Virus record (IMG/VR): IMGVR_UViG_3300044724_002702
Span: 1-29,882 of that record
Reading direction: 5' to 3' (one strand)
Length of the DNA: 29,882 nucleotides
Source of the DNA: a virus
Taxonomy: Duplodnaviria; Caudoviricetes
Part shown: positions 1 to 29,882 of the stretch, piece after piece
How the letters are laid out: every line of letters begins with the position of its first letter
Numbering within the stretch: the first letter of the stretch is position 1
The notes under the pieces: generated by a model
The model's database searches: none
Told to the model about the DNA's origin: nothing
What the model saw: the letters and a program-made list of their open reading frames with translations, nothing else
Position numbers and translations under genes: made by a program

Positions 1-11
1 ACCCATTGTAC

Positions 12-203
12 TCAAACTTTATCATAGTCTTGTGTCTCTTTTGCTAATTGATCTAAACACCATTCCTGTTTATGAGGTTCACACTCTTCACAGAAATGCA
101 ATCGATCTTCGTGCTCAAATCCATACTCAACAATGATGCTACAACGATTACAGAGCAAAGCACCCCGACCGTTGTTGTATCGCACATCAGCTACTTTCAT
201 CAC
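12..203 (-). CDS. hypothetical protein, possible Zn-binding (CxxC...CxxC)
   Basis: 63 aa ORF with CNRC and CEEC; overlaps the stop of the upstream ORF. Confidence 0.7.
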   Translation of the reverse strand: MMKVADVRYNNGRGALLCNRCSIIVEYGFEHEDRLHFCEECEPHKQEWCLDQLAKETQDYDKV

Positions 204-418
204 TCACCTTTCCAGTTCATCAATACTTGCAAAAGGTCAAACTCACCATGACTCAAACTGAAACGCTCAAAACCACGCTTGCGCTCGATTATAATATCGT
301 AACCTTCGCCGTTCGTCCATTCAGTAACTTCCATATAATCATGGTCACCACTGTGCATACAGTAGCCTTTGAGTTCTGCAAATACTGCTCTGCGGTTGTT
401 TATTTCAACTTTCATCAC
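200..418 (-). CDS. hypothetical phage protein
   Basis: 72 aa ORF in a tightly coupled minus-strand chain. Confidence 0.75.
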   Translation of the reverse strand: MMKVEINNRRAVFAELKGYCMHSGDHDYMEVTEWTNGEGYDIIIERKRGFERFSLSHGEFDLLQVLMNWKGE

Positions 419-627
419 TACTCCTCAACAGTATCGTATTTCTCAACATCGTCTGCGGCTAATCGCAACCACTTAGCCAACTCTTTGGGTGACTCTGCAA
501 AGATAGTCACAGCATTTTCGGTGTACGCGCCATCAAGACTAGGATACACTTCAACTAAGCCGTACTCTACTTCTTCACCGAAGTCTCTTACAAACTTCTT
601 TGCTGCATAATGCCAGCCACTCATCAC
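418..627 (-). CDS. hypothetical phage protein
   Basis: 69 aa ORF abutting neighbours on both sides. Confidence 0.7.
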   Translation of the reverse strand: MMSGWHYAAKKFVRDFGEEVEYGLVEVYPSLDGAYTENAVTIFAESPKELAKWLRLAADDVEKYDTVEE

Positions 628-849
628 TCACCATTCCTCATAAAATACTTTTTCCATCTCAAACTGAAATGGGCCTCCAGCAGTATGCCATAGATAGCAC
701 AAGCCTTCACCTTTTAGGTACTTATCATACTCAGTCTTGTTAATATAAGTACCTTCGTGAATACGAAAGTCTTTGCCACTGTTCCAGTCGGCCAGGACTT
801 CTTCTTGTGTCCAGTACTGGCGACCGTATGCAGGTTTTACATAGACCAT
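628..849 (-). CDS. hypothetical phage protein
   Basis: 73 aa ORF; GGGGAG SD; TAATG overlap with upstream small ORF. Confidence 0.75.
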   Translation of the reverse strand: MVYVKPAYGRQYWTQEEVLADWNSGKDFRIHEGTYINKTEYDKYLKGEGLCYLWHTAGGPFQFEMEKVFYEEW

Positions 850-950
850 TATACTCTCTCCCCATCAACCCAGTCAAACATCACCGTTTTAGTTTCGGTC
901 TTATAACCTATAACAAGTTTTGTTATCTCGCAGTAAATAAGTTCGACCAC
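849..950 (-). CDS. small hypothetical protein (33 aa, not in ORF track)
   Basis: GTG start after GGAG SD, first ORF after promoter 983-1011; VVELIYCEITKLVIGYKTETKTVMFDWVDGERV; TAATG-coupled to next gene. Confidence 0.6.
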   Translation of the reverse strand: MVELIYCEITKLVIGYKTETKTVMFDWVDGERV

Positions 951-982
951 AGTGTTTTCTCCTTAAATTTCCAGTTACATAT

Positions 983-1011
983 ATTATACTTGATAGCAAC
1001 TAAAAAGTCAA
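983..1011 (-). promoter_or_regulatory. sigma70-type promoter
   Basis: minus strand TTGACT-17 bp-TATAAT preceded by AAAAAATATTTC. Confidence 0.85.
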
Positions 1012-1030
1012 GAAATATTTTTTCTCGGGC

Positions 1031-1070
1031 ATAAAAAATCCCCGAGTAAGATGGGCTTACTCAGGGATTT
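1031..1070 (-). terminator. intrinsic terminator
   Basis: minus strand AAATCCCTGAGTAAG-CCCAT-CTTACTCGGGGATTT running into a T-tract; U-G pair only on the minus strand. Confidence 0.85.
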
Positions 1071-1517
1071 AAAAAGATTGCTGTCTTTTTAATAATGATA
1101 CAGAACCCTCCACCTATTCCTGTATCCTCAGTTGTAGAGCTTCGCGAAAGCCTCGACAAACAGAGCCAGTTTTTCGATTTGTTAAGGGGGATAGAAAAAC
1201 CACAAAAAAGGTTACCCCCGCGATAGTGGATGCTATTGCTCATATGACCCCGAGTACGAGCGGTCACTCCTCGGCACTTGTTCCTCAGTTGTGCTGCTGA
1301 GACTCCTTGTTATCGTACAGAAGGAACGTTCAACCGTAAACTGCGTTGAACCCAGTGACGAAGTATATGTGCTACGTCTCACAGTGGTGAAGGCGCTACC
1401 TCCACTCCATAACTCGCGTTATGACAATAGGGTCGACGAGGAACCGAGGCGAGGACTGGAAGCCCCGGGTTTTAGGAGTGTCGTCTTAAACCTCACGCAA
1501 TACTCTCCCCATCGAAT
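1031..1517 (-). ncRNA. candidate large structured non-coding RNA (~485 nt), family unrecognised
   Basis: bounded by promoter 1524-1552 and terminator 1031-1070; about ten local hairpins plus long-range complementarity; no ORF that resembles a protein. Confidence 0.7.
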
Positions 1518-1523
1518 ATAAAT

Positions 1524-1552
1524 ATTATAAAGGCTGGAGCTGAGAAAGTCAA
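1524..1552 (-). promoter_or_regulatory. sigma70-type promoter driving the candidate ncRNA
   Basis: minus strand AAAAAATAATTC-TTGACT-17 bp-TATAAT. Confidence 0.9.
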
Positions 1553-1737
1553 GAATTATTTTTTGTCAAGGTACAAATTTTTTGAAAATGCTTATGTCGT
1601 CTCTCTTTATCGTTGTACTCCATTACTAGCCCATCAGCGTTCACATGAAGGCGTATTGGAAAATCTTCAGAGGCTTCCTGCAGTAAGAAACCAATTCTAT
1701 CTGCCACACAACCCGGGTCTTCAACTACAGTTTTCAT
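1549..1737 (-). CDS. hypothetical protein
   Basis: 62 aa ORF; ATGA overlap with upstream gene, GAGGA SD; stop lies inside the promoter -35 box. Confidence 0.6.
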   Translation of the reverse strand: MKTVVEDPGCVADRIGFLLQEASEDFPIRLHVNADGLVMEYNDKERRHKHFQKICTLTKNNS

Positions 1738-2021
1738 TCGAATATATCCTCTAGGTTTTTGTCAGTACCAGACAGCTTACGATACTGGTGATATTCTCTA
1801 CAAACTTCTTCAAAGGTATACCACATATGATCAAACTTCACATCATAGAGTTCCTTAATTGCAAAGTATTTATTCATAAGTGCGTCTGCAACTTTTGGAT
1901 CCATACCTTCCCAAGCAGGGTCATCTATGAAGTGTTTTGTAATTAGGTCTATATCGTTTACTACGTTCCAGCAACCCATAATTTCCTGTTCTAACTCAAG
2001 TATTTTCACGATTTTCTCCAT
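1734..2021 (-). CDS. hypothetical phage protein
   Basis: 95 aa acidic helical ORF coupled to neighbours. Confidence 0.75.
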   Translation of the reverse strand: MEKIVKILELEQEIMGCWNVVNDIDLITKHFIDDPAWEGMDPKVADALMNKYFAIKELYDVKFDHMWYTFEEVCREYHQYRKLSGTDKNLEDIFE

Positions 2022-2436
2022 AATATTTATTCATAAGTCTCTGCTCAGAGGCCCTCGCCTCAACTTCCCACGGACAGTTCCAGTACTCACCACTTGGTAA
2101 ATCATAGTAGTGACCCGCATATTTTGCACGAGTAATATCATCCAGACGCAAACCTTCGTAAACGTGCTGGTGTACATGAGTAAGTTCGTGAAAAAGTGTA
2201 GAAATTGTTCTGGAGATGCTCATACCAGAGTGTAGCCATACACAATAATTCTGATTATCGAGCATTGAACAGCTACCATAAGTATCATCGGAAGAACCAA
2301 CCATACGTATGGTAACTGTTATGGGAAGAGTTCTTAGCTCTAGCTTACGAACAGCCCACTGGCCAGCCGCTTTCACGGCAGATCGCTTCGCTGTAGACCA
2401 AGAACCTTTTGCTTTTGCTTTGAATTTTAAACGCAT
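1996..2436 (-). CDS. putative zinc metallopeptidase-domain protein (HExxH)
   Basis: TLFHELTHVHQ plus downstream PWEVEA; start corrected to ATG 2436 (GGAGG SD at 2441-2445) because the track's start is the promoter -35 box. Confidence 0.75.
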   Translation of the reverse strand: MRLKFKAKAKGSWSTAKRSAVKAAGQWAVRKLELRTLPITVTIRMVGSSDDTYGSCSMLDNQNYCVWLHSGMSISRTISTLFHELTHVHQHVYEGLRLDDITRAKYAGHYYDLPSGEYWNCPWEVEARASEQRLMNKYYGENRENT

Positions 2437-2455
2437 ATTTCCTCCAGTTGCACAT

Positions 2456-2484
2456 ATTATACAGCCTGGAGGAAAATATGTCAA
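2456..2484 (-). promoter_or_regulatory. sigma70-type promoter
   Basis: minus strand TTGACA-17 bp-TATAAT, perfect consensus. Confidence 0.9.
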
Positions 2485-2622
2485 TCATTTTTTACGACCT
2501 TTGCGCTTTTTGTATCCACTCGCGTATGCAGCCCGGGCCTGCTTTGCAGCAGCTTTTCGAGTCTTATAGACCTTGCCCTTACTGCCCCAGCGATATCCGC
2601 CCTTAACTTTCCGAATTGGCAT
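2485..2622 (-). CDS. small highly basic protein (45 aa, not in ORF track)
   Basis: MPIRKVKGGYRWGSKGKVYKTRKAAAKQARAAYASGYKKRKGRKK; GAGGA SD; fills the gap between the lipoprotein gene and the next promoter. Confidence 0.8.
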   Translation of the reverse strand: MPIRKVKGGYRWGSKGKVYKTRKAAAKQARAAYASGYKKRKGRKK

Positions 2623-3043
2623 TCTGAGCTTCCTCTAGTTCTTCATTGCGTTCAAGCCAGTCTTCAGCATCTGTATCCTCGTCCTCTTGAGTAGCTTTAC
2701 GATAGTACAGTATAATTTCTTTCTGCTGTCGAATGTAACGACGAATCTCTTGTAAGTTATAGGCCATATTCTCATATGCTTGAGGAGTAAGGCCAAATAG
2801 TACATAAGTACCGTCCTGGAGCTTCTCGAGCTTTTCTACTTGCTCTTCGAAGTTTTTCTCAGTAACTACAAAAAATTCCACGTCTTGCAACGAAATTTCT
2901 TTTGGTAACGGTGGCTGGTAGATTTCCAGAGTTTTAAATTCAGTAACAGTACGAATTATAGGCTCTGGAGGACTAGCAGGAGGTGGCTGAAGCATGGAAC
3001 AACCAGTAAGAAATACTAGTAAAAGACTACTGGCTATCCGCAT
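2603..3043 (-). CDS. lipoprotein, putative o-spanin (Rz1-like)
   Basis: lipobox LLVFLTG-C, Pro-rich linker, C-terminal helix; overlaps end of i-spanin-like gene. Confidence 0.65.
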   Translation of the reverse strand: MRIASSLLLVFLTGCSMLQPPPASPPEPIIRTVTEFKTLEIYQPPLPKEISLQDVEFFVVTEKNFEEQVEKLEKLQDGTYVLFGLTPQAYENMAYNLQEIRRYIRQQKEIILYYRKATQEDEDTDAEDWLERNEELEEAQNANSES

Positions 3044-3449
3044 TTTGGACCTCCTGACTATCTGTCTCGATAGAACGGAAAACTTCCGCAGTACCGTTGT
3101 TAATTCGTGGCTCGATCATCCCCGGACGCAGACGCGCCAGCTTCGTCAAGTTATGGCGACGAAAGATAGATAAGTAGTCATCCATCTCTGCTTGCATCGC
3201 TGTGTTCTTTTCGGTAAGCTCACCCACAGCCTTGAGCTGCGTCTGGAGATTTTGTTCCGCTTGTTGTCGAGAAGTCTGCTCGGTTTCAAGCGCAGTTTCG
3301 AGTCGAATTTGATTATTTTTGAGAGTGACTTTATCAGCCTCAAGTTGAGCAATAGCAGTTTCTAGCCGTGAAACTGTTACTGTGTGATAGCCCCATGCAC
3401 CACCCGCTAGTACGAGTAGTAGAGGCAGCATTTTTATCATTCCTAGCAT
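3027..3449 (-). CDS. putative i-spanin (Rz-like)
   Basis: N-terminal TM helix followed by long coiled coil, directly upstream of a lipoprotein gene. Confidence 0.65.
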   Translation of the reverse strand: MLGMIKMLPLLLVLAGGAWGYHTVTVSRLETAIAQLEADKVTLKNNQIRLETALETEQTSRQQAEQNLQTQLKAVGELTEKNTAMQAEMDDYLSIFRRHNLTKLARLRPGMIEPRINNGTAEVFRSIETDSQEVQNADSQ

Positions 3450-3658
3450 TATCGCACCTGCCTTATTTGATAATTGAATTTGTCTTGAGTTTTAAGTTCG
3501 AAATTCTCTTTAGTTACGAGTCGACCCTTTAAAACAGTTGGTGTTACTTCTTCAAGGTATTTGAAGCGGTACACTGTTTTCTTTGTAGGATCATACCAAA
3601 TGGTAACCTCGTACTCATCAAAGAATAGACTTAAAAACGAGTACCATAGATCTTTCAT
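3449..3658 (-). CDS. hypothetical protein
   Basis: 69 aa ORF coupled at both ends. Confidence 0.7.
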   Translation of the reverse strand: MKDLWYSFLSLFFDEYEVTIWYDPTKKTVYRFKYLEEVTPTVLKGRLVTKENFELKTQDKFNYQIRQVR

Positions 3659-3834
3659 AATGCACTCAGTATAGTTTGAATAGCAGTTAAAGTTTTACCT
3701 TGTATTTTCATAAACTCGGCATCTTCACTGATCCGTTCCATACGTTGAATATCTAGTAAGATTTCTTTATACTCTTTCTTCGATATTTCCTGTGTGGCGT
3801 ATGCTATCTGAGCTTCTGCTAATAGTTCGTCCAT
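3655..3834 (-). CDS. hypothetical protein
   Basis: likely start ATG 3834 (TAATG overlap, GGAGG SD). Confidence 0.65.
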   Translation of the reverse strand: MDELLAEAQIAYATQEISKKEYKEILLDIQRMERISEDAEFMKIQGKTLTAIQTILSAL

Positions 3835-4184
3835 TAGAACCTCCACATTACAGCATTTGCTATGTCAGCAGTTTGCTGTTCTAGTATTTTTCTTTTAAGT
3901 TTACATAAAGAAGGATTGAGATTTTCTTTATCTAAACCACTTACCGTTTCTTTTAAGAGAGTTATCATCTCTGTAAGATCCTTTGATTCTTTACTCTCTG
4001 AGTAGAAAGCAAGCATATCAACTGAATCTTTTAGTGCTTCAACCCCGGGTTTCGGGTTGTCACAATTTAGTCGGTCTACATAAAAACGAGCCTCCACTGC
4101 TAGTAGAGACTCGTTAGAGTCGTAGAAGCTCGGGACGCCAGAGCATCCCGTTAATAGTAGTAAACTAAGTGCCCAAGCTCTCAT
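3834..4184 (-). CDS. putative lipoprotein
   Basis: lipobox LLLLTG-C after short basic N-terminus; two further Cys. Confidence 0.7.
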   Translation of the reverse strand: MRAWALSLLLLTGCSGVPSFYDSNESLLAVEARFYVDRLNCDNPKPGVEALKDSVDMLAFYSESKESKDLTEMITLLKETVSGLDKENLNPSLCKLKRKILEQQTADIANAVMWRF

Positions 4185-4507
4185 TTCTTACCAAACGCCT
4201 GAGTGCCAAAGAAGGCAGCAACTAATGCAGCTACAGAAACAAAATATGTTGGAGCCATGTCACCGAGAATCTTTGATGCTTGGTCAAGACCAACTCCATC
4301 AGCAAGTACAACAGCGAAAGGATACAGTAGCATTCCAAACAATGCAAACCATGTCATATTGCGTTGTGCGTCACGCATAGCATCGAGATCTTCAAGCTCT
4401 TTGCGCTTGAACTCAAGATACATTGCTTCTTCTTCTTTACTAACGTGGCCATCGCCATTAGTATCTGCAGGATGGTAGTGTCCACCATTAATTTCTTCTT
4501 CTGACAT
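4181..4507 (-). CDS. holin-like two-TM membrane protein with EF-hand-type loop
   Basis: DTNGDGHVSKEE loop, two hydrophobic helices, basic C-terminus; near spanin-like genes. Confidence 0.55.
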   Translation of the reverse strand: MSEEEINGGHYHPADTNGDGHVSKEEEAMYLEFKRKELEDLDAMRDAQRNMTWFALFGMLLYPFAVVLADGVGLDQASKILGDMAPTYFVSVAALVAAFFGTQAFGKK

Positions 4508-4510
4508 AGA

Positions 4511-4711
4511 TTACTCCTCTTTATCAAGCTCTTCCCAATCTGAAGGGAATACATAAGCTAAGTAGCCTTTATGTATTAATACTTTATGCCCGTCTGGTCG
4601 AAACACTTCTATAAAACTAGTTTTATCGTCTAAAATTCCTTTAATATCTTCAGAGTCAATCATAGCAAGCATTTTAGAGCCATCATTCATAAGTAGTTTT
4701 ACTTTTTTCAT
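4511..4711 (-). CDS. hypothetical protein
   Basis: 66 aa ORF packed within the operon. Confidence 0.65.
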   Translation of the reverse strand: MKKVKLLMNDGSKMLAMIDSEDIKGILDDKTSFIEVFRPDGHKVLIHKGYLAYVFPSDWEELDKEE

Positions 4712-4713
4712 AA

Positions 4714-5172
4714 TTAGTTCGCCAATGGATTGTCTAAAAAGTTTTGTATTTTTTGATTTAGACGATCTTCCAGGGCTTTTAATTTCAGCTCCGTGTCATT
4801 GTACAGGCTATCTCTTTTATTATCAAATCTTTCAGAAGCTGTATCAATAGTTTCATTGACTTCATTTTCCATACTTCGTACCATGTCCTCCACTCGGTCG
4901 ACATTTGCTTCCATACGGTTAAAGTCATCACGCAAATCATTTTTAATGCTGCGTGAGTAATCAATTGCTTCATCAAGTTTTGTTATTACGAGAGCATTTT
5001 CAGCTTTTATTGCGTCTACATCAATATTCTGAACAATTTCTTTCATGTCCGTGTAGTCTTTGTAAAATTCAAAGACTGCCCAAGACGAACCTCCTAGCGT
5101 AGACAAGGCAGTAAGCAAGATCATCATCTTACCGCCCTTGAAGGTCATTCCGGCAAATTCAACTTCTGCCAT
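4714..5172 (-). CDS. membrane-anchored coiled-coil protein
   Basis: hydrophobic N-terminal segment then heptad-rich helix; GAGGTG SD. Confidence 0.75.
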   Translation of the reverse strand: MAEVEFAGMTFKGGKMMILLTALSTLGGSSWAVFEFYKDYTDMKEIVQNIDVDAIKAENALVITKLDEAIDYSRSIKNDLRDDFNRMEANVDRVEDMVRSMENEVNETIDTASERFDNKRDSLYNDTELKLKALEDRLNQKIQNFLDNPLAN

Positions 5173-5180
5173 ATTTCACC

Positions 5181-5597
5181 TCAATTTTCGAACGACAAGT
5201 TCCTTAGATTTGCTATTTCTTGACGAAGTTTTTGAAGCTCCAGCTCTCTACGTTCTAATTCTAAAACATAAAGACGGTTGCAGTTTATTCTTTCTTTGGG
5301 TGCTCCAATCGGTATGGTTATCCTTCCATAGACTCCCACGTCGCGAACAAAATCATTGTTATCATAACCTGGTGGCAATCCATTTAGCCCATATGAATCA
5401 TAAGGGCCATTTTCGTTCAGTATACCAACTACTCCAAACTCAACATTTGTAGCAGATCCGATAGACATAGAACAGTCCAGGTCTCCTGACCTAATTCTAT
5501 CAGACTGAAAAGTACGAGGCGATGAAGGCAGGTTCAGATTAAGGCTCTGAGCCACTGCCATATTGCTTAGTAATAGTAGTAAAAATAAGTATTTCAT
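5181..5597 (-). CDS. secreted protein with C-terminal coiled coil
   Basis: start MKYLFLLLLLSNMAVA (signal peptide, ATGA overlap); two Cys; C-terminal coiled coil. Confidence 0.75.
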   Translation of the reverse strand: MKYLFLLLLLSNMAVAQSLNLNLPSSPRTFQSDRIRSGDLDCSMSIGSATNVEFGVVGILNENGPYDSYGLNGLPPGYDNNDFVRDVGVYGRITIPIGAPKERINCNRLYVLELERRELELQKLRQEIANLRNLSFEN

Positions 5598-5968
5598 TTC
5601 ACTCTTGAACAAATCTTAGAAGAAACAGCAGATACCTGCTCTTGTCCTCTACTGATTTTTGACTCGGAGCATATATACGTTACTAGGCTTCCTCGTGGAA
5701 AGTATACGTCAATTGTTTCTTTTTTCAAGTACTCGATCTTAAAAATATTATTAAAGTTATTAGTTGCAAAGCTAACTTTTTCCCAGCTTTCGTTAAAAGC
5801 ACTAATCTCATAATACGCTATATCTTGCCTTTTGTTAAATAGAGACATAGTAACTCTACTAACGTTGGGTATATGAGAAGGTACAATTTCCGGATAAGTA
5901 GGAGTAAACTGGTGGGCATTTGCATACCCACCATATAACAAACACAAAAATATTATTTTGCGATACAT
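5594..5968 (-). CDS. secreted beta-rich protein, possibly fimbrial chaperone-like Ig domain
   Basis: signal peptide ending ANA; pattern FTPT...VTMSLFN...YYEISAF...IFKIE...TIDV recalls the PapD N-domain; Cys pair near the C-terminus. Confidence 0.5.
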   Translation of the reverse strand: MYRKIIFLCLLYGGYANAHQFTPTYPEIVPSHIPNVSRVTMSLFNKRQDIAYYEISAFNESWEKVSFATNNFNNIFKIEYLKKETIDVYFPRGSLVTYICSESKISRGQEQVSAVSSKICSRVK

Positions 5969-6453
5969 TGAGCGTCTACCACAGCATTATAGTTTCCTGC
6001 TGGAAAAGATTTTTGATACCCGTATTCAGCAGCCGAATCTACTTTAAACCATACGCTACCTGCAATAGTTAAATCGAATTCAGTAGTATTATTATATTCG
6101 ATTTTATCCGTGTCATAGACTGACATATTTGCATCACTCAAAGAAGAAGTAGATACAGAGCCTTCCCAATTTACAACGTCATCCAAATCAGGACTAGTAG
6201 TAAACTCGGTAGGATAATCTATTCTAGCAACATAGTAATCTGCACTTACTACATCATATCGAATAATAGGAAGAACTCCACCATCAACAGGAGCCGTACT
6301 AAGACGATAGGGTGTTGGGTTACCAAACACACCAATAGTATCCGTAGTAATTACACACTTAGATTCTACTGTGCCTTCGATTGGAGTTTCAACTGCAAAA
6401 GCAGTCGTAGCACCACAAAGAAAGGCTCCAGCAATAACAGTTTTCTTAAACAT
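5953..6453 (-). CDS. secreted pilin/fimbrial-subunit-like protein
   Basis: signal peptide ending AFA; N-terminal IEGTVESKCVI and C-terminal AGNYNAVV strand, as in chaperone-usher/Csu pilins. Confidence 0.55.
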   Translation of the reverse strand: MFKKTVIAGAFLCGATTAFAVETPIEGTVESKCVITTDTIGVFGNPTPYRLSTAPVDGGVLPIIRYDVVSADYYVARIDYPTEFTTSPDLDDVVNWEGSVSTSSLSDANMSVYDTDKIEYNNTTEFDLTIAGSVWFKVDSAAEYGYQKSFPAGNYNAVVDAQCIAK

Positions 6454-6479
6454 TTCTGACCTCATTTAGTCTTTGGTAA

Positions 6480-7343
6480 TTAATTACCATACTGAGATTG
6501 AACCATCTCTTCATGTAGCTTTTGTTGGGCAAAACCAACTCTAGCGCCTCTATTATTATCTGGTAGTTCACTATCCTGAAGCCGTATAGTTTCTTCGTAG
6601 GAACCACCCTCGAGTGCAGAGTAGTATACTGGTGGAATGTAATTCATAGCCATTAACTCAGCATATCTAGCTGCTGCTTGGGCATCAACCAGTACTGCAT
6701 TGATACCCCCTAAAAATTTTTCCAAGTCTGAGGTTACTTTTACCAATCTTTCCCTGTCTTGGTTTTCTTCGTCACTTTTATCTTTCTCAGCTTTTCTTTC
6801 TAGCTCAGCTTGAATTAGTTCATCCTCTAAAGGATCTTTTACATACTCTTGACCGTCTGTAAGGGTAAGTAGAAATTCATCTTTATACCCCGGGCAAGAA
6901 GGGTTGCTCTGAGGATCAAAGCAGGGATCATATTGATAATTGTAAATTACAGTAGGCTCTATTACAGTACCGAACCCTTCGACTTCTATTGACCCATTTC
7001 CCCACAACTCAAGAGGTATCCCAGATAAAGGAACAAGTTTATTTATTGTATTCCCTGGCTTACCAGTCCAATCATCAGCTTCCCTAAAAACATATCCAGG
7101 TGCTTGTAGGTTTTCATTCTGCACATAAACTATCATGGGATCTTCAGTATTTTTAACAGTAGTATATCGGTAGATAACCCCGTTTACTACGAGACCCGCT
7201 TGTTGAGGCAATACGCTTTGCATACTCCAAGACATGCCGCCTTGCGCGGCGTTCTGAGTCTGACCATAAATAGTATCAGAGTAGGAGTAGCATGAGTAAA
7301 CTAGCGATACCACCGCCAGCGAGTAAAGTCTTATCAGAGTCAT
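6480..7343 (-). CDS. secreted/exported protein of unknown function
   Basis: signal-like N-terminus, beta-rich domain, CFDPQSNPSCPGY Cys loop, acidic helical C-terminal half. Confidence 0.75.
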   Translation of the reverse strand: MTLIRLYSLAVVSLVYSCYSYSDTIYGQTQNAAQGGMSWSMQSVLPQQAGLVVNGVIYRYTTVKNTEDPMIVYVQNENLQAPGYVFREADDWTGKPGNTINKLVPLSGIPLELWGNGSIEVEGFGTVIEPTVIYNYQYDPCFDPQSNPSCPGYKDEFLLTLTDGQEYVKDPLEDELIQAELERKAEKDKSDEENQDRERLVKVTSDLEKFLGGINAVLVDAQAAARYAELMAMNYIPPVYYSALEGGSYEETIRLQDSELPDNNRGARVGFAQQKLHEEMVQSQYGN

Positions 7344-7818
7344 CTAAAAGTACCTCTTCCTCTTCGCCAGGTGCTTGATCGCTTGCTGCCCAAGCATCAC
7401 GGGCTTCAGGACCAATTAATCCGTCATACGGACAAGGAGTACCTGCATTCATCATAGCATCAAAGACTCTTTTATCTTGACACATAACAGAAACTGCTGC
7501 TACTTTCATTCCCATGTCATAGAGAACTTTTGCATTTTTTAGTCGCTCACAGTTCATATCCCGTACAGTTTTACCTGCAGAGATGCCTAGAATCTGAGTT
7601 TGAACAGCGCCAGCAACTCCAACCGTACAAAGGTCAGAGTTTGAAAAGTTCATAGTAGGGAGTACAGCAGATGGGGGCGGAGATTCAAGAGTAGTTTTAG
7701 TTCTAGAATCAGTAGTAACATTACTATCTGTAATTGCTTCTGTTCTAATTGTGTCCTCTTGACCATAGGCTACGGTGGCTATCGCAAGTTGTAGCAGAAG
7801 AATAGTTAGCTTTTTCAT
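7276..7818 (-). CDS. secreted Cys-containing protein with C-terminal membrane anchor
   Basis: signal peptide, four Cys (DLC, NCER, MCQD, TPCP), hydrophobic tail GGGIASLLMLLLL. Confidence 0.8.
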   Translation of the reverse strand: MKKLTILLLQLAIATVAYGQEDTIRTEAITDSNVTTDSRTKTTLESPPPSAVLPTMNFSNSDLCTVGVAGAVQTQILGISAGKTVRDMNCERLKNAKVLYDMGMKVAAVSVMCQDKRVFDAMMNAGTPCPYDGLIGPEARDAWAASDQAPGEEEEVLLDDSDKTLLAGGGIASLLMLLLL

Positions 7819-7824
7819 ATCAGA

Positions 7825-8139
7825 TCACCACTTAACCTTGTCGGCCCAGTATGCTGCTGACATTTTTCCTTTTGCAATGTTACGTGCGTGACGAGCTTTA
7901 AATGAACGACGACGGGCAGCGTATGAGGAAGACTCTCCTTTTTTCTTAGGAGAGCCCTTCACGCCTTGCTGACCAAAGCGAATAGTTTTTACTTTATCGC
8001 CTACTTTGGCGACAACAACATGAGACTTCTTTGGGTGTTTCGGAGTTCTTTTTGGCTTATTGTAGCCAGAAACACCCGCTCTAGCGAGACGAGGATCTTT
8101 TTTCCTCTTAACGCTTTTTCTTCGTTTTCTAACTGCCAT
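7825..8139 (-). CDS. highly basic small viral protein
   Basis: K/R-rich; motifs KTIRFGQQG, RRRSFKARH, SAAYWADKVKW; AGGAG SD. Confidence 0.85.
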   Translation of the reverse strand: MAVRKRRKSVKRKKDPRLARAGVSGYNKPKRTPKHPKKSHVVVAKVGDKVKTIRFGQQGVKGSPKKKGESSSYAARRRSFKARHARNIAKGKMSAAYWADKVKW

Positions 8140-8149
8140 TGATTGCTCC

Positions 8150-8887
8150 TTAGCTTAGATCTTCTAGTATAAGATCAAAGATAGCGCCCATCTCAGATGT
8201 AGCGCCTGCTTTTGATCGTATTTGTATATCTGTTTTTTCTGTAAAGATTAAAGGTACTGGGTAATCATAATTAATTACTGCAGAAAAAGTACCAAACTCT
8301 CCTTTCACTTGCCAAGCTCCAGTTGCAGACTTAGACCTAAGTTGTGCATTTGCTTCTTGGTTTTTAGAAAGAGATACTTGTAGTTTAAGTAGGTGCGCTC
8401 GATATCCTGCTGGAACAGTGTAAACAGCCATTAGTGTTTGACCTTTTCCTTCAGTAACTCTAGCAACGGCTTGCCCGCCAATAGAAGCAGTAATATTGCC
8501 CACATTGGTTTCTGCACTTCCCGCAGTGGCTACTCTCATTCTAAAGATTCGTAGAAATTCTCCATTCGTTACCGAAGCAGAAGTACCAGTAAGAGTAATT
8601 GTTTCTGTAAGCTCATTGTAGTTTGCATCTAACCCTTGGATTTCAAGGGTTCTGGCACCAGTACCGACAGGCGAAGAACCATCATCATTTCCAGATGCAG
8701 AAACTACAGAGACTACTCCAGCGGAAGATGGGAGCACACTTGTACCCAAGTCTGTAACAGGAGCATAGGTTCCACCTACACTAGTATTATAGCCAAACTT
8801 ATTGATATGCTTATATCGAGTATGGCGAACATAAAAGTCCCCATTACTATTAAACTTAGCTCCAAATAGTCCTGTTATACTAATCAT
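8150..8887 (-). CDS. beta-rich hypothetical protein, possibly virion-associated
   Basis: 245 aa, G/T/S-rich, no signal peptide; ATGA-coupled to the upstream gene. Confidence 0.7.
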   Translation of the reverse strand: MISITGLFGAKFNSNGDFYVRHTRYKHINKFGYNTSVGGTYAPVTDLGTSVLPSSAGVVSVVSASGNDDGSSPVGTGARTLEIQGLDANYNELTETITLTGTSASVTNGEFLRIFRMRVATAGSAETNVGNITASIGGQAVARVTEGKGQTLMAVYTVPAGYRAHLLKLQVSLSKNQEANAQLRSKSATGAWQVKGEFGTFSAVINYDYPVPLIFTEKTDIQIRSKAGATSEMGAIFDLILEDLS

Positions 8888-9084
8888 TTCTTTTTCCTTC
8901 CTAATCTTTGTCTTTCTGCTAACAAAGATTTAGGCACGCGCTTCCCCTCTTTATAGAGTTTAGCAATACGCTTGATTACTCGCGCTAGTTTAGCTCGACG
9001 AGAGCCAGCAGTACCAGTAAGATACTTTTTATTGACTCCCGTCTTTTTATCTTTAACTGCGCGCCTTCTTTTTCTTTTTGCCAT
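8884..9084 (-). CDS. highly basic small protein
   Basis: likely start MAKRKRRR at 9084; K/R-rich throughout. Confidence 0.75.
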   Translation of the reverse strand: MAKRKRRRAVKDKKTGVNKKYLTGTAGSRRAKLARVIKRIAKLYKEGKRVPKSLLAERQRLGRKKK

Positions 9085-9190
9085 GTTCGTCATTTCCGTA
9101 ACCAATGAGTGCCCAAACAGCAGCTACTTGGTTTCCCGTCTTTTTCAAAACATTTTTATAGCGTCTAATACTTTCTTTTCTTTTTCCCAT
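9053..9190 (-). CDS. possible small basic protein (45 aa, not in ORF track)
   Basis: MGKRKESIRRYKNVLKKTGNQVAAVWALIGYGNDEHGKKKKKARS; overlaps both neighbours, weak SD. Confidence 0.45.
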   Translation of the reverse strand: MGKRKESIRRYKNVLKKTGNQVAAVWALIGYGNDEHGKKKKKARS

Positions 9191-9227
9191 TTTTCTTTTT
9201 CTTTTTCTTCCCTGAATGCATTGCCAT
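9165..9227 (-). CDS. 20-aa poly-lysine micropeptide (not in ORF track)
   Basis: MAMHSGKKKKKKNGKKKRKY; GGAG SD and TGATG coupling to upstream ORF. Confidence 0.55.
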   Translation of the reverse strand: MAMHSGKKKKKKNGKKKRKY

Positions 9228-9340
9228 CAGACATCTCCACTCAAGTCATTTGCTTTAATTTTTGCCATAACAATATGGCCCCATTTTTGCCAAGCCCATA
9301 GGCCGGCTACACCAACTACTACACCAATAATAAAATCCAT
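9227..9340 (-). CDS. small single-TM protein (37 aa, not in ORF track)
   Basis: MDFIIGVVVGVAGLWAWQKWGHIVMAKIKANDLSGDV; TAATG coupling, AGGA SD. Confidence 0.65.
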   Translation of the reverse strand: MDFIIGVVVGVAGLWAWQKWGHIVMAKIKANDLSGDV

Positions 9341-9642
9341 TACTTTTTCCTTCTTAAGTCCGTGTCATGTTTGACAGATCCTCGGATAAACGAATTCACA
9401 CGTGCGTGTGCCCAGCGTGACATAGTCATTCCTGGTCGTGATCCACTTGATAAAAATGCACCCTGACCTCTTCGATATACTTTAGTCAAGGTTGATAGAG
9501 AATACCCGCTTTTCTTTGCTTTTGCAGCAAGACTCTTTCGTACTGCTTGAGATAGCGGCTTGGCTTTCCTTTTAGGGGCAGCCTTTCTTTTGGTGGGGGA
9601 CTTTCTACGTTTAGTAGTAGTCTTTCTTTTTCGGACGGCCAT
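9340..9642 (-). CDS. highly basic viral protein (DUF5824-like by recollection)
   Basis: K/R-rich N-terminus; KVYRRGQGAF..SGSRPG...WAHARVNSF; AGGAG SD. Confidence 0.8.
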   Translation of the reverse strand: MAVRKRKTTTKRRKSPTKRKAAPKRKAKPLSQAVRKSLAAKAKKSGYSLSTLTKVYRRGQGAFLSSGSRPGMTMSRWAHARVNSFIRGSVKHDTDLRRKK

Positions 9643-9830
9643 AGGTTTCTCCTACAGCTTTGCCTGTAAAAGGCGATAGGGCGGGGGCGCGTAAAGACTT
9701 TAAGGCTGTGGGTGCCACCCCCAAGGAGAGGTTGAAGGGCTTGCGCGGCTAAAAGCAAGTCTTATCTTCTGATGCACCCCTCTATAAAATGGCAAGTTGC
9801 TTGCCATGCGCACACTGGCGCACTCATTTA
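9643..9830 (-). promoter_or_regulatory. structured ~188-nt 5' leader with SD-occluding hairpin (fourU-like)
   Basis: GC-rich, several stems; CUUUUACAG-GCAAAG-CUGUAGGAG pairs UUUU with AGGA of the SD. Confidence 0.6.
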
Positions 9831-9836
9831 ACACCT

Positions 9837-9865
9837 ATTATAAGTTAATTAGGGCAAAAAGTCAA
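9837..9865 (-). promoter_or_regulatory. sigma70-type promoter
   Basis: minus strand AAAAATAATTC-TTGACT-17 bp-TATAAT. Confidence 0.9.
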
Positions 9866-9913
9866 GAATTATTTTTGCGGAGGTCACTCGTAAACTGACG
9901 ACCAGTTCACATT

Positions 9914-10126
9914 TTAGCAATCTGGGTCAAAATCCATCCATTCGTCAAGTTCTGTAGGCTCTGTGTAATGCTCCTCGTCTCGACTTATTTCTTCGGCGAT
10001 AGCAAAGAGTACAAGCTCGTAGGCTTGGTCATAACAAATATCAAAGCGAGCCATAACTTCACGAGTAATTTCCTCTTCCGGCTCGCCCCACATAGCTAGG
10101 ACTATACTATCAATATCAACTATCAT
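9914..10126 (-). CDS. small acidic hypothetical protein
   Basis: 70 aa, ends PTELDEWMDFDPDC. Confidence 0.7.
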   Translation of the reverse strand: MIVDIDSIVLAMWGEPEEEITREVMARFDICYDQAYELVLFAIAEEISRDEEHYTEPTELDEWMDFDPDC

Positions 10127-10127
10127 T

Positions 10128-10436
10128 TTATCTTCTCATTCTAGCAAGATCTTTCATCTGCTCTTGGTCTATTATCGGTACAGCATTAGACTTGTGCATG
10201 GTTCCGATACCTTTAACAAGGTTTCCTGTGTATCGTGGGCTTTCCATACGAGGGGCAACTCCAACTGTATCGGGGGCTGACTTGTAGACTCTTGATTCTG
10301 CGAGTCGTTGTTCTGCGTAAGTTGGAACACTCTTCGCTGTGATTGTTGGCGTTGCAAACTTTTTCTTACGTTTGGCATAGGTTTTTCTTTTCCTCCCACT
10401 AGTTGTATAATTAATGCTTCCTTTAATAATTGGCAT
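10128..10436 (-). CDS. basic hypothetical phage protein
   Basis: start MPIIKG at 10436 (GGAG SD); motif YTGNLVKGIGTMHKSNAVPII. Confidence 0.8.
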   Translation of the reverse strand: MPIIKGSINYTTSGRKRKTYAKRKKKFATPTITAKSVPTYAEQRLAESRVYKSAPDTVGVAPRMESPRYTGNLVKGIGTMHKSNAVPIIDQEQMKDLARMRR

Positions 10437-10456
10437 ACTTATCTCCATAAAACAAT

Positions 10457-10485
10457 ATTATATATGAAAACAGTTATTGAGTCAA
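10457..10485 (-). promoter_or_regulatory. sigma70-type promoter
   Basis: minus strand TTGACT-17 bp-TATAAT. Confidence 0.8.
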
Positions 10486-10491
10486 GTATTA

Positions 10492-11070
10492 TTACCAGTT
10501 AAACTCCTGTATATCTCCATTAAATCCATGGTGATTATAGGGAAAAGGAAGTTTGTGTGAAATTCGTTCTATGTCTCCCCAGTCGTAAGTTAGTCCTGGA
10601 AGTAGAAAATTACCTGCCGAAGCTATGACCGAGATATTATAATCATACTGCTTTATATGACAAGAAGAGCAATCATAGCCTGCTAGTACCAAATTATACA
10701 TTAATAGTCCAGCATTCCATATAGAAACATGGCCTCCCACTATCTGTGGTTTTGCTGGGGGCACAGTAATAGCAATATATCCATCTTCTTTTGTCAAGCT
10801 GCGGCATTTTTTCAGAAAAGCATTAACATTTAGTTGATGTTCTAATATATGGGAGGCCCATACCAAATCATACTTTTCATCTGTCTCATACAACATAAAG
10901 TCGGCTGCAATACTACCTTCGTATTCGCCAGTAATATCTACAGAAGTTACAGTTTTCCCCGCATCTTTAAAAGCATCTGAGTGATAGCCCGTACCACATC
11001 CTACATCCAGTACAGTTACAATACTAAGATTTTTAATGCAAAAATCAAAAGCATCTTGAGCAAACATCAT
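10492..11070 (-). CDS. class I SAM-dependent methyltransferase
   Basis: VLDVGCGTG motif I; YDLVWASHILEH; GYIAITVP. Confidence 0.9.
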   Translation of the reverse strand: MMFAQDAFDFCIKNLSIVTVLDVGCGTGYHSDAFKDAGKTVTSVDITGEYEGSIAADFMLYETDEKYDLVWASHILEHQLNVNAFLKKCRSLTKEDGYIAITVPPAKPQIVGGHVSIWNAGLLMYNLVLAGYDCSSCHIKQYDYNISVIASAGNFLLPGLTYDWGDIERISHKLPFPYNHHGFNGDIQEFNW

Positions 11071-12065
11071 AGTAATTCTTTTAACCTTTTAATAGTAGAC
11101 TCTTTATCGTGGCAAAGATACTCTGTGCAATACCAACTAATCCACTTACGGGATAAGTCTCTATCCCACCAACTCAAATCTCTAACAAACTCTTTTACTT
11201 GTAAAAGATGGCGTAAGTCTTTCGTCACCCAGTGATACTCTGGATAGCCATAAGAAATGATAGGTACTTCGTGAAGTAAACATTCAATTCCTGCAGTACT
11301 GTTTTCCAAGACTGCTACTCTAGTCTTTGGAAGAATATCGTGAAGCGAAGTAAAGTCATTAATAACCGTTACTCCACTAAGAGTCCAGGCTTCAATTACT
11401 CGCTTCCAATAGTCCCAATCGCTAGCAGGGGTTCGCACCTTCATGTACGGATGAAGTTTTACAACTATCTTATACTCGCCCAATATTAAAAGCTGTTCTA
11501 CTATAGCTTCTAGCTTTCGATAGTGGTGTCCAAAAGACATTTTAGTAGTAGTTTCATCTCCCCCCATTTGACCGAGTACTAAGACGTGATCTTGTGGGAT
11601 TGCTTGCACTCGAATGTCTTGAAAATGTTCTTCGTGCCAACCTATATCACTCCACTTTGTTCTCTTGCCTTCAATTAGCTTTTTCGCAGTTGTCTCAAAA
11701 AAGAAATAATCATCGGCTCCTTCAAACGAAGGTCTCTGATAAGTTATAGAACTATTAGCCGCATACCCTACAGGATCAATAGAAAAATATCCGTTATCCG
11801 GGCCCGTAGGTTTCCAAATTAAAGTTTTCTCTGGGCCTAATTTACTAGAGTACTTTAATTCGTCTATAGTAACATGATTAAATATAGAAAGATCCGGGGC
11901 TTTGTGCAATTCCCTAGGGACACCTAAATCCCTAGAAAAAGAAAGAGACTTATCTGCTCTAACGTCATATCCGAGTTTTTCTAGCGCATAGAAAATTACC
12001 GCAGACATTTCTGTCCACGGTAATTCCATCTCAGAATAACGATTTCCTAAGAAGTTTGCCTTCAT
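11067..12065 (-). CDS. capsule-polysaccharide-synthesis-like (KpsS/KpsC-type) glycosyltransferase
   Basis: VLVLGQ..GD, IVVKLHP and NSTAGIECLL...PIISYG motifs. Confidence 0.65.
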   Translation of the reverse strand: MKANFLGNRYSEMELPWTEMSAVIFYALEKLGYDVRADKSLSFSRDLGVPRELHKAPDLSIFNHVTIDELKYSSKLGPEKTLIWKPTGPDNGYFSIDPVGYAANSSITYQRPSFEGADDYFFFETTAKKLIEGKRTKWSDIGWHEEHFQDIRVQAIPQDHVLVLGQMGGDETTTKMSFGHHYRKLEAIVEQLLILGEYKIVVKLHPYMKVRTPASDWDYWKRVIEAWTLSGVTVINDFTSLHDILPKTRVAVLENSTAGIECLLHEVPIISYGYPEYHWVTKDLRHLLQVKEFVRDLSWWDRDLSRKWISWYCTEYLCHDKESTIKRLKELL

Positions 12066-12214
12066 CTACCTTGGCCTCGGTACGCTTTATGTGACCGCTT
12101 CTTATGCTTATTCATACTAGAAGTTTTTAAGCTCGCAGGATTTGCGCTCTGCGAAGTCTTTTTAAAAATAGGCTCGTGTACTGCCTTACCAAAAACACTC
12201 GCTTTTTTAGCCAT
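12062..12214 (-). CDS. small basic protein ending YRGQGR (50 aa, not in ORF track)
   Basis: MAKKASVFGKAVHEPIFKKTSQSANPASLKTSSMNKHKKRSHKAYRGQGR; AGGAG SD; overlaps both neighbours. Confidence 0.75.
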   Translation of the reverse strand: MAKKASVFGKAVHEPIFKKTSQSANPASLKTSSMNKHKKRSHKAYRGQGR

Positions 12215-12524
12215 CTAATTCTCCTAAGTCTGCTTCTTTAACAAAAATACCATTAATCATTTTGCCTTTACGATCCTTAATATCGTTATAAGCTACCTCT
12301 AAACACTCACCCAAAGTAAGCCCTTGGCGTTCTATGATATTTAGTAAAATAACTAGAATATCTCCGATATCGTCACGCACATCGTTTCCTTTGCACACGT
12401 TGTCTGATAGCTCGCCTACCTCTTGAATAAGTTTTAAAACTTGGTCTTTATCTGTACTTCCCAGTACAAGATTTCGTTCGTGGTGCCACGCTATGACACG
12501 ACCCAATAATTCATGAAAATCCAT
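12207..12524 (-). CDS. mazG: MazG-like nucleoside triphosphate pyrophosphohydrolase
   Basis: KLIQEVGEL...DDIGDILV acidic motif; AAGGAG SD. Confidence 0.85.
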   Translation of the reverse strand: MDFHELLGRVIAWHHERNLVLGSTDKDQVLKLIQEVGELSDNVCKGNDVRDDIGDILVILLNIIERQGLTLGECLEVAYNDIKDRKGKMINGIFVKEADLGELDG

Positions 12525-12551
12525 ATATACTTTCTCCTTTTTACGGGTACT

Positions 12552-12580
12552 ATTATATCAATTAACGGACGATTTGTCAA
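12552..12580 (-). promoter_or_regulatory. sigma70-type promoter, leftward member of divergent pair
   Basis: minus strand TTGACA-17 bp-TATAAT. Confidence 0.9.
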
Positions 12581-12617
12581 GAACTTTTTAGCGGTAACAC
12601 CTAAAAAATTTTAGTTC

Positions 12618-12647
12618 TTGACATGAGCAGGTAGTTAGTGATATAAT
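12618..12647 (+). promoter_or_regulatory. sigma70-type promoter, rightward member of divergent pair
   Basis: TTGACA-18 bp-TATAAT with extended -10 TG. Confidence 0.85.
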
Positions 12648-12652
12648 AGTCA

Positions 12653-12751
12653 CTGTAAATGATGCCAGTATATCTGCGTTATTTACGTTTAACCCATTAA
12701 CTTAAACGCTTCCGAAAGGGGCAATCGATCTTACTGTAAAGGAGAAAGATT
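12653..12751 (+). promoter_or_regulatory. ROSE-like structured hsp20 leader (candidate RNA thermometer)
   Basis: four consecutive hairpins; last one TCTTACT-GTAA-AGGAGA pairs the SD with one bulged base. Confidence 0.55.
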
Positions 12752-13150
12752 ATGTATAAAACTGAAATTGAAAAGCACTTTGATAAGCTATTTGTTGGCT
12801 TTGATAATTTTTATAACCTACCTGCACTAACCACAAAACTGGAGTACCCACGCTACAATATAGGCAAGCATGATACTGGCTATGAGATCATGGTTGCATT
12901 GCCTGGCTGGAGCAAAGAAGCAGTATCTATCGAGCTTCATGACGGCAACCTCACTGTAAAAGGTGTTAAACAAGAAGAGACTACCAAAGTAAACTGGGTT
13001 CATAAAGGTATTTCTGGTAAGGCTTTTGAAAAAGCATTTAAAGTCGACACTGCTTTAGAAGTAAAGAAAGCCTCATTAGTAGACGGTATGTTGCATATCA
13101 GTTTAGAATACACGCCCTCTAGCAAGCCCGTAACTATTCCTGTGGAGTAG
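12752..13150 (+). CDS. hsp20: small heat-shock protein (Hsp20/IbpA family)
   Basis: YPRYNI, VALPG, HKGISGKAFEKAF, ASLVDGMLHI, terminal ITIPV-type motif. Confidence 0.93.
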   Translation: MYKTEIEKHFDKLFVGFDNFYNLPALTTKLEYPRYNIGKHDTGYEIMVALPGWSKEAVSIELHDGNLTVKGVKQEETTKVNWVHKGISGKAFEKAFKVDTALEVKKASLVDGMLHISLEYTPSSKPVTIPVE

Positions 13151-13164
13151 TATGGAGATGAAAA

Positions 13165-13425
13165 ATGTTAGAGATCGTAAAAGAATGGAAAAGGGAAATA
13201 TTTTTATTTTTCCTTCTCCCTTTGATAGCGGTTGTATCAACGGCGGTAGAAGCCAATGAAGAAGAAGTCATAGTGACAGCAGTAAAATTAGATTATAAAG
13301 AAATTTCTGATCTTGCTGCGATTGGGTTGAGTAGCATATACTTAATTCATGAATATGATGAGGTAAAACAAGAGTGGCGGTTTATTCGAGCTTCCAACGA
13401 GAAGAAAGAAGAAACAGACGCTTAA
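13165..13425 (+). CDS. small secreted protein with TonB-box-like motif
   Basis: hydrophobic signal ending AVEA followed by NEEEVIVTA; GGAG SD. Confidence 0.7.
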   Translation: MLEIVKEWKREIFLFFLLPLIAVVSTAVEANEEEVIVTAVKLDYKEISDLAAIGLSSIYLIHEYDEVKQEWRFIRASNEKKEETDA

Positions 13426-13442
13426 TTAGGCAATTTGCCAAT

Positions 13443-13463
13443 GGGGCCGCCAGGCCCCTTTTT
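13443..13463 (+). terminator. intrinsic terminator
   Basis: GGGGCC-GCCA-GGCCCC-TTTTT. Confidence 0.8.
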
Positions 13464-13474
13464 AGGATGAAAAA

Positions 13475-13921
13475 ATGAATAGACAAAATGTTTTTGAGCA
13501 GCTAAAGATTGATGAAGGAGTAGTCAATGAAATTTATTTGGACCATCTTGGGTACCCAACCTTCGGAGTGGGACATCTCGTGCTTGAGTCAGATCCAGAG
13601 CACGGAGCAGAAGTCGGAACACCTGTCAGCGAAGAAAGAGTTCGAGAATGTTTTGAGCGCGATCTCGATGTGGCTATAAGTGAGTGTAAGTTTCTATTCG
13701 GAGATGTTACATGGGAATCTTTTCCCGATGAAGTAAAAGAGATTCTAGTAAATATGATGTTTAATATGGGTAGAACTCGTCTTGGTAAGTTTAAAAACTT
13801 CAAAGCCGCTTTAGAGGCAGGAGACTGGAGAAAGGCTGCAGTAGAAGGACGTGATTCTCTTTGGTACAGACAAGTAACAAATAGAGCCGAAAGATTAATG
13901 AAGAGAATGGAAGAAGTGTGA
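13475..13921 (+). CDS. endolysin, T4-lysozyme-like (GH24)
   Basis: DEG...YLDHLGYPTFGVGH catalytic E/D/T pattern; NMMFNMG; SLWYRQVTNRAERL. Confidence 0.9.
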   Translation: MNRQNVFEQLKIDEGVVNEIYLDHLGYPTFGVGHLVLESDPEHGAEVGTPVSEERVRECFERDLDVAISECKFLFGDVTWESFPDEVKEILVNMMFNMGRTRLGKFKNFKAALEAGDWRKAAVEGRDSLWYRQVTNRAERLMKRMEEV

Positions 13922-14514
13922 TTCCAAAGCTATATCCCAACTGCCATGCAATAATAGCTGCTCCGGGTCCGTCACTTACGGACGAAGTAGTAGAAATCTT
14001 ACGATCTGTGCAAGATAGATTCGTAATCGTTGGCGTGGGAGACGCTTATAAAAAGATTGACTTTATGGACGAGCATTATGCTTGTGATGGCCGATGGTGG
14101 AAAATACATGGCGATAAAGTAAATGAGCTATGTCCGAATACTAACAAGTGGAGCCATGATGAAGAAGGCACGCTTTATGGGGCAAAACAAATAGTTGGTG
14201 CCAAAAACCCGGGGTTTTCTGAGTCTCCTGACAGAATTCATACAGGGCAAAACTCTGGATATCAAGCTCTTAATCTAGTATACCTTTGGGGCTGCACTAA
14301 AATAATTTTAGTTGGGTACAATATGAAAAGAGTAGGCTCTAAGTCTCATTTCTTTGAAGGACGAGAACCTACATTGAGCAGAGAAAGCCCCTATCAAACA
14401 TTTGTTAAGAACTTCAGAACTATACAGCCACACATTAAAAGCATAGTTGTAAACTGCACCCCTGATTCAGCACTAGATGCTTTTCGAAAGTCAACCTTGG
14501 AACAAGAATTATGA
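13918..14514 (+). CDS. MAF/DUF115-like (sialyltransferase-related fold) putative sugar transferase
   Basis: IIAAPGPSL; NSGYQALNLVYLWGCTKIILVGYNM; VVNCTP.SAL..F. Confidence 0.55.
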   Translation: MIPKLYPNCHAIIAAPGPSLTDEVVEILRSVQDRFVIVGVGDAYKKIDFMDEHYACDGRWWKIHGDKVNELCPNTNKWSHDEEGTLYGAKQIVGAKNPGFSESPDRIHTGQNSGYQALNLVYLWGCTKIILVGYNMKRVGSKSHFFEGREPTLSRESPYQTFVKNFRTIQPHIKSIVVNCTPDSALDAFRKSTLEQEL

Positions 14515-15056
14515 CAGAACTACCCAAACATTTAGGCGGGCACTCTAATAGAACGCATCTTGATTTAAATAATTTAATCTACTTAAAAGAAAAGTTTAAT
14601 ATTCAAACTATGGTAGATATAGGGTGTGGCCCAGGCGGAATGATTAGAGAAGCAAATAGTAGGGGAATTACTGCTTGTGGAATTGATGGTGACTTTACTT
14701 TAAACTTTAATGGTATTGACGTAGTATTAAACGACTTTACTAAGTCCCCGTATAAGTTTGGTAAGAATTTTGACTTAGCATGGTCGGTAGAATTTGTTGA
14801 ACACGTCTCAGAAGAGTATATACCTAACTATATGCCTATATTTCAAGAGGCTAAGTATGTTTTTATGACTTTTTCTCCTTTTGAAAACTTTTTTCATTAC
14901 AATGTTAAGGATAGCGCATATTGGATACAAGTGTTCGAGCAGTATGGCTTTATTCATGACCAAGAAGAAACCTCTTTTATAAGAAAAAATAGCTCTATGC
15001 AAAGGGACTTCGTTAGAACTTGTGGACACTTTTTTAAAAACCAGAGTATTATATAA
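14511..15056 (+). CDS. class I SAM-dependent methyltransferase
   Basis: MVDIGCGPG; GIDGD; FDLAWSVEFVEH. Confidence 0.88.
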   Translation: MTELPKHLGGHSNRTHLDLNNLIYLKEKFNIQTMVDIGCGPGGMIREANSRGITACGIDGDFTLNFNGIDVVLNDFTKSPYKFGKNFDLAWSVEFVEHVSEEYIPNYMPIFQEAKYVFMTFSPFENFFHYNVKDSAYWIQVFEQYGFIHDQEETSFIRKNSSMQRDFVRTCGHFFKNQSII

Positions 15057-15060
15057 CATT

Positions 15061-15876
15061 ATGTTTAACGAAGCAAAAATATTTTATAGAGCTACCCCTC
15101 ACCAAGAGTGGATGGCACATATGTGGGGAAAAGGGTTCGCCTCTCACGGAGTGCAGTATACTACTCAGTTTCACGAGCCTAGAGGAGATTATAATTCTTT
15201 ATTAGTTGTTTGGGGAGAAAAGCATAGAATACAATATGGAAATAGGTTTAAACACGTTTTAGTTAATGAACGTGCTTACTTTCAAGATAGGTTTAAGTTT
15301 GTATCTTGCGGGTATAACGGTCTAAATGGTCATGCAGATTTTTTAAATAAAGATATGCCTCCCGACAGATTTAATAAACACTTTAATGATGGAAGGCTAA
15401 AACCTTGGAACCCAAAAGGAGAGTATATATTACTTGCTCTTCAAATTCCCGGCGATAATTCATTAAACGGGGTCAAGTATTCCTATCCAGAAATTATTTC
15501 GCAATTAAATAAAAGAGGGTTTACAGTAAAAGTTCGGCAACACCCTTCTAGACCTAACAAAATGAATTTATCCGGAGTTGAGTTTTTACCACATGAGCAA
15601 CCAATCGAAGAGCAATTAGAAAAATGTCAAGCAGTAGTCGCCGTTAGCTCTAATGTAAGTGTAGATGCTATGGTTGCAGGAAAGCCCGTTCTTAATTTTA
15701 GTGATTATTCTATGGTTTGGGATATGGCTTTAAAATCCTATGACGAGTTACTAGAAGAACAGCCTGAGCCAGAAAATCGAATGCAGTGGTGCTACGACTT
15801 GGCTTATACTCAGTGGTTACCAGAAGAAATAGAGTCAGGAGAGGCGTGGGAACACCTTAAAAAGTTTTATGATTGA
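15061..15876 (+). CDS. capsule-synthesis-like glycosyltransferase
   Basis: YILLALQIPGD, VKVRQHP, SSNVSVDAMVAGKPV; start at 15061 avoids overlap (track gives 15022). Confidence 0.65.
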   Translation: MFNEAKIFYRATPHQEWMAHMWGKGFASHGVQYTTQFHEPRGDYNSLLVVWGEKHRIQYGNRFKHVLVNERAYFQDRFKFVSCGYNGLNGHADFLNKDMPPDRFNKHFNDGRLKPWNPKGEYILLALQIPGDNSLNGVKYSYPEIISQLNKRGFTVKVRQHPSRPNKMNLSGVEFLPHEQPIEEQLEKCQAVVAVSSNVSVDAMVAGKPVLNFSDYSMVWDMALKSYDELLEEQPEPENRMQWCYDLAYTQWLPEEIESGEAWEHLKKFYD

Positions 15877-16414
15877 TTTAATAATACCTTTTACTAAATT
15901 TGAAGAAGCGGCCACAGATATTATAACAACTCCCTTTCTTAGCCCAGAGTTCTGTGAAACTTTGGTAGATTGTGCAAAAAGTTTTTCTACTTGGGAAGGC
16001 CCAGAGGATCAGACATACCCTACTCAAAATCTTCATATGGAAAAAGAACTTCCAGTGTTCCATCAAATTATAAATGAAGCTTTAACCGATATGATTTGGC
16101 CTAAAGTTCGCAGATGGTGGGACATTGATAAAATAAAAACTAAAGATTTATTTATAATAAAGTATAGTACGGATACGCAAGTCGACTTAGGGCTTCATCA
16201 CGACGATAGTTTTGTTTCTGCCAGTATTAAGTTAAATAATAATTACGATGGGGGTTCTTTATATTTTCCTCACCAGAGATTTTCTGTTGAAGATATACCC
16301 GCAGGCAATATTATTGTATGGCCTAGTCAAATAACACACTTACATGGCTCGAAAAAGCTAACTGCAGGTGAAAAATACTCAATTACTATCTGGACTAAAT
16401 TATGTTCCGAATAA
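15869..16414 (+). CDS. 2OG-Fe(II) oxygenase, prolyl/lysyl-hydroxylase-like
   Basis: FIIKY...LGLHHDDS...KLN..YDGGSLYF...THLHG HxD/H triad. Confidence 0.88.
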   Translation: MIDLIIPFTKFEEAATDIITTPFLSPEFCETLVDCAKSFSTWEGPEDQTYPTQNLHMEKELPVFHQIINEALTDMIWPKVRRWWDIDKIKTKDLFIIKYSTDTQVDLGLHHDDSFVSASIKLNNNYDGGSLYFPHQRFSVEDIPAGNIIVWPSQITHLHGSKKLTAGEKYSITIWTKLCSE

Positions 16415-16875
16415 TAGAAAACGCACTTACAAGTAGCATAGCGAGGGAAAAATCAGTAGGAGAAGTACTGACTTCTCTTTGGTTTAATTTGCCTGTAAAA
16501 AGAGAGTATCAAAAACAAATATTAGAGTACGTCAAAGACTATGTTCCTATTGATAATGCGGTCGGTATTGAAGAGTGGGGACACGTCCCCGAAACTTTGC
16601 CCTTCCCTCAAAAACATTTAGATAAAGATGAAGAACTATACAAATCAACCGGAGAATTAAAGTTTCCTCTCTGTAGTTGTATATACTACCATAAAATAGA
16701 AAACTTAGTAGGTGCGGATTTAATGGTAGAAACTCATAAAATAACACCCGAATCCAATATGTTAGTTCTTTTAAAGCCTGGAATTTGGCACGAGATAACC
16801 CAGTACACTAGTGGAACTCGTACAGCCGTAATGATTAATGTATGGGACTATAGGCTAGCTAAAAATAATTCTTGA
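16402..16875 (+). CDS. 2OG-Fe(II) oxygenase-like protein
   Basis: HLDKDE, GADL, WHEI, R(T)AVMINVW. Confidence 0.7.
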   Translation: MFRIIENALTSSIAREKSVGEVLTSLWFNLPVKREYQKQILEYVKDYVPIDNAVGIEEWGHVPETLPFPQKHLDKDEELYKSTGELKFPLCSCIYYHKIENLVGADLMVETHKITPESNMLVLLKPGIWHEITQYTSGTRTAVMINVWDYRLAKNNS

Positions 16876-16900
16876 CAAATTTATCTATTGGTCTCATAAT
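16872..16900 (+). promoter_or_regulatory. sigma70-type promoter
   Basis: AAAAATAATTC-TTGACA-17 bp-CATAAT. Confidence 0.85.
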
Positions 16901-16923
16901 ATGTGTAAGTTTGGAGACCTTAT

Positions 16924-17520
16924 ATGAATTTATTTTATCTTGATGATGACCTTGATAAGTGTGCAGAAGCACACGTAGACAAGCACATTGTAAAAATGCC
17001 ACTAGAAGTAGCGCAGATATGCTGTACTACTATTTGGATAGACAAGATTTTAGGCTTTGTTCCTCGTGCTCTTACAAAGGAAGAAACGGCTATTCTTAAT
17101 GAAGCAAAAGCTCCTGAGAAACCCTTAAAGCCCGAAGAACGAACAGTTACCCCTTATTTACCTATGATGTACAACCACCCTTGTACTATATGGGCGCGTA
17201 GTTCACTCGATAATTATGAGTGGACTCATTGTTATGGAAATGCACTTGGAGAAGAATACCGATACAGATATGGAAAGCAACACAAGTCAGTCACAGTTAT
17301 TAATGAATTACCCGACCCAGTCAATCTTGAACGAGTGGGGTTCACCACGTTTGGACTTGCGATGCCTGACATCCTCAAAGATTACGACAACCCTATACAG
17401 TCTTATCGTGACTATTATCATCTCGACAAGGCTACTTTTGCCAGTTGGACTGGCAGACCAGCTCCCTATTGGTGGGATGAGTCTCTTGCTGACTACGAAA
17501 AGAGGATCACAGCAAAATGA
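16924..17520 (+). CDS. denV: pyrimidine-dimer DNA glycosylase / endonuclease V-like protein
   Basis: MNLFYLD...HVDKHIVKMPLEVAQ; NHPCTIWAR; EYRYRYGKQH; AMPD; SYRDYY. Confidence 0.75.
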   Translation: MNLFYLDDDLDKCAEAHVDKHIVKMPLEVAQICCTTIWIDKILGFVPRALTKEETAILNEAKAPEKPLKPEERTVTPYLPMMYNHPCTIWARSSLDNYEWTHCYGNALGEEYRYRYGKQHKSVTVINELPDPVNLERVGFTTFGLAMPDILKDYDNPIQSYRDYYHLDKATFASWTGRPAPYWWDESLADYEKRITAK

Positions 17521-17750
17521 CTCCACAAGAAATATTTGATTACAAAAATTCTTGGCTTCCAGGATATGAAGTCAAGGTTCATTCGGATCTTAGGGATCAC
17601 GCCAAGGACTGGTGTAAGACTAACCTAGAAAAACACCAGTATCATATCAAAACTTGGACTAATATTTATCAGTATAGCTACTATTTTGAAGATTTAGACC
17701 AAGCTGCAAAATTTTATGCAGAGTTTGAAAGCTGGGTGTTAAATAAATAG
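17517..17750 (+). CDS. hypothetical phage protein
   Basis: 77 aa, ATGA overlap, GAGGA SD. Confidence 0.75.
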   Translation: MTPQEIFDYKNSWLPGYEVKVHSDLRDHAKDWCKTNLEKHQYHIKTWTNIYQYSYYFEDLDQAAKFYAEFESWVLNK

Positions 17751-17758
17751 GATATACT

Positions 17759-18445
17759 ATGGATATACTATCAGCTTTTACTGTTAGCCTAGGGATAGGA
17801 GTAACTCAATACGAAGACTCTAGACCTTTAAATTATGAAGGGGGCGCTGCTGCCCACATTAAGCTAGAGCACGAAGGCTCAAATGTAAATCTTTGGACAA
17901 GCTACTATGAGGGTAACTATAGTGCGCTAGGACAAAGAATTTTTTCAGATGGGTATTATGCTTTTGGAATCGGGTACGACTTTGATCTAACGGATAAGCT
18001 AGAAGTTAGCCTTGGTGTTGGCGTAGGAGTACCCCGTAATGCCAAAGTGGCGCAAATTAATTCTAGTCCGGGTTACGCTGAAAACATAATTATAGGGGAA
18101 GTAGCCTACACTTTGTTAGTAGCAAATCATAATGTAAGTGAAGATAGGCCTATTCCTATACCAGAAGAAGAAAGAATAGAATACCGACAGACTTATGGCT
18201 CTGGATGGTCTATAAACTCTTCACCGTTTCTCCGACTGGGCCTAGGGTATCACGCAACAAAAAACTGGAGAGTAGGAGCTCAAGTAAATTTATTTAACCC
18301 AAAAACAGAATACTGGATAGCTTCTTCCGAAGTTGCTACACAAATAGTAGCTGGAACAGCAAACCCAGAAGTAGTTGGGTGGTGGAAGGAAAGAGAAACC
18401 TGGAATATGAATTCTGTAGAAATTACAGTTTCTTATGAGTTTTAA
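17759..18445 (+). CDS. outer-membrane beta-barrel-like protein
   Basis: alternating strands FGIGYDF, VSLGVGVG, LRLGLGYH; C-terminal ITVSYEF. Confidence 0.6.
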   Translation: MDILSAFTVSLGIGVTQYEDSRPLNYEGGAAAHIKLEHEGSNVNLWTSYYEGNYSALGQRIFSDGYYAFGIGYDFDLTDKLEVSLGVGVGVPRNAKVAQINSSPGYAENIIIGEVAYTLLVANHNVSEDRPIPIPEEERIEYRQTYGSGWSINSSPFLRLGLGYHATKNWRVGAQVNLFNPKTEYWIASSEVATQIVAGTANPEVVGWWKERETWNMNSVEITVSYEF

Positions 18446-18453
18446 GGAGATTT

Positions 18454-18660
18454 ATGAACGATAAAATTATTACTCAGTTAGATCGAATCGAAGAAAAGCT
18501 AGATAGATTATTAACTCAAGCTGAAGGGATGGTTACTGAAACTTGGTACGCCGATGGTGAACTGCCTGTGATAGCGAGCCTTTCAGATGATGAGTGGCCT
18601 GAATGGTTAGAAAATGAGATAGAAATTGGCACAATAAATTTTGGAGATAAAGATGAGTAA
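18454..18660 (+). CDS. small acidic hypothetical protein
   Basis: AAGGAG SD; LDRIEEKLDRLL short coiled coil. Confidence 0.7.
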   Translation: MNDKIITQLDRIEEKLDRLLTQAEGMVTETWYADGELPVIASLSDDEWPEWLENEIEIGTINFGDKDE

Positions 18661-19345
18661 AGTGATTTTGGTTGGAATCACTAAACCAAGTGCAGTAACT
18701 AATTGCGAAACACCTAATCAACTGATTGCATACGCTGCGCGAGTTAGTAATCCTGAAAATCAACACCACCACCAAAGTGCCCCAAAGTTACTGGGGTATC
18801 TTATTCGTCACCAACACTGGTCTCCTTTTGAGATGGTGCATATTACTATGGAAATTCAAACTACTCGTGATATTGCGCGACAAATATTACGGCATCGTAG
18901 TTTTTCTTTTCAAGAGTTTAGCCAGAGATATGCTGTGCAAGAGCACTTTCAGTATAGAGAAGCTCGCCTACAAGACCCAAAGAATCGTCAGAATAGTATT
19001 CCTATTGACAATGAAGATTTTGGAAAAGGCGGAAACAAAACTCAGAATGAGCGTCTTTACGAAGACTGGAATATGCGACAAGCTCAAGTAGTAGCTCTTG
19101 CAAAGAAAAATTATGCTTGGGCATTACAGAATGGTATCGCAAAAGAGCAAGCTCGTGCTATTCTTCCTGAAGGAAATACAAATAGTACTCTTTATATGGC
19201 TGGCTCACTTCGGAGCTGGATTCATTATTGTGAACTCCGCAGAGGACACGGGACTCAAAAAGAGCATATGATAGTGGCAGACCAATGTTGGAATATTATA
19301 GCACAGCACTTTCCAGATGTTGCAGAAGCACTGGAGTGGCAGTAA
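18653..19345 (+). CDS. thyX: flavin-dependent thymidylate synthase
   Basis: HWSPFE, RHRSFSFQEFSQRY, EQARAILP, TQKEH; start at 18653 after GGAG. Confidence 0.95.
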   Translation: MSKVILVGITKPSAVTNCETPNQLIAYAARVSNPENQHHHQSAPKLLGYLIRHQHWSPFEMVHITMEIQTTRDIARQILRHRSFSFQEFSQRYAVQEHFQYREARLQDPKNRQNSIPIDNEDFGKGGNKTQNERLYEDWNMRQAQVVALAKKNYAWALQNGIAKEQARAILPEGNTNSTLYMAGSLRSWIHYCELRRGHGTQKEHMIVADQCWNIIAQHFPDVAEALEWQ

Positions 19346-19464
19346 TTTTACTATCACTTTCTAGCTGTGTGTCAGTAGACAATAGCTGGGCCTGCATTCC
19401 TGTATGGATAGAAGATATAGTAGCTATTAGTTGTGCACTAACGGAAAAGGAAATAAATAAATGA
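19336..19464 (+). CDS. possible small lipoprotein-like protein (start uncertain; in-frame ATG at 19285)
   Basis: VAVILLSLSS-C lipobox-like; ATGA coupling to next ORF. Confidence 0.35.
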   Translation: MAVILLSLSSCVSVDNSWACIPVWIEDIVAISCALTEKEINK

Positions 19465-19601
19465 TTTGTGAAGTATGTGGAGAACACATGAGCGGTGATG
19501 GGTATACTCTACCGTATCATTGCATAAATGTATCCGAAGAAAAATGGTGGTATTCCGAGCCCGATAGTGGGCCTTGGTACTGTGAAGGGGAAGAGGAGTG
19601 A
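19461..19601 (+). CDS. small Zn-binding-like protein (46 aa, not in ORF track)
   Basis: MICEVCGEHMSGDGYTLPYHC...EPDSGPWYC; AAGGA SD; GTGA overlap with next gene. Confidence 0.75.
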   Translation: MICEVCGEHMSGDGYTLPYHCINVSEEKWWYSEPDSGPWYCEGEEE

Positions 19602-19816
19602 ACGATCAAGTAAACCCAGATCACTACAAAAGCTCAGAGATTGAATGTATTGATGCGATGGTAGCCGCGTATGGAGAAGATGAAGTACGTATCTACTGTA
19701 AGATTACAGCATTTAAGTACGGGTGGCGTAGAGGTAAAAAAGGCCCTGAAGAGATTGATGTACGCAAGCAGATCTGGTATCAGAAAAGATCCATTGGTGA
19801 AGACCCTCGCGAATAA
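19598..19816 (+). CDS. DUF3310 (SaV-like) protein
   Basis: VNPDHY..EIECID...FKYGWR..KK...D..K..WY. Confidence 0.85.
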   Translation: MNDQVNPDHYKSSEIECIDAMVAAYGEDEVRIYCKITAFKYGWRRGKKGPEEIDVRKQIWYQKRSIGEDPRE

Positions 19817-19823
19817 TTCTATC

Positions 19824-19852
19824 TTGACTTTTTATTTATTTTCCCTTATAAT
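19824..19852 (+). promoter_or_regulatory. sigma70-type promoter
   Basis: TTGACT-17 bp-TATAAT. Confidence 0.85.
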
Positions 19853-19877
19853 ATTGTTTTTACAGTAGGAGAAGATT

Positions 19878-20525
19878 ATGGCACGAGTAAAAAGAAAAGA
19901 CTACGAAAGCATTACTGATGCAAATGTAAAGAAAGTAGTAGCTTTGCTTAATAGCTCTCCTCCTATAACAAAGAAGGAGGCTTGCGAAATACTAAATATA
20001 GCGTACAACACAACTCGACTCAATAAAATCATTGAGGAGTTTCAGTACGAGCAAGACTTAATTAAAAGAATGAAAGCTAAAAAGAGAGGTACTTTAGCAA
20101 CAAAAGATGAGATACGTGGTATGATAGAAGCCTACCTTGAAGGATCATCCTTTGCAGATATTTCTAAAAGTACTTATCGCTCTATAGCTTTTGTTAAGTC
20201 TATTATCGAAAGAGTGGGAGTTCCCGAAAGAGTAGTAGGCGATGAAAGGCGTGGAATAGAATATCTTCCAGATGAATGTGTATCAGACAGCTTTGAAGTA
20301 GGTGAAGTAGTGTGGTCCGCAAAGTATCACACTTCTGCTATTATTAAAGCGAAACGTAGTGAGCCATTATATCAGGAAAGATACTCTTCAGACTGTTACG
20401 ACATTTATGTAAATGAAGAAACAGAAGGATTTGTAAAAGGCGGATTTAACGCCTCAGCCCTAGCATACGACTTGGGAAAACTGGAACACTTAAAAGAATA
20501 TGGAATTTCTACCGATAATATTTGA
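19878..20525 (+). CDS. D2: T5 D2-like DNA-binding protein
   Basis: TKKEACEIL, KKRGT, YLEGSSF..I....YRS match recalled T5 D2; syntenic position. Confidence 0.75.
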   Translation: MARVKRKDYESITDANVKKVVALLNSSPPITKKEACEILNIAYNTTRLNKIIEEFQYEQDLIKRMKAKKRGTLATKDEIRGMIEAYLEGSSFADISKSTYRSIAFVKSIIERVGVPERVVGDERRGIEYLPDECVSDSFEVGEVVWSAKYHTSAIIKAKRSEPLYQERYSSDCYDIYVNEETEGFVKGGFNASALAYDLGKLEHLKEYGISTDNI

Positions 20526-20766
20526 CTTAGCAAAATACTATGCGTTTTTCTGCTTAGTAACTGCTGTTTGTTTTGCATTAATAAACTTTAGATATGCTAT
20601 TGCTATACGTCCTAACTGGGGAGTTTTTCCTCACTTAGCTTTTGTTACTACAATTTTTATATCGGCGTTTGTACTGGCCCCTATATTTTTTGTAATACTT
20701 ATGGGCTATTCGGAAGTGTATAAAGCAGCAATTATAGTAGCCCTAGAGAAAGAAGATAATGAATAA
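20500..20766 (+). CDS. small two-TM membrane protein
   Basis: two hydrophobic segments; lies between D2 and D3. Confidence 0.7.
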   Translation: MEFLPIIFDLAKYYAFFCLVTAVCFALINFRYAIAIRPNWGVFPHLAFVTTIFISAFVLAPIFFVILMGYSEVYKAAIIVALEKEDNE

Positions 20767-20792
20767 TTTTAAAGGTTGCCAAAAAATAATTC

Positions 20793-20821
20793 TTGACATT
20801 TTTTTCATAATCAAGCATAAT
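20793..20821 (+). promoter_or_regulatory. sigma70-type promoter
   Basis: AAAAAATAATTC-TTGACA-17 bp-CATAAT. Confidence 0.85.
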
Positions 20822-20846
20822 ATACATATCTTGAGAGAGGAAACCA

Positions 20847-21290
20847 ATGGGCGACCGATTTTATTTACAACAACGTGCCGTGACAGGAGACTGTCCGGGA
20901 AACAAATCACCAACTAAAAGGAAACGTAAAATGGCGTGGACAGACGAGAGTAAGGCAGAAGCTATCGCAATGTACGAGGAAGCAGAGCCCACTCCAGAAA
21001 CTTCAATGGAAATCGTTAAGCAAATTGCTGACGATCTTGGCGAATCACCAAATGGTGTTCGTATGATCTTGACTAAAGCAGGCGTATATGTGAAGAAAGC
21101 CCCAGCAGCAGGTGGCTCTTCTACTAAGTCTAGTGGCGGTGGCACTCGTGTGTCAAAAGCTGCGGCAGTAGAAGCACTCGCAGCGGCTTTGTCAGATGCT
21201 GGTCAAGAGGTTGACGATGATATCGTTAGCAAGCTGACTGGTAAAGCTGCTCAGTACTTTACAAATATAATTCAAGCACTGAATACATAA
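20847..21290 (+). CDS. D3: T5 D3-like protein (second possible start at 20931)
   Basis: WTDE, SMEIV, PNGVRMILTKAGVYVKK, KLTGKAA match recalled T5 D3. Confidence 0.8.
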   Translation: MGDRFYLQQRAVTGDCPGNKSPTKRKRKMAWTDESKAEAIAMYEEAEPTPETSMEIVKQIADDLGESPNGVRMILTKAGVYVKKAPAAGGSSTKSSGGGTRVSKAAAVEALAAALSDAGQEVDDDIVSKLTGKAAQYFTNIIQALNT

Positions 21291-21305
21291 TAATACTTTG
21301 AATGT

Positions 21306-21334
21306 GCCCCGAGGCTAGTATCTCGGGGCTTTTT
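21306..21334 (+). terminator. intrinsic terminator
   Basis: GCCCCGAG-8 nt-CTCGGGGC-TTTTT. Confidence 0.85.
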
Positions 21335-21397
21335 CACATCCATCTAAAATAGCTGCATGGAAAGAGGTTTCTCATAACGCTATCTGGAGATGTAGTA

Positions 21398-21670
21398 GTG
21401 AAAAAAGAAGAGCTTAGAAAGCAAATGGAACAGGCAGGTGATGCAATTGTTACCTATAAAAGTCCTGAGTCTAAGAAAACTAAGTATAATATATGTACAC
21501 TGGACTTTTCTACCCCTTATATACAAAAGAAAAGTAACCGTGCAAAAGAAAAAGATGACACCCTTCTTATGTTTTGTTGGGATACGGACTCGTATCGCCT
21601 GATGAAACCTGAGAATGTTACCTCAGTAGTGCCACTATCAAACATACTGAGGAATGATGATGTCAACTGA
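21398..21670 (+). CDS. conserved T5-like protein, possible SH3/WYL-like fold
   Basis: GTG start, GGAG SD; CTLDF and FCWDTDSYR motifs. Confidence 0.7.
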   Translation: MKKEELRKQMEQAGDAIVTYKSPESKKTKYNICTLDFSTPYIQKKSNRAKEKDDTLLMFCWDTDSYRLMKPENVTSVVPLSNILRNDDVN

Positions 21671-21944
21671 AACCTATTCCAAAATAATCTACTCAGAGGA
21701 TTATAAACAAATCAGAATGACTATATCAGAGTTTAGGGAAGTAGAGTACCTACACTTTAGAGAATATTTCTTAGATTTTAATGAGGAGTGGAAACCTACC
21801 AACAAGGGAGTACACATCCCTCTTGAGTTAGATACCTCAAAAGAGTTATTCCGTGGTATATCTGAAATTCTTTCTCTAGCTGAAAATAAGCAGGTAATAG
21901 AGGAATACTTTCAAGAACTTATTCAAGAGATATACCTAAAATAA
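21654..21944 (+). CDS. PC4/p15-like ssDNA-binding protein
   Basis: ISEFR..EYLHFREYF....EWKPTNKGV.I. Confidence 0.8.
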   Translation: MMMSTETYSKIIYSEDYKQIRMTISEFREVEYLHFREYFLDFNEEWKPTNKGVHIPLELDTSKELFRGISEILSLAENKQVIEEYFQELIQEIYLK

Positions 21945-21947
21945 TTC

Positions 21948-21976
21948 TTGACATTTTATCTCTTTTCCCCTATAAT
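21948..21976 (+). promoter_or_regulatory. sigma70-type promoter
   Basis: AAAATAATTC-TTGACA-17 bp-TATAAT. Confidence 0.9.
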
Positions 21977-21991
21977 ATATCCTCAATCATA

Positions 21992-22927
21992 ATGGATAGA
22001 CCAATGCGCGACTTTCTTGATAAAGCATCCAAAGCCTATTACGAAGGCAAGCCTATTATCTCTGACGCTGAGTTTGATTATCTCAGTAGTAAGTATGAGT
22101 ATAATGAGGTTGGGTATCGTTCTGACTTTAAACTCTCCCATATGTATCCTATGCGTAGTCTTCAGAAGGTCTACCCTGGAGATGTGCAACCATTTCCGCC
22201 AGGCACAGGTACAACGGTAGTAACCCCTAAACTTGACGGTGCGGCAGTATCTCTTCGATACTATGACGGACGTTTGATACTAGGTCTTACTCGCGGAGAT
22301 GGGAAGAAGGGTGTAGATGTTACTGATAAGCTAGCTATACACGTTCCTAGCACAATTGACTTTTCTGGTGAAATTCAAATTACTGGTGAACTCGTTTGTC
22401 CAAAGACTATAGCTAATTCAAGAAATGTTGCTGCTGGGTCTCTTAATTTAAAAGACATGGATGAGTTCAAGACTCGACCACTAACATTTGTAGCTTATGA
22501 TATTCAGCCCCACAGAGGTAATCTCTGGTCGGAAGACATGGAAGAGCTGAGATTGCAGGGCTTCAATGTAGTAACCGAGTCTGACTGGCAAGAATTCCCC
22601 CAAGATGGTAAAGTATTTCGACTTGATAGTATTGAAAAGTTTAATGAGTTGGGATACACCGCCCACCATCCTCGTGGTGCTTTTGCCTACAAAGAACAGC
22701 AAGTAGGTGTACAAACTAAGCTGTTAGATGTAGAGTGGAAAGTCGGTAAGTCGGGAGTTGTTTCTCCAGTCGCTATACTAGAGCCAGTAGTTATAGGAGA
22801 AGCTACCGTATCTCGAGCTACACTCCATAATATTGCTTATATTGAGTCTCTTGATCTTGAGATTGGCTGTGATGTTGAAGTTATTCGAAGCGGAGAGATT
22901 ATTCCAAGAATAGTTAGGAGATTATGA
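21992..22927 (+). CDS. ligA: NAD-dependent DNA ligase, subunit A (adenylation + OB domains); start may be 22004
   Basis: ISDAEFD, KLDG, TRGDG, RNVAAGSL, RATLHN, RSGEIIPRI. Confidence 0.95.
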   Translation: MDRPMRDFLDKASKAYYEGKPIISDAEFDYLSSKYEYNEVGYRSDFKLSHMYPMRSLQKVYPGDVQPFPPGTGTTVVTPKLDGAAVSLRYYDGRLILGLTRGDGKKGVDVTDKLAIHVPSTIDFSGEIQITGELVCPKTIANSRNVAAGSLNLKDMDEFKTRPLTFVAYDIQPHRGNLWSEDMEELRLQGFNVVTESDWQEFPQDGKVFRLDSIEKFNELGYTAHHPRGAFAYKEQQVGVQTKLLDVEWKVGKSGVVSPVAILEPVVIGEATVSRATLHNIAYIESLDLEIGCDVEVIRSGEIIPRIVRRL

Positions 22928-23208
22928 TGAATGATGATAATATCTTTCTTTTTGCAGGATTTATAGAGTCTCCTACCCATTTCTCGGGGGCTATAGGCGT
23001 GTATGATTACTTTTGGGCTTTAGAACCTTCTTTAAGAGTAAAATTAATTCAATCTTGGAGAAAAACTATTGACGTTTTAGAAGAATCCCACGAAGATCTT
23101 AATGTAGAAATGGCTGGAGAAGAGTATGGTTCCGTTGCTATTTTTAGCGATGGAGATATTGTTGAAGTAAAACCCCCTAAAGATAATGTATTACCCTTTA
23201 TCCGATGA
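22924..23208 (+). CDS. hypothetical protein
   Basis: 94 aa, ATGA coupling, AGGAG SD; ends DNVLPF. Confidence 0.7.
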   Translation: MMNDDNIFLFAGFIESPTHFSGAIGVYDYFWALEPSLRVKLIQSWRKTIDVLEESHEDLNVEMAGEEYGSVAIFSDGDIVEVKPPKDNVLPFIR

Positions 23209-23567
23209 GTGGAGTTTATAACCTTACCTACTTTGAAAATCACCCTGAAGAAAAAGAACGAGATGGGGTGTTATACTGTGTAGTTCTTGTAAACCGTAAA
23301 ACTAATAAAAGAGAGTGCTTAAAAATTGGAATTGCTTCAGGAAAAAATTGGAAAGACGTACTACGGCGTAGCCGTGGATTTAACAACTATGATATACGTA
23401 TTCAACGTACCTATCATGATACTCTATTCAATGTTTGGACGCTAGAGCAAGCCTTACACGCTGAGTACGCTCACTATCGTTATAAGCCAATGGAAAAATT
23501 TGGAGGGCACACGGAGTGCTTCGAGATCCAAAAAGAAATAATTTTAGCTATACCCGCGAAAAAATAA
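23205..23567 (+). CDS. GIY-YIG/T5orf172-like nuclease-domain protein
   Basis: GVLY...LKIGI...R...LEQALH...FGGHTECF. Confidence 0.65.
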   Translation: MSGVYNLTYFENHPEEKERDGVLYCVVLVNRKTNKRECLKIGIASGKNWKDVLRRSRGFNNYDIRIQRTYHDTLFNVWTLEQALHAEYAHYRYKPMEKFGGHTECFEIQKEIILAIPAKK

Positions 23568-23570
23568 TTC

Positions 23571-23599
23571 TTGACTTTTTCATCTCAATCGCTTATAAT
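23571..23599 (+). promoter_or_regulatory. sigma70-type promoter
   Basis: AAAAAATAATTC-TTGACT-17 bp-TATAAT. Confidence 0.9.
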
Positions 23600-23628
23600 A
23601 TTATTTCTTTCAGTGGAGATATAAATTC

Positions 23629-24378
23629 TTGAAAATACAAGCCCCGACTAATTGTCCTAGTTGTTCTTCCGATCTTATTTGGAAGAATGACTTGTTGTAT
23701 TGTGAGAATGTATCTTGCGAAGGGCAGGGTGTTCAAAAGCTCGAACACTTCGCAAAGACACTGAAGATCAAGGGACTAGGCCCCGCAACGATCGACAAAC
23801 TTCAACTAGAATCTATCTTTGATATTTATAATATGAGTTTGGACTTGTTGACGGAGTTGCTGAGTTCCGAAAAACTAGCAGGTAAGTTGTTCTTGGAAAT
23901 TGAAGGTTCCAAAGCTGCCTCCCTCCAAGAGGTATTGCCTGCGTTCTCTATTCCGCTAATCGGAAAGAGTGCTTCTGAAAAACTATGTTCCGTTCTTTAC
24001 AAACTGGACGACTTATCAGAAGGAGTATGTGAGTCTGCAGGTCTCGGACCAAAAGCTACCCAGAATCTTATGGTGTGGTTTAGGGAAGAGTACTTGCCTT
24101 ACTATAAGTCTTTACCATTCAGCTTTGCTTCAGAAGCCAGTAAACCTAGTACTGCATCTATGGGTATAGTATGTATTACAGGCAAACTGTCTTCTGTTAA
24201 AACTAAAGCTGAAGCGGAAAAAGCACTCGTTGAGGCCGGGTTTAGTGTACGTTCTTCATTAACAAAAGAAGTAACAATCCTACTTAACGAAAGCGGAATA
24301 GAATCCGCAAAAACTAAAAAAGCTAGAGACAATGGTGTCTCTATTTTTACTAATCTTTTTGAACTAATTGGAGTTTAA
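23629..24378 (+). CDS. ligB: NAD-dependent DNA ligase, subunit B (Zn finger, HhH, BRCT)
   Basis: PTNCPSC..LYCENVSC; IKGLGP; IPLIG; VCITGKL...SAKTKKA; TTG start with GGAG SD. Confidence 0.93.
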   Translation: MKIQAPTNCPSCSSDLIWKNDLLYCENVSCEGQGVQKLEHFAKTLKIKGLGPATIDKLQLESIFDIYNMSLDLLTELLSSEKLAGKLFLEIEGSKAASLQEVLPAFSIPLIGKSASEKLCSVLYKLDDLSEGVCESAGLGPKATQNLMVWFREEYLPYYKSLPFSFASEASKPSTASMGIVCITGKLSSVKTKAEAEKALVEAGFSVRSSLTKEVTILLNESGIESAKTKKARDNGVSIFTNLFELIGV

Positions 24379-24380
24379 TT

Positions 24381-25094
24381 ATGGCACTTCCTAAGTGGAC
24401 TGAAGAGCGTACAGCCGCTCTCGTATCTTTCGTAGGCGACGAATCACCTGTCTCTTACGCAACTGTTGTTGAAGCCGCTGACGAGTTGGAAACCTCACCC
24501 AAGTCTGTAGCAGCAAAGCTGCGCAAAATGGAGTTTGAAGTAGAATCCTCAACAGCCGGCAACACTCGTGTATTCAGCGAAGATCAAGAAGGCACTCTTC
24601 GTGCATTCGTTGAAGACAACTCTGGTATGTACACCTACAGCCAGATTGCTGATGCCTTTGAAGGCGGAGCTTTTAGCTCTAAGCAAATTCAAGGCAAGTT
24701 GCTGTCAATGCAATTGACTGAGCACGTTAAGCCTACTCCCAAGCAAGAGTCTGTTCGTACATTCTCTGAAGATGAAGAAGCAACTTTCATCTCTATGGCT
24801 AACAACGGTGACTTCCTCGAAGACATCGCAGATGCTCTAAATCGTTCTGTTAATCAGATTCGTGGTAAGGCTCTCAGCCTTCTGCGTACTTCTGCTATCG
24901 AAGCTATTCCTGCTCAACGTGAGAGCAAGGGTTCTACTCGTGTAGATCCTCTGGAAGGCATTGATGTTGCTTCTATGACTGTAGAAGAAATTGCAGAAGA
25001 GATTGGCAAAACTGCCCGTGGCGTTAAGACTATGCTTACTCGCCGTGGTTTGACTGCTTCTAACTACCCCAAAGCTAAGAAAGCTACTGCTTAA
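24381..25094 (+). CDS. D5: T5 D5-like DNA-binding protein
   Basis: repeated HTH-like units; YTYSQIA, KQIQGK, QIRGKALSLLR, RGVKTMLTRRGL. Confidence 0.88.
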   Translation: MALPKWTEERTAALVSFVGDESPVSYATVVEAADELETSPKSVAAKLRKMEFEVESSTAGNTRVFSEDQEGTLRAFVEDNSGMYTYSQIADAFEGGAFSSKQIQGKLLSMQLTEHVKPTPKQESVRTFSEDEEATFISMANNGDFLEDIADALNRSVNQIRGKALSLLRTSAIEAIPAQRESKGSTRVDPLEGIDVASMTVEEIAEEIGKTARGVKTMLTRRGLTASNYPKAKKATA

Positions 25095-25115
25095 TAAGTA
25101 ACTTATCTAACCTTG

Positions 25116-25147
25116 CTGGACAGGGAGTAATCTCTGTCCAGTTTTTT
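25116..25147 (+). terminator. intrinsic terminator
   Basis: CTGGACAGGGA-GTAA-TCTCTGTCCAG-TTTTTT. Confidence 0.88.
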
Positions 25148-25179
25148 GCTGCTTAACTGTCTCTGCGAGGAACCTATAC

Positions 25180-26520
25180 GTGAACCTGTCCAGTATACTG
25201 CTCAAGTCTATTATCGCGGATGGCGATATGGACGTGTGGGCTGACTGTGAACAGCACTATTTTCCCGTTGAATATCATACTATCTGGAAAACTCTGAACT
25301 CTCACGTTCAGAAGCATAGTACTTTGCCTACATTTGAAGAATTAGCGATTGCCATTCGTGATGGTCAACTTCGTGACAGATTTTCTTCACTTGAAAAAGT
25401 TGAGTATATTGATATTCCTAATGAGACTCTTCTTGAGTATCTCAAAAATGAGTATACTCAGATAGAAATTATGCAGCAACTAGAGAAGTACTTAGATAAT
25501 ACTATCGCTACAGAGTCTGCGGCAGAGTCCATAGAAGCTCTGCAGGATATCGTTCTTGACGTCGAGAGCAAGGTCGATACCCGCCCGCGCAGTGAAAATA
25601 TGCAGAAAGTAGAACTTATATCCTCTCCAGATGACCTGGAGCGTAACATAGTACTTGGACTAAACAATGACTATGATAAGATTCAAACTTTCGGCAGGAC
25701 TGATCTAATTCTAGTAGGTGGACGTAGAGGTGCAGGTAAATCTGTTACTTGTGCCAATATGGCTGTCAATGCTTATGAATTAGGGCGTTCATCTTTATAC
25801 TTTACTATTGAGATGGACACGCAGTCTACGCTGCAAAGAATGTGTTCTATAGCTACTGGAGTACCTGCTGCGGCTATTCGTAACGGAAACTTGTCACTGG
25901 GTGAGTGGCAACTAGTAGCTGAGTGGTTTAGTTCACGTTTTGAAGACGGCGAGAAGCATTATCACAAATATCTTTCCCATCGAGACTTCCGTAAATTGCA
26001 GTCTGAGCTTTCTGAAAATCCTCTACGGGAAGTACAGCTTGATATTATATATAATCCGTCCCTCACTTTGGCGAATATTCGCACAGAGTTAGATAAAAAG
26101 ATTAAAAGACTAAATCCAGGTCTTGTAATCGTTGATTATATAAATCAAGTTAAGCGTGGAGGGATGTCTAATAATAGAATGGGACAATATGATTGGACAG
26201 AACAAATTGAGGTTAGTAAAGCACTGAAGACCTTCGCACAAGAGTACGAAGTGCCTTTCATTTCCCCTTATCAGATTGACGCCACGGGAGAGGCAAGATT
26301 TGCTAAGGGCATATTGGATGCCGCAGATGCCGCGTTCACTCTCGAAACTCACAATAAAGAGGATAACATTATTAGCTTCAACTGCGTAAAAATGCGAAAT
26401 AGCGAAGAACGTAACTTTACTTCAGTTATGGACTGGACTTCTCTTCGTATCGGCCCCGAAACTGGAGTAATTCCTAGGGACGGAGAATCTTCTGAAGATG
26501 TATATGAGGAGATCGCATGA
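25180..26520 (+). CDS. D6: DnaB-like replicative helicase (T5 D6-like)
   Basis: Walker A GRRGAGKS; YFTIEM; Walker B VIVDYIN; ARFAKGILDAAD. Confidence 0.92.
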   Translation: MNLSSILLKSIIADGDMDVWADCEQHYFPVEYHTIWKTLNSHVQKHSTLPTFEELAIAIRDGQLRDRFSSLEKVEYIDIPNETLLEYLKNEYTQIEIMQQLEKYLDNTIATESAAESIEALQDIVLDVESKVDTRPRSENMQKVELISSPDDLERNIVLGLNNDYDKIQTFGRTDLILVGGRRGAGKSVTCANMAVNAYELGRSSLYFTIEMDTQSTLQRMCSIATGVPAAAIRNGNLSLGEWQLVAEWFSSRFEDGEKHYHKYLSHRDFRKLQSELSENPLREVQLDIIYNPSLTLANIRTELDKKIKRLNPGLVIVDYINQVKRGGMSNNRMGQYDWTEQIEVSKALKTFAQEYEVPFISPYQIDATGEARFAKGILDAADAAFTLETHNKEDNIISFNCVKMRNSEERNFTSVMDWTSLRIGPETGVIPRDGESSEDVYEEIA

Positions 26521-27344
26521 GCGCAGTTGAAGATTTACTTTCTGAGCGAGGAATCTATTATCAGATTTCTGGTAAGGATGTAAAAATAAAATGCCTAAAT
26601 CCGGATCATGATGATCGTAACCCTTCGATGAGAATTGACCGGATTTTAGGTGTTTTTCATTGCTTTTCTTGTGGCTATAAGGGTAGTTTATTTCAACATT
26701 ACGGCGTTGAAGTTAGCCAAACTGGATTAAGAAGAGAAAAATTACGAAGAAAAATTAATGATATTAGAAGTAGTGGGGTTGGCTTGGTATTGCCAGAAGG
26801 AAGTACCCCGTTTAAAAGAGACTGGAGAGGTATTTCTGCCTGTACATATGAAAAGTTTGAAGCCTTTTATAATATTGGAACAAACTTTAATGGCAGAGTA
26901 AATTTTCCAATCAGAGATGCTAGTGGTAGAATTATTGCATTCCAAGGTAGAGATGAAACAGGTACACTACCTAACAAGTATATGTTTACTCCTTCAGGAG
27001 TTAAATTGCCATTATTCCCTATGGCAGAACCAATACAAGGGAAAGTTATTTTAGTAGAAGGTATATTTGATATGCTAAATCTACATGATAAAGGATTAAC
27101 AAATGCTATTTGCTGTTTTGGTGTAAATAACTTTAATGAGCAAAAGCTAGAGTTACTAAAAATTTCCGGGGTCACCGGACTAGACCTTATTTTTGATGGA
27201 GATGAAGCGGGTAAAGGCGCAGCAGATAGGATTAAAAAACTAGCTGGCGACTTCCCAGTAAGACAGGTCGGTTTACGGTCCGGTGATCCCGGAGACTTAA
27301 ATTTACAGCAAGTACAGAATATTAGGAGAAGATTATATGGCTAG
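26517..27344 (+). CDS. pri: DNA primase (Zn finger + TOPRIM)
   Basis: CLNPDH...CFSCG; LVEGIFD; FDGDEAG. Confidence 0.93.
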   Translation: MSAVEDLLSERGIYYQISGKDVKIKCLNPDHDDRNPSMRIDRILGVFHCFSCGYKGSLFQHYGVEVSQTGLRREKLRRKINDIRSSGVGLVLPEGSTPFKRDWRGISACTYEKFEAFYNIGTNFNGRVNFPIRDASGRIIAFQGRDETGTLPNKYMFTPSGVKLPLFPMAEPIQGKVILVEGIFDMLNLHDKGLTNAICCFGVNNFNEQKLELLKISGVTGLDLIFDGDEAGKGAADRIKKLAGDFPVRQVGLRSGDPGDLNLQQVQNIRRRLYG

Positions 27345-29625
27345 TGTAGCCTTAATTGAAGCAAAGAAGTCGAACAATCGCTATATGGACTTTTTTCCTT
27401 TTGAATTTGATCAGTTTAGTTTGTGCTCAGACCCCAAAGTAACTAAAGTACTAAAGAAAGATGTAGACTTAAACTTTGACCCAGATACCTATGAGTGGGT
27501 TATTCTCGTAGGCTCTGAGCCATTGAAGCACTTTACTAAAGTTACTAAGGTTATGGATTATGCAGGAACAATTGTAGAAGACAAGTTTCTTCCTACAATT
27601 AATCCTTCTATGCTAACCTTTAAGCCTGAGGCTAAGCAAACTTGGGAAAAGTCTCTTGAAAATATTTGTGCTTATATTTCTGGAGAAAAGAAGAAGGCCG
27701 ATATTAATGAAGAGGTAGCTTTCGGCATTCAAGATACGGAGAAAGCTAATGAATTTATTCAAGCAGCAATTGATTACGATAAAGAATACGTTGCTCTCGA
27801 CTCTGAGACTACTGCGCTCTACCCTCGTAACGGTCATATCTTGGGTATTAGTATGTCTTATGACGGTCTTAGGAGTTGTTATATTGACGCTGATTGCCTT
27901 AATGATGATAGTGAAAGACTACTACAACAACTTTTTGATAAGAAAAGAGTAATCTTTCACAATGCAAAGTTTGATATTCCGATGTTTGAGTATCACTTTA
28001 ATGTAAAAATTCCAGTCTTTGAAGACACTATGCTAATGCATTATGTTATTGATGAGCGTCCTGGAACTCATGGACTGAAGCAACTTGCTATGCAGTTGAC
28101 AGACTATGGAGACTATGAGAAGCCCATGTATGACTGGATGGAAGCATACCGTAAAGAACGCGGTATTCTTAAAGATGACTTCAAATGGGAGTGGATACCC
28201 TTTGATGTTATGAAAACATATGCTGCAATAGACGCATTAGTAACATTTCAAATATACGAAAAGTTTCTAAATGCTCTGAGCAAAGGCAACCCTAACTTGA
28301 ATCGTGTGTATAAAACGATTCTTTTGCCTGCCTGTAGATTTCTTATGGACGTGCAAGATAATGGAGTACCCTTTTCTCGCGAACGATTACTTCTGAGTCA
28401 AGACCTTATGTCAGAAGAAATCTATGAAGCAGCAGATTTGTTGGCCCAGCAAGAAGCCATTCAGCGATTCCAAGAGGATGAAGGGAAGGAGTTCAACCCT
28501 AATAGTGTTGTCCAACTTCGCAAAGTTTTATTTGACTATGCTAACCTCACACCTACTGGCATCACGACTGAAAAGGGTGAACACTCTACTAACTCTGAAG
28601 TACTGGAGAAACTATCGACTCAACACGATATTCCTCGCCTGATTTTAGACGTTAGAAAAAAGAGTAAAATCAAGAATACTTATCTTGATAAAATTATTCC
28701 ACAGCTAGATAAAGATAGTCGACTACGTACTAACTTTAACTTGCATGGAACTACCTCTGGAAGACTATCTTCTAGTGGTAAATTAAATATGCAACAGATT
28801 CCACGAGACAATCCAATTGTCAAAGGTTGCATAAAGGCTACAGAAGGGCACAAAATTGTGGCGATGGACTTAACAACTGCAGAGGTTTATGTAGCCGCTG
28901 TGTTGGCAGATGATCTAGAGCTACAAGAAGTATTCCGTAGTGGTGGCAACTTTCACTCTACTATCGCACATAAGGTATTTAGACTTGACTGTGAAGTTGA
29001 TGAGGTTGCTGAAAAGTACGGAAGCTATCGTCAGGCTGCAAAAGCTGTTACGTTCGGCATCATGTATGGTGCTGGGCCTAACAAAATTGCAGAGCAAGTT
29101 ACAAAAGACGGTGGAAGCATGACAGTTCCAGAAGCAAAGCGAGTTATTAAAGATTACTTCGGAGCATTCTGGAAACTAGAAGAGTGGATTAATGAACAGC
29201 AAGACTTTATTCGTAAGAATGGTCATGTTTACTCTTTCTTTGGACGTAAGCGTAGGCTTGCTGAAGGCAAGAACCAGCCTGGTCAAAAGCCAAGGGATTT
29301 TAACGCTCAACAAAGTCATGCTATTCGATCTGGACTAAACTTTCTTGTTCAGTCTGCTGCATCTGATATTAACTTACTAGGTGCGGTTGAAGCAGGTAGT
29401 ATTATTAAGTCTAAAAATATGAGTTCTCGAATCTTTGCATTGGTTCACGACTCGGTTCTTGCAGAAGTTCCGATAAATGAGATAGATGAGTATTCAGCTA
29501 TTCTCAAAGAGTGTATTCAACGAGATAGAGGTATCATGATTCCGGGCTGTCCTGTAGGCTGTGACTTTGAAATCGGTGATGATTACTCTATGGGTAAATT
29601 TAATGCTGCCGGTTTTGAACTATAA
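27337..29625 (+). CDS. polA: family A DNA polymerase with 3'-5' exonuclease
   Basis: Exo I DSET, Exo II HNAKFD, Exo III YAAID; motifs A DLTTAE, B RQAAKAVTFGIMYG, C VHDS. Confidence 0.97.
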   Translation: MASVALIEAKKSNNRYMDFFPFEFDQFSLCSDPKVTKVLKKDVDLNFDPDTYEWVILVGSEPLKHFTKVTKVMDYAGTIVEDKFLPTINPSMLTFKPEAKQTWEKSLENICAYISGEKKKADINEEVAFGIQDTEKANEFIQAAIDYDKEYVALDSETTALYPRNGHILGISMSYDGLRSCYIDADCLNDDSERLLQQLFDKKRVIFHNAKFDIPMFEYHFNVKIPVFEDTMLMHYVIDERPGTHGLKQLAMQLTDYGDYEKPMYDWMEAYRKERGILKDDFKWEWIPFDVMKTYAAIDALVTFQIYEKFLNALSKGNPNLNRVYKTILLPACRFLMDVQDNGVPFSRERLLLSQDLMSEEIYEAADLLAQQEAIQRFQEDEGKEFNPNSVVQLRKVLFDYANLTPTGITTEKGEHSTNSEVLEKLSTQHDIPRLILDVRKKSKIKNTYLDKIIPQLDKDSRLRTNFNLHGTTSGRLSSSGKLNMQQIPRDNPIVKGCIKATEGHKIVAMDLTTAEVYVAAVLADDLELQEVFRSGGNFHSTIAHKVFRLDCEVDEVAEKYGSYRQAAKAVTFGIMYGAGPNKIAEQVTKDGGSMTVPEAKRVIKDYFGAFWKLEEWINEQQDFIRKNGHVYSFFGRKRRLAEGKNQPGQKPRDFNAQQSHAIRSGLNFLVQSAASDINLLGAVEAGSIIKSKNMSSRIFALVHDSVLAEVPINEIDEYSAILKECIQRDRGIMIPGCPVGCDFEIGDDYSMGKFNAAGFEL

Positions 29626-29882
29626 GCAGGTACTGAGAAATATAGTATTTCCAGTATATGTTATTTCTTCGGAGGAAACATCCTATGAAGACGGGTTGTT
29701 ATTTATTGGAGGAAAAATAGTAGACGATAGAAACCAAAGCGGGGACACTATTGGAAAGAGAAGACTAGTTTCTCCTCATCCGTTAGGAAAATTAGGCAAA
29801 ATTTGTTTTACTTTTATAGAAATGCTTGATTCTAAAAGTACAAAGTTTATTGATACTTGTGGTAGAGCTTTTGAATATAAGA
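29603..29882 (+). CDS. conserved T5-like hypothetical protein following polymerase (3' truncated)
   Basis: open frame to window end: ...IVFPVY...VDDRNQSGDTIGKRRL... Confidence 0.7.
   Translation, partial: MLPVLNYKQVLRNIVFPVYVISSEETSYEDGLLFIGGKIVDDRNQSGDTIGKRRLVSPHPLGKLGKICFTFIEMLDSKSTKFIDTCGRAFEYK

Follow-up and report, generated by a model that had tools for sequence, protein, structure and literature searches.

A candidate large structured RNA outside Rfam in the small-gene array of a T5-like phage

Positions 1031-1517 of a 29,882-nt viral contig, analysed here in full and referred to as the window, very probably give rise to a real structured RNA, predicted to be non-coding, transcribed from the minus strand and about 487 nt long including its terminator. 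The initial annotation had proposed a functional minus-strand structured RNA outside Rfam; covariation, pieces of the unit in 8/8 RNA assemblies and the absence of any Rfam match sustain that proposal, and the unit is further set apart by its GC content and by one full-length homologue, L036. The number of large RNAs known from bacteria and phages is small, and both phage classes with solved structures are RNA-only cages of obscure purpose, according to the accessible portion of PMC12286853. A large phage RNA without known function is a known kind, as the available sections of PMC12286853 and PMC5737381 describe it, and this family is uncatalogued, being in no library searched. The present RNA, unrelated to those two classes and carried by a lytic marine T5-like phage, is with its 487 nt short enough for direct transcription, probing and imaging, and it offers a chance to ask whether assembly or protein sequestration is general among large phage RNAs; for now its value is limited, as neither a host nor distant homologues nor a functional read-out are to hand.

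Setting, boundaries and homologues of the unit

The window is a whole viral contig with a completeness estimate of 28%. It is assigned to a T5-like phage on the basis of right-end gene order (split NAD-dependent ligase, D5-like regulator, DnaB helicase, primase and family A polymerase) and of polymerase likeness, the polymerase being 43% identical to those of T5-like Salmonella / Escherichia phages; spanins, Hsp20 and MazG lie left of this replication block. The ligase subunit genes (21992-24378, plus strand) are split by two small ORFs, with an endonuclease-family match at 23205-23567. The RNA unit itself sits 1 kb from the left end of the contig, inside an array of small minus-strand genes.

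All boxes and stems quoted in the initial annotation are found as claimed and at the correct coordinates. Upstream of the unit, a sigma-70-type promoter on the minus strand (1524-1552; TTGACT, 17 nt, TATAAT) matches 11/12 consensus bases and places the predicted start near 1517; both hexamers are kept in L036, where the spacer and the upstream genes differ. At the other end, an intrinsic-terminator-like hairpin with a U tract (1031-1070, minus strand) has a 15-bp stem of -21.8 kcal/mol and a z of -6.3 for its 120-nt window, with one U-G to U-A change in L036; a simple terminator scan missed it. The next promoter (983-1011, minus strand, also 11/12 consensus bases) stands ahead of the small-gene array 950-12 and is present in L036. 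The unit had been described as insulated, which is shown for its 3′ end only: no terminator is listed between an upstream promoter at 2484 and position 1552, so read-through into the RNA unit is possible.

Composition also distinguishes the unit, as had been noticed from the sequence. Its GC fraction is 0.476 (0.502 for 1100-1517) versus 0.398 for the contig, a value reached by only 0.34% of windows of 487 nt, so that the unit exceeds 99.6% of them; unlike the flanking genes with their purine excess (0.546-0.583), it shows none (0.495). Eleven letters are common to the 5′ end of the RNA (1503-1513) and the ribosome-binding region (855-865) of the minus-strand gene at 849; that region overlaps a promoter-like site at 877-848 and is absent from L036. 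Elsewhere, two 120-nt windows on the minus strand, 2221-2340 and 2401-2520, in and just before a metallopeptidase-like gene, fold with z of -4.6 and -3.7 against shuffles.

The homologue L036, the sole match when JGI metagenomes were scanned with a pattern, is a full-length copy, colinear with the RNA unit throughout and 92% identical to it (37/489 columns differ), in which promoter boxes, terminator and downstream promoter are kept, the upstream genes are other ones and the downstream array is partly shared.

Words of the region 900-1700 occur in nine RNA runs from marine, seawater, salt marsh and estuary samples, with eight study codes, several of which, sharing year and habitat, may represent one campaign. 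All eight of the RNA-run assemblies compared gave at least one contig of the unit (151-347 nt, aligned parts all within 1101-1485), an observation which, made on assembled contigs, records presence and not strand, ends or level, with DNA carry-over possible. The longest span is that of one X3 contig, covering 1101-1445. Flanking genes were without cover in four RNA runs (200-2700) and no contig leaves the unit in four runs (900-1700); we discounted this silence of the flanks as evidence, since the runs were picked by this very stretch and no DNA run was compared. The stops of contigs from X1 and X5 at 1107 and from X3 at 1101 fall inside a strong hairpin and were not read as a 3′ end. One 151-nt contig from X5, of depth 2.2, matches 1438-1485 and carries a further 103 letters without likeness to the unit, among them another hairpin; it may come from a divergent variant, from a different RNA bearing the module, or from chimeric assembly.

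Other searches returned no further homologue. Comparison of the RNA unit by blastn with 50,697 phage records gave none, and with 19 and 32 related viral records gave promoters or 14-mers only. Four DNA patterns retrieved 5, 9, 3 and 70 loci from IMG/VR, none of them homologous by nhmmer, two patterns gave 0 hits and 1 chance hit in GTDB genomes, and neighbour genes used as bait (18, 1, 80 and 10 loci) led to no similar unit. Covariance models of the centre (R1, 52 records) and of the 5′ module (R2, 66 records besides G000) found no other carrier, nor did both models in 650 kb of loci or R2 unfiltered in 85 kb; such absence is weak evidence, as the models were built from two sequences, most searched records are fragmentary (only 2 reach 90% completeness) and those closest to the window may be missing from the set. 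The ~500-nt unit of G029 and kin was tried as a homologue and rejected, with alignment z of 0.7-4.6 whose top value came from terminal overlap. A literature search, thin on subscription papers, found no description of this RNA. As judged from the sequences at hand, the family is narrowly distributed, with two full sequences plus fragments so far.

Selection for base pairing along a chain of hairpins

The principal evidence for an RNA comes from a blind test set, namely the eight stems plus terminator named from the window sequence and fixed before any homologue was seen. In L036, these stems contain 9 changed sites, with no broken pair and two compensatory pairs. Placing the same 32 substitutions randomly breaks 5.0 pairs on average and none with P = 0.0024; under a local null in which changes are kept within 20 nt, the probability of no broken and at least two compensatory pairs is 6e-5. 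Reading the same changes as plus strand would break 3 pairs; the wobbles fit the minus strand only, on which the initial annotation had noted G-U pairs in several stems.

The hairpin at 1328-1351 (minus strand, as are all helices below) carries the strongest covariation: a wobble in L036 and, in the X3 contig, three compensatory pairs (1329/1350, 1331/1348 and 1333/1346) plus one wobble. This rewritten form recurs in loose ends of X8 and X9. The TGACC/GGTCA hairpin at 1244-1267 has two compensatory pairs and one wobble in L036. In these rewritten hairpins sequence turns over while pairing stays, from which we infer selection on shape rather than on antisense complementarity.

In the 5′ module (1435-1513), the helix 1513-1505/1443-1435 is one among several alternatives; it has one U-G to U-A change in L036 and buries a Shine-Dalgarno-like GGGGAG, and a loop-loop pairing of GAGG (1494-1491) with CCTC (1454-1451), both invariant, is possible within the modelled module. 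A hairpin at 1444-1468 exposes an 11-nt pyrimidine-rich loop (pair probability 0.78; G-C to G-U in L036) and is followed by a GNRA (GCGA) hairpin at 1408-1423, invariant in L036 and X3 with pair probability 0.95-1.0. The hairpin at 1387-1405 shows two one-sided pairing-preserving changes in L036, one of them also in X3, and a small hairpin at 1368-1383, with an invariant 4-bp stem and a variable loop, has low pair probability in single-sequence folds. A possible hairpin at 1303-1326 is invariant in L036 and has its terminal pair broken in X3 at 1308. The CTCAG/CTGAG hairpin at 1284-1301 keeps its stem and changes its loop in L036, in whose folds it competes with a long-range pairing.

Towards the 3′ end, the GGGGG/CCCCC hairpin with a U-rich loop (1186-1219) shows G-C to G-U in both L036 and X6 and buries the Shine-Dalgarno-like site of a 29-codon ORF. 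A 9-bp hairpin at 1097-1126 is invariant in L036 and its 12-nt G-rich loop is predicted unpaired (0.86); an A-U-rich hairpin at 1069-1092, ahead of the terminator, is likewise invariant in L036 (pair probability 0.68-0.90). A repeat search found the 11-nt direct repeat ACAACTGAGGA at 1282-1292 and again at 1125-1135 (both minus strand); repeats of at least 11 nt appear in 2% of 2000 shuffles, and this one is only partly unpaired in predicted folds (0.23-0.62).

In a model of 16 helices, 13/13 changed stem sites of L036 keep pairing, a count biased towards L036, since the additional helices were picked with knowledge of that sequence; a shuffle control of this model on the two sequences is not significant (130/500). 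Among variants in the RNA contigs, counted by hand, 12/23 changed places lie in the 16 model helices; pairing persists at 10 of these, with three compensatory pairs, and is broken at 2 (1149 in X1 and 1308 in X3). Two full sequences and short fragments are too few for a formal covariation test. Comparison of these sequences shows that several local hairpins are under selection for pairing on the minus strand.

Folding energy, by comparison, carries no weight as evidence for RNA structure. The stems are no more stable than chance: the folding z of the whole unit is -2.28, that of its opposite strand -2.94, and the unit without its terminator has -0.39. This last value, together with the resemblance of the RNA 5′ end to a ribosome-binding site of this phage, is what a non-functional spacer or decayed gene with chance hairpins would lead one to expect. 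Such an origin is hardly credible: two hairpins together show five compensatory pairs, all pairs of the blind stems are kept, and promoter and terminator are conserved in L036.

Long-range contacts suggested in the initial annotation fared unevenly. Pairing of 1474-1480 with 1265-1271 is refuted, 3/7 pairs being lost in L036. Pairing of 1421-1430 with 1233-1243 loses 1/10 pairs there and keeps the rest, and that of 1438-1449 with 1269-1286 survives one change in L036 but competes with other helices. RNAalifold proposes yet another, between the 5′ end and 1221-1239; with six supported helices enforced, the window prefers this helix (0.87-0.91) and L036 the local helix 1513-1505/1443-1435 (0.81-0.90). 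Window and L036 do not differ in two candidate pseudoknots. The data back a chain of local hairpins only, not yet an ornate compact fold, because no distant homologue was found.

A chain of independent hairpins could also be a modular precursor, cut into smaller RNAs or with its modules swapped between phages. The restriction of support to local helices would suit such an arrangement, as would the X5 contig in which 1438-1485 is joined to other sequence, and the second RNA motif of this contig (see below) is found in relatives behind leaders of very different length. We nonetheless regard a precursor as improbable: the X5 contig is a single record of low depth and maybe a chimera, L036 is colinear throughout, the X3 contig spans 1101-1445, and no other carrier of the 5′ module or of the centre was found with covariance models.

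Short ORFs and known RNA classes

The initial annotation saw no credible ORF in the unit. This stands for the longest ORFs, which are not conserved as code, and is qualified by two short ORFs on the minus strand with Shine-Dalgarno sites of gene strength. In the 68- and 60-codon ORFs, 0/10 and 0/4 changed codons are synonymous, and the 29-codon ORF shows a weak excess (5/8). No protein relatives were found for the ORFs 1061-1267 and 1291-1521 (+), and none of eight internal ORF products is present in a collection of ~15 billion proteins, in which both flanking genes tested are present. The 25-codon GTG ORF at 1496-1419 lies behind a Shine-Dalgarno-like site (duplex -8.6 kcal/mol), has a codon score of -0.70 and shifts frame near codon 21 in L036; judging by its sequence, it is probably not translated.

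The 29-codon GTG ORF (1203-1114), the only internal ORF with any coding signal, raises the alternative of a structured messenger or dual-function RNA, whose fold would delay or gate translation in the manner of type I toxin mRNAs or dual-function small RNAs. Its Shine-Dalgarno duplex (-9.9 kcal/mol) has the strength of real genes, its codon score (+0.055) falls at the low end of real small genes (0.025-0.30) and its frame is open in all variants seen. The synonymous excess has P = 0.044-0.085 if this ORF is taken singly, and two of the three non-synonymous changes trace back to a single contig (depth 4.65) and are maybe errors, without which the count is 5/6; with six ORFs tested, the excess is not significant after correction, and the synonymous changes at 1138 and 1141 also preserve hairpin pairing. 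Further against translation, the Shine-Dalgarno site is fully paired in predicted folds, the peptide lacks a long hydrophobic stretch and a Pfam match, its exact sequence is not in the ~15-billion-protein collection, and phmmer, run on 1.84 billion proteins, returned a single hit, an artefact from a repeat in a 2152-residue adhesion-receptor-like protein. Covariation is strongest 130-150 nt upstream of this reading frame. On balance, we consider a messenger role unlikely, if worth keeping in mind.

No Rfam family reached its cut-off in cmscan and, within 900-1700, none had E < 0.5; models of RNase P RNA, group I/II introns, 6S RNA and riboswitches gave no match, the best hits being terminator-like and far below cut-off. 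The statement that the unit lacks tRNA, tmRNA, RNase P and intron signatures is thereby upheld, ARAGORN being empty as well. Membership of a known class in strongly diverged form (two-piece tmRNA, RNase P RNA, intron relic, GOLLD or ROOL) is very improbable. In its favour, a canonical two-piece tmRNA (RF01849) of similar size is carried by 6/43 related viral records (G003, G004, G006, G008, G037 and G051), so that this phage group picks up host-type RNAs. Those tmRNAs are, however, canonical and easily detected, and no Rfam model scores near its cut-off in the unit.

For tmRNA in particular, ARAGORN was empty at default and at 95, 90 and 85% thresholds, with no tag at 85%, and the RF01849 model found no candidate in G000 while controls and relatives scored; as for a T arm with CCA, there is one CCA after a stem and it is changed in L036 and X3. 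The relatives' two-piece tmRNAs resemble the unit in belonging to the same phage group, in length (350-460 nt) and, in several cases, in having their own promoter, whereas the unit is without T arm and CCA, 5′ acceptor strand, resume motif or Ala-ending tag. The tmRNA of G037 sits in a tRNA cluster, tags are intact in all six records, and the tmRNAs of G006 and G051 have an identical intervening segment although their tags differ.

The large phage RNAs GOLLD and ROOL are the closest comparison in setting. According to the accessible parts of the sources, both are found in phages close to tRNA genes, assemble into cages and have no function assigned so far (PMC12286853, PMC5737381). GOLLD is presented there as a large structured RNA of phages and prophages without known function, with one member from a marine sample, often >800 nt and with a conserved 3′ region (PMC12286853), and ROOL as 581 nt on average with six junctions and three pseudoknots (PMC12286853, PMC5737381). 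GOLLD was rejected as an identity: model RF02032 has no match at E <= 1 in G000 and none in cmscan, and the unit has 487 nt; the likeness is that of a large phage RNA without known function, and the conserved 3′ region that the excerpted source attributes to GOLLD is unmatched in the unit. ROOL is likewise large, phage-encoded, without known function and of a similar size class in the available text of PMC5737381, and was also rejected, model RF03087 giving no hit at E <= 10 in 900-1700 (a second empty search lacked a positive control). No tRNA gene occurs in the contig, which is 28% complete and has the RNA unit 1 kb from its end. The unit is GOLLD/ROOL-like in setting only.

Several other classes were considered and dismissed. 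CsrB/RsmZ sponges carry many GGA motifs in loops or single strands. The unit is like them in length, hairpin chain, own terminator and GGA-containing repeat, and the decoy mode proposed below is similar; a sponge of this type was nevertheless rejected with 10 GGA versus 9.3 expected, 1/10 predicted unpaired above 0.5, and no Rfam match. An HDV-like ribozyme gave no Rfam hit, and a loose descriptor, run without a positive control, was empty on both strands. For the hammerhead, two CTGANGA and one GAAA are present, by eye without flanking stems, and there is no Rfam hit. Abundant RNAs of 90-210 nt that still lack an explanation are produced by lytic phages, as stated in the portion of PMC10914365 at hand. 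A covariation survey of IMG/VR intergenic regions, in its accessible part, lists 10,006 viral RNA candidates of 29-151 nt (PMC10690425); the source of sequence is shared with our unit, and the candidates so described reach at most 151 nt versus 487 nt here. Six motifs of this RNA are absent from 6 of the supplementary files of that survey; a hairpin of this RNA may still be among its candidates.

Possible modes of action and a second RNA motif

As a mode of action, we put forward a stand-alone RNA that acts in trans and whose fold offers a protein partner a decoy or scaffold, a reading to which we give an even chance. Host sigma-70 RNA polymerase would transcribe the unit early or in mid-infection, like the neighbouring small-gene units with the same promoter type, and the hairpins and 3′ terminator would protect the RNA from decay. 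The freely rewritten hairpins 1328-1351 and 1244-1267 would then serve as architecture, and the invariant 11-nt repeat, G-rich loop 1106-1117 and pyrimidine loop 1451-1461 as a putative binding surface. The most likely candidate partner would be a host RNA-binding, translation or defence factor.

The same loops could instead act by base pairing, as a regulator or sponge: left unpaired, those rich in pyrimidines or in G would bind a small RNA of the host or the ribosome-binding sites of mRNAs from host or phage. The loop 1451-1461 is predicted fully unpaired and is invariant, GAGG occurs 7 times in the unit versus 2.5 expected (P 0.006, for a motif picked post hoc), and the best duplex with a start region of the contig, that of the gene at 849, reaches -24.5 kcal/mol, matched by 1/30 shuffles. 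That start region is absent in L036, where the gene has another leader; over 37 start regions of the contig, the mean best duplex is -15.8 versus -15.4 in shuffles (sd 0.34), and perfect complementarity elsewhere in the contig extends over 12 nt at most. Taken together, this makes a base-pairing regulator fairly improbable. Antisense action on the contig's own genes was rejected, depending as it does on one duplex (gene at 849) with a site missing from L036.

More speculatively, and as something of a long shot, the unit could represent a third, smaller class of self-assembling phage RNA, in which tracts would pair between molecules; the resulting switchable oligomer or cage would tie up ribosomes or a defence factor and possibly gate the 29-residue peptide. 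Tracts of this kind are present: CCTCG at 1454, 1449 and 1441, and five YGAGG, three of them as the enriched TGAGG, two of which are in the 11-nt repeat. Several mutually exclusive long-range pairings survive in L036, which would fit such self-assembly.

The phage group carries several uncatalogued RNA genes, the window itself containing a second Rfam-negative motif. This motif of ~110 nt (9676-9785, minus strand) lies in a GC-rich unit (9830-9650) with a promoter at 9865 and precedes a Lys/Arg-rich gene with a DUF5824 match. It recurs with compensatory changes in G021, G026, G027, G029, G031, G032, G033 and G034, and its invariant blocks TAAGAC, GGGGGTG and GCCTTAAAG may form a loop-loop pair. 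A covariance model of it (R3), which found two held-out members at E 1.8e-5 and 5.2e-4, found nothing in 1031-1517 or L036 at E <= 10, as did an HMM; a likeness of the 5′ module to this motif failed a controlled test.

In three relatives, at L235:9550-10066 (G029), L258 (G034) and L261:1490-2120 (G033), the second motif ends a stretch of 500-630 nt without a convincing ORF, each with a strong promoter, further shared blocks and no Rfam match. These stretches form a distinct large RNA candidate whose sequences are more diverse than those of the 1031-1517 unit. Just behind the candidate in G029, near a small cysteine-rich ORF, lies an ORF (L235:10538-10915) that resembles, by eye, an IscU/NifU iron-sulphur scaffold.
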